Virus record (IMG/VR): IMGVR_UViG_3300002835_000025
Length of the DNA: 64,000 nt
Strand: one strand, 5' to 3'
Source of the DNA: a virus
Part shown: positions 1-64,000 of the stretch, piece after piece
Numbering within the stretch: the stretch's first letter is position 1
How the letters are laid out: every line of letters starts with the position of its first letter
Translations under genes and position numbers: made by a program
The notes under the pieces: model-generated
What the model saw: the letters and a program-made list of their open reading frames with translations, nothing else
Told to the model about the DNA's origin: nothing
Database searches by the model: none

Positions 1-1
1 T

Positions 2-577
2 ATAGTTTGCCGAGGCACTCAAGTTACCGAGTGGCAAGACATAGTTGCTGATATTAGATTCAAACTTGTGCCTAGTAGTTCTGGTATTGGTAAAGTCCAT
101 AAAGGATTCAAAGCATCCGTTGACCATATCTGGGACGATATAGTCAAACTTTTAAAGAAATATCCTAATCGTAGAGTGTATCTTACTGGACATTCATTAG
201 GTGCTGCAATGGCTACTCTTATGGCGGCAAGATGTCATCGAACAGAAGGTATGCCTAATCCAACACTGTATACCTTTGGTTCTCCTAGAGTCGGTAATCT
301 TACCTACATTAGATTCTTGAATAGTCTTAACATAGAACATTATCGGTTTGTTAATAATACTGATATTGTTACTCGTAATCCAATCTTTCCTTATAAGCAT
401 CATGGCAAATTGATGTACTTTGATCACTATGGTGACGTAAGAACCTTCAATAGTTGGCAAAGAATAAAAGACCGTGTAAAAGGATTCTGGTTTGGAATCA
501 AGAAGGGAAAACTGAATTTACTTGATAATCATTTTATGAATAACTATATCGAGAACATCAAGCGAAATTCTTTATAA
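2..577 (+). CDS. Class-3 lipase (alpha/beta hydrolase), 5'-truncated by window edge
   Basis: Frame is open from base 2 (IVCRGTQ..WQDIVAD). Motifs VHKGF, TGHSLGAA (GxSxG), YTFGSPRVG and RFVNNTDIV. Confidence 0.85.
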   Translation: MVCRGTQVTEWQDIVADIRFKLVPSSSGIGKVHKGFKASVDHIWDDIVKLLKKYPNRRVYLTGHSLGAAMATLMAARCHRTEGMPNPTLYTFGSPRVGNLTYIRFLNSLNIEHYRFVNNTDIVTRNPIFPYKHHGKLMYFDHYGDVRTFNSWQRIKDRVKGFWFGIKKGKLNLLDNHFMNNYIENIKRNSL

Positions 578-580
578 ATA
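573..580 (+). promoter_or_regulatory. T4-type late promoter (TATAAATA)
   Basis: Exact gp55 consensus upstream of the tail-module ORF at 612. Confidence 0.7.
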
Positions 581-611
581 GTCGTATAGATACTTTATAA
601 GGATATGAACA

Positions 612-842
612 ATGGCAACACTAACCCTAAGAAATGTTAAGGGTTCACCTCTTACAAATCAAGAAGCAGACGATAACTTATCGAATCTGAATACTGAACT
701 TGGTACTAAACAGAATGCACTAGTTTCGGGTACAAATATCAAAACTATTAACGGTGTATCATTATTAGGATCTGGTGACATCTCATCGAGTGGAGTCTCA
801 CTAGGAAAATCAATAGCAATGTCCATCGCCTTTGGGGGGTAA
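612..842 (+). CDS. Small tail-fibre-related protein
   Basis: LRxxKGSPLTNQEADDN and LVSGTNIKTING motifs typical of phage fibre proteins; AAGGA RBS. Confidence 0.5.
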   Translation: MATLTLRNVKGSPLTNQEADDNLSNLNTELGTKQNALVSGTNIKTINGVSLLGSGDISSSGVSLGKSIAMSIAFGG

Positions 843-845
843 TAT

Positions 846-1241
846 ATGGCAAATCCAAATATAATAAACATTACAGCAATGTATGGTAAGACTACATATC
901 TAACACCCGCGGTTACAACTGCGGTCGTATTATTGACAAACCCCAGTGGTAGCGGTAAAGTATATAAAGTAAATCAAATTTTAGCAGCTAATGTTGACGG
1001 GACAAATAGTATTAACGCCACTATATCAAATTATAGTAACGGTGCAGTAGCTCAAGGTTCTGCTCCTAGTGGCGGTACTGCATATCCATTAATTTATCTA
1101 GTGTCTGTTCCGGCAGGTGCAACTCTGAATGTAGTTGATAAATCTACTTCTATTTATCTGGAAGAAGGTACATCTATTACTGTAACTTCGGGAACAGCTA
1201 GTAAAATCACTTACACTATAAGTTATGAAGACATTTCATAA
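846..1241 (+). CDS. Hypothetical virion/tail-associated protein
   Basis: Beta-rich 131-aa ORF tightly packed in a late operon. Confidence 0.5.
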   Translation: MANPNIINITAMYGKTTYLTPAVTTAVVLLTNPSGSGKVYKVNQILAANVDGTNSINATISNYSNGAVAQGSAPSGGTAYPLIYLVSVPAGATLNVVDKSTSIYLEEGTSITVTSGTASKITYTISYEDIS

Positions 1242-1253
1242 GGAGACTTTCTA

Positions 1254-3179
1254 ATGGTTAATCGTTGGAAAGGTAATTTTGTTGTAGCAGCAGCAACTAC
1301 TTCTAGTGGTACGGATTACACTGGGAAAGCTAATGGTGCTTGGGGTTTAAATAGTCAACTGCAACAAAAGCAAGGTGGTCTTTGGGCTAAAGGAATTGGT
1401 GTACCTTCTGCACCGACTATTGGAACAGCCATAAAAGATAACGCTTCAGCAATAGTTTCTTTTACACCACCTTCAGATACAGGAGGACAACCTATTACTA
1501 GTTACACCGTAACAAGCTCTCCTAGTAATATAACCGCCACAGGTTCTTCTAGCCCAATTACAATAACAGGATTAACTAACGGAACAGCTTATACTTTTAC
1601 AGTAACCGCGACAAACTCAGTAGGTACAAGTCTGCCGTCCGCTGCTAGTAATAGTGTGACGCCAAGTATTCAACCAACAATAGGTCAAGCGTATGGAGGT
1701 GGTTTTTATGCTGGTCAGATTAATGATTCGGGTACAATCTACAATTTAGTTGTTGCACCTAAAGCTACTGGAAATGTTGGTAATACCACATGGGGTCCAA
1801 GTGGAGTAACAACTGGATTTACTTCAACAATTAATGGACCAGTAAACTCAGCGGGACTGGCTGCATTAGGAGCTACTTATCCTGCTGCTACATTCTGTGA
1901 GAACTTGACTATTGGTGGTTATAGCGATTGGTATTTACCGGCTAGAGATGAGCTTGAGGTTTGCTATTATTTCTTAAAACCGACAGCAGATAATAATGAT
2001 ATTCGGTCTGGAAGTAATGCTTATGCTATTGCACCAGAACCTATTAGTACAAATCACACTCCTACTTCACCTGCTCAGACGATTGCAGGTATTGGGTTTA
2101 GAGATGGTGAAACTAATGCGTTTACAATTTCTCCACAACATTATTACCGCACATCAACAGAATTAGATAGCACTAATGATATGCTTTTAAGTTTTCTTAC
2201 AGGATTTGTTAACTCTTACGGTAAAACTTGGAACGGTGGTTCAGTCAGAGCTATTCGTAGAATTTATAATTCTCCTTTTGTTCAACAAGAACCAAATGCT
2301 CCTACTATTACTAGTGTTACTGTAAATAATATTACTGCAACTATTAATTTTACAGCACCAAGTTTTGACGGAAATGCCATTATTATAAGTTATACAGCTA
2401 CAAGTTCTTTTGGAGAAACAGGAAGTGTAACTCAAAGAGGTAGTGGTTCTATAAATGTTAATATTCAAGCATTTAGAGATACTACATTTACTGTAGTAGC
2501 TACAAATTTGATAGGTAATAGTGCGCCAAGTAATACAAGTGCATCCATTAGCGGAGGTCCGCTTATCGGACAATCTTATGGTGGTGGATTCTACGCAGGT
2601 AAAATTTCTACTACAGCTAATGGCATCGCAACCCATGCGCTTATTGTTGCACCTAGAGCTACTGGTTTTGCAAGTAAAAAATGGGGTCCAACTGGAGTGA
2701 CTACAGGTATTGTTTCTCAGATAAATGGACCTGCTAATAGCGCATCTTTAGCTGCTTTAGGAAGCTCTTATGAAGGTGCCACTTTCTGCGAAGGATTAAC
2801 TATTGGTGGTTATACTGATTGGTACTTACCGGCTAAACTAGAAGTAGAAGTAATCTGGTGGTATTTAAGAACAGGTGTTGAAAATTCTCCTGCCCCTTAT
2901 GATGGAGTTACAGGTAAAAACCCATATGCCGTAGCACCAGAACCTATAGATACTGCTTATGTATGGTCGACTTCGTATCCACAATCTTGGATAAATACTT
3001 CGCCAACAATATTTAAATCTGGTGGTATAGAGGCTTACAATGATGATTTTACTTTAACAAGTACAGAAGCAAATTCGAATAGTTATGAAGCAGTTTATAT
3101 GTACACAGTTTGGTGGCATAATGATAATAAATTTACTCATGCTCGCCCAACTAGAGCAGTAAGAAGAATAGCGATATAA
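1254..3179 (+). CDS. Putative receptor-binding/adhesin protein: two tandem FN3 + Lcl/DUF1566 (CLec-like) units
   Basis: FN3 signature (PSAPT..ITSYTVT..GLTNGTAYTFTVTATN). Duplicated IGQxYGGGFYAG...DWYLPAxxExE...STE...RAxRRI. Confidence 0.7.
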   Translation: MVNRWKGNFVVAAATTSSGTDYTGKANGAWGLNSQLQQKQGGLWAKGIGVPSAPTIGTAIKDNASAIVSFTPPSDTGGQPITSYTVTSSPSNITATGSSSPITITGLTNGTAYTFTVTATNSVGTSLPSAASNSVTPSIQPTIGQAYGGGFYAGQINDSGTIYNLVVAPKATGNVGNTTWGPSGVTTGFTSTINGPVNSAGLAALGATYPAATFCENLTIGGYSDWYLPARDELEVCYYFLKPTADNNDIRSGSNAYAIAPEPISTNHTPTSPAQTIAGIGFRDGETNAFTISPQHYYRTSTELDSTNDMLLSFLTGFVNSYGKTWNGGSVRAIRRIYNSPFVQQEPNAPTITSVTVNNITATINFTAPSFDGNAIIISYTATSSFGETGSVTQRGSGSINVNIQAFRDTTFTVVATNLIGNSAPSNTSASISGGPLIGQSYGGGFYAGKISTTANGIATHALIVAPRATGFASKKWGPTGVTTGIVSQINGPANSASLAALGSSYEGATFCEGLTIGGYTDWYLPAKLEVEVIWWYLRTGVENSPAPYDGVTGKNPYAVAPEPIDTAYVWSTSYPQSWINTSPTIFKSGGIEAYNDDFTLTSTEANSNSYEAVYMYTVWWHNDNKFTHARPTRAVRRIAI

Positions 3180-3189
3180 AGGACAATCT

Positions 3190-3618
3190 ATGTATATACA
3201 ACTAACAAACATTGATGCAAATACTAAAATACTTTGCACACAAGAACCAATGAAAACTGGACCAGTTTTACCAGATGTAAAAGGTTTTCAATTTAACTTT
3301 GCTAATGAAAGTATCTATCCAATAGATACAAGTTCAGAAGGAACTTATTTAGAAACTCCTTTATACTATGGTACTTGTGATGATGACGCTGATACTTCTC
3401 TAACAGGAGTAGTTAAAGTGCTTACCGAAGCAGAGTTTAATGCAGATAAACAAGCAGAACATCAAGCTAGAAAACCATATCCTTCTTGGGTAGGTGACTT
3501 AGCTACTATGAGCTGGCAACCTCCAGTTCCTTATCCTCAAGATGGCAATTATTACTATTGGGGTGAACCTACTACTTCATGGGTATTAGTTAATGCTCAA
3601 TCTGCTCCTTCAGCTTAA
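3190..3618 (+). CDS. Tail-fibre-associated/assembly protein (putative)
   Basis: Follows the adhesin; C-terminal KPYPSW..WQPPVPYP..YYW.E...W motif common in phage fibre modules. Confidence 0.5.
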   Translation: MYIQLTNIDANTKILCTQEPMKTGPVLPDVKGFQFNFANESIYPIDTSSEGTYLETPLYYGTCDDDADTSLTGVVKVLTEAEFNADKQAEHQARKPYPSWVGDLATMSWQPPVPYPQDGNYYYWGEPTTSWVLVNAQSAPSA

Positions 3619-3630
3619 TCTTGAAAAGCT

Positions 3631-3820
3631 ATGGACTTTCTAAACTTTATCACTGAAGTAGGATTTCCAATAGCGGCTGCTTGCTTGGGGACAAAATGAT
3701 TCTGGTCAACTAGGACTAGGAAATATTACTAGCTATTCTAGTCCAAAACAAGTCGGTTCGCTAACATCATGGAGTAGGATATTATCAAGTAGACACAATC
3801 TTGCTTTACAAAATGCTTAA
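3631..3820 (+). pseudogene. Chimeric gene remnant: membrane-protein N-terminus joined out of frame to an RCC1-repeat C-terminus
   Basis: 3631-3699 encodes MDFLNFITEVGFPIAAACLGTK*. The +1 frame, 3686-3820, encodes WGQNDSGQLGLGNITSYSSPKQVGSLTSW...*, an RCC1 repeat consensus. Confidence 0.65.
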
Positions 3821-3823
3821 CAA

Positions 3824-3831
3824 TATAAATA
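3824..3831 (+). promoter_or_regulatory. T4-type late promoter
   Basis: TATAAATA upstream of the 3856 ORF. Confidence 0.65.
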
Positions 3832-3855
3832 TAGAGTAAGTTTACTATTTTAATA

Positions 3856-4062
3856 ATGAGGAATAATATGAGTTTAATTTTTACAACTAAAGGCGACCTT
3901 GAAGAATCTTTATTGGTCAAAACAGAAGGATCTGATGAATCTGAAAATGAAATTTCAAATTGGACTGAATATCATTTAGATGATGAACTTGTCAGACGTG
4001 ATGTTCATTTAATACTTAAACAACCCGCAGCATTTACAGATACCGTAATAGGAGAATTTTAA
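3856..4062 (+). CDS. Hypothetical protein (true start probably ATG 3868)
   Basis: ORF with GAGGA RBS before the second Met; coupled to the next gene. Confidence 0.55.
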   Translation: MRNNMSLIFTTKGDLEESLLVKTEGSDESENEISNWTEYHLDDELVRRDVHLILKQPAAFTDTVIGEF

Positions 4063-4520
4063 TGGCTAATACCCAAGCAATGGCAACAACTTTCAAACAA
4101 GATATTCTTAATGGCTTACACGCATTTGGTCCATCAGTGGTTCGTGCTACTACTACTGCAGATACATTTAAAGCGGCACTTTACCTAGCATCTGCTTCAC
4201 TTGGTGCTACAACTACTGCTTATACTTCTACTGGTGAAGTTACTGGTACAGGTTATACAGCCGGTGGTGTTACTGTAGCTACTGCAACTGCACCAAGCAA
4301 TGCTGGTACTACTGCTTTCTTCACACCTTCAGCTTCAATCGTATTCTCTGGTGTAACTTTATCAACATCATTTGATGCTGTGTTAATTTATAACAACACT
4401 GCTGCTGGTAAAAATGCTGTATCGGTTCACACATTTGGTGCTCAAACAGTAACCGCTGGAACATTTACTTTAACTATGCCTACTAACGATGCTACAAACG
4501 CTTTGATTAGAATTGCATAA
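4062..4520 (+). CDS. Hypothetical structural protein
   Basis: Ala/Thr-rich; highly expressed codon style; AGGAG RBS. Confidence 0.6.
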   Translation: MANTQAMATTFKQDILNGLHAFGPSVVRATTTADTFKAALYLASASLGATTTAYTSTGEVTGTGYTAGGVTVATATAPSNAGTTAFFTPSASIVFSGVTLSTSFDAVLIYNNTAAGKNAVSVHTFGAQTVTAGTFTLTMPTNDATNALIRIA

Positions 4521-4609
4521 TAAATAATAATGTCTCTTATATTATTATAGGTAATTACACCATGATATAAGATGTTAGTTAACTACTTTCAAAGGATGAA
4601 GACAAGTTA

Positions 4610-7600
4610 ATGGCTTTTATATCTGGTGCTAATTCATATTTTTTATCCGATTGGGTATCCTTAGATTATACTGTTCCTGGAGTATCACCTGCAGGAACAG
4701 TATACCTCAATTCAGTTTTTCCATCTACATCTTATACATTACTTTATAATTCTTCATCGGTATCAACAGGACTAGTTTCTAATAATACTACAGTTGATTC
4801 TTTTGGAATATCATCATCAATCCAGACAGTATCAGTATTACCAATAATATCAAGTGGTGTTATCGGTAATGCTTCTACATCTTTAAATTCTAGTCTTACA
4901 AATTCTAGTATTGGATTCTTATCAGGTAATACAGGTTCTACTTCCATAAGTAACGAACCAACTAATACTACAATATTACTACAAACTAATGCAAGTTACC
5001 TATCAGTAGGAATTCCTTATCCTGTTGTTTCTGGTCCAATAACTAATAATATTACTAACACATCAACTGGCGTGATTGGTAAAAATGTTACCGTTGGTTT
5101 ATCAGGAACATTAAGTACTGGTGCAGTATCATCTCCTATTGCTAATACTAATATCACTCCTAATAATGTCATTTCTAATGGACAAACAGGAACATTGATT
5201 GGTTCCAATTCTACATCTGTTACTGGTAATTCTGTAGCATTTACAATCAATGATATTAGCAATTTTGTATCAGGTTCATACAATAACCCAGCATACTTCT
5301 TGTCAGATTGGGTAAGTATTGATTACACCGTTTATTCTAATCTGGTTGTTGGTGTTACTAGAATTGGTTTTGTTTCTAATGGATACGAAGTTTCTATAAC
5401 AGGAAATGCTGCTTCTACTTCTGTTGGAATTGAACCTAATAATCTAATGGTTCAGGTACCTAGCATAATCAATCAGACTCAGATTGGTTCTGTAACAAAT
5501 TCAAGTACGAATTCCATTAGCGGTAATTCAACATCATCTAGTATAGGATCTGTAGTCCAATCGACTTCATTGTCTGTTGTTGGTAATCTTGCTACTGGTT
5601 CTATAGGAAACGAACCAACTTATACGACAACTTCAGTAACTGGAAATGGTGCATCAACTAGCATAAATTCAGTAATAGCATCAAGCACAAATTATATTAC
5701 TGGAAATCTTGCTACAACTTCTGTTGGTAATGAACCTACCTATACAAATACATCACTTACCGGAACATCAAGTTCAGTAATACTAAATCCATTAAGCTAT
5801 TCTTATACTACTTCTATAACAGGAAATCAAAGTAATACTTCAGTCGATTCTGTTATCAAAGCAGTTGTTGCTAGCATTACTGGTAATAGCACTTCTATTA
5901 CTGTAAATAGAATCTCAACATCAGTAACCGGAACGTACAACAATCCTGCTTATTATCTTTCTGATTGGATTGAATTAGATTATACCGTTTATTCTAATCT
6001 AATTGTTGGTATAACCAGAACAGGATCGTTATCCAAAGAATACGAAGTTTCTATAACAGGAAACATTGCTACTGCTTCTATAGGAACTGAACCCAATAAT
6101 ACTACTGTACAACTATCAGGTTCAATTGCATATACTGATACTGGTTCATTATATCCAGAAAACTATAATTCTAATACAGGTATTCTGAATTCGGTATCGA
6201 TAAGTTCATTAGCAAAAATCAATACCAATTCTATTATTGGCAATTTTGCTAATACATCTATAGGAACTGAACCTAACAATACTACAGTATCAATCTCGAA
6301 TAATTCAATCTATTCTAGTATTGGTTCTACAAGTATTTCTAGTACAAAATCTGTGTCAGGCAATACTGCAGTCATTTCTATTAGTAATGAACCAACTAAT
6401 ACAGTAGTTCAATTAACAAACAACATCGGTTCTGTTGGTATTGGTTCGATAGTAACTTCTAACACATTAACATCTAGTGGATTACTTGGTTCGACTAATA
6501 CTAATTCTGTAATAGCAATAGCATCAAATTCTATATCTGGTAATGAATTATCAACTGATATAGGATCTGTTGTTCAATCCTTTAGTAATCTGTCTGGAGG
6601 AATCAGTCAGTCATATTATCTTTCTGATTGGGTTGAATTAGATTATACCGTTTACTCACATCTTATTCTTGGTATCGGTAAACTAGGAAGACCTGATAAT
6701 TCTCATATAGTAGAATTGACTGGAACTTCAGCTACTGCTTATATTGGAATTGAATCTGATAGTGTAACTTACGTTATAACAGGCAATACTGCCAACACTA
6801 ACATCAATTCAGTAACTGGAATTGTATCGGTCAATGCTTATTTGACTGGTAATAGTAGTTCTTCAAGTGTTGGTCAATTAACGATTACTAATACTAATCC
6901 AGTTACTGGTAACGTAGGAACATTCCAATCCATTCCTGTTGAAAGAAAACTATCTAACGACACGACATATTATTCATCAGATTGGGTATCGTCAGATTAT
7001 ATCGAACCTGGCCATATCATTCTTGGTACTGGTCAGATTGGTTCAGTTACTGCTAATGTAATTGCTAATCCAGGTGATGTTTTCCTATATGGAACATCAG
7101 CAACTGCTAGTATAAATTCTGTAATACCATCGCAATCAATTACTGTTGTTGGTAATACTGCTGATGTCTTTATAGGTATTCAATCTGAACAGAATACACT
7201 TTCTGTAATTGGAACATCAAGTGCAACAGCAATAGGATCTGTTGTTAAATCTAGTTCTATCAATCTAGTAGGAAATATTGCTACTACTTTGATTGGTACA
7301 GAAACTTACGACATTACATTACCTATTTCTGGTAATGGTATTATAACATCAATCAACTCAGTCCAACAAGTATTGTCTGTTGATGCCGAGTCTAATATTA
7401 CATCAATTTCTACCAGTTCATTAGACAAATTTGCATTTACTAATCTTATAGGTAATGTTGGTTCTACTTCTATAGGCAATGAACCAAATTACTCTACAAC
7501 TTCGATTCAAGGTAATACTGGTTTAGTTGTAATTTCTGATGTTGCTCAATCTAATTCTATATCAATTAGTGGTAATACAATTTCTACTGCTGTAGGAACT

Positions 7601-10600
7601 GAACCAAATAGAACTACAATATTACTAACTGGATTTACTAATAGTGTTAATATTGGTATTCTAACTAATGATATTAAAGTTGCCGTATTAGGAAATGCTA
7701 CTACCGGGTTTGTATCATCTGTCACTAATGCAAAAGTATTATCGATTAGTGGTAATTTAAGTACGTCCTCTATTGGATCTGTTTCTCAAACTGGTTCTAG
7801 TGTTTCTTCTGGTGTATCAAGTTCATTCGATACAAATACAGTTCAGTATTCTACTATAACTGGATTGACTGGTAATACTGCTACCCTTTCTATTGCTAAT
7901 GAACCTACTAATGTTACTGTTTCATTATACGGAAACGGAATAACTTCAAATATTGGTTCGATTGTATCTAAATTTAACCAAACCAATATTGTTGGTAATG
8001 GATCATTAACTAGTATTGGTTCGATTACTGGTTATAGTGTCACTACTTCTATCAGAGGTAATACTGCTTCTTCTGCTGTCGGTTCACAACCTAATAACAT
8101 TGTTCTATCAATCAATAGTGTTGGTAATGACATATTCAGTAGCATTGGAAGTGTATCCAAATTCAGTGTAACTAATATAGTAGGTAATACTGCTACTACA
8201 TCAATAGGAATTGAATCTAATAATATTACTTTGAGAATTTCTGGAGTTGGAAGTACTACTTCAATCAACTCAACAGTATTCTCTAAAGTTGTTCCAATTA
8301 CTGGTTCAAGTTCATCTATTACTCTTGACCAAATTGATTATTACAATGTCAATTCCATTGTTGGTAATACTGCTACTACTGCACTTGCCAATGAATCTAC
8401 AAATTTAGTATTAGGACTATTCGGCAATGTTGGTACAATATCAACTAGTTCTTTACCTAAGTTCAGCAATACATCCATATCCAAAACTAGTGCTAATGCT
8501 TATCTAAATTCAATAGGTCATGATAATACTACTAGCATTACCGGTATTACTAGTACAACTTCTGTTGGTACTGAACCAAATAATACTACTTTATTGCTAT
8601 CAGGCAATCTGGGTAATATTACATCAGGCAATATAACACCAAATGCAATATCGACTGCTGTAGGTTCTAGTTTAACTTCTAGCATAAGCAATACTAAAGC
8701 ATTAAGTTATTCAGATACTAGTGGCAATGAACTATTAACTTTCTTAGGTAATATCCAAGAAGATGTTAAAGTTGCTATTATTGGCAATACTGGTTCTATA
8801 TCAGTTGGTTCTGAACTTAACAATACAACTAATTCAGTAACTGGAACGTCAAGTTATTCTGCTATAGGATCTGTTGCTAAATCTGTTGCTAATAATATCA
8901 CAGGATTATCAAATACCACATCTTCAGGATTAATAATCCAATCAGTTGATGTTGGTATAAGAGGTATTACTTCCGCATTTGCTATAGGAACTGAACCTAA
9001 TAATACTATCGTTTCTGTATCAGGAATATCAGCATATTCTAATCTTGGTTTTGCTACTGGTAATACAAGCACAGATTCCACTAATGCTATTGCTACTGGT
9101 TCAGTATCTACAGTAACTCAATCATCAGAATATGCATTAAATGGTTCTTCTAGTTTAATATCAGTATCAAGTACATTAGCTAATCTGATAACAGATTCAA
9201 CTGGTATTGTATCTTCTATTGATACTGGATTCGTATTACCACAAAGTTCAGGCAATATTACTGGTAATACTGGTTCTACTTCTGTAGGAACTGAACCTAC
9301 TAATACAATAATATCAATATCGAATGCATCTGCTCAAGGTGTTGTTGGATATTCAGTACCAACAAAAGTAGTCAATTTAAGCAATACCCTTTCTAGTACC
9401 AGTGTTGGTAATTCTGGTGTTAATGTCATTATTGGAATATTAGGAAATTCTGCTAAAGGAACCTTATTTGGTGATTCATCTACTGTAGAAAGCAATTCAG
9501 TTACAGTTGCATCGACTGGTAATTCTAGTAGTATAGTATTGGGTAATCTAACCAAAATATCATCTACTAATATCAATGGTAATTCGACATTAGGATCTAT
9601 TGGTAATACGCAAAATGGATTAAACTATACCATATTAGGTAATACTGCTACTGGATTAGTTGGTAATGAACCAACCAATACTACTCTTGTATTATCTGGC
9701 AACAGCATTAGTATCCAACAAGGAATTATATCCAAAACAAGTATTACTAATGTTACAGGTAATACTGCTACTGGATCTGTTGGTAATGAACCTACTAATA
9801 CAGTTTTAGCAATTACTAGTAACACTTCCACAAACTATGTGGGAGACGTTAATAAATCCAGTGATGTTGGAATACTTACTAATGTATTAACTTCAGCAGT
9901 AGGAACTACTGGAAAAGATACTAGCACTTCTATAACAGGTATTACTGGTGCTACTTCTGTAGGAACTGAACCTACCAATACAATTGTAACGCTTTCTGGT
10001 AATACACTATTCAGTTCAATTGGATTGCCACAAGTTACCAATGACAATACTGTCAATACCATTAGTTCTTCTGGTATTGCAGGTAATGTATTATCAAAAT
10101 TAGAAATATCTAACATTGGCAACATTGGTTCATTTGATGTTGGTAATGCTTTAGCAATAATCAGTAAAAATGTATCTGGTAATAGTAGTACAGGAAATAC
10201 TAATACCGTTTCAGTATCAAGAACAACTGATATTTTTGGTATAACTGGTGCTACTTCATTAGCAAATGAACCAACTAATACTATTGTTTCTATAACAGGA
10301 ACTTCTAGTTCAATATCATTAAGTTCAGTTGCTCAAATTGGTTCTAGTGATATTACAGGAATTCCATTAACTGGATTATTGGATTCTAATTTAGTTAAAT
10401 TTAGTGTTACTAATATCCAAGGCAATACTGGTTCAACTGCTATAAGCAAAGATCCTAGCAACACATTTGTTTCTATATTTGGTAATGCTGCTTCTAGTTC
10501 TATTGATAACGTAACAACATCAAATACCATTCTTGCTATCAGTAACGTAGCAACAGCATCGATTGGAATAAGACCTTCAAATACCACTATAGGAATTTCA

Positions 10601-13600
10601 GGTAACTCTGGTTCTTCTATAGCAAACAATCTGAATCAGATTGGGTCAAATGGTGCTAATGGATTTATAGGAACTACTGGATTATCTAGTGTTGTTCAAT
10701 CTAGTTCTATAATCTTATCAGGTATAACTGGTGCTACTTCATTAGCAAACGAACCAACTAATACTATTGTTTCTATAACAGGAACTTCTGGTTATGCTAT
10801 TGCTAACAATGTAATATTCACATTGTCTTATCCAGCTAATAGCAATGTAGGAACATTACAACAAGGAACATTACTAAATTCTAATAGCATTACTGCAAGA
10901 ACAATTACCGGTTATGGTGTTCTAGCAAATGCAAATCCAGTAGTATCAAGTCTACTTAATAGCGTTACTGGTACAACTTCATTAGCAAATCAACCAACAA
11001 ATAAAGTAATTCAATTAGCAGGTATATCGAGTACTGCATCTACCAAACCATTGAATCAAGTTGGTTCTGCTTTAGGTCAAAGCAATACCGGTATAACTTC
11101 AGTAAACGATTTATACCAAGTAGGTTCCGTTGAATTAAGAGGAAATACTGGTTCTATTGTAATTGGAACCGAACCTAATAATACTATCATATTATTGTCA
11201 GGATTGTCAAGTAATATACTAACTAGTAATCTGAAACAAGTTGGTTCTGCTCTTGGCGTTTCTGCTTCAGGCACAATACAAACTAGCAATCTAAATCAAA
11301 TTGGTTCTGCTAATGGTATCGGTAACCTTGCCACAACTCAAACTAGCAATCTGAAACAAGTTGGTTCTGCTAATGGTATTGGCAATACTGCTACTATAAC
11401 TATAGGAACAGATCCTGCTAATACAATAGTATTATTATCATCAGTAACTTCTTCTGTTATACCAAATAGTGTTGACCAGTCAACCTCCATCGTTCCTTCT
11501 AATAATTCTAGTATAGTTTCGATTGGTCAAGTTCAATCTAATATAATAGCAGATTCTACTGGTAATTCAGCATCAGGTTATACGGATTCAACCGATATTA
11601 TCAGTTCAGTAGTTCCTAATGGTATCATTGCTAACATAACTTCAGGATATACTTTATCCAGTATTAGTAAAGATGTTCAAGGTACACAAAGTACTTTTGA
11701 TATTGGTCAATTTGGAAAATCTGTTTCGTGTACAGTTTCATCTGTAATTGGTTCATTGTCGTTAGGAACTGAACCTACAAACTCTGCTATATCATTAACT
11801 GGTATTACATCTAATACAGAAACAGGATTAGTATCCAGATTTAGTTATAATGAACTTTCAAGCGTTACTGGTTCTATTGAATTAGGAAGTGTATCTGAAA
11901 TTGGTTCATCTATTGCTTCAAGCAATACATCAGTTGGTTCAGTTGGATTTGTATCTAAATCATCAACTGTTGCTCTTAATGGTGCATCGACTACAATATA
12001 CATTGGAGCTAATAATGATACTCCAAGTTCTAACAATGCTACCGTTGCTGCTACTGGTATTGCATCTACTGGTATAACCGGATTTGTATCTAAATCAAAT
12101 GTTACTGGCATTGTAGGTAACACATCTACATTTGCTATAGGAAATGATCCACTCAATATAACATTACCTTTATCTGGCACATCTGGTTCAGTAAGTCCAA
12201 ATACAGTTTCAAAATCTAGTAATATTACTGTTACTGGTAATACTATAACATCTTCTATAGGCAGAGATTCGACCAATTCAACTGTATTGCTTGGAGGAGT
12301 ATCCAATACAGTTTCTATCGGTAATGTACTAGGAATAATAAGTGCTGACGTATTCAACAACTATTCAATTGGTTATATTGGAAACGTAGGTAAGTATTCT
12401 GATGTAGGAGTTACTGGTAATACTTCAGCATTTGTTATAGGAACTGAACCTAATAATACTATAGTAGCACTGAATGGAATTCTAAGTTATGGATATGTTG
12501 GTGATATAGACAAAACATCATCTGTACCAAATTATGGAAATTCAAGTTATACAGTAACTGGAAACTTATCCAAAACAAGTACTACGTCAGTATCAAACAA
12601 TCTAGTTAGTACTAATGTTGGTAATACTGATATTCAAAGCAATGCTTTTGTTAGTGGTATCATTGCTACAATATCTTCTGGTGTAGATGAGAATAATGTT
12701 CAAATAGCAATATCTGGCAATAGCATATCTGGTCTGATAAAAGCATTACCACCAATAGTATCATCAACTCCAGCTAGCAATACAATATCAACTAATGTTG
12801 GTAATGTACTAATAGACAAACCAGTATCAATAAGCAATAATATATCTACTGCTGTTGCTGGAACATTGTCAAGTAATGTACTGTCGTCCATTCAAGGTAA
12901 TACAGGTTCAACATCAGTTGGTTCAGAACCTACTAATACCACATTAACACTTTCTGGTATAGCAACATCAGTTTCAGCCAAACAATTAAACATTGTTAGT
13001 TCTTATAATGCCAATGGAAATGCAATTGTAGCAAATGCAGGAACTATATCTAAATCAATTTCTGTTGATGTTTATGGAATAGATGCGAATATATCAATTG
13101 GTATTGAGCCAAATAATATATCAGTAGTTCTTCAAGGTACTACAGGAACAGTAAGCACTCCAATTCTAAATCAAATTGGAAGTGGTGATGGGATTGGTAA
13201 TCAAATTGTTGCTATTCCTGGAACAGTACAACCTGTCGTTTCTAGTGCAATTCTTGGTATAACATCAACCATTAGATTAGGAAATGAATCTGCTGTTGAT
13301 TTATTATTACTTAATGGCAATGTTGCTTTAGGTATTACTGGTAAAGTTATTCCAATAACAACAGCAAGATCTCTTGGAATACAATCAACAGTAACTATCG
13401 GTGAATCGATACCAGTAGTATCAGGAGTGTTGTTAGGCAATTCAGCAACTATCCAAACAGGAATATCAATACCAGATGCTGACAGATATGCATTCAGTAC
13501 AGGTGTAGATTCCTCTACTGAAGTTGGGGATGTAGGCACTTCATTATTCTTAGAATTATCGTCAGTAACTGGTAATACTAACATTGCTGATGCTTCTTTA

Positions 13601-14233
13601 ACAAGATTCCCAACAGGAATAACTGTTACTGGTTCAATAGGTAATACACAAACTAATATACTGAGTTTACTGAACAGCAATGAAGTAACTGTCGATACAA
13701 CTACACTAGAATTTACTAAAACTGGTCAAGTAGCACTGTCAGGTAACACTGCAGCAATTGCTATAGGAACTGAATTATCAGTATCATACCAGTCTATATC
13801 AGGTGTGGATACCGGAAGCAGTATCGGTTCTGTTACCAACAGTCAAATTGCTAATCCTATTGCCACAGAATCTGTTGCTGATATAAATAGTGTTATAAAC
13901 GAAACTGTTGTTAGTATATCAGGCAACACTAATATCTCGTTAGTATCAGGATTCAGTCCTAAATCTGAAATTGCACCAAAAAGTGCTGTAGCAACTAGTA
14001 ATATAAATACTATAAACGGTGCTAGTTCTAAAATACTATCAGGAGTATTAAGTAATTATAGATTAGGCGAATTTATAATTCTATATCCTCCAACAAGAAT
14101 TGTTGATGTTGGTAATATGACATTTACTATGGTTTCACCTTCTAATATAGAATTTACTCAAGTTATGGTAACAAAACCAATGGTATTTGCTGAAATAGTA
14201 AAAATGAATGTTCCTATAAAAGTTACTAATTAA
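4610..14233 (+). CDS. Giant (3207 aa) S/T/N/G/I/V-rich repetitive fibre-like virion protein
   Basis: Uninterrupted 9.6-kb ORF; about 20-aa degenerate repeat (SITGNxAxxSxG, GxEPxN); five YxxSDWxxxDY motifs. Confidence 0.7.
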   Translation: MAFISGANSYFLSDWVSLDYTVPGVSPAGTVYLNSVFPSTSYTLLYNSSSVSTGLVSNNTTVDSFGISSSIQTVSVLPIISSGVIGNASTSLNSSLTNSSIGFLSGNTGSTSISNEPTNTTILLQTNASYLSVGIPYPVVSGPITNNITNTSTGVIGKNVTVGLSGTLSTGAVSSPIANTNITPNNVISNGQTGTLIGSNSTSVTGNSVAFTINDISNFVSGSYNNPAYFLSDWVSIDYTVYSNLVVGVTRIGFVSNGYEVSITGNAASTSVGIEPNNLMVQVPSIINQTQIGSVTNSSTNSISGNSTSSSIGSVVQSTSLSVVGNLATGSIGNEPTYTTTSVTGNGASTSINSVIASSTNYITGNLATTSVGNEPTYTNTSLTGTSSSVILNPLSYSYTTSITGNQSNTSVDSVIKAVVASITGNSTSITVNRISTSVTGTYNNPAYYLSDWIELDYTVYSNLIVGITRTGSLSKEYEVSITGNIATASIGTEPNNTTVQLSGSIAYTDTGSLYPENYNSNTGILNSVSISSLAKINTNSIIGNFANTSIGTEPNNTTVSISNNSIYSSIGSTSISSTKSVSGNTAVISISNEPTNTVVQLTNNIGSVGIGSIVTSNTLTSSGLLGSTNTNSVIAIASNSISGNELSTDIGSVVQSFSNLSGGISQSYYLSDWVELDYTVYSHLILGIGKLGRPDNSHIVELTGTSATAYIGIESDSVTYVITGNTANTNINSVTGIVSVNAYLTGNSSSSSVGQLTITNTNPVTGNVGTFQSIPVERKLSNDTTYYSSDWVSSDYIEPGHIILGTGQIGSVTANVIANPGDVFLYGTSATASINSVIPSQSITVVGNTADVFIGIQSEQNTLSVIGTSSATAIGSVVKSSSINLVGNIATTLIGTETYDITLPISGNGIITSINSVQQVLSVDAESNITSISTSSLDKFAFTNLIGNVGSTSIGNEPNYSTTSIQGNTGLVVISDVAQSNSISISGNTISTAVGTEPNRTTILLTGFTNSVNIGILTNDIKVAVLGNATTGFVSSVTNAKVLSISGNLSTSSIGSVSQTGSSVSSGVSSSFDTNTVQYSTITGLTGNTATLSIANEPTNVTVSLYGNGITSNIGSIVSKFNQTNIVGNGSLTSIGSITGYSVTTSIRGNTASSAVGSQPNNIVLSINSVGNDIFSSIGSVSKFSVTNIVGNTATTSIGIESNNITLRISGVGSTTSINSTVFSKVVPITGSSSSITLDQIDYYNVNSIVGNTATTALANESTNLVLGLFGNVGTISTSSLPKFSNTSISKTSANAYLNSIGHDNTTSITGITSTTSVGTEPNNTTLLLSGNLGNITSGNITPNAISTAVGSSLTSSISNTKALSYSDTSGNELLTFLGNIQEDVKVAIIGNTGSISVGSELNNTTNSVTGTSSYSAIGSVAKSVANNITGLSNTTSSGLIIQSVDVGIRGITSAFAIGTEPNNTIVSVSGISAYSNLGFATGNTSTDSTNAIATGSVSTVTQSSEYALNGSSSLISVSSTLANLITDSTGIVSSIDTGFVLPQSSGNITGNTGSTSVGTEPTNTIISISNASAQGVVGYSVPTKVVNLSNTLSSTSVGNSGVNVIIGILGNSAKGTLFGDSSTVESNSVTVASTGNSSSIVLGNLTKISSTNINGNSTLGSIGNTQNGLNYTILGNTATGLVGNEPTNTTLVLSGNSISIQQGIISKTSITNVTGNTATGSVGNEPTNTVLAITSNTSTNYVGDVNKSSDVGILTNVLTSAVGTTGKDTSTSITGITGATSVGTEPTNTIVTLSGNTLFSSIGLPQVTNDNTVNTISSSGIAGNVLSKLEISNIGNIGSFDVGNALAIISKNVSGNSSTGNTNTVSVSRTTDIFGITGATSLANEPTNTIVSITGTSSSISLSSVAQIGSSDITGIPLTGLLDSNLVKFSVTNIQGNTGSTAISKDPSNTFVSIFGNAASSSIDNVTTSNTILAISNVATASIGIRPSNTTIGISGNSGSSIANNLNQIGSNGANGFIGTTGLSSVVQSSSIILSGITGATSLANEPTNTIVSITGTSGYAIANNVIFTLSYPANSNVGTLQQGTLLNSNSITARTITGYGVLANANPVVSSLLNSVTGTTSLANQPTNKVIQLAGISSTASTKPLNQVGSALGQSNTGITSVNDLYQVGSVELRGNTGSIVIGTEPNNTIILLSGLSSNILTSNLKQVGSALGVSASGTIQTSNLNQIGSANGIGNLATTQTSNLKQVGSANGIGNTATITIGTDPANTIVLLSSVTSSVIPNSVDQSTSIVPSNNSSIVSIGQVQSNIIADSTGNSASGYTDSTDIISSVVPNGIIANITSGYTLSSISKDVQGTQSTFDIGQFGKSVSCTVSSVIGSLSLGTEPTNSAISLTGITSNTETGLVSRFSYNELSSVTGSIELGSVSEIGSSIASSNTSVGSVGFVSKSSTVALNGASTTIYIGANNDTPSSNNATVAATGIASTGITGFVSKSNVTGIVGNTSTFAIGNDPLNITLPLSGTSGSVSPNTVSKSSNITVTGNTITSSIGRDSTNSTVLLGGVSNTVSIGNVLGIISADVFNNYSIGYIGNVGKYSDVGVTGNTSAFVIGTEPNNTIVALNGILSYGYVGDIDKTSSVPNYGNSSYTVTGNLSKTSTTSVSNNLVSTNVGNTDIQSNAFVSGIIATISSGVDENNVQIAISGNSISGLIKALPPIVSSTPASNTISTNVGNVLIDKPVSISNNISTAVAGTLSSNVLSSIQGNTGSTSVGSEPTNTTLTLSGIATSVSAKQLNIVSSYNANGNAIVANAGTISKSISVDVYGIDANISIGIEPNNISVVLQGTTGTVSTPILNQIGSGDGIGNQIVAIPGTVQPVVSSAILGITSTIRLGNESAVDLLLLNGNVALGITGKVIPITTARSLGIQSTVTIGESIPVVSGVLLGNSATIQTGISIPDADRYAFSTGVDSSTEVGDVGTSLFLELSSVTGNTNIADASLTRFPTGITVTGSIGNTQTNILSLLNSNEVTVDTTTLEFTKTGQVALSGNTAAIAIGTELSVSYQSISGVDTGSSIGSVTNSQIANPIATESVADINSVINETVVSISGNTNISLVSGFSPKSEIAPKSAVATSNINTINGASSKILSGVLSNYRLGEFIILYPPTRIVDVGNMTFTMVSPSNIEFTQVMVTKPMVFAEIVKMNVPIKVTN

Positions 14234-14236
14234 AAT

Positions 14237-14479
14237 ATGATATACTATAACACGAATGATGATGCTATAAATTTGGTTGGATTTACAGTAGTACATAATT
14301 TACCTGATGCTAAATTTATTACTCAAAAGAATGAGATTGGTAAATTCAATGCATTATTTGAAGTAAAATCTGATGTGATGTTTAGTAAACTTTCTAATCA
14401 AGAAATTGGATTCACAACTAATCATTTAGTAACAGATTCATTCGTTAACATATACAAAACAAAGGGAGAACTTTTATGA
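14237..14479 (+). CDS. Hypothetical protein
   Basis: 80-aa ORF coupled to both neighbours. Confidence 0.5.
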   Translation: MIYYNTNDDAINLVGFTVVHNLPDAKFITQKNEIGKFNALFEVKSDVMFSKLSNQEIGFTTNHLVTDSFVNIYKTKGELL

Positions 14480-14784
14480 CAGATTTTGTTCAAGGAGATA
14501 CTGGAAGTTCTATTCAGTTTACTTGTATAGATTCTAACACTTACGATCCAATGAATCTTGCCATATACACTGCTACTATAAATTGGAGAAATGCATCCAA
14601 TGTCCTAATTACTAGAAGTATGCAAAAACACGATTCCGCTAATGGTATTTTGAGATACACTTTTGGTACTGGAGAACTTGTAGCAGGAACGATGAAGTTT
14701 GATATTATTCTAACCAATATTAATACGAATCAGTATATCACATCCAGAGATGTTATTAGCATCGATGTAAGACAGAGACTATAA
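14476..14784 (+). CDS. BppU-like baseplate/fibre adaptor domain protein (putative)
   Basis: FVQGDTG..IQF..D....NL....A...D..NG.LRY.F..GEL..AG pattern. Confidence 0.45.
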   Translation: MTDFVQGDTGSSIQFTCIDSNTYDPMNLAIYTATINWRNASNVLITRSMQKHDSANGILRYTFGTGELVAGTMKFDIILTNINTNQYITSRDVISIDVRQRL

Positions 14785-14786
14785 GA

Positions 14787-15749
14787 ATGGCCACACACTC
14801 AAGAGAACAACTTAAACAATACTGTCTTCGTGCATTAGGTGCTCCCGTACTTGAAATCAATGTAGAGGATATGCAATTAGAAGACCGTATAGATGAAGCA
14901 CTGGAATATTGGAGACAGTATCATCCAGATGGGGTTGAAAAACTCTATATGAAACACAAGATTTCAGCATCCATCATAACATTAACTACACAGACTGCTA
15001 CTTCTTTTACTGTAGGTGAAACTGTCACAGGATTAACTTCTGGTGCTACTGCCGAAGTTGCTACAGAAATCTTCGAATCATCTTCTGGTGCTAGTCTAAT
15101 GACCAAAATGGTTAAAGGTACATTTGTACCAGGTGAACACATTGTTGGTTCTAAATCGGGATACGATACGACTATAGTATCTTGTGTTCTTGGTGTATAT
15201 GATAACAAGTACATCGAAATTCCCGATTTGGTTTATGGCATAAGCAACATTCTACCAATCAGCAACAGTACAACATCGACCAATACCGTTTTCAATCTTC
15301 AGTATCAATTAAGATTAAATGACCTACATGACTTGACTTCAACATCAATGATTTACTATACAACTGCTATGAGTTATCTTGACTTGATGTCTTTTGTGTT
15401 GAACAGAGCACCATCAATCAGATTCAATCGTATGCAAGGTAGATTACATTTAGATCTAAATTGGGAAACTGATGTTACTTTAGGAACCTATGTTATTGCA
15501 GAATGCTACCGTGCATTGGATCCAGCAGAATCTACTCAAGTATGGAACGAGAGATGGTTGAAACATTATACTACTGCTTTGTTCAAAAAACAGTGGGGGC
15601 AGAATTTATCTAAATTTTCTAATATGCTTTTACCGGGTGGTGTTTCTATAGATGGTCAAGGCATATACGATACAGCAACACAAGAAATAAAAGATTTAGA
15701 AGATGAATTAGTAACATTGGCAGCACCACTCTCATGGTTTATGGGCTGA
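14787..15749 (+). CDS. gp13: Neck protein gp13
   Basis: LKQYCLRALGAPVLEINV and KKQWGQNLSKF..M.LPGGVSIDG; synteny. Confidence 0.92.
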   Translation: MATHSREQLKQYCLRALGAPVLEINVEDMQLEDRIDEALEYWRQYHPDGVEKLYMKHKISASIITLTTQTATSFTVGETVTGLTSGATAEVATEIFESSSGASLMTKMVKGTFVPGEHIVGSKSGYDTTIVSCVLGVYDNKYIEIPDLVYGISNILPISNSTTSTNTVFNLQYQLRLNDLHDLTSTSMIYYTTAMSYLDLMSFVLNRAPSIRFNRMQGRLHLDLNWETDVTLGTYVIAECYRALDPAESTQVWNERWLKHYTTALFKKQWGQNLSKFSNMLLPGGVSIDGQGIYDTATQEIKDLEDELVTLAAPLSWFMG

Positions 15750-15753
15750 TACT

Positions 15754-16407
15754 ATGCCACGGAATAAATATTTTACAATGGGTACTACTTCCGAACAGAA
15801 TGTTTGGGAGGATATTATCATCGAATCATTAAAGATTTATGGTCAGGATGTTAGATACATTCCAAGAACTTTGATTGCTAAAGATGAAATACTTGGTGAG
15901 GATAGATTATCACAATTCAATAGTCAATATCCAATAGAAGCATACTTTGAGAATATAGATAACTTTGAAGGTCAAGGGTCATTCATTCAAAAGTTTGGTT
16001 TGATGGTTGAACAATCTGCTACATTAGTAATTGCTAGAAAGCGTTGGGAACAACTTATTGGAACTTTTGGAACTACCATTCTTCCAAACAGACCTTGTGA
16101 AGGTGATTTGATTTACTTTCCACTATCAAAGGGATTGTTTGAAATAAAGTTTGTGCAACATCAGGATCCATTCTATCAAATTGGAAAACTTTACGTTTAC
16201 AAACTGCAAATCGAATTGTTCCAATATGCTAGTGAAAAGATCAATACTGGTATTGATGAGGTTGATGTGTTTGAAACTTTGAAATCGTTTGATGTAGACA
16301 TTACTGCCAATACTGATACTCAACAATCTTATGGCGATAATGATAAGTTTATAGATAAAGCAACTGATGTTATCTTCTCAGAAACAAATCCATTCGGTGA
16401 ACTATAA
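15754..16407 (+). CDS. gp14: Neck protein gp14
   Basis: ESLKIYGQDVRYIPR, RPCEGDLIYFP and PFYQIGK; synteny. Confidence 0.92.
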   Translation: MPRNKYFTMGTTSEQNVWEDIIIESLKIYGQDVRYIPRTLIAKDEILGEDRLSQFNSQYPIEAYFENIDNFEGQGSFIQKFGLMVEQSATLVIARKRWEQLIGTFGTTILPNRPCEGDLIYFPLSKGLFEIKFVQHQDPFYQIGKLYVYKLQIELFQYASEKINTGIDEVDVFETLKSFDVDITANTDTQQSYGDNDKFIDKATDVIFSETNPFGEL

Positions 16408-17138
16408 TGCTAAATAATCCTCCATATTACCATGGTATTATAAAGAAAGCAATTGTAGCATTCGGACGGATGTTTTCAGAAATTCAAATTGAGCGAATGG
16501 ACGAAAATGGTGACGTATTACAAACCATAAACGTACCTATTGCTTATGGTCCTAAAGAAAAATGGCTAGTTCGACTGGAACAAGATCCATCATTGGATAA
16601 CAATGTTAATACTATACTTCCTAGAATGTCGTTTGAAATAGTTGGATATTCTTATGATGCAACTAGAAAGTCCAACAAAATGACAAAGGTTGCTAGTTAT
16701 AACCAAACTACATCTGTATTAAAGACTCAATTCAGTCCTGTACCATATAATCTAGATATAGAATTAAACTTGTTAACCAAAACAACAGAAGATGCATTAG
16801 CAGTAGTTGAACAAATCTTGCCAGTATTCACTCCAGACTATACATTATCAATTAATGCTATTCCAGACTTGAATATTGTTAATGATGTTCCTATTATATT
16901 GAATGGAGTTAGTTTCCAGGATTCTTATGATGGCGATTTTCAATCAAGACGGGAAATAGTTTATACCTTTAGCTTTACCATGAAAGTTAATATATTTGGA
17001 TCAATAACATCATCAGGCGTTATCAAGAAAGCCAATGTCACTTTACCAAATCAACCATTGGATTACTTTGTTAAGTCTAATGTACCAGATACTTTTATAA
17101 TAGATACTTGGTCAAATAATACACCAACTGGATTCTAA
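16407..17138 (+). CDS. gp15: Tail sheath stabiliser/terminator gp15
   Basis: VPIAYGPKEKW, LPRMSFEI, PVPYN and EQILPVFTP. Confidence 0.92.
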   Translation: MLNNPPYYHGIIKKAIVAFGRMFSEIQIERMDENGDVLQTINVPIAYGPKEKWLVRLEQDPSLDNNVNTILPRMSFEIVGYSYDATRKSNKMTKVASYNQTTSVLKTQFSPVPYNLDIELNLLTKTTEDALAVVEQILPVFTPDYTLSINAIPDLNIVNDVPIILNGVSFQDSYDGDFQSRREIVYTFSFTMKVNIFGSITSSGVIKKANVTLPNQPLDYFVKSNVPDTFIIDTWSNNTPTGF

Positions 17139-17139
17139 T

Positions 17140-17555
17140 GTTGATACACGAGCTTGCTCGCAACCATGAACGCAGTGAATGGTTGAACAGATTAATACTA
17201 ATATTGACCTTTTAATTCGCTCACTGCGTTCACGAATGGTGGATTGCTCACTGCGTTCGCAACCACTTGACTACTAGATTATTTGGTATTTTTCCAGCCC
17301 TACATTGATGGTTTATATAAACTGCGCCGTGTAGGTCCGATGCAAAAACTGGAATTCTGATAAAGAAACATCCGACCTGCGAATAATATTGAACTTTATC
17401 GTCCATGTCTGTATTGCTAGTTTTGCTATAACGACAGACTTATTTGTAGATTGGCTACTACAGGGTACAGGAAAATTCCCGATCCTCATCTGGCAGGGGT
17501 AGGTTCCTGCTCATGCAACTGGTGTCCCATTGTCCAGTAATTATATAGGCTATGT
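17140..17555 (-). ncRNA. Candidate structured non-coding RNA / origin-primer transcript
   Basis: No ORF of 60 aa or more; GC-richer than flanks; many stems (GTCTGT/ACAGAC, TGTAG/CTACA, GCAGG/CCTGC, AGGTC/GACCT); a dedicated minus-strand promoter points into it. Confidence 0.5.
17149..17262. repeat. Hairpin cluster with three copies of GAACGCAGTGA (one on +, two on -)
   Basis: caaccat-GAACGCAGTGA-atggttg (17161-85); attcgc-TCACTGCGTTC-acgaat (17215-37); ttgc-TCACTGCGTTC-gcaa (17244-62); palindrome cgagcttgctcg (17149-60). Confidence 0.85.
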
Positions 17556-17559
17556 GATA

Positions 17560-17589
17560 ATTATATCTTATTTATACGAAAAAGTAAAC
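17560..17589 (-). promoter_or_regulatory. Nested early (GTTTAC-N18-TATAAT) and late (TATAAATA, 17569-76) promoters on the minus strand
   Basis: Reverse complement reads GTTTAC TTTTTCGTATAAATAAGA TATAAT. Confidence 0.75.
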
Positions 17590-17596
17590 ACTAATT

Positions 17597-19180
17597 ATGG
17601 CTTCTTTGACATACAATTCAAATCCAAACCTAAAATCTATTGGGGTTTCTGTCGATTATACGGAATACCAAGTCCAAGAATACATTAAGTGTAAAGCAGA
17701 TCCAATATATTTCATTAAGAATTATATAAAGATTATTACTCTAGACTATGGATTGGTACCATTTGAACTATTCGATTACCAAATAGATTTTATCAACACC
17801 ATACACAATAATAGTCGTTCCATCGGCATGTTTCCGAGACAACACGGAAAGACAACAACTGTAGCTGCTTACCTAGTTTGGTACTGCGTATTCAATGAAA
17901 GTAAAAATGTAGCTATGTTGGGTAACAAAGTTGCTGCTGCTCGTGAAGTTATGGCACGGTTTCAACTTATGTATGAAGAACTTCCAATATGGCTTCAACA
18001 GGGTGTTGTCGAATGGAACAAAGGTTCAGTAGCTCTAGAGAACAAAAGCAAAGCATTTATTGCTGCCACAACTGCATCAGGTATTCGAGGCAAATCTGTC
18101 AATCTTTTATATCTTGATGAACTTTCATCTGTTCCTGGTACAGTAGCTGAAGAATTCTTTGCTTCAACTTATCCTACAATCTCATCTGGTGAATCTTCAA
18201 AGGTTATTATAACATCTACTCCTATAGGTTTCAACCATTTTTGGAAAATGTGGGATGAAGCAGAACGAAATATAAATGGATTTATTCACAAACGAGTTGA
18301 ATATTGGGAACATCCTTTACATAATGAAGAATGGGCAGCCAAACAGAAACAACTTTTAGGTGAAATTAAGTACAACCAAGAAGTTTTGATGCACTTTCTG
18401 GGTTCATCTTATACACTTATTGGTAGTGATGTAATGTCCAAAATGAGACCTATTTCTTATATACACTCCAATAATGGATTAGACATTATTGAATATCCAA
18501 TACAATTCCATAGTTATGTTATGGTTGTGGATACATCAAAAGGTGTTGGTGGTGACTATTCAGCATTTACAGTTATAGATGTTACCCAACTTCCATATAA
18601 AGTTGTGGCAAAATATAGAGATAATAACATAAGTCCACTTCTATATCCAAATGTCATCTATAAAATTGCTAATGACTATAATGAAGCATTTGTACTTATG
18701 GAGATAAATAGTTCTGAACAAGTTAGTTATATTCTCCATGCAGATCTTGAATATGAAAATATACTATCAGTTGGAAGAAATTCCAAAGGTCAATGTATTT
18801 CCGGTGGCTTTGGTGGACAATCAAGATTAGGTGTCAATACTGATAAGAAAATAAAGAGAATAGGTTGTAATAATCTTAAAACACTAATAGAAGAAAATAA
18901 ACTATTAGTATATGATGCTGATATCATTGCAGAATTCTCGACGTTTATCGAATCGAAAGGTTCTTATGCAGCCGACGATGGATATCACGATGATCTTGTC
19001 ATGACATTGGTTCTTTTTGCCTGGTTAACTACAGATCCATATTTTACCGCACTTAATAACATTGATATGAGAAAGTCAATCTATGAAGATAGAATGAAAC
19101 TTATAGACGAACAGATGGTACCTACTGGTTGGTTGAATGATGGTAATGAATCAGATAAAGAAATCTTGATGAATTTCTGA
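17597..19180 (+). CDS. gp17: Terminase large subunit gp17
   Basis: Walker A PRQHGKTT; Walker B LLYLDE; STPIGFNHF; nuclease motifs VDTSKGVGGDYS and HDDLVM. Confidence 0.96.
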   Translation: MASLTYNSNPNLKSIGVSVDYTEYQVQEYIKCKADPIYFIKNYIKIITLDYGLVPFELFDYQIDFINTIHNNSRSIGMFPRQHGKTTTVAAYLVWYCVFNESKNVAMLGNKVAAAREVMARFQLMYEELPIWLQQGVVEWNKGSVALENKSKAFIAATTASGIRGKSVNLLYLDELSSVPGTVAEEFFASTYPTISSGESSKVIITSTPIGFNHFWKMWDEAERNINGFIHKRVEYWEHPLHNEEWAAKQKQLLGEIKYNQEVLMHFLGSSYTLIGSDVMSKMRPISYIHSNNGLDIIEYPIQFHSYVMVVDTSKGVGGDYSAFTVIDVTQLPYKVVAKYRDNNISPLLYPNVIYKIANDYNEAFVLMEINSSEQVSYILHADLEYENILSVGRNSKGQCISGGFGGQSRLGVNTDKKIKRIGCNNLKTLIEENKLLVYDADIIAEFSTFIESKGSYAADDGYHDDLVMTLVLFAWLTTDPYFTALNNIDMRKSIYEDRMKLIDEQMVPTGWLNDGNESDKEILMNF

Positions 19181-19184
19181 TTAG

Positions 19185-19192
19185 TATAAATA
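19185..19192 (+). promoter_or_regulatory. T4-type late promoter
   Basis: TATAAATA upstream of gp18. Confidence 0.75.
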
Positions 19193-19270
19193 AATACAGA
19201 ACCAACTTTTACAATGTGATCTACAAATTTATAATAGATAATTTTAACCTTATTCCTAACGGAGACACAC

Positions 19271-21175
19271 ATGCCAATCCAATTATCTCCTGGTGTTGCA
19301 GTTGTAGAGAAGGATTTTACTAATGTTGTACCTACAATAGCATCTTCTGCAGCCGCAGTTGCTGGTGCTTATTCTTGGGGTCCTGTATTAGAACCTACTA
19401 CTATCTCATCAGAAAACGAACTTGTTGCTCAATTTGGTAAACCAACTGACACCAATGCTCAATCATGGTTTACTGCAGCAAACTTCTTATCTTATTCTAG
19501 TAACTTATTAAACATTCGTACTGGTACTACTGCTCAAAGAAATGCTGTTTCTTCAGGCACTGCTTCTACCATCAATAATAGAACAGTATATGAACAAAAT
19601 TTCATTGCTGGTACGGGCACAATTAAATTTACAGCAAAATATCCTGGTGCATTAGGTAATTCTATTGCAATTGCGGTTGCTGATGCTGCTACATTTAAAG
19701 CAGTTACTCTTTCAGGTACTGTCACTACTTTAACATCTGCTACTACCTTAACTGGTGGAACTTCAGGTGCGGCTCAAACTAAATTCTTAACTGAATTATA
19801 TGTTGGTGCTGTTGTAAAAGATACAACTGGTGCTACTGTTGGTACAGTTGCTTCAATTACTTCTGATAGCGTAGCTACTCTTTCTGCCAATGCTGCTATT
19901 GCATTAACAAACGGTGCTATTAAAGCTGATTGGCAATACGTAAGTCAATTCTCTACTGCTCCAGGTACTTCATCTTTTGCTACACAAAAAGGTGCTACTA
20001 CTGCTTCTGATGAATTGCATATTCTTATTATTGATTCTAAAGGTGAATGGACAGGCGTTCCTGGAACGATTCTTGAAAAATTCCCATTCGTTTCTAAAGC
20101 AGTTAATGCTAAAACCGATAACGGAACAAGCAGTTACTATAAAAATGTATTAAACAACCAATCTAACTATGTTTGGTGGACTTCTAAATTAGCAACAGAT
20201 TGGGATACTATATTAACTAGTACTACTGTTTATACTAATCTTACTGCTAATGCTACTTACCAATTGACTGGTGGTGTTAGTGACTTAACATCAACTTCAG
20301 CAAATCAATTAGAAGCATATAATTTAATTGCTAACCCAGAATTATATCCTATTGCTTACATTGCTGCTGGTAAAGCATCATCTGCAACTGTTACTTCATT
20401 AATTAGCAACATTGCTGAAGTTCGTAAAGATATTATCGTATTTGCTTCTCCAGAAGATACTACTGGCGATATTTTAATCGGCAATGGTTCTGATATTACT
20501 GCTAAAGTTTCAGCATACCGTGATGCACTTCCATCATCTTCTTATGCTGTTCTTGATTCTGGTTATAAATATCAGTATGACAGATATAATGACGTTTACC
20601 GTTGGATTCCATTAAATGGTGATACTGCTGGATTATGTGCTCGTACAGATGGCACAAATGATCCTTGGTTCTCTCCTGGTGGTTATACCCGCGGTCAAGT
20701 TAAAAATGTAGTTAAATTAGCTTACAATCCAGATAAAAGTGCTAGAGATGCAATTTATAGCAATGGCATTAACCCAGTGGTTTCTTTCCCTGGTCAAGGT
20801 GTGGTGCTTTATGGCGACAAAACTCTATTAGCTAAACCATCTGCTTTTGACCGTATTGGAACTCGTAGATTGTTCATCATTCTTGAAAGATCTATTTCAG
20901 TTGCGGCAAAATACCAATTGTTTGAATACAATGATTCTTTCACAAGAGCACAGTTCAAAAATATGCTTGAACCATTCTTGAGAGATATTCAAGGAAGACG
21001 TGGTATTACTGATTTCCAAGTGGTTTGTGATACGACTAACAATACAGCTGCTGTAATTGAAGGTTATAACTTCATTGCTGATATATACATCAAACCAAAC
21101 TACTCAATCAATTACATCACATTAAACTTCATCGCTACTCGTCAAAGCGTTGAGTTCTCAACTGTTGGTGCATAA
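19271..21175 (+). CDS. gp18: Tail sheath protein gp18
   Basis: LSPGVAVVEKD, WGPV, PWFSPGG..RG and SAFDRI..RRLF. Confidence 0.96.
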   Translation: MPIQLSPGVAVVEKDFTNVVPTIASSAAAVAGAYSWGPVLEPTTISSENELVAQFGKPTDTNAQSWFTAANFLSYSSNLLNIRTGTTAQRNAVSSGTASTINNRTVYEQNFIAGTGTIKFTAKYPGALGNSIAIAVADAATFKAVTLSGTVTTLTSATTLTGGTSGAAQTKFLTELYVGAVVKDTTGATVGTVASITSDSVATLSANAAIALTNGAIKADWQYVSQFSTAPGTSSFATQKGATTASDELHILIIDSKGEWTGVPGTILEKFPFVSKAVNAKTDNGTSSYYKNVLNNQSNYVWWTSKLATDWDTILTSTTVYTNLTANATYQLTGGVSDLTSTSANQLEAYNLIANPELYPIAYIAAGKASSATVTSLISNIAEVRKDIIVFASPEDTTGDILIGNGSDITAKVSAYRDALPSSSYAVLDSGYKYQYDRYNDVYRWIPLNGDTAGLCARTDGTNDPWFSPGGYTRGQVKNVVKLAYNPDKSARDAIYSNGINPVVSFPGQGVVLYGDKTLLAKPSAFDRIGTRRLFIILERSISVAAKYQLFEYNDSFTRAQFKNMLEPFLRDIQGRRGITDFQVVCDTTNNTAAVIEGYNFIADIYIKPNYSINYITLNFIATRQSVEFSTVGA

Positions 21176-21185
21176 GGAGATATAA

Positions 21186-21782
21186 ATGGCACAAATTAAT
21201 GATTTCAAAAGCACCTTAAAGGGTGGCGGTGCTAGAGCTAATCACTTTAGAGCAATGTTATCAATGCCAAGTTGGGTTGGTGGTGGTTCTGGTTTATTAG
21301 CTGCACAAGAATCTCAATTCTTATGTCATGCTGCTCAATTACCAGCATCTACTATACAGGATATTCCTGTTCAATACCGCGGTCGTGACGTTCATATTGC
21401 TGGGGAACGTACTTACGAACCTTGGACAGTAAGCATCTATAATGATACAAACTTCAATATCCGTAACCGATTTGAAGAATGGATTGAAGGTATCCAAAAT
21501 GCTGCTTCTACTACAGGTATCGTTAATCCATTAGCTTATCAAGTTCAATTGAGAGTAGAACAACTTGATAGAAATGGCGATACTATGAAACAGTACACAT
21601 TCATCAATGCATTTCCACAAATGATTGGTTCTATTGAATTAAGTTATGAAGCAGGTACAGCAATCGAATCTTTCGATGTTACTTTCTTATATGACTATTG
21701 GACTTCTAATACAACCAAACCAGGTAATGGATTTGGTGTTAATGTATCAATAGATACTCCATTCGGAACAGTTAGTCTATAA
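21186..21782 (+). CDS. gp19: Tail tube protein gp19
   Basis: GGARANHF, AQLPAS, RGR...IAGERTYEPW and IESFDVTFLYDYW. Confidence 0.95.
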   Translation: MAQINDFKSTLKGGGARANHFRAMLSMPSWVGGGSGLLAAQESQFLCHAAQLPASTIQDIPVQYRGRDVHIAGERTYEPWTVSIYNDTNFNIRNRFEEWIEGIQNAASTTGIVNPLAYQVQLRVEQLDRNGDTMKQYTFINAFPQMIGSIELSYEAGTAIESFDVTFLYDYWTSNTTKPGNGFGVNVSIDTPFGTVSL

Positions 21783-21798
21783 CTAATAAAGGTATATA

Positions 21799-23304
21799 AT
21801 GGAAATTTTTGGAATTAATTTAACCAAAAAGAAAGCGAATCAAAAGGCGGTGGTGGCTTCAGTAGTGCCACCGTCTCTTGAAGACGGTTCTGCTTTGGTA
21901 TCTGCTGCAAATTACTATGGTCTTTCTGTAGATTTAGATGGCGGCATTAAAAACGAAAATGATCTAATTCGGAAATATCGTGAAATCAGTCAATATCCAG
22001 ATTGCGATTCAGCAATTGAAGATATTGTCAACGAAGCAATCGTTACTAGTGATACTGGCCAAACTGTCGATATCGTTCTTGACGATACTAAAGTTTCCGA
22101 TGGCATCAAAAAGAAAATTAGAGATGAATTTGAGAATGTACTTACTCTATTGAAGTTCAATGATAGAGGTCATGACATTTTTAGAACTTGGTATATTGAT
22201 GGTAGAATCTATTATAACATCATGCTTGATGAGAATAATAAGAAATCTGGCATTACTGAATTAAGAATCATCGAACCCCAAAAAATCAGACGTGTTAAAG
22301 TTGTAAAATCTTCACGTTCTCCTAAAGGTGTAGAACTTACAAGTATCCAAGAAGAATACTACCTATACAATGATAAGGGATTAACTGCCCAGACCACTCA
22401 AGGCGTTCGTATGAGTTTGGATTCAGTTGCCTATTGTCATTCTGGTATTCTTGATGGTAATACTAATATGGTTATGGGATACTTGCATAAAGCAATCAAA
22501 CCTACAAACCAATTGAAAATGATTGAGGATGCTCTAGTAATTTACAGAGTATCAAGAGCACCAGAACGTAGAGTATTTTATATTGATGTTGGTAATTTAC
22601 CTAAACTGAAAGCTGAACAATACGTTCAAGACATTATGAATAAGTTTAGAAACAAACTTGTTTATGATGCTGTTACGGGTGAAGTTAAAACTGATAAGAA
22701 AAATCTTTCTATGATGGAAGATTTCTGGATGCCTAGAAGAGAAGGTGGTAAAGGTACTGAAATTACTACTCTAGACGGTGCACAGAATCTTGGTCAAATT
22801 GAAGATATCAACTACTTCCAAAATAAACTATTCCAAGCACTTAATGTTCCTATTTCAAGACTTAGACCAGATACTGGTTTCTCTCTTGGTAGAAGTTCAG
22901 AAATTACTCGTGACGAGATTAAGTTTAGTAAGTTTATAAATAGATTAAGAAATAAGTTTTCTAATGTATTCAATGAAATTTTAAGAATCCAACTTGTTGC
23001 AAAGGGTATCATTCGTGAAGATGAATGGGATGAATTTGCTAATAGTATAAGATACGATTTCAACCAGGATAATCATTTCCAAGAAATGAAAGATACTGAA
23101 ATTCTGCAAAACAGACTTCAGACTCTCCAACTATTGGATCCTTATGTTGGTAAATATTTCTCAGTTGAATGGGTACAGAAAACTGTATTGATGCAATCAG
23201 AAAAAGATATTAAAGAGATTGCTGCTCAGATTAAAAAGGAACCTGCTCCAGTAGATCAAGAACAAGATTCTGGGCAAGTTACTCAAGATACAACACAACA
23301 ATAG
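21799..23304 (+). CDS. gp20: Portal protein gp20
   Basis: IYRVSRAPERRVFYIDVGNLP and EDFWMPRREGGKGTEITTL. Confidence 0.97.
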   Translation: MEIFGINLTKKKANQKAVVASVVPPSLEDGSALVSAANYYGLSVDLDGGIKNENDLIRKYREISQYPDCDSAIEDIVNEAIVTSDTGQTVDIVLDDTKVSDGIKKKIRDEFENVLTLLKFNDRGHDIFRTWYIDGRIYYNIMLDENNKKSGITELRIIEPQKIRRVKVVKSSRSPKGVELTSIQEEYYLYNDKGLTAQTTQGVRMSLDSVAYCHSGILDGNTNMVMGYLHKAIKPTNQLKMIEDALVIYRVSRAPERRVFYIDVGNLPKLKAEQYVQDIMNKFRNKLVYDAVTGEVKTDKKNLSMMEDFWMPRREGGKGTEITTLDGAQNLGQIEDINYFQNKLFQALNVPISRLRPDTGFSLGRSSEITRDEIKFSKFINRLRNKFSNVFNEILRIQLVAKGIIREDEWDEFANSIRYDFNQDNHFQEMKDTEILQNRLQTLQLLDPYVGKYFSVEWVQKTVLMQSEKDIKEIAAQIKKEPAPVDQEQDSGQVTQDTTQQ

Positions 23305-23313
23305 GAACATATT

Positions 23314-23475
23314 ATGACAGAATTTACTTCAAATTTAGTTGATGCTATTATTTCTGGTAAAGCAACTGATATCGAGAACTCTTTTCAAGCGGTGATGGCT
23401 GATAAGATTTCATCTGCTATTGATGATAGAAAAATTGAAGTTGCTCAAACTATGTTTAAAGACACGGACGACTAA
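23314..23475 (+). CDS. Prohead core protein gp67-like (53 aa, below ORF-track cutoff)
   Basis: MTEFTSNLVDAIISGKATDIENSFQAVMADKISSAIDDRKIEVAQTMF; RBS present; position right after the portal gene. Confidence 0.7.
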   Translation: MTEFTSNLVDAIISGKATDIENSFQAVMADKISSAIDDRKIEVAQTMFKDTDD

Positions 23476-23825
23476 TGAACTATTCAACTTTTGTACAATA
23501 TATTGGTACCAAAAAGAATATATCAAATTCTATAAAAGAACATTACGGCATTGAAGCAAGTCCATCTTTAATTGAATCTTATTCTTCGTTATTGGAAACC
23601 AATAGATTTACAGTTGATCCAGTAATATTGGAGTTAAGAGAGAAACAATCTTCATTAAGTTGTCGGTTTGAATATACTTTGGATGATGGTTCTTGTGTTT
23701 CGATTACAGAAGAAACTCAGAATCTCCTAAATCAGATTTTAATAAATAATACTAAAGCAATTAATTTTATGAATGAATCTAAAGATAACTTCTTTAGTGT
23801 TATTCAAGAAACAATTAAGGAATAA
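23475..23825 (+). CDS. Hypothetical head-region protein
   Basis: ORF coupled between gp67-like and gp21. Confidence 0.55.
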   Translation: MNYSTFVQYIGTKKNISNSIKEHYGIEASPSLIESYSSLLETNRFTVDPVILELREKQSSLSCRFEYTLDDGSCVSITEETQNLLNQILINNTKAINFMNESKDNFFSVIQETIKE

Positions 23826-23828
23826 AAG

Positions 23829-24236
23829 ATGGCTGTAACTATAACAGTTGTATCAAAAACCTATAGCGATGTTGTTGTTAAAGTTGCAGGCACTGCTGGT
23901 TCAGCAACACTTAACTTGACAACGGATATCCTTGCAGTAAACGAAGCACTGAATGGTGCTACTCAGAAAGTTAATATTGCTAATCTATTTTGGTCTGGCA
24001 ATGCTGATTGTACTATTGCTATTGATAGAAATTCTGTAAGGTCATATACCTTCCAATCTAATACTATTGGCAGTATTAATTTATCAGAAGCTGGATTTGC
24101 TAACGATCCAATCAATAATACATATCCATTAGTGTTTACTGTTACTGGTACTGGCAATATGGAACTTTGGGTTAGACTTAAAAAAGTGTCTGGTTATAAA
24201 AATACAGACCAATTAAGTACTATCCAATCAATCTAA
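23829..24236 (+). CDS. Hypothetical head-region protein
   Basis: Beta-rich ORF with RBS upstream of gp21. Confidence 0.55.
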   Translation: MAVTITVVSKTYSDVVVKVAGTAGSATLNLTTDILAVNEALNGATQKVNIANLFWSGNADCTIAIDRNSVRSYTFQSNTIGSINLSEAGFANDPINNTYPLVFTVTGTGNMELWVRLKKVSGYKNTDQLSTIQSI

Positions 24237-24244
24237 GGACAGAT

Positions 24245-24886
24245 ATGAAATTAATCACAGAACAAGTAATGGATGTGCAATATCTGGTCGAATCAGATGG
24301 CACAAAGAAATCCCATTACATCAGTGGTGTTTTTATGCAAGCCGATACTCCTAATAGAAATGGAAGAACTTATCCTAAGTCTATTATGGAATCAGAACTT
24401 CAAAAATACCAATCTTCTATAAAAGAAAAACGCTCACTTGGCGAACTTGGTCATCCAGATTCACCATCGCTTAATCTTGATAAAGTATCTCACTTGATTA
24501 CTGAATTAAGATTTGATGGTAATGACATTGTTGGTAAAGCTAAAATCCTTGATACTCCTATGGGTAAGATTGCTCAGAACTTTCTTGATGAAGGTGTTAA
24601 GTTAGGTGTATCTTCAAGAGGACTTGGTTCCGTTGTTCGCAAAGGTAACATCAATGAAGTCCAAAATGATTTCAGATTGGCTACTGTAGATATTGTCCAC
24701 GAACCAAGTGGTATTGACTGTTGGGTTAATGGTATCATGGAAGGTAAAGAATGGGTGTACGTTAATGGTGTCTTTACTGAACGCCATATTGATGATGCTC
24801 GCAAAGCAATTTCAGGTGCCAAATCTAGTTTAATAAATGAAGTATCACTGAAAGAATTTCAAAATTTCTTAACACGTATTAAGTAA
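24245..24886 (+). CDS. gp21: Prohead protease gp21
   Basis: NRNGRTYP, LGELGHP and LGVSSRGLGS. Confidence 0.96.
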   Translation: MKLITEQVMDVQYLVESDGTKKSHYISGVFMQADTPNRNGRTYPKSIMESELQKYQSSIKEKRSLGELGHPDSPSLNLDKVSHLITELRFDGNDIVGKAKILDTPMGKIAQNFLDEGVKLGVSSRGLGSVVRKGNINEVQNDFRLATVDIVHEPSGIDCWVNGIMEGKEWVYVNGVFTERHIDDARKAISGAKSSLINEVSLKEFQNFLTRIK

Positions 24887-24905
24887 CTATAACAAGGGAG
24901 ACACA

Positions 24906-26447
24906 ATGTCTATAGAAGATAAAATTGCAGATTTATTAAGAGAATCTGAAGCATTGCAAGTTGCTGAAGCATGCAAAACCAAAATGAAAGAACAAGATTG
25001 TGAAGATGAAGACGATTTAGATGAAGATTATATTCTTGATTTAGATGAAGCATTTGCTGTACATAGACATGGAGGTTCTATAGGAAGTGGTGGTCCAACT
25101 CATTATAGCACTCATGAAACTAAAGAAGAAGCTAAAGAAGAAGCTAAACGATTAAACAAAGGGTTGTCTCCTGGAGACAAGAAATATTATGGCATTAAAT
25201 ATAAAGTATCTCAGGTCAAAGGTGTTAAAGAAGGATATGAAGTTTTAGAACTTGATGAAGAACAACTTGACGAATTGTCTAAGAAAACTTTGGGTTCTTA
25301 TGCTAAAAAAGCAAGTGGTAATATTGCAAATCATGCTTTACATGCAAATATTGCTATTAATAAAAATGATATTGCTAATACAGAATATCATTCTAGAAAA
25401 TTAATGAAAAGAAAAGCTGGTGTTGGTAAAGCAATTGATAAATTGACTAAAGAAGATTTTGAAGATTTTTCAGTTGAAGAATTAGAAGACTTTATGATGT
25501 CAGAAGATTATGAACAACTTGACGAATTGTCAAAAAAGACTTTAGGTTCTTATGTCAAGAAAGCATCTGATAAAATGAGAAATGCAGAATATTACAGTGG
25601 TTTGAATGATTCATCAAGTGCGGGTCATGGAACTTCTGAAAAAGATAAACAAAGATTTAGAGATACTGCTTCTAAACGTAGCAAAGGAATTAAAACCGCA
25701 GTCGACAAATTGACTAAAGAAGATATCGATGCCGATGTTGATGCTTTAATGAATGGCGAAAACCTTACAGAAGAATTCAGAGAAAAAGCTACTGCAATCT
25801 TTGAAGCTGCTGTAATGTCAAGAGTGACTCAAGAAGTTGAATCATTAGAAGAAGAATTCCAAGACCGCCTCGTAGAATACTATGAAGGTGCTAAAGAAGA
25901 AATTGTTGAAAAAGTTGATGGATACCTCAACTATGTTGTTGAGCAGTGGATGAATGATAATGAACTTGCCGTTACAACCGGCATTAAAAATGACATTCTT
26001 GAAGGATTTGTTAGTGGAATGAAAAATTTATTCCAAGAACATTATATTGAAGTTCCAGATGAAAAACTTGATCTTGTTGCTGAATTACAAGAATCAGTAG
26101 CTACTTTGGAATCTAAACTTGATGAATCTTTGGAATCGAATGTTACGATGTCTAAGTACATCAATTATGTAGAAAGAAATACAATCACAGAAGAATTCTG
26201 CAAATCAATGACTGATACTGAAGTAGAGAAATTCAAATCTCTTGCTGAAGAATTGAGCTTTGAAGATTCAGACACATATTCTTCTAAATTGCAAATCATC
26301 AAAGAAAATTACTTTGGTAAAAAACCCACTGCTGGTAATGTCCGTTCAATCGTAACTGATTCGCCAGTACAACTTACTGAAAGTGTACAAAACATTGATC
26401 CAAATGTAGCTCAATATTTAGAAACTTTTAACAGAATTAAACTTTAA
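24906..26447 (+). CDS. gp22: Prohead scaffold gp22 with extended modular N-terminus
   Basis: C-terminal half is gp22-like (LTEEFREKATAIFEAAV, VDGYLNYVVEQWM, LFQEHYIEVP); N-terminal half carries repeats. Confidence 0.88.
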   Translation: MSIEDKIADLLRESEALQVAEACKTKMKEQDCEDEDDLDEDYILDLDEAFAVHRHGGSIGSGGPTHYSTHETKEEAKEEAKRLNKGLSPGDKKYYGIKYKVSQVKGVKEGYEVLELDEEQLDELSKKTLGSYAKKASGNIANHALHANIAINKNDIANTEYHSRKLMKRKAGVGKAIDKLTKEDFEDFSVEELEDFMMSEDYEQLDELSKKTLGSYVKKASDKMRNAEYYSGLNDSSSAGHGTSEKDKQRFRDTASKRSKGIKTAVDKLTKEDIDADVDALMNGENLTEEFREKATAIFEAAVMSRVTQEVESLEEEFQDRLVEYYEGAKEEIVEKVDGYLNYVVEQWMNDNELAVTTGIKNDILEGFVSGMKNLFQEHYIEVPDEKLDLVAELQESVATLESKLDESLESNVTMSKYINYVERNTITEEFCKSMTDTEVEKFKSLAEELSFEDSDTYSSKLQIIKENYFGKKPTAGNVRSIVTDSPVQLTESVQNIDPNVAQYLETFNRIKL

Positions 26448-26465
26448 AATAAGGAAATTACAAAA

Positions 26466-27809
26466 ATGCAAACTCGTCCTGAATTAGTAAAAAAATGGGC
26501 TCCTATCTTAGAGCACGAATCTTTAAGTCCTATCAAAGACAACTACCGTAAAGAAGTTACTGCGGTATTATTAGAAAACCAAGAAAAAGCAATGCGTGAA
26601 GAAGGTTCAATGAGCATGGGCTTATATGAAACACACAATAACGCTGGTGGTTCATCTATCGCTTTAGGTTCTGCTGGTTGGGCTGCTGGTGCAACTACTG
26701 CTGCCGTTCAAGGTTATGATCCAGTATTAATCTCATTAGTACGTCGTGCAATGCCACAAATGATCGCTTATGATATCTGTGGTGTTCAACCAATGACTCA
26801 ACCTACCGGTTTGATTTTTGCTATGAAATCACGTTACACATCACAAAATGGTGCTGAAGCGTTGGTTAACGAAGCAAATACTCAATTCTCTGGTGCAACT
26901 ACATTGTTTGACGGTACTGGTACTCCTGCTTCTGGTACACAATCAGCATTAACAGATATCTTTAACGCTACTACAGGTTATGGTATGACTACTGCTGATG
27001 GCGAAGCAACTACTTTCGCTGAAATGGCATTCTCAATCGAAAAAACATCTGTAACTGCTCAAACTCGTGCGTTGAAAGCAGAATACACAGATGAATTAGC
27101 ACAAGATCTTAAATCAGTTCATGGTTTAGATGCCGCTGCTGAATTGAGCAACATCTTAACTCAAGAAATTCTTGCTGAAATCAACCGTGAAGTTGTTCGT
27201 CGCGTTTATATCTCTGCAAAAGTTGGTGCTCAAACTGGTACTGCTGTTGCTGGTTCATTCGATCTTGATATCGATTCAAATGGTCGTTGGTCAGTTGAAA
27301 AATTCAAAGGTTTATTGTTCCAAATTGAACGTGAAGCAAATGCTGTTGGCCAATTAACACGTCGTGGTAAAGCTAACTTCATCATCACTTCTGCTGACGT
27401 AGCATCTGCACTTGCTATGGCTGGTGTACTTGATTATGCTCCTGCATTATCTACTTCATTGAATGTTGATGATACTTCAACAACTTTTGCTGGTATCTTA
27501 AACGGTCGTTATAAAGTTTATGTTGATCCATATGCTGCAAACAGTTCAGCTACACAATTCTTTGTTGCTGGTTATAAAGGTAGTTCAGCATTCGATGCTG
27601 GTTTATTCTACTGCCCATATGTACCATTGCAATTAGTTCGTGCAACTGATCCTAATACATTCCAACCAAAAATTGGCTTCAAAACTCGTTATGGTATTGC
27701 TAGCAATCCATTCGCTGTAGCTGATTATACAGGTCCACAAGATCCAAATGGTTTGTATGCTAATGCAAACTCATATTATCGCAAAGTGGCCGTTGCTAAC
27801 TTGATGTAG
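26466..27809 (+). CDS. gp23: Major capsid protein gp23
   Basis: DICGVQPMTQPTGLIFAM, RALKAEY..ELAQDLK and FQPKIGFKTRYG. Confidence 0.98.
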   Translation: MQTRPELVKKWAPILEHESLSPIKDNYRKEVTAVLLENQEKAMREEGSMSMGLYETHNNAGGSSIALGSAGWAAGATTAAVQGYDPVLISLVRRAMPQMIAYDICGVQPMTQPTGLIFAMKSRYTSQNGAEALVNEANTQFSGATTLFDGTGTPASGTQSALTDIFNATTGYGMTTADGEATTFAEMAFSIEKTSVTAQTRALKAEYTDELAQDLKSVHGLDAAAELSNILTQEILAEINREVVRRVYISAKVGAQTGTAVAGSFDLDIDSNGRWSVEKFKGLLFQIEREANAVGQLTRRGKANFIITSADVASALAMAGVLDYAPALSTSLNVDDTSTTFAGILNGRYKVYVDPYAANSSATQFFVAGYKGSSAFDAGLFYCPYVPLQLVRATDPNTFQPKIGFKTRYGIASNPFAVADYTGPQDPNGLYANANSYYRKVAVANLM

Positions 27810-27834
27810 GATTGAAATAAATCTGCATTAACTG

Positions 27835-27859
27835 AAAGGAGTCTTCGGACTCCTTTTTT
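27835..27859 (+). terminator. Intrinsic terminator with UUCG loop
   Basis: AAAGGAGTC-TTCG-GACTCCTTT followed by TTT, after gp23. Confidence 0.9.
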
Positions 27860-27898
27860 ATTGTCTAATAAATAGTTCAAACATCGTAAGGAACTATT

Positions 27899-28423
27899 AT
27901 GGCAATCTCTCTTATACCAGAAAATCTAAATCCATTATCTCCTAATGGATTCCAATTTGTTATTCAGAAAATACCTGAAATGGTTTACTTTACTCAAGAA
28001 GTACCATTGCCAGGCATATCACTTCCTAGAATGGATATGGATACTCCATTCACTCAGATAAAACTTCCTAGTACTAAAATGGAATTCGAACCATTGACTA
28101 TTAATTTCCTAGTTGATGAGAATATGGCAAACTATCTTGCTATCTTTAACTGGATTGCTGGATTAGGTCATCCTCAAGAATATGAACAGTACACTTCATT
28201 TCAAAATAGAAATCCAAAGTTTGTTATGTCTGATTCAGCAAGAAACTTTTCAGACGGCACACTTGAGATTTTAGGTTCAAATAACACGGTGGTCCAAACA
28301 GTAAGATTTGTTGATTTGATTCCTACTAATCTGTCAGGATTAACTTTTGCTACTACTAACACAGACGTCACATATATAACTGCATCAGCTACATTTGAAT
28401 ACACATACTTTATTTTTGAGTAA
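27899..28423 (+). CDS. gp3: Tail tube terminator/completion gp3
   Basis: NPLSPNGFQF, V.LPGISL, FLVDENM.NY..I.NW and P..LSGL.F. Confidence 0.85.
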   Translation: MAISLIPENLNPLSPNGFQFVIQKIPEMVYFTQEVPLPGISLPRMDMDTPFTQIKLPSTKMEFEPLTINFLVDENMANYLAIFNWIAGLGHPQEYEQYTSFQNRNPKFVMSDSARNFSDGTLEILGSNNTVVQTVRFVDLIPTNLSGLTFATTNTDVTYITASATFEYTYFIFE

Positions 28424-28438
28424 ATTATTGGAGATATT

Positions 28439-28876
28439 ATGACACTTGATGAAATCCAAGCAAATTGGGAAATTGACTGTGAAATCAATAACGACCACCT
28501 AGATACGGAATCTGTAAAAACTGCAAAACTTCACGCCAAATATATTAGACTACTAATTGACGCCAAACTTAGATTAAGTAAAATTAAAAATGATTTTGTT
28601 GTATTAAAGAAAACTAAATTTCGTTATTATCGTGGTGAATTATCTCGTCAAGAATTAATAGATTTAGGATGGGAACAATGGCAATATGCAAAACCATTAA
28701 AAAATGAAATGGAACAATTGCTAGAAGGTGATACTGAAATTGCTAATATGAAATTAAAAATAGAATATATTGATACTATGATTTATCTTTTAGAATCGAT
28801 TCTAAAATCAATTTCTGATAGAACATGGTCAATTAAAAATTCTATTGGTTTCAAACAATTTCTAGCTGGTGCATAA
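28439..28876 (+). CDS. uvsY: Recombination mediator UvsY
   Basis: LD.ES.K..KLHAKY, RYY.G and R.WSIKN.I....F.AG. Confidence 0.9.
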   Translation: MTLDEIQANWEIDCEINNDHLDTESVKTAKLHAKYIRLLIDAKLRLSKIKNDFVVLKKTKFRYYRGELSRQELIDLGWEQWQYAKPLKNEMEQLLEGDTEIANMKLKIEYIDTMIYLLESILKSISDRTWSIKNSIGFKQFLAGA

Positions 28877-30360
28877 TGACAATTATTAAAGTCGAAAAAT
28901 ACAATGAAGCCTTTATTAGAATATTCTCTGACAGAGGAGTTGAACAGGAACTTTCAGAGTTTTTTAAATTTGCTGTTCCTGGAGCAAAGTACATGCCTAA
29001 ATTTAAAGCCAAAATATGGGATGGATATTGCAGACTTTATAATACTCAAACAAAAACCCTATATGCTGGACTAATAAATTATGTAAAAGAATTTGCAGAA
29101 AGAAATGATTATGAATTACAAATTGATGACGGAATTACTTACGACAATGGAATAAAGCTAAATCATGTAGAAGACTTTGCTAAATTATTGAAACTTCATT
29201 CAAAGAATAAGCCAATAGAATTACGCGATTATCAATTCAATGCAATACATAAGGCATTGAATGAATGCAGAACATTATTGATAAGTCCTACTTCAAGTGG
29301 AAAATCAGCAATCATTTACACTCTAATAAGATGGTTCACTGCAAAGAATTTAAAGTGTCTAATAATCGTTCCTAATACGTCATTAGTAGAACAATTATAC
29401 TCAGATTTTGAGGATTATTCTTCTCATAATGGTTGGTCAATTGAGAACAACTGTCAAAAATTATATTCAGGGCTGTCTAAGGATTTCAAAAAAAACGTAC
29501 TATTAACAACATGGCAATCAACATTTAAATTGTCCAAAGAATGGTGTAATCAATTTGACGTAGTAATTTCAGATGAAGCACATTTAGCAAAGGCTACAAG
29601 TCAAACTTCAATGTTTGAAAAAATGACAGATGTAAAGTATAGAATTGGAACTACTGGTACAATAGACAATACACAAATTTCACAACTTCAATTAGAAGGA
29701 ATACTTGGTCCAGTTCACCGAGTAATTACTACTAAAGAATTAATGGATTCAAACCGAGTAGTCAATCTTTCTATAAAATGTTTGTTGTTAAAATACCCTG
29801 AAGAAATTAGAAAGATTATGTGCTCTGCTAAATACCAAGCAGAAATGGACTATATTATTTCAAATGAAAAACGTAATAAATTCATAGTTAATTTAGCATT
29901 ACAACAGTCAGGAAATACTCTAATACTTTTCCAATTTGTTGAGAAACATGGAAAAGTATTACAAAAAATGATTAATGAAAAAATAGACAACAATAGAAAA
30001 GTTTATTATATAAGTGGTGAAACTGCTACAGAAGAAAGAGAACTAATAAGACATACTGCTGAAAAAGAATCTAATGCTATTATTCTTGCAAGTTTTGGAA
30101 CAATGTCTACTGGTGTAAATATGCCATCAATAGAAAATATTATCTTCTCTAGTCCTTCAAAATCAAAAATTAGAAATTTACAATCCATTGGTAGAGGACT
30201 AAGATTAAAAGAAGGAAAGAATAGTTGTAATCTGTATGACATTGCTGATAACTTTTCTTATAAATCAAAATCTAATCATACTTTAGGTCATTTAGCAGAA
30301 AGAATTAAGACTTATACAAATGAAGAATTTGATATGAAAATTATTAATATTAATCTTTAA
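28876..30360 (+). CDS. uvsW: SF2 helicase UvsW
   Basis: WDG..RL, LRDYQ, SPTSSGKS, DEAH and LQSIGRGLR. Confidence 0.95.
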   Translation: MTIIKVEKYNEAFIRIFSDRGVEQELSEFFKFAVPGAKYMPKFKAKIWDGYCRLYNTQTKTLYAGLINYVKEFAERNDYELQIDDGITYDNGIKLNHVEDFAKLLKLHSKNKPIELRDYQFNAIHKALNECRTLLISPTSSGKSAIIYTLIRWFTAKNLKCLIIVPNTSLVEQLYSDFEDYSSHNGWSIENNCQKLYSGLSKDFKKNVLLTTWQSTFKLSKEWCNQFDVVISDEAHLAKATSQTSMFEKMTDVKYRIGTTGTIDNTQISQLQLEGILGPVHRVITTKELMDSNRVVNLSIKCLLLKYPEEIRKIMCSAKYQAEMDYIISNEKRNKFIVNLALQQSGNTLILFQFVEKHGKVLQKMINEKIDNNRKVYYISGETATEERELIRHTAEKESNAIILASFGTMSTGVNMPSIENIIFSSPSKSKIRNLQSIGRGLRLKEGKNSCNLYDIADNFSYKSKSNHTLGHLAERIKTYTNEEFDMKIININL

Positions 30361-30422
30361 TTAGTATTGATAAAACCAGTTAATAGAATTATACATCATT
30401 TCCGGTCAAAAGTAAACATTAT
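30359..30422 (-). repeat. Minus-strand early promoter with conserved leader, copy 1
   Basis: Near-identical to 57176-57238; GTTTAC-N18-TATAAT on - (30388-30417). Confidence 0.75.
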
Positions 30423-30642
30423 GAAATAATTATTTTTAATGAAAATGGTAACTTTAATATAAGTTAATGATATGTAATGGATTTATTCAGAACGGGTCAA
30501 CCAGACACACTTTTTTAAAAATAAGACATATATTCCATCATCTTCAAGAAAATCATGAAAAACTAGTCCCTAAGTCAATGATTCTATTACTAGTAATTTC
30601 ATGAAAAACACACGGTTCTGACTATCTTACGAAAATCATAAT

Positions 30643-30672
30643 GTTTACAAATGTGTGTTTGTATTATATAAT
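30643..30672 (+). promoter_or_regulatory. Early sigma70-like promoter
   Basis: GTTTAC-N18-TATAAT. Confidence 0.75.
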
Positions 30673-30702
30673 AAAGAATACAAAACTAATTGGAGTTATA
30701 TC

Positions 30703-31245
30703 ATGGCAGATTATATAGACAACAAAGCCTTCTATGAAGCTATTGTAGAAAGAAAACAACTATTAAAATTATCAGAGGAACGGGGTCTTCCTAAACCGGT
30801 CATTACTGAATACCTTGGTGAATGCATCTTACTAATCGCCTCAAAATTAGCAGCAAAAGGCAATTTTAATGGTTATTCATTCAAAGACGAAATGATTTCT
30901 GATGCTATTGAAAACTGTATACTATACTTTGATAAATTCGATCACGAAAAATATTCTAATCCATTTGCATACTTTACTCAAATAGTCTATTTTGCTTATC
31001 TTAGAAGAATTGCAAAAGAAAAACATCAATTTCTTCTTAAACACAAAATTATACAATCTGTTGGAAATAAAGTCTTAGATCTGCAGGGGCATGATGACGA
31101 CATAGAATTTGTGAATTCTTACAGAGAATTCTTACAACAATTTTCTAATGTTGAACAACCAGAAGTATTAAAAAAAGATAAAGTATTAAAAGAGAAATTA
31201 TTAAGCACTTCTACTCTTGATTCATTATACGGAGAATTAGTATGA
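30703..31245 (+). CDS. gp55: Late sigma factor gp55
   Basis: YIDNK.F, NF.GYSFKDEMISDAIENC and NPFAYFTQ..YFAYLRRI.KEK; start moved to the ATG after the GGAG RBS. Confidence 0.95.
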   Translation: MADYIDNKAFYEAIVERKQLLKLSEERGLPKPVITEYLGECILLIASKLAAKGNFNGYSFKDEMISDAIENCILYFDKFDHEKYSNPFAYFTQIVYFAYLRRIAKEKHQFLLKHKIIQSVGNKVLDLQGHDDDIEFVNSYREFLQQFSNVEQPEVLKKDKVLKEKLLSTSTLDSLYGELV

Positions 31246-32297
31246 AGATTGCTATTCTTGGTGATACTCATTTTGGTGTACGGAATGGAAGTCCTGCTTT
31301 CCATGAATTATTCGAATCATTCTATTCTGAATTGTTTATTCCATACTTAAAAGAAAATAACATCACCCAAGTATTCCAATTGGGTGACCTATTTGACCAA
31401 CGTAAAAAAATCGATTTCAATTCTCTGTCTGAATGCAAAAGATATTTCTTTCAACCTCTAGAAGAAGCCGGAATAGAACTATCTACACTGTTAGGCAATC
31501 ACGACTTGTACTTTCGTGAATCACTTAAAATCAGTTCAACTGGTCTGATTCTTGGTGAATTTTCTAACATCAATGTCTATGATGATATTGAAACTGTTAT
31601 TTTAGGTGACGGAACCACTATTGATATTATTCCCTGGATATGTAAAGAAAACGAAGAAAAATTTATAAATTATGTAAAGAAAAGTAAATCAGATCTATGT
31701 TTTGGGCATTTCGAAATACAAAACTTCGCAATGTATAAAAATATGGAATCTCAACACGGAATCCCTTCTTCTCTATTTGAAAGATATGAAGGAGTTTATT
31801 CTGGTCATTATCACACAAAATCATCAAGAGACAATATTCATTATGTTGGCACTCCTTATGAAATGACTTGGTCTGACTATAATGATCCTAAAGGTTTCCA
31901 TGTATTTGATACAGTAACTAGGAAATTAGAATTTATAGAAAGCCAATTTACAATTTTCCATAGACATGAATATAATGATGAAATAAATGATTATTCTAAA
32001 TTTGACATTACTAATTTCCAAAAGAAATATATCAAATTAGTAGTTGAAAACAAAACTGACTTTTATAAATTTGACCAATTTATTAACAAGTTATATGACT
32101 CTAATATTCATGAACTAAAAATACTAGAAGACCTTTCAGACTTCTCTGAAGGAGATATTGATTCGGAATCCATCAATATAGAAAATACTCTTGATGTATT
32201 AGAAAATTATATTGATTCTATTGCCGATGAATCTAACAAGTCTGATATTAAACTATTTCTTAGAACGTTATATTTGGAAGCTCAGGAGTCATTATGA
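31242..32297 (+). CDS. gp47: Recombination nuclease gp47 (Mre11/SbcD-like)
   Basis: GDTHFG, LGDLFD, GNHD and SGHYH. Confidence 0.95.
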   Translation: MKIAILGDTHFGVRNGSPAFHELFESFYSELFIPYLKENNITQVFQLGDLFDQRKKIDFNSLSECKRYFFQPLEEAGIELSTLLGNHDLYFRESLKISSTGLILGEFSNINVYDDIETVILGDGTTIDIIPWICKENEEKFINYVKKSKSDLCFGHFEIQNFAMYKNMESQHGIPSSLFERYEGVYSGHYHTKSSRDNIHYVGTPYEMTWSDYNDPKGFHVFDTVTRKLEFIESQFTIFHRHEYNDEINDYSKFDITNFQKKYIKLVVENKTDFYKFDQFINKLYDSNIHELKILEDLSDFSEGDIDSESINIENTLDVLENYIDSIADESNKSDIKLFLRTLYLEAQESL

Positions 32298-34006
32298 TAC
32301 AGTTCAAGTCAATAGAATGGTCAAATTTATTATCAACCGGTAATGTTCCTAATAGAATCCAATTAGATAGTCATAACACTACTCTTATTATTGGAAAAAA
32401 TGGTAATGGAAAATCGACAGTTCTTGACGCATTAACTTTCGTGTTATTCGGGAAATCATTCAGAAGCATTAGCAAGAACCAATTGATAAATTCCATCAAT
32501 GGAAAAAATACTAAAGTTTCGGTAGAATTTGATACAAATGGAAGTTCTTACAAAGTAATTCGTGGAATAAAACCAAACATTTTTGAAATATACAAAAATG
32601 AAGAATTATTAACACAAGACGCCGCATTAAAAGATTATCAACTAATCCTTGAACAACAAATTCTTAAAATGAATTATAGAGCATTCACTCAAGTGGTAAT
32701 TCTTGGTTCATCATCATTCGTTCCTTTCATGCAATTATCAACAGGGAATCGAAGAGAAGTCATAGAAGATATTCTTGACATACGAATTTTTAGTACTATG
32801 AATTCTTTACTAAAAGAAAAAATCCAAACCACTAAAAGAGAATTGGAATTAGTAGACAATACTATTAATAGATCAAAGTCTGAAATTGAAAGCCAAAAGT
32901 CCATAATAAAGAATTTAGAAACTAGCAAAAATAAACATGTTGATAGTATCAGAACCCGAATAGATAGTAATATTACTGAGATTAACGATACTAATGAATC
33001 TATATCAAAAATTGAATCTGAAGTTGATTCATTAGTAATGAGCATATCCGATGCAAATACAATCACTGAAGTCATATCACATGCTAAATCTTTATTAAGA
33101 ACTCATACTCATAATAATGATCTATTGGATAAGACTATAAAATTCTTTGACAATAATGAAAACTGTCCTCAGTGTTCACAGGAAATTCCTCATGAACATA
33201 AATTTTCCATAAAGGACAATCTAGTCTTAGAATATGAAATGAACAAATCAGAAATTGAAAGCATAACTTCAGAGATTACTAGTTATGTTCAAAGACAAAA
33301 AGAAATAGAGCAAATAGATAATAAAATTCGTCAATTGAGAAATGAAATATATACTTACAATTCAAAATTAGAAATATTAACTTCTCAAAACATATCACTA
33401 CAATCTGACATTGATAACCTTCAATTAGACAAGGGTGATATAGATAAAGAGAAATTAAAATTAAAAGAATTAGCAAACATTGCTATGGAAAATGTTAAAC
33501 AAAAAACTTCTCTACAAGAAAGAAGAAATATTGAAGACATATCATCAATTCTTTTAAAAGATACTGGTATAAAATCTGCAGTTATTCGTGAATACTTACC
33601 AGTAATGAATACACTAATAAATAAGTACCTTTCTGCAATGGATTTTTATGTTAAATTTGAACTTGATGAAACATTCTCAGAAACTATAAAATCAAGACAC
33701 CGCGACGATTTTACATATTCTAGCTTTTCTGAAGGTGAAAAGAATCGCATAGATTTAGCATTACTGTTTGCATGGAGAGAAATAGCAAAACTTAAGAACT
33801 CTGCAAATACTAATCTATTATTACTGGATGAGGTATTAGATGGTAGTCTTGATGTTAATGGTACAGATTTCATTATAAATTTATTGACTCAACTTGGTGA
33901 TATTTGTAATGTGTTCGTTATTAGCCACAATATAGATCAAATAGTCGATAAATTTGACAGAGTATTAACCGTAGAAAAAAGAAATGATTTTAGTGTAATT
34001 ATTTGA
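32294..34006 (+). CDS. gp46: Recombination ATPase gp46 (Rad50/SbcC-like)
   Basis: GKNGNGKST, CPQC hook, FSEGEK and LLDEVLDGSLD. Confidence 0.95.
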   Translation: MIQFKSIEWSNLLSTGNVPNRIQLDSHNTTLIIGKNGNGKSTVLDALTFVLFGKSFRSISKNQLINSINGKNTKVSVEFDTNGSSYKVIRGIKPNIFEIYKNEELLTQDAALKDYQLILEQQILKMNYRAFTQVVILGSSSFVPFMQLSTGNRREVIEDILDIRIFSTMNSLLKEKIQTTKRELELVDNTINRSKSEIESQKSIIKNLETSKNKHVDSIRTRIDSNITEINDTNESISKIESEVDSLVMSISDANTITEVISHAKSLLRTHTHNNDLLDKTIKFFDNNENCPQCSQEIPHEHKFSIKDNLVLEYEMNKSEIESITSEITSYVQRQKEIEQIDNKIRQLRNEIYTYNSKLEILTSQNISLQSDIDNLQLDKGDIDKEKLKLKELANIAMENVKQKTSLQERRNIEDISSILLKDTGIKSAVIREYLPVMNTLINKYLSAMDFYVKFELDETFSETIKSRHRDDFTYSSFSEGEKNRIDLALLFAWREIAKLKNSANTNLLLLDEVLDGSLDVNGTDFIINLLTQLGDICNVFVISHNIDQIVDKFDRVLTVEKRNDFSVII

Positions 34007-34014
34007 AAATAAAT

Positions 34015-34044
34015 GTTTACTTTTCGATAAGCATATAGTATAAT
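34015..34044 (+). promoter_or_regulatory. Early promoter
   Basis: GTTTAC-N18-TATAAT. Confidence 0.75.
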
Positions 34045-34081
34045 AGACTCATATTAAATAACCATGAAGAGTAATTAAATT

Positions 34082-34285
34082 ATGAAAACCCAAACTGTAG
34101 AAGCTGAAGTTTTAGAAGTAAGAGCTTATATGACAAGCAAATCATATACTGCAAAAGTTTATATTCCAATCGAAGGTTGTCTCTCAATGGACAAGATGTA
34201 CTTCAATGGTAATACTAAAACTGAAGCAAAACAAAAAGCAAGAAATACTTTAAAAGTTAAAGGTTTTGCTGTAAAGTTTGTATAA
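34082..34285 (+). CDS. Hypothetical early protein
   Basis: 67-aa basic ORF downstream of a promoter. Confidence 0.6.
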   Translation: MKTQTVEAEVLEVRAYMTSKSYTAKVYIPIEGCLSMDKMYFNGNTKTEAKQKARNTLKVKGFAVKFV

Positions 34286-34293
34286 GGAATAGA

Positions 34294-34370
34294 GGGCCTC
34301 TAGCTCAATTGGTTAGAGCATCCGACTCATAATCGGCAGGTTTCAGGTTCAAGTCCTGAGTGGCCCACCA
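34294..34370 (+). tRNA. tRNA with CAT anticodon (likely Ile2; Met not excluded)
   Basis: Cloverleaf; CT-CAT-AA loop; GGTTCAAGTCC; encoded CCA. Confidence 0.88.
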
Positions 34371-34373
34371 AAT

Positions 34374-34491
34374 GGCATCATCGGAATTACTGTAAAATTC
34401 CTTAGCCTATCGGGAATTAAATAAGATAGGAGTGCACCGAACCAGCTTGTGCACAATGAGTGGACTGGTGACAGCTTGGAAAGACAAGCAC
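34374..34491 (+). ncRNA. Small structured RNA in the tRNA cluster (C4-antisense-like 3' hairpin)
   Basis: Hairpins GGAATT/AATTCC, CCTATC/GATAGG and ACCAG/CTGGT, then GTGACA-GCTT-GGAAAGAC-AAGC. Confidence 0.45.
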
Positions 34492-34501
34492 ATTATAATT
34501 T

Positions 34502-34576
34502 CTCCATGTAGCATAATGGTAGTGTGTGGGTCCGCAAAACCTTAAGGTATCGGTTCAAATCCGGTCATGGAGTCCA
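34502..34576 (+). tRNA. tRNA-Cys(GCA), atypical C33
   Basis: Acceptor CTCCATG/CATGGAG; U73; CCA; loop CC-GCA-AA. Confidence 0.78.
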
Positions 34577-34597
34577 ATTGCATAAATACGAAATAAT

Positions 34598-34681
34598 GGA
34601 GGTCGAGCGGCATAGGTGACTGCGGCGGACTGTAAATCCGTGCCCAAAGGGCACCTGGTTCGAATCCAGGGATCTCCACCA
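34598..34681 (+). tRNA. tRNA-Tyr(GTA)
   Basis: CT-GTA-AA loop; long variable arm; GGTTCGAATCC; ACCA. Confidence 0.88.
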
Positions 34682-34701
34682 ATTACAAAGACTTATTAGG
34701 T

Positions 34702-34775
34702 GTGACTATGACGGAATTGGTAGACGTCCTCGATTGTGATTCGAGATTTTGTGGGTTCAAGTCCCACTAGTCACC
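34702..34775 (+). tRNA. tRNA-His(GTG), no encoded G-1 or CCA
   Basis: Acceptor GTGACTA/TAGTCAC; C73; TT-GTG-AT loop. Confidence 0.82.
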
Positions 34776-34792
34776 CCTAATAAGTTTTAAAT

Positions 34793-34867
34793 GCCCTATT
34801 AGTATAATGGTTATTACAATTGACTTGTAATCTTTAGATTTCGGTTCGATTCCGGAATGGGGCTCCA
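34793..34867 (+). tRNA. tRNA-Thr(TGT)
   Basis: CT-TGT-AA loop; GGTTCGATTCC; CCA; imperfect anticodon stem. Confidence 0.8.
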
Positions 34868-34925
34868 AATGTAGAAATGGTGCTAGGCGTGGCCCACGTT
34901 AAAAACAGAATACGCCCTTTATATT

Positions 34926-34999
34926 GCGGGATTAGTTTAATGATAGAACAGCAGATTTCCAATCTCCTAGTAAGGGTTTGATTCCCTTATCCCGCTCCA
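34926..34999 (+). tRNA. tRNA-Gly(TCC)
   Basis: GCGGGAT/ATCCCGC acceptor; U73; CCA; TT-TCC-AA loop; D and T loops atypical. Confidence 0.8.
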
Positions 35000-35026
35000 A
35001 TCACTCTCCTAAGGTGACAACACTAT

Positions 35027-35054
35027 AGCTCAATTAAATATTGAGCTTTTTTTT
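35027..35054 (+). terminator. Intrinsic terminator after the tRNA cluster
   Basis: AGCTCAAT-TAAAT-ATTGAGCT followed by a T run. Confidence 0.85.
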
Positions 35055-35083
35055 GTGTACAATCTGGAAAATTAGTGTATAAT
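35055..35083 (+). promoter_or_regulatory. Early promoter
   Basis: GTGTAC-N17-TATAAT. Confidence 0.7.
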
Positions 35084-35101
35084 GGTACCATACTAACTTA
35101 A

Positions 35102-35509
35102 ATGGGAATTATAATGAATAAGAAATTATCAAAAGAAGCCAAATTGAAACATGATTGGATGGACTTTAATAAACAATACAGAGGCCAACCAAAATTGAAA
35201 ATGACGTTTGACGAATATACTAATTGGATTTTTGGTAAAACGCCTAAACCTAAAGCATCTAACAAAGCAATAATAGTTGGAAGACCTTGTTGGGCAACTA
35301 AAGATAATATACCATCATTGATAGGAAATTCTAAAGCTAGTCTAGGTAAAAATTCAATGGTAGAAAAAGTAACACAAGGAAAAATTACGGGCGATGCTGC
35401 AGAAAAAATTATTCGTAATTCCAAAAGAATAGGAATAGCATATAATAAGGGTAGTTATCAGTATATCACTGATGAAACAGATGCTAAAACTATTGGAAAA
35501 AAGATTTAA
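35102..35509 (+). CDS. Conserved hypothetical T4-like protein
   Basis: Basic ORF with C-terminal AYNKGSYQYIT motif. Confidence 0.6.
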   Translation: MGIIMNKKLSKEAKLKHDWMDFNKQYRGQPKLKMTFDEYTNWIFGKTPKPKASNKAIIVGRPCWATKDNIPSLIGNSKASLGKNSMVEKVTQGKITGDAAEKIIRNSKRIGIAYNKGSYQYITDETDAKTIGKKI

Positions 35510-35517
35510 GGACATAT

Positions 35518-35808
35518 ATGTTGTGCATTTCAGATCAAATAGTTTCAATGGTTACACTCTTCTTCTCATCGTTTTTCATAATAATGTTATTAGGAGTTCA
35601 ATCACAATTAGTCAAAAATAAGGAAGTACTGCCGTCATTCTGTACAGCATTAATGGTAGGTTCTTTACAATTATTCTTATACAAAGCAACACCAAATGCT
35701 GGACTAGCAGAATCTGCATGTTATATCATTGGAGGTGCTTTAGGATTAGTTTCATCAATCTATGTTCATAATCTATGGCTAAAAATAACCGGACAAACTG
35801 AAAAATAA
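35518..35808 (+). CDS. Small membrane protein (3 predicted TM segments)
   Basis: Hydrophobic stretches; AAGGA RBS. Confidence 0.6.
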   Translation: MLCISDQIVSMVTLFFSSFFIIMLLGVQSQLVKNKEVLPSFCTALMVGSLQLFLYKATPNAGLAESACYIIGGALGLVSSIYVHNLWLKITGQTEK

Positions 35809-35809
35809 A

Positions 35810-35839
35810 GTGTACATATTCACGGAACATGTATATAAT
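35810..35839 (+). promoter_or_regulatory. Early promoter
   Basis: GTGTAC-N18-TATAAT; leader similar to the 34015 promoter. Confidence 0.7.
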
Positions 35840-35876
35840 AGACTCATACTAAATAAACTTGAAGAGGAACTACATC

Positions 35877-36254
35877 ATGGCTACATATTATAAAGACGAA
35901 ATATATGTCGGAAAATTTTCATACCCAAATGGCAAACAATCGCACATAATTCTTGCTTGTAAAGAAACTGAATATTCTGAAACTTGGAAAACTTGCATTG
36001 ATAGACCATTGATACTAACAGGAACATTAGATGAAGAACGTCATTATGACTATCGTTTACCAACTATTGAAGAATGGGATTTCATTTTTGACACTCTTCC
36101 AGAAGAAGAATTTTCATTAGGAGCTCATTGGTCGAGTACTAAATACCTATATGACCAAATATGGGGAAGATCTACAATGGGAATTAGTTATGGACCAATG
36201 ACAGAACTCCACATTTGTAGAAAAATTCGTACTGTTGATTTAGGAGCTGAATAA
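35877..36254 (+). CDS. Stand-alone Lcl/DUF1566-like protein
   Basis: DYRLPTIEEW...HWSST...CRKIR; ATG after GAGGA. Confidence 0.55.
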   Translation: MATYYKDEIYVGKFSYPNGKQSHIILACKETEYSETWKTCIDRPLILTGTLDEERHYDYRLPTIEEWDFIFDTLPEEEFSLGAHWSSTKYLYDQIWGRSTMGISYGPMTELHICRKIRTVDLGAE

Positions 36255-36700
36255 TGAGAATTGAAGACTTTCCAGAAATTATTGAAGTTCAGGATTATTT
36301 TAGTGGTAATTATTTTACTGAACATAAAAATATTTTGTCCAATACTACTTATCGTGAACTTGAACCTAAAAGTGGTTACACCTTAACCATTAAGAACAAT
36401 AATGATTATGAAGAACTAGTAAAAGAATCTAATTTATTTCAATTCTATCATGCAAACGAATATCTTGGAGCTTGGTCATATTATAAAGCACAATTGCCAA
36501 TTTATATTGAAGGCAACTTTACCGATGTTCTATATGAAGATAAGATAAAATTCGAACAGGAATATGGCATCAAATTAGTAACTGGAGTTGTTGATCGATT
36601 CTATAGTGGAAATTATTGCAATGCTGGTAATGTGCAATTTCCATATCGCCTTTACATTTATGAAGATTATGAATTAGGAGACTACAAAAATGATTACTAA
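36254..36700 (+). CDS. Hypothetical protein
   Basis: AGGAG RBS; coupled ORF. Confidence 0.6.
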   Translation: MRIEDFPEIIEVQDYFSGNYFTEHKNILSNTTYRELEPKSGYTLTIKNNNDYEELVKESNLFQFYHANEYLGAWSYYKAQLPIYIEGNFTDVLYEDKIKFEQEYGIKLVTGVVDRFYSGNYCNAGNVQFPYRLYIYEDYELGDYKNDY

Positions 36701-36773
36701 TACTACGATGATTGCTGCCATTATTATCTTTACAATTATCATTATGGAATTTTACGATGACAACTTCCGTTGA
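36690..36773 (+). CDS. Small hydrophobic peptide (27 aa)
   Basis: MITNTTMIAAIIIFTIIIMEFYDDNFR with AGGAG RBS. Confidence 0.4.
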   Translation: MITNTTMIAAIIIFTIIIMEFYDDNFR

Positions 36774-36963
36774 GATTTACCCATATTGGGCTCGATATAT
36801 AGCAAAGGATGCTGATGGACAATGGAACTGTTTTGAATATTCACCAACATATGATGGTATAAAATGGACTTCGCCATATAAGACAAAACGGATGAAAATT
36901 AAGAATGTTAACACCGTGGACCCGGAAAAATCTTATACGGTTCTACCTCAACGAGGAAGATGA
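36757..36963 (+). CDS. Hypothetical protein
   Basis: WARYIAKDADGQW..FE..P motif seen in small phage proteins. Confidence 0.55.
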   Translation: MTTSVEIYPYWARYIAKDADGQWNCFEYSPTYDGIKWTSPYKTKRMKIKNVNTVDPEKSYTVLPQRGR

Positions 36964-36964
36964 T

Positions 36965-37369
36965 ATGAGTTTAGCGTTTTCAGATGACTATGACAGAGGA
37001 GCAAGAATGACTCAATTTGAATATGATCAGAAATATGTTTCAAAATTAAATGATGTAAAAGCATCGCAAACAGCTACTACTGGTGGAAGAAAATTTGATG
37101 GTGGTAAACCAGAGTTTGGTCTTATTCCACCATTAGCACTTACTGAAACTGCCAGAGTAATGACTTATGGTGCTCATAAATATGAACCTGATAACTGGAT
37201 TCATGTACCAGATGCTAAACGCAGATATTTTAATGCTGCTCAAAGACACCAATGGGAATATCGTGAAGGTGAGGAATTAGATTCCGAATCTCAACTTCAT
37301 CATATTGCTCATGCTATCTGCAATTTAATGTTCCTTTATGAACATGTAGTAAAATATTCAAAGGAATAA
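36965..37369 (+). CDS. dATP/dGTP diphosphohydrolase-like protein (DUF5664)
   Basis: KFDGGKP...IPP, GAHKYEPDNW, AAQRH and DSESQLHHIAHAICNLMFL. Confidence 0.8.
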   Translation: MSLAFSDDYDRGARMTQFEYDQKYVSKLNDVKASQTATTGGRKFDGGKPEFGLIPPLALTETARVMTYGAHKYEPDNWIHVPDAKRRYFNAAQRHQWEYREGEELDSESQLHHIAHAICNLMFLYEHVVKYSKE

Positions 37370-37370
37370 T

Positions 37371-37400
37371 GTTTAAAATTTAAGCAAACTGTGATATAAT
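37371..37400 (+). promoter_or_regulatory. Early promoter
   Basis: GTTTAA-N18-TATAAT with TG extension. Confidence 0.6.
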
Positions 37401-37426
37401 ATCATTTTATTAATTATGGAGTTATT

Positions 37427-38089
37427 ATGAAACTTAGCAAAGACACGTTATCTGTATTAAAAAACTATAGTAGTATTAATCAAAATATTTTATTTTCTCC
37501 TGGAAATATTCTAAAAACCAGAACAATCCAAAACACTCTATTATCAACAGCAACAGTATCTGACACATTCCCTATTGAATTTGGCATTTACGATCTATCA
37601 GAGTTCCTTAGTGTATTATCATTATTTCAAAATCCTGAATTAGAATTTAATGAAAAATATGTTAAAATCTTTGAAGAAAATAATTCCATAAAATATTATG
37701 CTGCTGATGAATCGGTTCTTGAAGTTCCAAAAAAGGACATCAATTTTCCAGAAGCAGAGATTCAGTTGTTACTCACTGCTGAAAATTTATCACTTATCAG
37801 TAAAACTGCATCAGTATTAAAAGCGTCTGATGTGTCATTTGTTGGTCAAGATGGTCAAGTCAAAATTGTAGTTGCTGATAAGAAAAATGACACTTCAAAT
37901 TCTTTTGAATTGGAACTTGGTAATACAGACTTAGAATTCAAAGTTAATGTTAAAGTTGACATGCTAAAATTTATCCCAGGAGAATATCAAGTTTCTATTT
38001 CTTCTAAAAGAGTATCAAGATTCTCTTCAACAACATCTGATTTAGTCTATTATGTCGGTATCGAGGCAGATTCTACTTTTAATATCTAA
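37427..38089 (+). CDS. gp45: Sliding clamp gp45
   Basis: MKLSKDTLSVLKNYSSIN and FGIYDLSEFL. Confidence 0.95.
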   Translation: MKLSKDTLSVLKNYSSINQNILFSPGNILKTRTIQNTLLSTATVSDTFPIEFGIYDLSEFLSVLSLFQNPELEFNEKYVKIFEENNSIKYYAADESVLEVPKKDINFPEAEIQLLLTAENLSLISKTASVLKASDVSFVGQDGQVKIVVADKKNDTSNSFELELGNTDLEFKVNVKVDMLKFIPGEYQVSISSKRVSRFSSTTSDLVYYVGIEADSTFNI

Positions 38090-38104
38090 TAGGAACTTTA
38101 TATA

Positions 38105-39055
38105 ATGAACACTATTGACAATCAATTCTTATGGGTAGAAAAATACCGTCCTCAAAATATAGAAGACTGCATTCTTCCTGAATCTCTCAAAACAACATTT
38201 AAAGAATTTGTAAGCAAATCACAACTTCCAAATTTTCTTTTATCAGGAACTGCTGGCGTTGGTAAAACAACAATAGCAAAAGCTCTATGTAATGAAATTG
38301 GTGCTGAATATATTGTCATTAATGGATCAGATGAAGGAAGATCCATTGAAGTATTAAGAGGTACTATTCGAAGTTTTGCTTCAACTGTATCTCTTACTGA
38401 TTCTAAAAAGGTAATCATTATTGATGAAGCTGATTATATGAATCCCAATTCTGTCCAACCGGCTTTGCGTTCATTTATGGAAGAATTCTCTGCTAATTGC
38501 AGATTCATATTCACTTGTAATTTCAAAGATAGAATTATTGAACCACTTCACAGCAGATGCACATGCATTGAGTTTAAAATTTCTAATAAAGATAAACAAT
38601 TAATAGCTGCATTATTCTTTAAAAGAGTAACACAAATCTTAAAATCAGAAAATGTTGAATTTGATGCTAAGGTTGTATCTGAATTGGTCATCAAACACTT
38701 TCCAGATTATAGAAGAATATTGAATGAACTTCAAAGGTATTCTGTATCAGGTAAAATTGACGTTGGATTATTAGTGAATCTTTCTGATGATAATTTTTCT
38801 AATCTTGTTAAATTATTAAAAGAAAAGAACTTCACTGAGGTTCGTAAATGGGTAAGCAGTAATACTGACTCGGAACCTAGTGAAATTTATAGAAAACTAT
38901 ATGACAAAGCAATTGACTATTTGGAACAACCTAGCATTCCTGAAATTGTTCTAATTCTTGGCGAATGGGGATATCGTAATGCATTTGCCATTGACCGTGA
39001 AATTAACACAATGGCATGTTTGACTGAAATTATGGCAACCTGTAGGTTTAAATAG
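38105..39055 (+). CDS. gp44: Clamp loader ATPase gp44
   Basis: LWVEKYRP, GTAGVGKTT, IIDEAD and PLHSRC. Confidence 0.96.
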   Translation: MNTIDNQFLWVEKYRPQNIEDCILPESLKTTFKEFVSKSQLPNFLLSGTAGVGKTTIAKALCNEIGAEYIVINGSDEGRSIEVLRGTIRSFASTVSLTDSKKVIIIDEADYMNPNSVQPALRSFMEEFSANCRFIFTCNFKDRIIEPLHSRCTCIEFKISNKDKQLIAALFFKRVTQILKSENVEFDAKVVSELVIKHFPDYRRILNELQRYSVSGKIDVGLLVNLSDDNFSNLVKLLKEKNFTEVRKWVSSNTDSEPSEIYRKLYDKAIDYLEQPSIPEIVLILGEWGYRNAFAIDREINTMACLTEIMATCRFK

Positions 39056-39063
39056 GATATATT

Positions 39064-39447
39064 ATGACTAAGCCATTTGAATTTGTTAATGCTATAAATT
39101 ATACTAAGGAATACTTGTTTAATGACCCACAATCTGAAAAGGATTACAATTCATTTTTGGTAAATAGAAGTCTGTCATACTTTGTTGATACTATCATGTT
39201 TGCTTCAGAAATGAATAGGTATCCTCAATTGACAAACAAACAACAATTCGACTATTATATAAATATCATTGCAAGGAAAAAGCGTTTCTCGAAGTGGGCT
39301 GAAAAGGAATCAAAATCTGATAACTTAGATGCGGTCTGTTCATATTATGGATATTCTAAACAGAGAGGTAAAGATGTTTTGGATATGCTAAGCAGTGAAC
39401 AGATCAAGTTCATAAAAGAGAAACAATATACAGGTGGTCGAAAATGA
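39064..39447 (+). CDS. gp62: Clamp loader small subunit gp62
   Basis: Y..FLVNRSLSY..DT...A.EMN and KRFSKW; synteny. Confidence 0.9.
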   Translation: MTKPFEFVNAINYTKEYLFNDPQSEKDYNSFLVNRSLSYFVDTIMFASEMNRYPQLTNKQQFDYYINIIARKKRFSKWAEKESKSDNLDAVCSYYGYSKQRGKDVLDMLSSEQIKFIKEKQYTGGRK

Positions 39448-39860
39448 TTGAAAACTATGACAACTTGACCGATAATATGTTAGAGATTGCCATACCTGAG
39501 CCAGACAGTTTTTTAAAAATAAAAGAAACTCTGTCACGTATTGGGGTTGCTTCAAAAAAGGACAATATATTATATCAGTCATGCCACATACTACACAAAC
39601 AAGGAAGATATTATTTAGTTCATTTCAAAGAATTATTTGCTCTTGACGGAAAGGAATCTAATATTTCTCAAGATGATATCGAAAGAAGAAATGCAATTGC
39701 TATATTATTACAAGATTGGAATCTGTTAAAAGTTATTGATGCTAATAAAGTTATTAAGAGAGCTTCATTATCGTCTATTAAAATTTTAACATACCAAGAA
39801 AAATCAGAATGGACATTAACCCCGAAATATAATATTGGTGTTAGAAAACAATCCAAATAA
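39444..39860 (+). CDS. regA: Translational repressor RegA
   Basis: FLKIKETLSRIGVAS and LYQSCHILHKQGRYYLVHFKELF. Confidence 0.96.
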   Translation: MIENYDNLTDNMLEIAIPEPDSFLKIKETLSRIGVASKKDNILYQSCHILHKQGRYYLVHFKELFALDGKESNISQDDIERRNAIAILLQDWNLLKVIDANKVIKRASLSSIKILTYQEKSEWTLTPKYNIGVRKQSK

Positions 39861-39861
39861 T

Positions 39862-39891
39862 GTTTACAATTCGTTATTTGTATGATATAAT
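39862..39891 (+). promoter_or_regulatory. Early promoter
   Basis: GTTTAC-N18-TATAAT. Confidence 0.75.
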
Positions 39892-39920
39892 TATTTTTTA
39901 TTAACAAACTGGAATATAAT

Positions 39921-40109
39921 ATGACACAACCTTTAGATGAAAATACTACAGAATTGAACATCGTCTTAACAATCACTGATGTAAATAAATTACTAGCAAT
40001 TCTAGGCAAATATCCATTCGATGAAATTAATGCGTTAATTGGTAAAATTTATGCTCAAGGCGAGGCACAGATTAAAGAACTATTGCCGACAGAAGAGCCA
40101 ACAGAATAA
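39921..40109 (+). CDS. Hypothetical protein
   Basis: 62-aa ORF behind a promoter. Confidence 0.6.
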   Translation: MTQPLDENTTELNIVLTITDVNKLLAILGKYPFDEINALIGKIYAQGEAQIKELLPTEEPTE

Positions 40110-40110
40110 G

Positions 40111-40207
40111 TTGTTTGTTCTGATGGGGAACATTAAAACTCATCAAAAACAAATCACGTCTTCGGAGTGATTATTACTAAAATCTCGCTGAAAAGGAGAA
40201 CATTATG
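40111..40207 (+). promoter_or_regulatory. ROSE-like RNA thermometer in the hsp20 5' UTR
   Basis: TCTCGCT-GAAA-AGGAGA (40183-99) pairs UCGCU with the SD through a bulged G; two upstream hairpins. Confidence 0.6.
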
Positions 40208-40657
40208 TTAGCAAATCAATTAGTTCAATTCGATAAAGAACTCTTAAAATTCTTTGTAGGATTTGATACACATTCAGAAGCAATTAGAAAAGCCACTGAA
40301 AATCTTAAAAATCAGAAGTCTTATCCTCCGTATAATATTAAAACGGTTGGTGATAATTCTTACATAATTGAGATTGCTGTTGCTGGTTTTAGCCGTAATG
40401 ATATTGATGTGGAACTTTATAACAGAACACTGACTGTGACTGGTAAATCCGCGGAACCAGATGATAGTGTTTACTTGTATAAAGGATTGGCATCAAGAGC
40501 ATTTACTAGAACTTTTACAATTGCTGAAAATGTGGTAGTATCTGAAATTAAGTTAAACGATGGTATGTTGCGTATCTTTCTTGACCATATCATCCCAGAG
40601 GAACTTCGTCCTCGTAAACTTGAAATCAATACTTCCAATAATTTGTTGTTAGGTTAA
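40205..40657 (+). CDS. hsp20: Small heat-shock protein (Hsp20/IbpA-like)
   Basis: YPPYNI, IEIAVAGF, YKGLASRAFTRTF and DGML. Confidence 0.93.
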   Translation: MLANQLVQFDKELLKFFVGFDTHSEAIRKATENLKNQKSYPPYNIKTVGDNSYIIEIAVAGFSRNDIDVELYNRTLTVTGKSAEPDDSVYLYKGLASRAFTRTFTIAENVVVSEIKLNDGMLRIFLDHIIPEELRPRKLEINTSNNLLLG

Positions 40658-40665
40658 ATTTTATA

Positions 40666-40692
40666 GGGGGAATAGTTATCCCCCTTCTTTTT
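40666..40692 (+). terminator. Intrinsic terminator
   Basis: GGGGGA-ATAGTTA-TCCCCC with T-rich tail. Confidence 0.8.
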
Positions 40693-40707
40693 CTTTATGG
40701 ATATATT

Positions 40708-41013
40708 ATGACACAAACAATACTCGCATTTCGTTTATTATCAGGCGATGAAGTTATTTCTATCATTGCTTCAGAAACTGATACAACTTACGAACTAGAA
40801 AACCCCGCTCAAATTGCAACTCAAATGACAGAATCTGGCAAGATTGGTCTTATGATTGCCGCTTTCCAACCTTATGCAGAATCAAATATCACTCTTAATA
40901 AACATGCTATTGCTTCTATTTGTATTCCTGCCCAAGGTCTTGCTGATGAATATAAATCAAAGTTTGAAGAGTCTCTAATCATCACTCCTCCTAATCAAAA
41001 AATTATCGTTTAG
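40708..41013 (+). CDS. Conserved T4-like hypothetical protein (Sm-like)
   Basis: RLLSGDEVI...L.NP motif; usual position before gp43. Confidence 0.6.
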   Translation: MTQTILAFRLLSGDEVISIIASETDTTYELENPAQIATQMTESGKIGLMIAAFQPYAESNITLNKHAIASICIPAQGLADEYKSKFEESLIITPPNQKIIV

Positions 41014-41027
41014 ATTGGAGAAATAGA

Positions 41028-41588
41028 ATGCTAGTATTGGATATTGAAACTCTTGATATTGAATCAACTGCCGTAGTATTATCAGCATCAATGGTATACT
41101 TTGACGAAAATGATACTTGGTCAAGTTTATTGAAAAAGGCAGTATTTGTAAAATTTGATGCAAAAGAACAAGTTCAAAAATATAAAAGAACTATATCTAA
41201 AGACACTCTGTCATGGTGGAATACTCAATCTGATGCAGCAAGAGAAGTATCATTTAAACCAAAGCCTGATGATCTTACTGTAGAACAAGGAATTTCTTTA
41301 TTAAGAGAATACTTAAGTAATGATACTAATCCTACTAAGATTATTTGGGTAAGAGGAAGTCTTGATCAAATGGTAATTGATAGTTTATGCCGATCTGCAA
41401 AATTAGAACCATTAGCAAGATATAACCATTACAGAGACATTAGGACTGGAATTGATATACTATCAGAATCTTCTGTAAACGGATACTGCAAAGTCAATTG
41501 CGAAGACTTTAACATTGACTGGGTAGATAAACATAATCCAATACACGACATTGCTTACGACGCATTGCAACTGCTTCACCCAAACTAA
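41028..41588 (+). CDS. dexA: DEDDh 3'-5' exonuclease (DexA-like)
   Basis: LDIETL, TLSWW..Q, W.RGS.D, RDIRT and HNPIHD.AYD. Confidence 0.8.
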   Translation: MLVLDIETLDIESTAVVLSASMVYFDENDTWSSLLKKAVFVKFDAKEQVQKYKRTISKDTLSWWNTQSDAAREVSFKPKPDDLTVEQGISLLREYLSNDTNPTKIIWVRGSLDQMVIDSLCRSAKLEPLARYNHYRDIRTGIDILSESSVNGYCKVNCEDFNIDWVDKHNPIHDIAYDALQLLHPN

Positions 41589-41589
41589 T

Positions 41590-41628
41590 ATGTACACAGA
41601 GGGCTATTAATGATATAATAGCCCTTTT
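41590..41628 (+). promoter_or_regulatory. Early promoter overlapped by an inverted repeat (terminator or operator) before gp43
   Basis: ATGTAC-N18-TATAAT; AGGGCTATTA/TAATAGCCCT stem followed by a T run. Confidence 0.6.
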
Positions 41629-41645
41629 TATATCATGAGGAAAAA

Positions 41646-42632
41646 ATGATGATTAACGAATTTTATACAAATGCAATCCAATATGGTAATAAAATACTTG
41701 TCAGATCTATTAGAGATGGATTGCCACAAAAGCAGAAAATCGATTTTTACCCTACCTTATATACCACATCAGGAAAATCTTCAGAATCTTCTTCATTCAA
41801 GTCTTTACATGGAGTAGAATTATACGAAATAAAACCGGGTACCATAAATGATTGCAAAGATTTCATAAAAACTTACGAAAATGCGATGCCTGTGTATGGA
41901 CAAACAAACTATGCATATCAATATATTGAAGAAAATTACAAAACCGATATAAAGTTTGATTCTGACTTATTAAAAATCATTGCTATCGATATAGAAACTG
42001 CAAATGAAGAATCTGGTTTTCCTCATCCAAAATACGCTAATGAAGAAATTCTACTAATTACTGTCAGAGATCTTAAAACTAAATCTACAAAAATATTTGG
42101 ATCTAGACCTTATGAAGGAAAACATAAAGCAGATTTTGTCCTTTGTAAAGACGAAAATCAATTACTTCAGCAATTTGTGACTCATTGGCAACAAAGAATC
42201 CCTGACATTATTACGGGTTGGAATATTGACAACTTTGATATTCCGTACATTATTAATAGACTACTAAGAACTATAGGAGAAGATTATGTTAAAAAACTTT
42301 CTCCATGGAATATAGTCAATGAACGTTCTAAAAAGGTTAATAACGTAGAACAACAGACTTATGAAATACTCGGTGTGTCATCTTTAGACTATATTGAACT
42401 CTATAAGAAATATTCTAAAAAAAACCAGGAGTCATACAGACTAGACCATATAGCATTTGTAGAACTTGGTGAAAGAAAACTGGATCATAGCCAATGGAAT
42501 ACTTTCAAGGAATTTTACTCTGGTGAATATGACACTCATAAAATTAGGCCAGAGTATGAAAATTCGGATACAAAGTCTTATAGAAGAACACAGATAAAAT
42601 TAGAGTTAATTAGACGCGGACTAACAGTTTAA
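41646..42632 (+). CDS. gp43: DNA polymerase gp43, N-terminal fragment (N domain, Exo I and II)
   Basis: [19 protein letters not shown] and [15 protein letters not shown]; stops before Exo III. Confidence 0.92.
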
Positions 42633-43470
42633 ATTGTTTACAGTTTGTGCCATGCCATCTATTATAATTAAGAGGATCAAAACTGCAGTTGCAATATTCA
42701 CAAAGTATTGATTCTTTCTTTTTCATAGGTGGCAATTCTATTTCAGATTTGAATACATTTAAAGAACTGTCAAATATTGTCCAAGTTTTAGAAACTAGTC
42801 TTGTATTTCCTAGTGTTAAATTATATATTTTCTGTGGGCTTATTTTTGTTAATTGATGAAATTCTGATATAGTCATATCAAATACATCTTTAGTTATTAC
42901 ATTTTTAAATTTGAAAATGTCTTTTTTAAACCAAGGTTTACTTTGCTTTGCAATTTTACCAAAATTAATATTTTTACATTCAATAGAACATAATTTCTGG
43001 CTAATATTATGTGTAATTATTTCTTTATTACATACGGAACAATTTATAGTGATATACTTTCTGTTCGATAGCGCTTTCAATGATCTATTCTGTTTAATTA
43101 TTTCTTTAGTACACGATCTAGAACAACAATTACTGCATCCGCTAAATTCTTTATAACAATATTTGCAAATTTTCATTGGCTTAAGTTTTTTAACTCCAGT
43201 ATTTCCATCTCCGCCATCAGTCTTATTTAGGAGTATACCTGTCCCAATGTCTTTTCGCCCATGCCATCTTATCATTCTTCTTTCTATTGCTAATGCTCCA
43301 ACTTCAGATAAATTCGTTTCTAGGAATATTATCTTTGTTCTATCCTTTGGCACAGATATTCCTTTATGAATATCATAGGCTCTAGTATTCTTACCTTTTC
43401 CAATGTAATATGGTGTTCCGTCTGACTTTCTAATATATGCATACACGTAATATATAAGATCGCTGGTCAT
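42610..43470 (-). mobile_element. Free-standing GIY-YIG-like homing endonuclease inserted antisense within gp43
   Basis: [15 protein letters not shown]...RA, conserved E, N.TDGGDG, multiple CxxC fingers and C-terminal CxxC..RWH..NC. Confidence 0.85.
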
Positions 43471-43561
43471 GATAGTTCCTTGAATTGTCTTAAGAATGAT
43501 TAGTGCTACTGGAGCCTAGGAACTCGCGAGTAGCTTTTTTAGTTTGTACAATCTATTTATA
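43471..43561 (-). promoter_or_regulatory. Late promoter and structured leader of the endonuclease
   Basis: TATAAATA on - (43554-61); GCTACT..AGTAGC stem; AAGGA RBS. Confidence 0.65.
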
Positions 43562-43573
43562 ATATCAATAGAT

Positions 43574-43603
43574 GTTTACTTTTTGTTGTTATTGTGATAT
43601 TAT
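43574..43603 (+). promoter_or_regulatory. Early promoter for the gp43 C-terminal fragment
   Basis: GTTTAC-N18-TATTAT with TG extension; AGGAG RBS follows. Confidence 0.7.
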
Positions 43604-43627
43604 ATACATTTATTATAGGAGAACATT

Positions 43628-45307
43628 ATGTTTAGTGATATATCAGATAAAGATTTATTAGATGAATATTATAAATTAGATAAAGAAATAAAGCAAGAAT
43701 CATGGACTACATATACTGATTACAATTATCATGACGTATTGCTTATTGATAAATTGGATGAGCAATTAAAGTTTATCGAGTTACAACTCACAATGGCATA
43801 TACTGCCAAGATTAATTATCAAGAAGCATTTAGTCCGGTTAGACTATGGGACTCTACAATCTATCACTATCTTATTAATAAGAACATTATTATTCCTAAC
43901 ATGGACAGAAATGTTAAAGGAGAATTAATGGGTGCCTATGTAAAGACTCCTATTACTGGCATTCATAAATGGATCGCGTCATTCGATTTGGCATCATTAT
44001 ATCCTCATCTAATAATGCAATACAATATCAGCCCAGAAACATTAACAACTACGAAATTGTCATTCACTATTGATAATTTATTAGACAAAATTGAACTTCC
44101 AAAAGTTGATTATGCAATTACTGCTAATGGTTGGTGCTATTCTAAAGATAAGCGCGGATTCCTACCAGAGTTGATGGACACTATGTATGCAAATCGTTCT
44201 ATGCATAAGAAACAAATGTTAAAGCATGAACAGCAATACGAGAGTGATAAGAACAATAAGGAACTATCAAAAGAAATTTCAAGACTTAATAACTTGCAAC
44301 TAGCTCTAAAGGAAACACTAAACAGTGCATACGGAGCTATTGGAATGCCATACTTCCGATATTATGATTTGAGAATGGCAGAATCCATAACATCATCTGG
44401 ACAGTTCTCGATAAAATGGATAGCAAACAGAATTAACAAATATTTGAATTCAGCTTTGAAAACAAATAACACCGATTATATTATTGCTTCGGATACCGAT
44501 TCTGTGTACGTGTCATTGGAAACTTTGGTCGAAACGACTCAAGGTGAAAAATCGACAGAAGATAAAATCAAATTCATGGATTCATTCTGCGGCAAAGTCT
44601 TAACTCCGTTAATAGAAAAATCATATATCGAGTTAGCAGAGTACATGAATGCCTATGAACAAAAGATGCAAATGAAACGAGAAGTACTTGCTGATAAAGG
44701 TTTGTGGACGGCTAAGAAAAGATATGCATTAAGAGTTCATAACTCTGAAGGTGTTCAGTATGATAAACCAAAAATGAAAATTATGGGCATTGAGATTGTA
44801 AAGTCATCGACTCCAACTGCCATAAGAGAAAAATTGAAGTCAACTATTGATATTATTTTTAATGACACTAATTTGGACCTCATAAGATTCATTGAAGACA
44901 CTAGACAGGAATTTAAAACATTAGCAGTAGAAGATATTGCTATTCCAAGTACAGTTAATGGAATGATAAAATTTTCTAATGACAAAACTATTTATTCTAA
45001 AGGCTGTCCGATTTATGTCAGAGGAGGTTTATTATACAATAAAGTTGTTAAAGATATGAAACTTGATCAGAAGTATCCTTTAATAGGCGCAGGAGACAAA
45101 TTAAAATATGTTTATTTGAAACTCCCAAATACTATTAAAGAAGATGTTATTGGATTCCCTACTGAATTACCAATGGAATTCGGATTACATAAGTATATTG
45201 ACTACAACACTCAGTTTGAAAAAGTGTTCTTGAATCCATTAGAAAAGATTGTCGATGCTATTGGTTGGAATTTAAAAGAGCAATCGACTTTAGATGCATT
45301 CTTCTAA
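43628..45307 (+). CDS. gp43: DNA polymerase gp43, C-terminal fragment (Exo III plus polymerase)
   Basis: YNYHD (Exo III), SFDLASLYP, K..LNSAYG, ASDTDS, KKRY and clamp-binding TLDAFF. Confidence 0.95.
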   Translation: MFSDISDKDLLDEYYKLDKEIKQESWTTYTDYNYHDVLLIDKLDEQLKFIELQLTMAYTAKINYQEAFSPVRLWDSTIYHYLINKNIIIPNMDRNVKGELMGAYVKTPITGIHKWIASFDLASLYPHLIMQYNISPETLTTTKLSFTIDNLLDKIELPKVDYAITANGWCYSKDKRGFLPELMDTMYANRSMHKKQMLKHEQQYESDKNNKELSKEISRLNNLQLALKETLNSAYGAIGMPYFRYYDLRMAESITSSGQFSIKWIANRINKYLNSALKTNNTDYIIASDTDSVYVSLETLVETTQGEKSTEDKIKFMDSFCGKVLTPLIEKSYIELAEYMNAYEQKMQMKREVLADKGLWTAKKRYALRVHNSEGVQYDKPKMKIMGIEIVKSSTPTAIREKLKSTIDIIFNDTNLDLIRFIEDTRQEFKTLAVEDIAIPSTVNGMIKFSNDKTIYSKGCPIYVRGGLLYNKVVKDMKLDQKYPLIGAGDKLKYVYLKLPNTIKEDVIGFPTELPMEFGLHKYIDYNTQFEKVFLNPLEKIVDAIGWNLKEQSTLDAFF

Positions 45308-45308
45308 T

Positions 45309-45338
45309 GTGTACATTATAATCGATATAGTGTATAAT
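45309..45338 (+). promoter_or_regulatory. Early promoter
   Basis: GTGTAC-N18-TATAAT. Confidence 0.7.
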
Positions 45339-45367
45339 ATTATTTTATTATTTAAAAAGGAAATATT

Positions 45368-46231
45368 ATGTCAGAATTATTAGCAAAAATTAAAAAGACT
45401 TGTACCATTAAAGATTCTTCTGTATTGAGTGCATCAAAATATTTTAATAAAAAGGATATGATTCAAACTCAGATTCCTGCATTAAATGTTGCATTATCTG
45501 GAGAATTGGATGGAGGTTTTGTTCCTGGTCTGACATTATGGTGTGGTCCAAGTAAACATTTCAAATCGATGTTTTCATTAATCATGGCTAAAGCTTACAT
45601 GGACAAATATCCTGAAGCAATTATGATTTTTTATGATTGCGAATTTGGAACTCCAACTGCGTATTTTAGTTCTCTTAATATTGATACAAATAGAATTCTT
45701 CATGTTCCTGTAATGAATATGGAAGAATTCAAATTTGATGTCATTAAACAATTAGAAGGACTTGATAGAGGAGATAGGGTAATTTTTATCATTGACTCTC
45801 TAGGTAATATGTCTTCCAAAAAAGAAATGGAAGATGCTATTGATGGAAAATCAGTACAAGATATGTCTAGAGCTAAACAAATGAAATCAATTTTTAGAAT
45901 GATTACGCCATATCTTAATAGATTAGACATTCCAATGGTAGCAGTTAACCACATCTATATGTGTGGAACAGAAGAAATGGAAGTTATTTCGGATAATGGT
46001 GCAATTAGTCTAAAAAATATCACGCCGGGAATGTTAGTGGAAACTACCAATGGACTTCAACCCGTCACTAATGTATTTAAGTATGAGGACGCGTATGTGT
46101 CTGATATTGAAATGGAAGACGGCACAATACTATCATTTACACAAGGACATAGATTCATGGTAAATGGAGAATGGGTCTTTGTAGAGGATCTTCAAGAAGG
46201 AATGGAACTTGATATAAAACCCATCTCGTAA
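45368..46231 (+). CDS. uvsX: UvsX recombinase N-extein fused to split-intein N half
   Basis: GPSKHFKS, IIDSLGN, DMSRAK and VNHIYM, followed by intein C1 at 45962. Confidence 0.92.
   Translation: MSELLAKIKKTCTIKDSSVLSASKYFNKKDMIQTQIPALNVALSGELDGGFVPGLTLWCGPSKHFKSMFSLIMAKAYMDKYPEAIMIFYDCEFGTPTAYFSSLNIDTNRILHVPVMNMEEFKFDVIKQLEGLDRGDRVIFIIDSLGNMSSKKEMEDAIDGKSVQDMSRAKQMKSIFRMITPYLNRLDIPMVAVNHIYMCGTEEMEVISDNGAISLKNITPGMLVETTNGLQPVTNVFKYEDAYVSDIEMEDGTILSFTQGHRFMVNGEWVFVEDLQEGMELDIKPIS
45962..46228 (+). mobile_element. Split intein N-fragment (89 aa)
   Basis: Block A CGTEEMEV; block B TQGHRF; W..VEDL.EG. Confidence 0.88.
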
Positions 46232-46272
46232 TTGCAATAAATAATTCATATATACATTTTAAAGGGTTTTAT

Positions 46273-47073
46273 ATGAATTATTTGAAACATTACGAATTAT
46301 TAATTACTAGAGCAAAATCTAGAAGTAAAATTTTAGAGTATATTGAGAAACATCATATAGTTCCAAAGTGTTTAGGTGGAAATAATGATATTGACAATAT
46401 TGCTGAACTAACACCAGAGGAACATTATTTTGCCCATCAACTACTAGCAAAAATATATCCAGATAATTGCGGGTTAATTAGTGCATGTAAATTGATGGGA
46501 GGAAGTATTTCGGGAAAAAGAAGTAATAATAAAATCTATGGGTGGATAAGAAGAAAATCTAATATATTGATGGGACAGTCAATTAGGAAACTTCATATTG
46601 ATAAAAGAGATATGAAGTCTATATCATTAGGATTTGAAAATTATATTGATATGTCTAAGTCTATATGGGATTTATTCATAACCCATAAATTACATTATAC
46701 TTCTATAGAAGAAAAATTTGGGGTTAGTCGGCATTTTATAAAAAGATCTTTAGAAGTATATGCTAAAGATAATGACTTATTAGATGAGTTAGCTCAAGGT
46801 TATTATGATCTTAAGTCAAGCAGTCAAAAACTAGGCAGATCTAAATTTACTGAAGATCAAGAAAGCAATAGAATAACAGCATTAAAAAATATTGACTATG
46901 CCGCTAGATCATTAAAAACCGGTTCTAGAAAAGGATCATTAAATCCAACATTTGGTAAAACTTGGTCTCATATTAAAATGATGTGCCCATATTGTAATAA
47001 AGAAGTCGGCGGAAAGCGTTGGCATTTTGATAACTGCAGGAGTAAAAATGAAAATCAAATCAATAAAATTTAA
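46273..47073 (+). mobile_element. Free-standing HNH homing endonuclease between the split-intein halves
   Basis: EKHHIVPKCLGG.N...N...LT.EEH..AH.LL; NPTFGK; CPYC..RWH..NC. Confidence 0.88.
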
Positions 47074-47152
47074 TACACGTAAGGCAGATGTTTACGACAT
47101 TGAAACTCCTACACACGATTATATATTAAAAAACGGAATAATTTCTCATAAT
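47048..47152 (+). mobile_element. Split intein C-fragment (35 aa)
   Basis: MKIKSIK...VYDIET..HDY...NGIISHN followed by Thr+1. Confidence 0.9.
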
Positions 47153-47656
47153 ACACAGGAGCTTTACAGCAAACCTGTAGTTTCTGGTGGAACTGGTGTT
47201 TACTTATCTGCTGATAATATTTTTATTCTTGGAAGACAACAAGAAAAAGAAGGAACAGAAGTCATTGGTTATAACTTTATCATCAATGTAGAAAAATCAA
47301 GATATGTAAGAGAAAAATCAAAAATTCCAATTAGTGTTCTATTTGAAGGTGGTGTTTCTAAATGGTCAGGATTATTAGAAATGGCATTAGAATCTGGTCA
47401 TGTCATTAAGCCAAATAATGGTTGGTATTCTAGAGTAGATAAAATTACTGGTGAGCTTGAAGATAAACGATATAGATTAAAAGATACTATCAATAAAGAA
47501 TTCTGGCTTCCTATATTAGCAAAAAAGGATTTCCAACAATGGATAAAAGAATCTTATAAATTGACAGAATCAGAAATGCTATCTGATTCAGTAATTGAAT
47601 CAGAATTATCAAAGGTTGAATTAGAGGATTTGGAAAAAATTTCTGAATTAGTTTAA
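47048..47656 (+). CDS. uvsX: Split-intein C half fused to UvsX C-extein
   Basis: AGGAG RBS with ATG 47048; extein TQELYSKPVVSGGTG..SAD and NVEKSRYVREKS. Confidence 0.9.
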   Translation: MKIKSIKFNTRKADVYDIETPTHDYILKNGIISHNTQELYSKPVVSGGTGVYLSADNIFILGRQQEKEGTEVIGYNFIINVEKSRYVREKSKIPISVLFEGGVSKWSGLLEMALESGHVIKPNNGWYSRVDKITGELEDKRYRLKDTINKEFWLPILAKKDFQQWIKESYKLTESEMLSDSVIESELSKVELEDLEKISELV

Positions 47657-47679
47657 CTGTGTTGAGAGTGTATGCCAGT

Positions 47680-47708
47680 GTGTACACTCTCTATTTTTAT
47701 GATATAAT
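47680..47708 (+). promoter_or_regulatory. Early promoter
   Basis: GTGTAC-N17-TATAAT; -35 lies in one arm of the inverted repeat GAGAGTGTA/TACACTCTC. Confidence 0.65.
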
Positions 47709-47725
47709 AACATTTTGAGAATATT

Positions 47726-48016
47726 ATGACTACTAAATTCGAAACATATAACTACTTTGATGCTTCTGGAACAGAAGTTGTTGCATTAGAAATCCTAGAA
47801 GATAAATTCAAAGGCTCTATCTTTTCATTTGGAAAAGTAGAATTTCCAGACCCTAACGAACCAATCCTTAATTTTGAATATACTCTTCATCAAGGATATA
47901 TCTCTGATGATAATAAGGAAGATTTCAAAAATTGCTTGGGTGATATATTAGTACAAATTTTAGAAGAATCTCTTAAAGACAAAACTACTGTTTTTAAAGG
48001 TGGCATTGATGAGTAA
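47726..48016 (+). CDS. Conserved protein in the gp40 position
   Basis: Between uvsX and gp41; FKG...FGKV.F...L.FEY...GDILV. Confidence 0.6.
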   Translation: MTTKFETYNYFDASGTEVVALEILEDKFKGSIFSFGKVEFPDPNEPILNFEYTLHQGYISDDNKEDFKNCLGDILVQILEESLKDKTTVFKGGIDE

Positions 48017-49376
48017 GATAGAAACTACTATTTTATCTAATTTAATTCATAACGCTGAATATAGTCAAAAAGTTCTTCCATTTATTAAAAGAGAATATTT
48101 TAAAGAAAGACCTGAAATTATTGTAACTGAAGAAATTCTGTCTTTTGTTGATCAGTTCAATAAGATGCCAACTCAGGAAATCCTGTCAATTCAAGCATCA
48201 AACCGTCAGGATGTCAATGACCAAACTTTAGTAGAAGTTGAATACTTAATTAAGTCATTAGAGAATCAACCAACAAATGACGAATGGCTTATTGAAGAAA
48301 CCGAGAAATTTTGCAAAAACAGGGCAGTATTCAATGCAATCATTTCTTCAATGCAAATCATTGATGGCAAAGATAAAAAATATACTCAGGAAGCAATTCC
48401 AACCTTATTATCAGAAGCTCTTAGTATTTGTTTTGATACTAATGTTGGCCATGATTTCTTCGAAGATTCTGACTCTAGATTTGAATATTATAGAAGAGTA
48501 GAAGAAAAGATTCCGTTTGATATTGATATACTAAACAAAATTACTAATGGTGGTCTAGCAAGAAAATCTCTCAATATATTACTTGCGGGAACTGGTGTTG
48601 GGAAATCTTTGGTGATGTGCCATTTTGCTGCTGCAGCTCTAATGCAAAGTAAGAATGTGTTATACATTACTATGGAAATGGCAGAAGAAAGAATTGCTGA
48701 ACGTATTGATGCTAATCTTCTAAACCTAGGAATGTCAGAATTAAAGACTATAGAGCAGAATATTTTCTCTTCTCGTGTTAATAAGCTTAAACAGAAGTCT
48801 CATGGCACATTAATCATTAAAGAATATCCGACATCTACTGCTCATACCGGCCATTTTAGAGCATTGATTGAAGAATTAAAATCAAAGAAAAGTTTCTCTC
48901 CAGATATAATCTTTGTTGATTACTTAAACATTTGTTCTTCACAACGAATGAAATACGGAGCAGGCGTAAACAGTTATTCTTATGTGAAAGCAATTGCTGA
49001 AGAATTACGAGGATTAGCAGTAGAGTATAATGTTCCACTTGTTAGTGCTACTCAATCTAATAGAGAAGGTATCAATAGTTCAGATTTAGATTTGACAAAT
49101 ACTTCTGAAAGTATTGGTCTTCCTCAGACATGCGATTTGATGCTAGCATTAATTTCTACAGAAGAATTAACAAATCTTGGTCAAATAATGATTAAGCAAT
49201 TAAAGAATCGGTATAATGATCCAAGTTATTACAGCAAATTCATGGTAGGAATAGACAGAAATAAAATGAGGATATTTGATGTTGAATCAGAAGCTCAAAC
49301 TGGAATTTCTAATCACACTCCATTTGTAGCAAGATCTAACAAACAAGAAAAAGATACCTCAGGATTTGTATTCTAA
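48009..49376 (+). CDS. gp41: Replicative helicase gp41
   Basis: AGTGVGKS, ITMEMAEERIAERIDAN, IKEYPT, VDYLNI, SATQ and KQLKNRY. Confidence 0.96.
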   Translation: MSKIETTILSNLIHNAEYSQKVLPFIKREYFKERPEIIVTEEILSFVDQFNKMPTQEILSIQASNRQDVNDQTLVEVEYLIKSLENQPTNDEWLIEETEKFCKNRAVFNAIISSMQIIDGKDKKYTQEAIPTLLSEALSICFDTNVGHDFFEDSDSRFEYYRRVEEKIPFDIDILNKITNGGLARKSLNILLAGTGVGKSLVMCHFAAAALMQSKNVLYITMEMAEERIAERIDANLLNLGMSELKTIEQNIFSSRVNKLKQKSHGTLIIKEYPTSTAHTGHFRALIEELKSKKSFSPDIIFVDYLNICSSQRMKYGAGVNSYSYVKAIAEELRGLAVEYNVPLVSATQSNREGINSSDLDLTNTSESIGLPQTCDLMLALISTEELTNLGQIMIKQLKNRYNDPSYYSKFMVGIDRNKMRIFDVESEAQTGISNHTPFVARSNKQEKDTSGFVF

Positions 49377-49415
49377 AATTGATAAATAATTTATTATTGT
49401 CGAAATGGAATCAAA

Positions 49416-49907
49416 ATGAAAACGTATAAAAATTTTATTGCAGAACAAGACCCATGTTGGAAAGGATATGAACAATATGGAATGAAAAAGAAAAATGGAA
49501 AAAAGGTCCCTAATTGTATTCCCGAAAGTTTAGAAGAACAGTTTGATTTAATTGAAGAAGTAATTGAAGAACTATCATTAGAACACGGAATCGATTCTGA
49601 AATCTTTTGGGAAAACTTTGAAGAATTTACTGATGAAGAACTACTAGAATATGCTATTGATGCAAAAGGTCATAAAAGTTCTACTGGCGGATTAACTCAA
49701 AAAGGAGTTGATGCCTATAATAGAAAAACCGGCGGTCATCTACAAACTGCTGTTACTACTCCACCTTCAAAACTGAAACCTGGAAGTAAGGCCGCAAAAC
49801 GAAGAAAATCATTTTGTGCTCGCATGAGCGGAGTTGATGGACCTATGAAAGATAAAGACGGAAATCCAACTAGAAAAGCATTAGCCCTCAAAAAATGGAA
49901 TTGTTAA
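49416..49907 (+). CDS. Putative capsid-internal protein (DUF6321-like C-terminus)
   Basis: N-terminus MKTYKNFIAE resembles the T4 capsid-targeting sequence; PCWKGY..G.K..VPNC; GGLTQKG...RRKSFCARM. Confidence 0.65.
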   Translation: MKTYKNFIAEQDPCWKGYEQYGMKKKNGKKVPNCIPESLEEQFDLIEEVIEELSLEHGIDSEIFWENFEEFTDEELLEYAIDAKGHKSSTGGLTQKGVDAYNRKTGGHLQTAVTTPPSKLKPGSKAAKRRKSFCARMSGVDGPMKDKDGNPTRKALALKKWNC

Positions 49908-49929
49908 TATTATTTGGGTTCTAAAAATT

Positions 49930-49937
49930 TATAAATA
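49930..49937 (+). promoter_or_regulatory. T4-type late promoter
   Basis: TATAAATA. Confidence 0.7.
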
Positions 49938-49965
49938 GATTATTACTGTTATAGATGGAACCCAA

Positions 49966-51660
49966 ATGAAAACATACCAATCATTATTTAATCCAAAGAC
50001 TAATAAGATAGATTTTAAAAAGGTTGATCTCATTGAGTCTTTGGATAATTCTCCATATTCAAAGCATTCTAATCCAAATATCGAATTTGAAAAAACCACT
50101 GAATTAGATACTATTCGTGAGCAATACTTTCGCGGAGAAATCTTTAATGTGGGAGATATAGTTGAATCCAATGATACATATTTGGAAATACTTAGTAGAG
50201 GTAGCAATTACCTTACAGTTACAGATTCTGATGGTAATATACAACGCAAATGGCTTGTAGAAGTTAAGATGGTTGATGAAGAAACTAGTAATCTTTTAAA
50301 AGAAGATTTTGGTAATGTCACAACAAACCAAGTTACATATAAAGGATTTACTACTAAGAATTTTGATATAAGTAAAGAAGCAATCTTTGAATACACGAAA
50401 TTAACTCAAACACCGAACATTGATCCCGTAGCATTGCTTAATGCTATTAAGGCAACTGACCAAGCATTCGGTATTCAAAAAAGCATCGTATCGGGTTCAT
50501 TATCTATAGATGATTTCCATACATTCCAAAGAGCTCAACAAGTAGCCGTGGATATTCTTAAAAGATTGGGTGTCTATCTTCATCACGAAGATTACTTAAT
50601 GAATTCATATCACAAAATGGAATTAGCAGTATCCGATTATGGAAGCCAAGATTCTTATTCAGCAGGAAAAATACAAGAAATGACATACTCAAGTTCAGAC
50701 AAACTAAAAATTGCCAAGATTGTTGCTGGTACTCTTGGTGTTGATTCTGATTCTTCATCACCAGAAGAACTTATCAATAAGGCACTCAAAACACTTTCAA
50801 AGAATCCACTGAAATCTGATTCATTAAAGATTCTTAAAAATATGTTGAATACTGCCACTGAAGCAGGAATCATGTATGATAAGAAACTTATGCCGGCATT
50901 AGTAAAAGAAGATTCATCCAAATTAGTAAGCTCACAAAAAGTAAAAAGAGTTACTAATCCAGACCAAGTTCACCCAAACGATAGTGACGAAGATGACAAT
51001 GGCGGTCCAGGAGATCAAGATTCCGATGATTCAAAAAATACTCAAAGTGATTTTGACGATGAAAGCAAAGGTTCTCATAGAGTTGGAAGTACTATAGAAC
51101 CAAATGGAGATAAAGACTCTTTACGCAGAATGAAAATCAAATATAAATTACATGAAGATTCTGAAGAAGATGATTCTGAAATGTCGGATGACGAATTGGA
51201 TGATATGCTCAATTCCGTGTCTGATGAAGATATTCTAAGTACCTATGACGACGATGAACTTCATGTAGTTGACGATGAAGGAAACCATGTTGCTCATGTT
51301 AAAGACCTTGATGGAATGAACGAATCATATCTTACTGAAGTATTATCAAGAATGGAACGCATCAAAGCTGCTATAAGATTCAAACAGTCTCAAGGTAAAC
51401 GTATGCGTAAGATGAAGATTGCTTTGCATACTCGTTCTAGTCCACAAAGAATTAATCATCGAGCGCGTAATGCCGCAATCAATGCACTTAAAGCAAAACT
51501 TGCAAGGAAACCTTTGAGTCAATTGACCGTCCAAGAAAAAGAACGTATTGAAAGAATCGTAGCTAAGAAAAAGAAACTAATCGATAAAGCAGCAATGAAG
51601 TTAGTGCCTAAAATTAGAAAAATTGAAAATGCTCGTCTTCATCCAATCAACAGAGACTAA
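49966..51660 (+). CDS. Large modular late/head protein
   Basis: REQYFRGEIFNVGD domain; acidic linkers; many LxE sites; very basic C-terminal domain. Confidence 0.6.
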   Translation: MKTYQSLFNPKTNKIDFKKVDLIESLDNSPYSKHSNPNIEFEKTTELDTIREQYFRGEIFNVGDIVESNDTYLEILSRGSNYLTVTDSDGNIQRKWLVEVKMVDEETSNLLKEDFGNVTTNQVTYKGFTTKNFDISKEAIFEYTKLTQTPNIDPVALLNAIKATDQAFGIQKSIVSGSLSIDDFHTFQRAQQVAVDILKRLGVYLHHEDYLMNSYHKMELAVSDYGSQDSYSAGKIQEMTYSSSDKLKIAKIVAGTLGVDSDSSSPEELINKALKTLSKNPLKSDSLKILKNMLNTATEAGIMYDKKLMPALVKEDSSKLVSSQKVKRVTNPDQVHPNDSDEDDNGGPGDQDSDDSKNTQSDFDDESKGSHRVGSTIEPNGDKDSLRRMKIKYKLHEDSEEDDSEMSDDELDDMLNSVSDEDILSTYDDDELHVVDDEGNHVAHVKDLDGMNESYLTEVLSRMERIKAAIRFKQSQGKRMRKMKIALHTRSSPQRINHRARNAAINALKAKLARKPLSQLTVQEKERIERIVAKKKKLIDKAAMKLVPKIRKIENARLHPINRD

Positions 51661-51663
51661 AAC

Positions 51664-52101
51664 ATGGATAAGTTAATTGCAACCTCAAGAATAGTATTTG
51701 CTAACAACTTTGTGTTATACTTTAAAAGTGCTTCATATCATTGGAATGTAGAATCTTTCTATTTTCCACAATTCCACAATTTCTTTGGTGATTTCTATGC
51801 TGCCACTTATGGTGCTATAGATACATTAGCTGAATTCATTAGAACTTTTGATGCTTATGCTCCTATTAGTTTGACTGAATTGACTAGATACAAAACAATC
51901 AATGAAGATATGGTTAAACCAGATAATGTGAATGCTATGTTGGTTAATCTATATGAAGCTAATGTGTTGATGATTGAATCGTTGGAATCTGCATTTCAAG
52001 TATCACAAGAAGTAAATGAACAAGGTTATGCTAATTTCTTAGCAGACCGTTTAACAGCACATAAAAAGCATCAGTGGATGCTTAAATCAATTTTAAAATA
52101 A
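51664..52101 (+). CDS. dps: Dps/ferritin-like DNA-protection protein
   Basis: YHWNVE...F.QFH, D.LAE.IR and H.KH.WML. Confidence 0.88.
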   Translation: MDKLIATSRIVFANNFVLYFKSASYHWNVESFYFPQFHNFFGDFYAATYGAIDTLAEFIRTFDAYAPISLTELTRYKTINEDMVKPDNVNAMLVNLYEANVLMIESLESAFQVSQEVNEQGYANFLADRLTAHKKHQWMLKSILK

Positions 52102-52111
52102 GGAGAACTAA

Positions 52112-52975
52112 ATGTACACATCAGAATTAGAAGCATTACAATCAATCCAAGAAACTTATATTACTATGAATGAGTTATCAACAGCAACTCTTAAAAGTTA
52201 TAAAGATAAAGTACACAACACTTCGGGCAATGATGATAGAAAGGCAGGAAGTGATATGGCTTTCTCTAAAATGGTTTCGCATGGGGATCCTAAAGTCCAA
52301 TCTTCAGAAATTATTAGTAAAGCAAAATCTGAAATAAAAGGATTGATAGATCCTAAACATCACTCGAAATATCCTATAGATAAAATTACAGGCAATGAAA
52401 GCGCACGTAAAATTTATAAGCAAGCACACAGTGCTGGGCACTTAAAAGAAGATGTAATGGATGAATCAACTCATGATCTAAGTAATGTCAAGACTGATAC
52501 CTTGACAAGTCTTCACGCATTACATGCAAAAGAACCTAAAGGTACTCGTAGTTATGACCAAAGACAAAGAGTTGCAGCGGAACTCAAGAAACGTGGCATT
52601 AAAGTACAAGAAGATGTAATGGACGAAAAATTTGCTCATCCTAATCATAAGAAATTGGATGCTAATGATAACGGTAAAGTAGATGCTCAAGATTTTGCAT
52701 TGCTTCGTAAAAAGAAAGGAATGAAAAACTTTAAAGAGTTTAAAGAATCATTAGAACAACTTGATGAATTGTCAAAGAAAACTTTAGGTTCTTATGTCAA
52801 GAAAGCTAGTGCAGAATCAAATTTTGCTTCTAAAGTTGCAGGCAGTGCTAGTGCTGGAGAATATTCTAAAGATGCAATTGCCAAAGAAAAAGAACATTTA
52901 GCACTTGCTAAAAAACGTAGAACTGGCATTAATAAAGCAGTTGATAAATTGACTAAAGAAGATCTTGAAGATTGA
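52112..52975 (+). CDS. Putative capsid-internal polyprotein
   Basis: Repeated EDVMDE linkers; EF-hand-like DANDNGKVD; EQLDELSKKTLGSY module shared with gp22. Confidence 0.6.
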   Translation: MYTSELEALQSIQETYITMNELSTATLKSYKDKVHNTSGNDDRKAGSDMAFSKMVSHGDPKVQSSEIISKAKSEIKGLIDPKHHSKYPIDKITGNESARKIYKQAHSAGHLKEDVMDESTHDLSNVKTDTLTSLHALHAKEPKGTRSYDQRQRVAAELKKRGIKVQEDVMDEKFAHPNHKKLDANDNGKVDAQDFALLRKKKGMKNFKEFKESLEQLDELSKKTLGSYVKKASAESNFASKVAGSASAGEYSKDAIAKEKEHLALAKKRRTGINKAVDKLTKEDLED

Positions 52976-52976
52976 T

Positions 52977-53162
52977 ATGATTACCTTCAAAGAATTCATT
53001 ACTGAAGAAATGAAACTTGTCAACGGGAAACTTGCCATGACTTCTAAGAAGACCGGCAAGGTTCTTGCCTATTATAAAGGTCAACACAAGCATACTGACA
53101 GATGGTTTACTTCTCAGAATAAAAAAGAAGAATACGTTCCACCAATTACGGTTGAAAAGTAA
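52977..53162 (+). CDS. Small internal-protein-like, paralog 1
   Basis: MITFKEFITE leader; similar to the next ORF. Confidence 0.65.
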   Translation: MITFKEFITEEMKLVNGKLAMTSKKTGKVLAYYKGQHKHTDRWFTSQNKKEEYVPPITVEK

Positions 53163-53344
53163 TGATTACCTTCAAAGAATATCTTGAAGAAGTATTGAAA
53201 CAAGTAGACGGCAAGTGGGCAATTGTTTCTAAGAAATCCGGTAAACCTCTCGCATATTATAAAGGTGAGGGGAAACCTTCCGAAGAATGGTTCAATAAGC
53301 AAGAAAAGCGTATTGGATACTTCAAACATTTAAACAAAGGGTAA
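53162..53344 (+). CDS. Small internal-protein-like, paralog 2
   Basis: MITFKEYLEE leader; SKK.GK.LAYYKG shared with the previous ORF. Confidence 0.65.
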   Translation: MITFKEYLEEVLKQVDGKWAIVSKKSGKPLAYYKGEGKPSEEWFNKQEKRIGYFKHLNKG

Positions 53345-53348
53345 TCAA

Positions 53349-54089
53349 ATGGCAGAATTTGGTGATTTCCTAAAATTGATGTCTGATGCCAAATTGGCAA
53401 AGATACAAGAGCAATCTGAAAAAGAAAATAGATTGACTGAAATATCAGAACGGGTAAAGGAATCAAATCCATTCAAGTTTCATACGCTTGAAGAAGTTTA
53501 TATTGAACCAGAACCTATTATGGAGGAATTACCAGAATCTGTTTTAACCCCAGAACTAACTAAATTATTCAACGAACAATCTTATCAACAACCAGAAGTC
53601 GGTCCTGTTGATAATGATGTTAGACAAATTAGAGATAAGTTAAAATTCATAGAGCAATGGATGGGTAAGATTTCTCTTGCTGGTCCTGGTGGTGGTGAAG
53701 TGAATCTTCGTTATCTTGATGACATTGTAAGAAGTTCAATCTATGATGGTAGATATCTGAGATACAATGCAACCTTAAAGAAATTTGAGTTTGCTGAAGT
53801 TAATCCTCATGATATAGTTTATACTACCAACAATGTAACGACTTCTACATATACTATCTCATCTGATGATTATTATGTTGGTGTTACCTATAACGGACCA
53901 ACTACTATTACTTTACCTAGCAATCCAAGTTCTGGTCGAATGTTGATAATCAAAGATGAATCCGGTAATGCTTCAGTTAATCCAATAACTGTTTTAGGAA
54001 CTGTTGATAATGATCCAACCGGTTTCATTATTCAATTAGACAATGGTGCAATTCAATTACTTTATAGAAATGGCTGGAGAATAGTGTGA
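53349..54089 (+). CDS. Hypothetical structural protein
   Basis: GGGEVNLRYLDD and ITLP...GR.LIIKDESG.A..NPI fibre-like motifs. Confidence 0.55.
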   Translation: MAEFGDFLKLMSDAKLAKIQEQSEKENRLTEISERVKESNPFKFHTLEEVYIEPEPIMEELPESVLTPELTKLFNEQSYQQPEVGPVDNDVRQIRDKLKFIEQWMGKISLAGPGGGEVNLRYLDDIVRSSIYDGRYLRYNATLKKFEFAEVNPHDIVYTTNNVTTSTYTISSDDYYVGVTYNGPTTITLPSNPSSGRMLIIKDESGNASVNPITVLGTVDNDPTGFIIQLDNGAIQLLYRNGWRIV

Positions 54090-54703
54090 GTTACCTTTTT
54101 ACAAACAATCAAGAAATTAAAAATGATGTTGGAAATCCTATACCAGTATCGGGCACAGTAACAGCAAATGTTGGTAATATTATAACAGTTGTTACTTCTG
54201 AAGAAGCTGGTGAGTTGTATGCATTTAATAATCATGCTACGAATACTAATCGTGGCTGGACTATGGATAATACTATGAGACCATTGATTAGTTTTCAAAA
54301 TGGTAGTGCTAATTCTGCTGATATAATTAAAATTATGGAATACGAAATTGGTAATAATAATGCTAATCAATCTACTATTATCTATGAGTGGTATGAAGGT
54401 CCGTTGAATATTGCTGGTACAACTGTACCAGCTTGGACTACATTTGGAATCCATAGTCAATACCGAGTGTATCAGGATGTTTATTCTAGTAACCAAGGTA
54501 ATACATTTACTGTACCAAATGGAAATGGAACCTATATGAGACACAGTGGAGTTATTATTGGAAAGAATACTTCAGGTGATGAAGGTCCAGCAAGCATGCA
54601 TGGTGGAGGAAGTCCAAATATGTTAACACTTTGCATTAGACGGGTTGATAATGCCACTAAATTAGATGTTTGGTTTGCATTTACAGTTAAAGAACTAACT
54701 TAA
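54086..54703 (+). CDS. Hypothetical protein
   Basis: GTG start overlapping the upstream stop; GNPIPVSGTV motif. Confidence 0.55.
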   Translation: MSYLFTNNQEIKNDVGNPIPVSGTVTANVGNIITVVTSEEAGELYAFNNHATNTNRGWTMDNTMRPLISFQNGSANSADIIKIMEYEIGNNNANQSTIIYEWYEGPLNIAGTTVPAWTTFGIHSQYRVYQDVYSSNQGNTFTVPNGNGTYMRHSGVIIGKNTSGDEGPASMHGGGSPNMLTLCIRRVDNATKLDVWFAFTVKELT

Positions 54704-54744
54704 TATATTAAATAAATATATCTACAATCAATAAGGAGATAACA

Positions 54745-55329
54745 ATGAGTTTATGGGGAAAAACGGACGCTGATGCTAGCGTCCCAAAATATTTAAACGA
54801 AGAACAACGTGCAAAAGCAATCTTCATTGATAATACTGAAGCCGCTGATGCAGATACAAAAGCAAAAGGTATTACTGGTCCAGGTTGGTGGTTGTATGAA
54901 CAGTATAAAAATGCGGCTGGAGCAATCCGTCACAAAGCAGAATGCTTGATTCCAATGACCGTTACTGCAGTTGCTGCTGGCGACCGTACTAATGATGCTG
55001 GTATCGACACTGCGGGAACTTATGATATTACTTTAACAACTAAACCAGTTGCACGTTCTGTAACAGCTCCCGCTGCTACTACATTTGCAGTTGTTGCTGC
55101 AATCAGTTCTGGTGGTGGTGCATTGTCTTATCAGTGGCAAAGATCAACAGTTGCTAATGGCAACACTTATGCTAACGTGACTGATGCTGGTGTTTATACT
55201 GGTGCTACTACTGCTACATTAGCAATCAGTGCAACAACTGGTCTAAACGGATTCAAATATCGTGTTATTGTTTCGGCTACTAATGCTGTAAGTGAAACAT
55301 CACCCGCAGTCAAACTTACTGTAGCATAA
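54745..55329 (+). CDS. Virion protein with C-terminal Ig-like domain
   Basis: MSLWG start; LSYQWQ...GATTATL...NG.KYRVIVS; AGGAG RBS. Confidence 0.7.
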   Translation: MSLWGKTDADASVPKYLNEEQRAKAIFIDNTEAADADTKAKGITGPGWWLYEQYKNAAGAIRHKAECLIPMTVTAVAAGDRTNDAGIDTAGTYDITLTTKPVARSVTAPAATTFAVVAAISSGGGALSYQWQRSTVANGNTYANVTDAGVYTGATTATLAISATTGLNGFKYRVIVSATNAVSETSPAVKLTVA

Positions 55330-55330
55330 G

Positions 55331-55678
55331 ATGAAATTAAGCACTGAGAATTTTATACAATTTGCAATGAATTGCTATGAAAACCCTCAGTGCTTTTCCA
55401 TTAGAGAATTCGAATCAGACCTATGTAGATTCGATTATATAAATAAATTATTCAAGCGGTACGTTGAACAAGATACACTGAGAGAACGATTGATTCTGAA
55501 TCATATAATTGTTCTCTACAATGTATTTGGTGATAATGCTACCAAAATGTTACTTTTTAAAATAGATGATAGTTATGGTGATATGTTATTGCCATTCTTA
55601 TTGTATCTTAACAGAATACCAGAACAAGATTTAGGTCATCTGGATCCAACTATAATATCTGTACTTCGGAAACTATAA
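55331..55678 (+). CDS. Conserved T4-like hypothetical protein
   Basis: YENPQC...EF..DL and LRERLILNHII.LYNVFG. Confidence 0.7.
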   Translation: MKLSTENFIQFAMNCYENPQCFSIREFESDLCRFDYINKLFKRYVEQDTLRERLILNHIIVLYNVFGDNATKMLLFKIDDSYGDMLLPFLLYLNRIPEQDLGHLDPTIISVLRKL

Positions 55679-56184
55679 TGAGAATTATCGACAATCTCCT
55701 AGCCTATAGAATACTTTCAATGTTAGTAACTCCATTTGAAGAATCAGATGCATTCAAGTTGGGTATTATAGATGCTAAGGGTAAAATCCTCAAAAAGCAA
55801 AATCAACTCACTACTCCAGAAGAAAAGGATGCTTACACGTATCTTCAACGTCTAGTATTCAATCTTAAAAGATTACTCAATAAGTTACCAGGTGGAGACA
55901 AATACACCAAGAATCTTATTGCTGCTTATTTCCTAATCAAAGAATCATACCAACATAATGACGATTCAAATTTAGAATCAAGATTTACTACATTACTTGA
56001 AACCATTGACCAAAAGAATATCATATTGGTTGAAGAAGAAATCCTCGTTAAGAAATTCCTCGATGAAGAAGGTGGAGTACTTCCTGCTAATAATACTTCA
56101 GGTGTTGCTAATCCCGAATTCAAATTAGGCCAAAAGAAAGTCATTAAGAGAAAAGCTAATGTTCCTACTGAATCTAATTCCTGA
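55678..56184 (+). CDS. Conserved T4-like hypothetical protein
   Basis: LVTPF...AFKLGIID..G and AYT...RLVFNLKRLL. Confidence 0.7.
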   Translation: MRIIDNLLAYRILSMLVTPFEESDAFKLGIIDAKGKILKKQNQLTTPEEKDAYTYLQRLVFNLKRLLNKLPGGDKYTKNLIAAYFLIKESYQHNDDSNLESRFTTLLETIDQKNIILVEEEILVKKFLDEEGGVLPANNTSGVANPEFKLGQKKVIKRKANVPTESNS

Positions 56185-56740
56185 GTGGTTAACCTACCTT
56201 CTTAGTGGCATCTCATTCTTAGGACTTGTTCTAGGTGTATTGATACCAATTCCTGCTCATTACAAGATGGCTCTGTATTCTGGGTTAGGCATGTTACTAT
56301 GCCTGAATTCATTTGCTATAGGAGTTTCGGTAAACGAAGCAAACTGGCAAGTAAAAGTTAAAGATATGCAAATCCAGATTGCACAACTAGAAACCAAAAC
56401 TGCTGAAGTGACGACAAAAGTTGTTACTGAATATATAGAAAAAGTCAAAATAGTGGAAGGCAAAACTCATGTTATCATTAAGAAAGTTCCTGAATATATT
56501 ACCAAAGAATCTGATGCTAAGTGTAGTATCAATACTGGTGCTATCGAGTTGCTCAACGCTGCCGCAGAAAACAAAGTTCCCGAATCCTCCAGAACTTCTT
56601 ATGAAGGACCCTCCGATGTTAAACTCTCTACCCTTGTTGAATCCGTCAGTGGAAACTACGGTACGTACTATCAAGTAGTAGAACAACTTAAATCACTCCA
56701 AGATTGGATTAGAAAACAAAAGGATTTGAACAATGAGTGA
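56159..56740 (+). CDS. Inner-membrane spanin (Rz-like)
   Basis: N-terminal TM segments; coiled coil; IIKKVPEY...D..C; C-terminal QL..LQDWI. Confidence 0.75.
   Translation: MFLLNLIPEWLTYLLSGISFLGLVLGVLIPIPAHYKMALYSGLGMLLCLNSFAIGVSVNEANWQVKVKDMQIQIAQLETKTAEVTTKVVTEYIEKVKIVEGKTHVIIKKVPEYITKESDAKCSINTGAIELLNAAAENKVPESSRTSYEGPSDVKLSTLVESVSGNYGTYYQVVEQLKSLQDWIRKQKDLNNE
56469..56678 (+). CDS. Outer-membrane lipoprotein spanin (Rz1-like) embedded in the +1 frame
   Basis: Signal peptide with lipobox LSSC; Pro-rich mature part FPNPPELLM; start could be 56514. Confidence 0.75.
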   Translation: MLSLRKFLNILPKNLMLSVVSILVLSSCSTLPQKTKFPNPPELLMKDPPMLNSLPLLNPSVETTVRTIK

Positions 56741-57170
56741 CCATAATTCACCATGTAATGACCTTAATAAACTTGTAACTGAAGTAGCTGTTCTGCAGAA
56801 TGTAGTTTACAAGATAGATAATACAGTTGCAGAAATTGCTAAAGCATCGTCAGAAGTATCAAGATTATTAATAGTACACGACAACAGACTAAACAATCTT
56901 GAGAATAATAATAAAGAAACTACAACTGATGTCAAGGATCTATACAAGAAAATGGAAGAAACTACTAAAGAGATTGTGGATAAGTTAGATGATATGGAAT
57001 TTCGTATTGAATCTAAACTTAAAGAACATGAAGAAAAATCAGATGAATATAGAGAAGATATTTCTGAAAGGTTGAATGCATTAGAAACTTGGAAGTGGTT
57101 AGTAGTTGGTGGCAGTATAGTAATTGGATACCTTATTGACCATTCAGATATATTGAAACTATTCAAATAA
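56733..57170 (+). CDS. Coiled-coil protein with C-terminal membrane anchor
   Basis: Heptads; RL..LE.WKW.VVGG TM segment. Confidence 0.6.
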   Translation: MSDHNSPCNDLNKLVTEVAVLQNVVYKIDNTVAEIAKASSEVSRLLIVHDNRLNNLENNNKETTTDVKDLYKKMEETTKEIVDKLDDMEFRIESKLKEHEEKSDEYREDISERLNALETWKWLVVGGSIVIGYLIDHSDILKLFK

Positions 57171-57175
57171 TAATA

Positions 57176-57238
57176 AATTAGTATTGATAAGACCAGTTAA
57201 TTTATTATACATCAAACCCAGTCAAAAGTAAACATTAT
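57176..57238 (-). repeat. Minus-strand early promoter with conserved leader, copy 2
   Basis: Near-identical to 30359-30422; GTTTAC-N18-TATAAT on - (57204-57233). Confidence 0.75.
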
Positions 57239-57308
57239 TCCCTAAAATAATTCAACAGTTATCACTTTATAGGTGATGCTGTGTCACGAGTAAAATTTGC
57301 TAAATAGT

Positions 57309-57337
57309 GTGTACAAATATCAAAAATATGATATAAT
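57309..57337 (+). promoter_or_regulatory. Early promoter for the modification operon
   Basis: GTGTAC-N17-TATAAT. Confidence 0.7.
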
Positions 57338-57368
57338 ATAATCTTTATTCTACTACAAAAGGTGATCT

Positions 57369-58475
57369 ATGAAATTAGCAGTATTGAAATTAGGCGCAAG
57401 AATTGTTTTTGGCCAAAAGGTTGGATCAAGCGGAGGATCAGGTGAAGCTGCTTCTTTAATAGAAATGATGGTTGAAGGTGGATGTGAAGTTGACTGTTAT
57501 ACTAAGGTATTGTCTTCAGATCAACAAAACAGATCAGTCAACGTGCTTAATATTGAAGACCATTATGAGAATATTACCAGTAATGTATACGATGCATTAG
57601 TAGTCATTAATGGCGCTGTTAATTTCTTTGGTGGCCAAGAAGACAGACCACAGATTCTTAATTATAAAGCAATAAACAACTTTAATGGAAAAATCATTTA
57701 CTTGTACTGTGACCCGAATTTATCTCTAAAACAAATTTGGCCTTCTATTGAGAAGAAACCCTGGGCTTCAAATTGGAATAAGGAAGATATTAATATTACA
57801 AAGCCTATTAATGTGATTTCGCAATCATACAATTTAGAAAAAAATAAAGCACTATTTGAGAAAAATGGATATCCTGTAGAATCTATTGTGCAATATGATT
57901 TCCAAAAATTCCCAATGATGAAACCAAGAGAAACTTCTATTCTAGGAAAGACTGTTGATTTGTCTTATGGAGGAACCTTTAGATCTGGTAGAAGAGAAAA
58001 GAAATTAATAGAATTCTATTTTGGACTCCCAGAAGATATTTCGGTAGAAGTATTCGGTAAAATTAAAATTACGGACTTTAATGAGAAAAAAGTAACCGGA
58101 TTACGTCCGCCAAAGTTTCTTCCTCCAGTCGATTATAATAATATGATTCAGAAAATGTCTTCTTCTAAAACCCATATTGCTATTGGTGATAATCAATACC
58201 CAGATTTTGAAATGATCTCTCAAAGAGTATATGAATCTATTATGGCGGGAACTTTATTATTCATTGATAATGAATTTGATAAGAATAAAAGAATTTTTGG
58301 AAACAATACTGAACTTTCCAATTTGCTATATATCAATGACAGAAATCAATTTGCAGATAGATTAAAATCATTGTCAGATTCTGATTACGAATCACTAATA
58401 GAACTTCAACATTCATGTGTAGATTTTAATAAATCAGAATATTGTTTAAACTTTGTAAAACTTTTGGAGGTATAA
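57369..58475 (+). CDS. bgt: DNA beta-glucosyltransferase homologue (GT-B)
   Basis: T4 BGT-like motifs YD.L.V.N...NFFGG, WP....PW, YGG.FRSG.RE.K..EF, IGD..Y and RV.E......ID.EFD. Confidence 0.85.
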   Translation: MKLAVLKLGARIVFGQKVGSSGGSGEAASLIEMMVEGGCEVDCYTKVLSSDQQNRSVNVLNIEDHYENITSNVYDALVVINGAVNFFGGQEDRPQILNYKAINNFNGKIIYLYCDPNLSLKQIWPSIEKKPWASNWNKEDINITKPINVISQSYNLEKNKALFEKNGYPVESIVQYDFQKFPMMKPRETSILGKTVDLSYGGTFRSGRREKKLIEFYFGLPEDISVEVFGKIKITDFNEKKVTGLRPPKFLPPVDYNNMIQKMSSSKTHIAIGDNQYPDFEMISQRVYESIMAGTLLFIDNEFDKNKRIFGNNTELSNLLYINDRNQFADRLKSLSDSDYESLIELQHSCVDFNKSEYCLNFVKLLEV

Positions 58476-58476
58476 T

Positions 58477-59289
58477 ATGGAACAAGAAAAAGACGTATTT
58501 GATGACAGTTCAGCAGTATTTTTTAAAAATGGATTCCTTGGTAAAATAAAATTTTCCAGTGCATGGCATATTGCATTCATTAGCAGATATACTTCAACAT
58601 GCACAGAAATTACCAAAATCAAAAGAAAAAATACTGAAGATTATGTTACTATATTAGATGTTGGGTGTGGTAATAAAACATTCTATCAATTTTGGTCTAA
58701 AAGTTTTGAAAGTTTATTGCGTCCCAGAGTGGATTACTTGGGTTTAGAATATGAACAATCTGTTGTAGATGAAGCAAATTCACCAACTGGAAGAGAATCT
58801 GTCAACAAATACAAAGTCATTCACTGTGATCTAAATACTACTTCATTTCATGACATTAAGCATCACGACAAATATGACGTAATTCTGTTGCAGGAAATTC
58901 TAGAACATATTCCAAAAGAAACTGCATTGAAACTTATAAAAGAAGCATCTGAATTGGTATCAGATAGAGGATTTATTGTCATATCATCTCCTAATCCAAA
59001 AAAGGACGAAGGTCAAGAATTTGTATGGCCAGAGAATCACATTCAAGAGTTTACTTTGGACGAAATGCATGATATGATAACCACTAATGGATTAAGTATC
59101 AGAAGAGTCAATGGGTGGTTAGGTAAAGCCAGATATTTTAAAAAGCATTTGAGTTCTAACAATATGGCTCTATATAACCAATTAAAAGGGATTTCGCAAG
59201 GATTCGCGGCAAGTACGATAGCATTTCTAAATCCAAAGATTGCAGAATGTTATATTTTTATTGCAGAAAAAAATAAGGGTATATTATGA
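58477..59289 (+). CDS. Class I SAM-dependent methyltransferase
   Basis: ILDVGCG, YLGLE, YDVILLQEILEHI, ISSPN and HIQEFT. Confidence 0.85.
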   Translation: MEQEKDVFDDSSAVFFKNGFLGKIKFSSAWHIAFISRYTSTCTEITKIKRKNTEDYVTILDVGCGNKTFYQFWSKSFESLLRPRVDYLGLEYEQSVVDEANSPTGRESVNKYKVIHCDLNTTSFHDIKHHDKYDVILLQEILEHIPKETALKLIKEASELVSDRGFIVISSPNPKKDEGQEFVWPENHIQEFTLDEMHDMITTNGLSIRRVNGWLGKARYFKKHLSSNNMALYNQLKGISQGFAASTIAFLNPKIAECYIFIAEKNKGIL

Positions 59290-60998
59290 AAATCGTAATA
59301 TTTTCAGGTGGCACTGGTTCAGTTCAATTACAGAAAGGTCTATATGAAACATTTGGTAAAGATGTATTAGACTATACGGTCATTACAAACTTAGCGGATA
59401 ACGGTCTTTCTACTGGAGAATGCAGAAAAGTTATGGATGGAAAAATTATGGGTCCGTCCGATTTAAGAAAGAATCAAATGCTAAGAGCAAAACTGGAAAA
59501 TAGTATATCAGAAAAATTGTATGAATTCCTAAATGACAGAATAACTATTTCTGCCGATGAAGTTCAATCGGTGCTTTTAGACAGAATCCATAAACTAGAC
59601 ATTGATATGTTTTATAGAGGTGTATTAGCTTCTGGAGTGAATCAATTCTTTGATAGCCAGTTATCATCACAGATAGATTATATTGACTTTTCAATTTCTA
59701 ATATCATTTATTCTGGAATAGCAAAGAAACATAACTATTCATTGGATTCTGCAGGAAAAGTATTTGAAGGAATATTAGACATTCCAGAGAATAGTGTAAT
59801 TTCTAATACTGATTCTCCGATGTATCTTATGGCTAAAACCCAATCTGGTTATATTATACATGACGAAGCTGATATAGTATCATGGAATAATCCTGATGAT
59901 AAAATCGTAGATTGTTTCTTTGTTGATAACCATAATAAGCCAGTAATTCCAGAATTATCAGAACTTTCGAAATCTGTAATATTATCAGCAGACATTATAA
60001 TTTTTTCATCCGGGACTCAATGGTCATCTCTTATTCCGACATATAAATCCATAGGATTCTCTGAAACTATATCAGAATCGAAAGCAAAGAAATATTTAAT
60101 TCTTAATGCTAGTCAAGATGCTGATATGAAAGGTGTATCTGGTGACGAATTGATTAATATTCTTATGGGTTATTTACCAAAAGATACTACTATCATTTCT
60201 GCTTTAGACGGTGACCCTTTATTAATTCCTGATTCGTATCAAAAAATCTCAGCTTTCTTACTTAATCAGGGTAAACACGACGGGAAGGCATTGGTAAAAA
60301 CTATTTTTGACCACTATTATAATTACCCAAAGATTAGTGACCAATACGTTTTCGATTATGATGATACTATTGTTGCTAGAGGCTCGCAGCACTCTAAAGT
60401 ATCTAAATCCAATGTCAAAAGAGTTCAAGAACTTTATAATAAGACTAATAATGTTTGGATATCTACTGGAAATACTATCAATGCTTTGCATGGAAATTTT
60501 TCTAATATTAAAGCATTAGCAGATGGTGGTGTTAATCTATACAAATTTAATAAAGAAGGAATTCCGCAATTCGAAAAATGCCTAGATAATGATTTACTTT
60601 TCTCTAAAAATGATATAGAATATATTACGGCAGATATTGTAGACTGTGGAATTGATATTACTAAAATCCAAATACGTGGAAAGGTAATGATTTCTATCAA
60701 ACCAATATCTCCTGAATACAGACATAGCATTAAATTATTATTAGAATCTAAACTAAGCAAATACGATCTATTAATTAGAATGTCTGGAAGAACAACGATT
60801 GACATTACAAAACCAAACTTGGATAAAATTTTAGCAACAGAAACTCTATTCGTTAATGATTTTACTTATATTGGTGATGAAGGTGAATCTGGCAATGACC
60901 ACCAAATATCACAATGTGGACATTGCAATTTTATACCAGTTAAAGATGTCAAAGATACTAACATGTACTTAGCAATTCTATTGGGAAAAGATGATTAA
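59286..60998 (+). CDS. CofD/YvcK(GlmR)-family domain fused to a HAD-IIB (phosphomannomutase/phosphatase-like) domain
   Basis: N-terminal FSGGTG, DNGLSTG, GPSDLR and ADIIIFSSGTQWSSLIP; C-terminal VFDYDDT, ISTG, SGRTTIDI and YIGDEGESGND. Confidence 0.8.
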   Translation: MKIVIFSGGTGSVQLQKGLYETFGKDVLDYTVITNLADNGLSTGECRKVMDGKIMGPSDLRKNQMLRAKLENSISEKLYEFLNDRITISADEVQSVLLDRIHKLDIDMFYRGVLASGVNQFFDSQLSSQIDYIDFSISNIIYSGIAKKHNYSLDSAGKVFEGILDIPENSVISNTDSPMYLMAKTQSGYIIHDEADIVSWNNPDDKIVDCFFVDNHNKPVIPELSELSKSVILSADIIIFSSGTQWSSLIPTYKSIGFSETISESKAKKYLILNASQDADMKGVSGDELINILMGYLPKDTTIISALDGDPLLIPDSYQKISAFLLNQGKHDGKALVKTIFDHYYNYPKISDQYVFDYDDTIVARGSQHSKVSKSNVKRVQELYNKTNNVWISTGNTINALHGNFSNIKALADGGVNLYKFNKEGIPQFEKCLDNDLLFSKNDIEYITADIVDCGIDITKIQIRGKVMISIKPISPEYRHSIKLLLESKLSKYDLLIRMSGRTTIDITKPNLDKILATETLFVNDFTYIGDEGESGNDHQISQCGHCNFIPVKDVKDTNMYLAILLGKDD

Positions 60999-61743
60999 TT
61001 TAATTATTATAGCTGCTGGAAACGGCAAAAGAATGGGAAACATTAATGTTCCAAAAGTATTATATCCAGTAAATGGAGTTCCTAATTTAAAAAGAATTAT
61101 TACTAATGCTATAGAGTCCGAAGTATTTGACTCTATAGATTTAGTAATTAAAGATTCTGCAGTAAAAAGTTTTAAAGAATTTTTGGATAATAGTGAATTT
61201 GATATTAAAATAAATCTAATTCCTATAAATTCGGGACTAGGAGATGGACATGCAATTCTTTCCATGTATAAGAATGCTCATCAATATAACAATTCTATAT
61301 TGGTATGGGGCGATGTTTATATTGATAGTCCAATGATATTCAAAGAATTGAAAGATGTTGGAAGTTCTACTGGTAATAACTTTTCAAGCGCAGTAATTCC
61401 GGTATGTACTGAAAAGAATCCTTACGTTACTATATTGACTGATTCTAATATGAACGCATTATCAGCAGACTTCTCTAAACTTGGAGAAACTCATTTGGAA
61501 GGATTCCACGATCAGTCTATATTCTATATCAATAACGATGTAATATATGATAGTCTTCAAAAAATGCATGAAGTGTTATGGAAAAATGGACAATACATTA
61601 CTCAATCAAAAGAATTAAATTTCTTACATATTCTTCATTATTTAAGAAATATTAATTACCCAGCAAATTGTTATATTACTGAGTACCCAACAAAGTCGTT
61701 TAATAGTATTGAAGAATTGACAAAATTGGAAAATTCATTATGA
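60991..61743 (+). CDS. GT-A-fold nucleotidyltransferase (GlmU/MobA-like)
   Basis: IIAAGNGKRMG...PKVL, GDGHAI, VWGD and FNS.EEL. Confidence 0.85.
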   Translation: MINLIIIAAGNGKRMGNINVPKVLYPVNGVPNLKRIITNAIESEVFDSIDLVIKDSAVKSFKEFLDNSEFDIKINLIPINSGLGDGHAILSMYKNAHQYNNSILVWGDVYIDSPMIFKELKDVGSSTGNNFSSAVIPVCTEKNPYVTILTDSNMNALSADFSKLGETHLEGFHDQSIFYINNDVIYDSLQKMHEVLWKNGQYITQSKELNFLHILHYLRNINYPANCYITEYPTKSFNSIEELTKLENSL

Positions 61744-62054
61744 TAAAAACCGATAAAAAATATATCCTATTGGGATCATCGAGACTTAGAAATTTTAAAC
61801 AAGTTAATGATTCTGCTTGGAGATTCTCTTGCAATTATTGTGGTGATTCTGTAAAGAATCCAAAGAAGACCCGCGGAAATATATACATGAAACACCACAA
61901 ATTTCTTTATAAGTGTTTTAACTGCGGAATTTCTAAATCTATTTCTGAATTCATTAAAGATTTGGATTCTAATTTGCATACAAAATATGAAATGGAAAAT
62001 TATAAAGAAGGATCCTCAATCTCACCAGATTTATCAATGTTCGGAGTAAAATGA
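61740..62054 (+). CDS. Primase gp61 zinc-binding domain only (no TOPRIM domain)
   Basis: F.C.YCGDS.KN..K.RG and YKCFNCG...S...F; ends at 104 aa. Confidence 0.75.
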   Translation: MIKTDKKYILLGSSRLRNFKQVNDSAWRFSCNYCGDSVKNPKKTRGNIYMKHHKFLYKCFNCGISKSISEFIKDLDSNLHTKYEMENYKEGSSISPDLSMFGVK

Positions 62055-62128
62055 AACTTTTGTTGCATCAACTATTAATTCCATTAATTACTTCCATAGT
62101 AATAACATACATAATTTACATATTGTAA
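62051..62128 (+). CDS. Possible 25-aa hydrophobic peptide
   Basis: MKLLLHQLLIPLITSIVITYIIYIL; ATGA overlap and GGAG RBS. Confidence 0.35.
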   Translation: MKLLLHQLLIPLITSIVITYIIYIL

Positions 62129-62155
62129 GGAATCGCATGACACACAGGGGAATAC

Positions 62156-63148
62156 ATGGCTATTAGAATCTTAAGCCCAAAGAGTGAATATATTACTGAT
62201 TATCCAACTGCTATAGAATTTTCAGAACAACAGGCATCAATAATTTGGTTTCCAGATGAAATAGAAGTAGAAAAGGATCTTCATGATCTGAAGACGAATT
62301 GCACAGAATCAGAGTATCACGGCGTAATATCAACACTGAAATTATTCACTCTATATGAATTAAATGTTGGTAATGATTACTGGCAAAATTATGTCAGTAA
62401 AGTCTTTCCTAGACCAGATATTCAAAGAATGGCCTCTACCTTCTCGTTTATGGAATTAGGAGTACACGCTCCATTCTATAATAAAATCAACGAAGTTCTT
62501 GGATTAGATAATGTTGACTTTTATAACTCTTACAAAGAAGATGAAGTACTAGCCAATAGAATGAATTGGATTGCAAAAAGAACTACTAAAAAAGATTCTG
62601 TGTACAATGTCCTAAAATCGGTTGGAGTGTTTTCAATGATTGAAGGAGCTATTCTTTATAGTTCATTTGCATTTCTTAAACATTTCAACTCGGCAGGAAA
62701 AAATAAACTCATCAATATAAATGCTGGAATAAATTTTTCAGCAATTGATGAAACCTTACACTCACAAGCAGGCGCATGGTTATTCAGAACATTAAAGTCA
62801 GAAGCTTTCGCCGATGAACAATTGACCTCTATTGAGTTAGTTGGCCTCAAAGAAGAATTGATAGAAACCGCAAGAGTTATTCTAGAGCACGAATCAATTA
62901 TTATTGATAAAATTTTTGAGAAGGGCCATATTAAGGGAATAACAAACACCCAATTAAAAAACTTTGTTGAATCTAGATTAGATATATGTCTAGAAAATCT
63001 TTCATATAGTGGAATATTTAAACCGTCTTATAACCCAATTAAAACCTGGTTCTATAAAGATATTGAAAGCTCAACTTTACATGACTTCTTTTCAAGTCAA
63101 GGTAATGATTATAGTCGCAATTGGTCAGAAGGAAAATTTCAATGGTAA
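62156..63148 (+). CDS. nrdB: Ribonucleotide reductase class I beta subunit
   Basis: W.P.EI, E..VH..FY, EG..LYSSFA, DE.LH and DFF. Confidence 0.93.
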   Translation: MAIRILSPKSEYITDYPTAIEFSEQQASIIWFPDEIEVEKDLHDLKTNCTESEYHGVISTLKLFTLYELNVGNDYWQNYVSKVFPRPDIQRMASTFSFMELGVHAPFYNKINEVLGLDNVDFYNSYKEDEVLANRMNWIAKRTTKKDSVYNVLKSVGVFSMIEGAILYSSFAFLKHFNSAGKNKLININAGINFSAIDETLHSQAGAWLFRTLKSEAFADEQLTSIELVGLKEELIETARVILEHESIIIDKIFEKGHIKGITNTQLKNFVESRLDICLENLSYSGIFKPSYNPIKTWFYKDIESSTLHDFFSSQGNDYSRNWSEGKFQW

Positions 63149-64000
63149 GAGAATTATCAATCTATGAAGAATTAGGTGAAGAACGTAAACTACTACAAGA
63201 GAATGGTTCTCTTCCCCATTGGTGCACTACTGCCGCATGGCAAATGCTAAAAGAAAATTATCTTTCAAACAAATATACTGATTTGAAGTCTGTATATTCT
63301 AGAATAGCAAAACACGCGGCAACATATACTAATGATCCAGCAACATGGGAATTAAAGTTCTTTGACTTATTATGGAATGGTTGGTTAGCAGCATCAACAC
63401 CAGTGTTATCTAATATGGGAACTGGTATTGGATGTCCTGTATCATGCTCAGGCGGATTCATTAGTGATTCTGTCTATTCATTTTATGAATCACAAAAGGA
63501 AGCTGCGGTATTATCAAAAAATGGATTTGGAACTTCTGGTTATTTAGGTGACATCAGACCAAGAGGATCTAAAATATCTGGAATAAAAGGAAGTTCGTCT
63601 GGAGTTCTTCCAGTATTCAAAGACTTTGTTCAAATGTCAAGAGACATTAGCCAAGGAAGTCAACGACGCGGAGCTTGGGCAGGTTATATAGAAATTGACC
63701 ATCCAGATTTCCATGAACTAGTCAATTATATTAACAAACAACCAGATGATGCAAATATTGGTTGGAATATTAGTAATGACTTTATTAAAAGATTAGATGC
63801 CGGAGATAAAGATGCTATTGAAAGATATCAAAAGGCATTGAAATTAAAAATGATTACAGGAAAAGGTTATTTTGAATTCATTGATAAAGTTAACGAACAA
63901 AATCCTGCAATGTATAAAGATTTGGGCCTTACAGTAAAAGCTTCCAATCTCTGTTCGGAAATACAATTATTCTCAGATGACGAACATACTTTTAGTTGCG
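63142..64000 (+). CDS. nrdA: Ribonucleotide reductase class I alpha subunit, 3'-truncated
   Basis: Open from ATG 63142 to the window end; STPVLSN, PVSC, IRPRGS, QGSQRRGA and SNLCSEI. Confidence 0.93.
   Translation, partial: MVRELSIYEELGEERKLLQENGSLPHWCTTAAWQMLKENYLSNKYTDLKSVYSRIAKHAATYTNDPATWELKFFDLLWNGWLAASTPVLSNMGTGIGCPVSCSGGFISDSVYSFYESQKEAAVLSKNGFGTSGYLGDIRPRGSKISGIKGSSSGVLPVFKDFVQMSRDISQGSQRRGAWAGYIEIDHPDFHELVNYINKQPDDANIGWNISNDFIKRLDAGDKDAIERYQKALKLKMITGKGYFEFIDKVNEQNPAMYKDLGLTVKASNLCSEIQLFSDDEHTFSC

Follow-up and report, generated by a model that had tools for sequence, protein, structure and literature searches.

A CofD/YvcK-fold protein fused to a mutase-like HAD domain in a T4-like phage, and its candidate role in the supply of NDP-hexose for DNA glycosylation

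The question raised by the 64,000-nucleotide stretch of viral DNA analysed here (the window) is what a phage gains from a protein in which a CofD/YvcK-type domain is joined to a phosphomannomutase (PMM)-like HAD domain. A preliminary description of the DNA identified the two sets of motifs, and proposed that the protein might act as a transferase coupled to a phosphatase, forming a phosphorylated adduct which is then dephosphorylated, as in trehalose-phosphate synthase/phosphatase. Our literature search found no publication that joins CofD to a phage glucosyltransferase or YvcK to bacteriophage DNA modification, nor one that characterizes the gene module described below, and a PHROGs search returned no meaningful family. 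The analysis must proceed from the two domains, from the genes that accompany them in phages, and from the loci in which their relatives are found in cells.

The two domains and their active sites

The gene lies at 59286..60998 on the + strand, begins with ATG and encodes 570 amino acids; it is the sole long reading frame in the region, and the opposite strand there is rich in stops. Residues 1-346 (59286..60323, + strand) form a CofD-fold domain, and residues 347-570, together with the stop codon (60324..60998, + strand), cover a domain of the HAD-IIB type. The AlphaFold2 model of the whole protein has a pLDDT of 96.5 and a pTM of 0.93, and Foldseek supports both folds. Residue conservation was scored over 93 family members, across which the three motifs that characterize the protein (SSGTQWSS, DYDDT and GDEGESGND) are kept. 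The fusion of the two folds in a phage is real. The predicted structure of the N-terminal domain is CofD-like, and the residues of both active sites are intact.

The identity of the N-terminal domain has to be considered separately at the level of the fold and at the level of the curated subfamily. At the level of the fold, Pfam CofD (PF01933) covers residues 3-330 with an E-value of 5.4e-21 (75.5 bits, where 30 is the cut-off), the sequence matches in the PDB are the YvcK-type UPF0052 structures 2ppv, 2hzb, 2o2z and 2q7x, and Foldseek returns the same four structures, with 2o2z at E 3e-16 and TMt 0.79, as well as CofD 3c3d at 8e-11 and FbiA 6uw7 at 3e-8. A profile of the domain (A3) searched against the PDB meets YvcK 2ppv at E 2e-26 and CofD 3c3d at just 1e-3, in the N-terminal GGTG region alone. 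At the level of the subfamily, the domain falls below the cut-offs of both the CofD equivalog TIGR01819 (10.6 against 257.45 bits, with only residues 3-39 matched) and the YvcK model TIGR01826 (60.4 against 196 bits). The CofD/YvcK identity proposed in the preliminary description thus holds for the fold and fails for equivalog membership: the domain is a distinct subfamily nearest to YvcK/GlmR, and is an orthologue of neither CofD nor YvcK.

The likeness of residues 1-346 to their best match, YvcK/GlmR/CuvA (UPF0052, TIGR01826; 2O2Z, 2HZB, 2PPV, 2Q7X), extends to the GGTG motif, to ADxG(G/K)S(S/T)G with its first Asp, to the (P)GD/SD motif and to the N...D region, and the residues G8, G9, G11, D38, G40, G56, S58, D59, K62, R85, G243, S248, N274, D278 and D280 are invariant in the family. 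There are also differences. The loop SSGTQWSS (residues 241-248; 60006..60029, + strand) replaces the GPGS(L/F)(Y/F)TS loop of YvcK, aligning exactly to the ‘GPGSLYTS’ of 2ppv/2hzb; within it G243 and S248 are invariant and S241, T244 and W246 are at least 90% conserved, and the replacement, which had been noticed from the sequence of this one protein, is a signature of the family. About 60 residues (approximately 64-125), helical in structure, are inserted relative to YvcK, and the residue after the invariant D38, where GlmR has its second catalytic Asp, is Asn in the fusion and in the family consensus, as it is in the S. epidermidis YvcK 2ppv, which likewise has DN at this position. Unlike YvcK, the domain is found in phages, is fused to a PMM-type HAD and is encoded beside a nucleotidyltransferase and a glycosyltransferase rather than in a yvcJ-yvcK-whiA cluster.

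The metal ligands of FbiA are D45 and D57 (PMC7253369), and the catalytic Asp of B. subtilis GlmR is D38 (PMC13046274). The aspartates D38 and D59 of the phage domain correspond to the FbiA pair by motif position alone. Because the domain keeps GGTG and two aspartates at the positions of the FbiA ligands and the GlmR catalytic residue, it appears, as judged from its sequence, to be an enzyme.

The C-terminal domain is matched by the HAD-IIB model TIGR01484 over residues 355-548 (E 5.7e-7, below the cut-off at 29.8 against 41.8), and by Hydrolase_3 (E 0.0026), while PF03332 gives no match in the fusion itself and is recorded for several of its homologues. The four catalytic HAD motifs are all present and are conserved in the family; they include motif I, DYDDT (residues 357-361; 60354-60368, + strand; D357/D359/T361), motif III, represented by K514, and the PMM-style motif IV, GDEGESGND (G530-D538; 60873-60899, + strand). 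D357, D359, K514 and G530 are invariant, and T361, G395 and N396 (SGN motif), D531, E532, G536, N537 and D538 are at least 90% conserved. The Foldseek matches are HAD-IIB enzymes, a subfamily marked by its C2B cap, with PMMs from 7e-11 and T6PP at 2e-8, and the profile of the domain (A2) meets L. lactis alpha-PGM 4bnd at 2e-14, P. falciparum PMM 7myv at 1.5e-10 and PMM2 at 3e-8. The eukaryotic-type PMMs and the L. lactis alpha-PGM PgmH (2FUE, 2AMY, 7MYV, 4BND) are the best match by profile and by fold, and share with the phage domain motifs I-IV, including GD(x)5GND, as well as the G-x-T-T-I-D segment. The phage domain differs from them in being only about 17-20% identical and in being joined to a CofD-fold domain. 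In the alignment with PMM, whose residues are named by the PMM2 numbering (R141 etc.), the invariant R479 falls on the ‘EER’ Arg, R463 on the ‘R-N-G’ Arg, and T504/D506 on ‘S-x-D’, whereas the second cap Arg of PMM, that of the ‘GR’ loop, has no counterpart because of a deletion in the fusion’s domain. R479, T504/D506 and K514 thereby coincide with substrate and catalytic positions of PMM. These comparisons suggest a domain of the phosphomannomutase/alpha-PGM type in which the distal phosphate-binding Arg is kept, and which resembles a mutase or bisphosphatase of hexose phosphates more than a trimming enzyme of the trehalose-P-phosphatase type; it may be either mutase or bisphosphatase, both of which fit the sequence.

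The operon and its phage relatives

The fusion is the third of four or five genes on the + strand whose ends overlap or abut, so as to form an operon. The first (57369..58475, + strand; 368 aa) encodes a DNA beta-glycosyltransferase homologous to T4 BGT (PF09198, E 2.7e-30), which phmmer aligns with 1bgt at E 8e-44 over residues 64-354, with homology over both domains; the YGGxFRSGxRE and RVxE segments, presumably the UDP-binding motifs, align with conserved residues. The second (58477..59289, + strand; 270 aa) encodes a class I SAM methyltransferase of the UbiG-like small-molecule type (Pfam Methyltransf_31/23/12/25/11, E 3e-10 to 5e-6; UbiG TIGR01983, E 2e-10), and its stop overlaps the start of the fusion by 4 nt. 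This gene is absent between the glycosyltransferase and the fusion in three other phage loci (L004, L006 and the P0024 contig), and is an accessory specific to the lineage of the window’s phage. Downstream, overlapping the end of the fusion by 8 nt, lies the gene for a sugar-1-phosphate nucleotidyltransferase, or NTase (60991..61743, + strand; 250 aa), and this is coupled translationally, through a 4-nt overlap, to a gene for a zinc-ribbon protein (61740..62054, + strand; 104 aa) which has only weak Zn-ribbon matches and shows no conservation beside the module in the other loci compared. No terminator-like site was found in 57000-62300; the accompanying promoter scan was at chance level (37 found against 34.9 expected), so the scan shows solely the absence of terminator-like sites. 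The surroundings consist of glycosyltransferase and nucleotide-metabolism genes, including RNR.

The assignment of the NTase rests on Pfam NTP_transf_3 (E 2e-7), on the GlmU N-domain models (E approximately 1e-11) and on its fold, since the AF2 model (pLDDT 94.6) has as its top Foldseek matches HddC 5xhw (1e-15), GlmU, RmlA and GalU; the highest TMq is 0.81. None of IspD, CofC or MobA is among the best 50 Foldseek matches, and an activation of alditol phosphates of the IspD/TarI type, which weak sequence matches of the NTase had raised, was rejected because the fold search does not support it.

When 57000-63000 was compared by megablast with 50,697 phage records, no match appeared, and tblastn found solely gp1 of Ralstonia phage RsoM2USA and one uncultured huge phage. 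The trio is met again in distant giant phages: the order BGT-like gene, CofD-HAD fusion, NTase is kept in RsoM2USA and in further contigs of large phages, at 56%, 43%, 41% and 40% identity, and gp2 of RsoM2USA has been named a beta-glucosyltransferase (PMC8504454). In all phage loci examined the NTase adjoins the fusion and the BGT-like gene adjoins or neighbours it; in one locus (L006) a guanylate-kinase-like gene comes after the NTase.

The phage origin claimed for the DNA is supported by T4-type neighbour genes, and the likely acceptor of the sugar is indicated by a second, overlapping contig, which shares with the contig that carries the window’s operon an identical 111-aa protein and nothing else. 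On this contig, outside the window, there are hmC-related genes: approximately 14-15 kb downstream of the operon lie a T4 endonuclease IV homologue and a TS-family gene, the latter 54-61% identical to genes of T4-like phages annotated as dCMP hydroxymethylase or thymidylate synthase, and the contig also carries a dCMP deaminase. An hmC acceptor would thus be available in the T4-like phage of the window, and the BGT homologue is the presumed user of the sugar donor made by the module.

The cassette in cellular genomes

The preliminary description treated CofD/YvcK proteins as normally stand-alone. This view does not survive for the subfamily here, whose CofD-like domain is usually fused or tightly coupled to HAD, nucleotidyltransferase and glycosyltransferase domains. 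Nor is the fusion a lone oddity, for it belongs to a large family of 194 clusters (50% identity, E<=1e-30), and it is in every case accompanied by a sugar-1-phosphate nucleotidyltransferase and a glycosyltransferase. About 440 matching stretches occur in 185,579 reference genomes, and the family is common to T4-like and giant phages, gut Firmicutes, Bacteroidales, a methanogen and others. The NTase is adjacent to the fusion in 36 of the 41 cellular loci, where the other neighbours are GT2 synthases, GT8, Wzx flippases and epimerases; in the Clostridia-type loci a GT2 synthase lies directly upstream of CofD-HAD and the NTase directly downstream. Natural fusions connect all four activities, for CofD-HAD-NTase proteins were found in five of the proteins tested, and GT2-CofD-HAD, GT2::CofD-like, CofD-like::GT2 and NTase::CofD-like::GT2 arrangements also occur.

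The HAD component is more variable. In seven Gemmatimonadota/Proteobacteria loci an unrelated HAD-IA protein of the beta-phosphoglucomutase family, detected in these distant cassettes by a relaxed motif scan and BLAST, lies between the CofD-like gene and the NTase. Since the same slot is filled by either HAD-IIB or HAD-IA, two different mutase-type HADs appear to have been recruited for one role. In some distant cassettes (e.g. L050, L082 and L085) the DNA examined contains no HAD gene of either type, and it is the NTase rather than the HAD that accompanies the CofD-like domain most constantly. The family tree was built with FastTree from 88 rows, from which every second A1 row and the duplicate loci L002, L005, L007 and L008 had been omitted.

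Among published loci of this type just one has been connected with a product, the glucofuranan island of Mycoplasma fermentans PG18, which comprises a GT2 synthase, a CofD-family gene and an NDP nucleotidyltransferase, and which is associated with a beta-1,6-glucofuranose capsule (PMC11658790). Going by the published gene descriptions, its gene set is that of the Clostridia-type loci; the acceptor, unlike that of the phage module, is a capsule polymer and not DNA. The CofD-family gene of the island is annotated as two pseudogene halves (PMC11658790), so that its contribution to the formation of glucofuranose is hypothetical.

The proposed reaction and its rivals

The reading that we prefer, with a probability of about 60%, places the fusion at the centre of a portable module that makes NDP-hexose by three activities, and which in this phage supplies a T4-BGT-type transferase that glycosylates hmC-DNA. 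That one module serves both DNA glycosylation and polysaccharide synthesis implies that its product is a soluble donor. The context points to the supply of an activated sugar and not to the making of a new free adduct. On the fused protein, hexose 6-phosphate would be converted to hexose 1-phosphate via hexose 1,6-bisphosphate, with the PMM/alpha-PGM-type HAD binding and resolving the bisphosphate as a mutase or a 6-phosphatase, a role proposed because of its fold, its profile alignment and its conserved distal-phosphate Arg. The CofD/YvcK-like domain would form or prime the bisphosphate by nucleotide-dependent phosphotransfer. The NTase, to go by its fold, would then turn hexose 1-phosphate into NDP-hexose, the BGT homologue, given its homology and the nearby hmC genes, would move the hexose onto hmC-DNA, and the extra methyltransferase of this lineage may, speculatively, O-methylate the sugar. 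The contribution of the CofD-like domain, assigned by elimination and by analogy, is the weakest of these steps, and we advance it tentatively, as somewhat doubtful. If the HAD is a self-sufficient reversible mutase, no third enzyme is needed to make hexose 1-phosphate, and the CofD-like domain would then do something else; alternatively, it could work on the NDP-sugar itself. To our knowledge just two activities have been established for the fold, the transfer of phospho-lactyl groups by CofD and of uridylyl groups by GlmR, and neither is an anomeric phosphorylation.

The analogy is with pathways in which an anomeric kinase precedes a HAD phosphatase. In the GDP-/ADP-heptose pathway (HddA or HldE, GmhB, HddC or HldE) a sugar-omega-P becomes a sugar-1,omega-bisP, a sugar-1-P and finally an NDP-sugar; the proposed reaction logic is the same, as a likeness of mechanism alone, and in structure the phage NTase matches HddC best, whereas the phage module lacks both a kinase of the GHMP or ribokinase type and a GmhA isomerase. 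Phages are known to carry donor pathways of this kind near their DNA glycosyltransferases. AfhE/AfhF of HY126, with homologues in RB69 and DLP3, lead to UDP-arabinofuranose by an anomeric phosphotransferase, a HAD phosphatase and a pyrophosphorylase via a sugar bisphosphate (PMC13326640, PMC12838424), and the order kinase, HAD phosphatase, pyrophosphorylase has been established experimentally (PMC13326640). Phage-encoded supply of NDP-sugars for DNA glycosylation is also represented by the UDP-galactopyranose mutase of Rhizobium phage RL38J1 and the UDP-xylose pyrophosphorylase of Shewanella phage Thanatos. The window’s phage differs from the AfhE/AfhF phages in that a CofD/YvcK fold stands in place of the kinase and a PMM-type HAD-IIB in place of the GmhB-like HAD, and in that the base is hmC (T4-type gp42) rather than 5-hydroxycytosine; the papers on the arabinosyl/5-hydroxycytosine phages and on Thanatos make no mention of CofD or YvcK. 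With these precedents (HddA/GmhB/HddC; AfhE/AfhF, PMC13326640), the earlier idea of a phosphorylated intermediate that is subsequently dephosphorylated stays a live mechanism, though in modified form only; trimming of the trehalose-P-phosphatase type fits the mutase-like HAD less well.

Three other explanations of the CofD-like domain must be weighed against the NDP-hexose module. T4 relies on host UDP-glucose, and a phage might be freed from host galU/pgm if the YvcK-like domain were an accessory nucleotidyltransferase or NDP-sugar sensor that regulates the fused mutase, so that the module boosts an ordinary donor such as UDP-glucose. YvcK/GlmR is indeed the nearest relative by sequence and fold, the HAD domain is matched best by an enzyme of glucose phosphates, the L. 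lactis alpha-PGM, and GlmR, which handles UDP-sugars, is reported to act both as an accessory uridyltransferase and as a regulator that binds UDP-GlcNAc (PMC10128056, PMC13046274). A second, canonical sugar-1-P NTase always accompanies the module, however, which would make a GlmR-type NTase redundant; the YvcK equivalog score is far too low, the second catalytic Asp and the GPGS loop of GlmR are both replaced, and bacteria that already make UDP-glucose keep the module in specialized glycan loci, which argues for a special product. We consider this explanation unlikely. The Pfam name CofD and the analogy of the NTase/CofD-fold pair to CofC/CofD are all that favour a third explanation, the making or modification of a deazaflavin (F420-like) cofactor for the phage, and this is effectively refuted by the TIGR01819 score, by the far better profile match to YvcK than to CofD, by the sugar-1-P type of the NTase, and by the finding of no F420 genes (CofC/FbiD, CofE/FbiB or Fo synthase) in the neighbourhood of the fusion; its probability is negligible.

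The same pairing can be read as phosphodiester chemistry without F420. The NTase would make NDP-X, the CofD-like domain would move phospho-X or a sugar-1-phosphate to an acceptor hydroxyl (of a sugar phosphate, of DNA glucose or of hmC) with release of NMP, and the HAD would remove leftover phosphate, giving a phosphodiester-linked decoration or a new adduct. This would be a concrete form of the transferase-plus-phosphatase proposal in the preliminary description. Phosphodiester-linked sugars do occur on phage DNA, in SP-15. The most constant pairing of the module, an NTP_transf_3-type NTase with a CofD-fold enzyme, resembles CofC-CofD (FbiD/FbiA), aspartates at the metal-ligand positions (PMC7253369) and the GGTG motif are retained, and the guanylate-kinase-like gene of L006 could recycle released GMP. 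Against this, the same CofD-like domain, well conserved, occurs beside phage DNA glycosyltransferases and beside bacterial GT2/GT8/Wzx glycan genes, so that a common macromolecular acceptor is unlikely; the NTase folds like sugar-1-P NTases and not like CofC, IspD or MobA; the HAD, which has no counterpart in the F420 pathway, is mutase-like with a distal phosphate site; the domain lies outside the CofD equivalog; and the glucofuranan of M. fermentans, the sole polymer connected with an island of this type, is free of phosphate and of any other substituent (PMC11658790). Phosphodiester chemistry of this kind is quite improbable.

Within the preferred NDP-hexose module, a more specific and rather unlikely version is that the CofD/YvcK-fold domain carries out a reaction new to its fold, either a nucleotide-dependent anomeric phosphorylation by which a minor ring form of hexose 6-phosphate is trapped or a conversion at the level of the NDP-sugar, to give an unusual donor such as an NDP-hexofuranose. 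If this is true, the hmC of these phages bears a sugar never described on DNA, and the widespread orphan cassette of bacterial glycan loci would be explained and the function of the YvcK family clarified; the module possibly supplies the missing route to glucofuranose polymers. The sugars on phage DNA determine which restriction and defence systems a phage escapes, so that a new kind of modified DNA is to be expected wherever a new donor pathway is found. The module is compact, having two genes and three activities, and is built of uncharacterized enzymes; a defined reaction for its branch of CofD/YvcK would be the first for that branch, whose cellular relatives GlmR/CuvA matter in the cell-envelope homeostasis and virulence of Gram-positive pathogens.

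Fusion of a CofD-fold domain to a phosphomannomutase-type HAD domain

The joining of a CofD-fold domain to a HAD domain in one protein is real, far beyond what chance could produce. The gene (59286-60998, + strand) consists of 570 open codons, with a reverse strand full of stops. The CofD family of Pfam (PF01933) matches residues 3-330 with an E-value of 5.4e-21, far over its gathering score, Hydrolase_3 of Pfam matches residues 355-408 weakly, and the HAD-IIB model of NCBIfam (TIGR01484) matches residues 355-548 with an E-value of 5.7e-7. The three motifs on which the preliminary description based its proposal of a CofD/YvcK domain fused to a PMM-like (phosphomannomutase-like) HAD domain are all located in this frame: SSGTQWSS at residues 241-248, DYDDT at 357-361 and GDEGESGND at 530-538. 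Conservation was computed from an alignment of 93 family members with 29-55% identity, in which the N-terminal domain has 15 invariant positions, including GGTG, D38, D59, G243 and S248, and in which the HAD catalytic residues are kept, with full or almost full conservation of the nucleophile D357, the acid/base D359, the lysine of motif III (K514) and most positions in motif IV. An AlphaFold2 model generated from the same alignment has a pLDDT of 96.5 and a pTM of 0.93. When this model is searched with Foldseek, the N-terminal domain retrieves YvcK-type structures first (2o2z, E 3e-16, TMt 0.79), with CofD and FbiA next, which bears out the earlier fold assignment, and the C-terminal domain retrieves phosphomannomutases (from E 7e-11) above trehalose-6-phosphate phosphatases.

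The N-terminal domain has the CofD fold, yet it is neither CofD nor YvcK. Membership of the F420 CofD equivalog was rejected at 10.6 bits against a cut-off of 257, and membership of the YvcK subfamily at 60.4 bits against 196; a profile built from this domain only retrieves YvcK structures at 2e-26, and CofD at no better than 1e-3. Compared to YvcK, the domain has about 60 extra residues, helical in the model, after the GPSDLRKN motif, and SSGTQWSS in place of the GPGS(L)YTS loop. The first Asp of the GlmR catalytic pair is retained, whereas the second is replaced by Asn (GlmR residues from PMC10128056, PMC13046274), and D38 and D59 match, by motif position, the two aspartates with which FbiA binds metal and the nucleotide beta-phosphate (PMC7253369). 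Since it retains the first GlmR Asp and has aspartates at the FbiA metal positions, the domain looks, as judged from sequence, catalytic and nucleotide-dependent.

The C-terminal domain is a HAD-IIB domain of the phosphomannomutase type. A domain-only profile places the Lactococcus lactis alpha-phosphoglucomutase 4bnd first (2e-14), followed by Plasmodium PMM, PMM2 and PMM1. In the profile alignments the invariant R479 aligns with the arginine of the PMM 'EER' segment, R463 with that of 'RNG', T504 and D506 with the 'S-x-D' segment, and K514 with the motif III lysine; in PMM structures these residues contact the hexose bisphosphate at its distal phosphate and at its sugar.

The operon and its probable acceptor

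The fusion lies third in a row of five + strand genes whose ends abut or overlap, with a ribonucleotide reductase (RNR) downstream, and no terminator-like sites were found in the operon stretch. The first gene (57369-58475, +) encodes a homologue of T4 DNA beta-glucosyltransferase (BGT; PF09198 E 2.7e-30, T4 BGT E 8e-44) in which the YGGxFRSGxRE and RVxE motifs are conserved. Between it and the fusion, translationally coupled on both sides, lies a UbiG-like class I SAM methyltransferase (58477-59289, +), which occurs at this junction only in the phage lineage of the window, being absent there in loci L004 and L006 and in the contig of homologue P0024, and which may O-methylate the sugar before or after its transfer to DNA. 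The fourth gene (60991-61743, +) encodes a 250-residue nucleotidyltransferase. Its sequence matches are ambiguous (IspD, TarI, GlmU), but by fold it is of the sugar-1-phosphate type: the full-length matches to its model (pLDDT 94.6) are exclusively sugar-1-phosphate nucleotidyltransferases (HddC, GlmU, RmlA and GalU, with TMq up to 0.81), and its top 50 fold matches include no IspD, CofC or MobA. The operon ends with a zinc-ribbon protein of 104 residues (61740-62054, +), which is coupled to it by a 4-nt overlap and is not conserved beside the module in other loci. The RNR large subunit (63121-63999 and beyond; L007:13857-16562) has 901 residues in overlapping contigs, with inserted intein-splicing and HNH domains, and is followed by a SegE-like GIY-YIG gene and a staphylococcal-nuclease-like gene.

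Evidence about the acceptor comes from a related contig, L094, which is tied to the phage of the window by one identical 111-residue protein only, via a contig carrying the same operon. Some 14-15 kb downstream of the fusion gene (L094:8322-10739), a T4 endonuclease IV homologue (PF26887), a thymidylate-synthase-family gene and a dCMP deaminase occur together; the 222-residue thymidylate-synthase-family protein is 54-61% identical to the products of T4-like phage genes for which the annotation varies between dCMP hydroxymethylase and thymidylate synthase. If L094 belongs to the same phage, as is assumed here, then these genes make it very probable that the phage has 5-hydroxymethylcytosine (hmC), the acceptor of a BGT-type enzyme, in place of cytosine. 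Two genes of the thymidylate-synthase family are present in Ralstonia phage RsoM2USA (MG752970.1 7739-8398 and 334307-335206; loci L090 and L089): one looks canonical (242 bits), and the other, at a distance of about 6 kb from the module, is divergent (85 bits) and a candidate pyrimidine hydroxymethylase.

The module in phages and cells

The fusion family yields 527 matches in a 90%-clustered database and 874 in a 50%-clustered one (194 at E<=1e-30), mostly full-length proteins of about 530-680 residues, and the viral share of the nearest Atlas clusters is 81-100%. Among cultured phages only the jumbo phage RsoM2USA carries it, as the 'hypothetical' gp1 beside gp2, which its authors termed a beta-glucosyltransferase (PMC8504454). 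The order BGT-like gene, fusion, nucleotidyltransferase is conserved at 40-56% identity in contigs of 152, 200, 345 and 368 kb, where the module adjoins RNR, thymidylate-synthase-family, guanylate-kinase-like and MazG-like genes. The guanylate-kinase-family gene right behind the nucleotidyltransferase in the 368-kb contig (L006:10692-11351) may serve that phage as its hm-dCMP kinase, or may instead recycle GMP if the CofD-like reaction releases it.

A prokaryote scan with one genome per species gave 442 matching stretches. Of the best 80, about 40 encode the fusion at full length, and these belong to gut Firmicutes, Bacteroidales, Methanobrevibacter and Acidiphilium. The nucleotidyltransferase is the immediate neighbour in 36 of 41 cellular loci, and a 458-residue GT2 synthase lies directly upstream of the fusion in 15; other GT2 and GT8 enzymes also recur, as do Wzx flippases, an epimerase and a GT8-ABC fusion. 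BGT homologues are confined to the phage loci. In a FastTree phylogeny of 88 sequences, from which half of the family alignment rows and duplicate loci were left out, the five phage-context rows form one clade (local support 95) apart from two cellular clades. The fusion of L009 (JBJMWM010000041.1, 'Steroidobacteraceae MAG') falls inside the phage clade as sister to that of the 368-kb phage-like contig, and L009 is possibly phage sequence that binning assigned to a bacterial MAG; within 8 kb it shows no homologue of BGT.

The same parts are also joined and separated in other ways. The CofD-like, HAD and nucleotidyltransferase domains occur in single proteins (P0184, P0203, P0227, P0235, P0238), one protein combines GT2, CofD-like and HAD domains (P0198/L028), and members of this CofD-like branch that are more distant have the architectures GT2::CofD-like, CofD-like::GT2 and nucleotidyltransferase::CofD-like::GT2. 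In three loci the CofD-like and HAD domains are two adjacent genes, split at the domain border (L038:1804-3513, L049:80-1748, L052:8001-9861). Seven Gemmatimonadota/Proteobacteria loci (L054, L064, L066, L068, L072, L075, L087; e.g. L064:7926-11443) have, in order, a CofD-like protein of 660-718 residues with a GT-like tail, a HAD and the same nucleotidyltransferase as elsewhere, and here the PMM-type HAD has undergone non-orthologous replacement by an unrelated HAD-IA protein of 215-226 residues from the beta-phosphoglucomutase family (TIGR02009 E 1e-25 to 8e-33). Since both HAD lineages found in this slot include hexose-phosphate mutases acting via a 1,6-bisphosphate, the replacement provides independent support for a step at the level of hexose phosphates.

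A proposed route of sugar activation

Conserved adjacency and fusion link four activities, and the catalytic motifs of the module are all intact. The module serves glycosyltransferases of different families and acceptors of different kinds, DNA in phages and polysaccharides in cells, and we infer that it yields an activated sugar in soluble form. In this scheme the HAD domain would convert hexose 6-phosphate via the bisphosphate to hexose 1-phosphate, the nucleotidyltransferase would convert this to an NDP-hexose, and the BGT homologue would transfer the hexose to hmC.

For the CofD-like domain, the role that we favour is a nucleotide-dependent phosphotransfer that would form or prime the bisphosphate, because the three activities then make one linear route, for which the HddA/GmhB/HddC heptose route is a precedent. 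A second precedent is the AfhE/AfhF pathway to UDP-arabinofuranose, which operates in phages HY126, RB69 and DLP3 (PMC13326640). In the triple fusions the domains follow one another (CofD-like, HAD, nucleotidyltransferase) as the proposed steps do. This particular assignment is nevertheless doubtful, because no CofD-fold enzyme is known to form or prime a sugar bisphosphate, because the CofD-like domain is paired more constantly with the nucleotidyltransferase than with the HAD, and because the nucleotidyltransferase::CofD-like::GT2 fusions fit equally well an alternative in which the domain acts between the NDP-sugar and the transferase.

In Mycoplasma fermentans, an island that combines a CofD-family gene with genes for a GT2 synthase and an NDP nucleotidyltransferase has been tied to a capsule of unsubstituted beta-1,6-glucofuranose, so that the product of the module might be a furanose donor; the link is weak, because the annotation of the island lists the CofD-family gene as two halves of a pseudogene (PMC11658790). 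The natural splits between CofD-like and HAD genes suggest that these halves might be functional. Phage donor pathways for DNA glycosylation have been described for UDP-Araf (RB69, HY126, DLP3), for UDP-Galf by a mutase (RL38J1) and for UDP-xylose (Thanatos) (PMC13326640, PMC12838424), so this kind of system is known. The novelty lies in the enzymes, a distinct branch of the CofD/YvcK fold being fused to a PMM-type HAD, and no characterisation of this set was found in the literature on CofD/YvcK and phage DNA modification. The fusion is a well-defined member of an orphan, putative sugar-activation module, situated in a probable T4-type hmC glycosylation operon.
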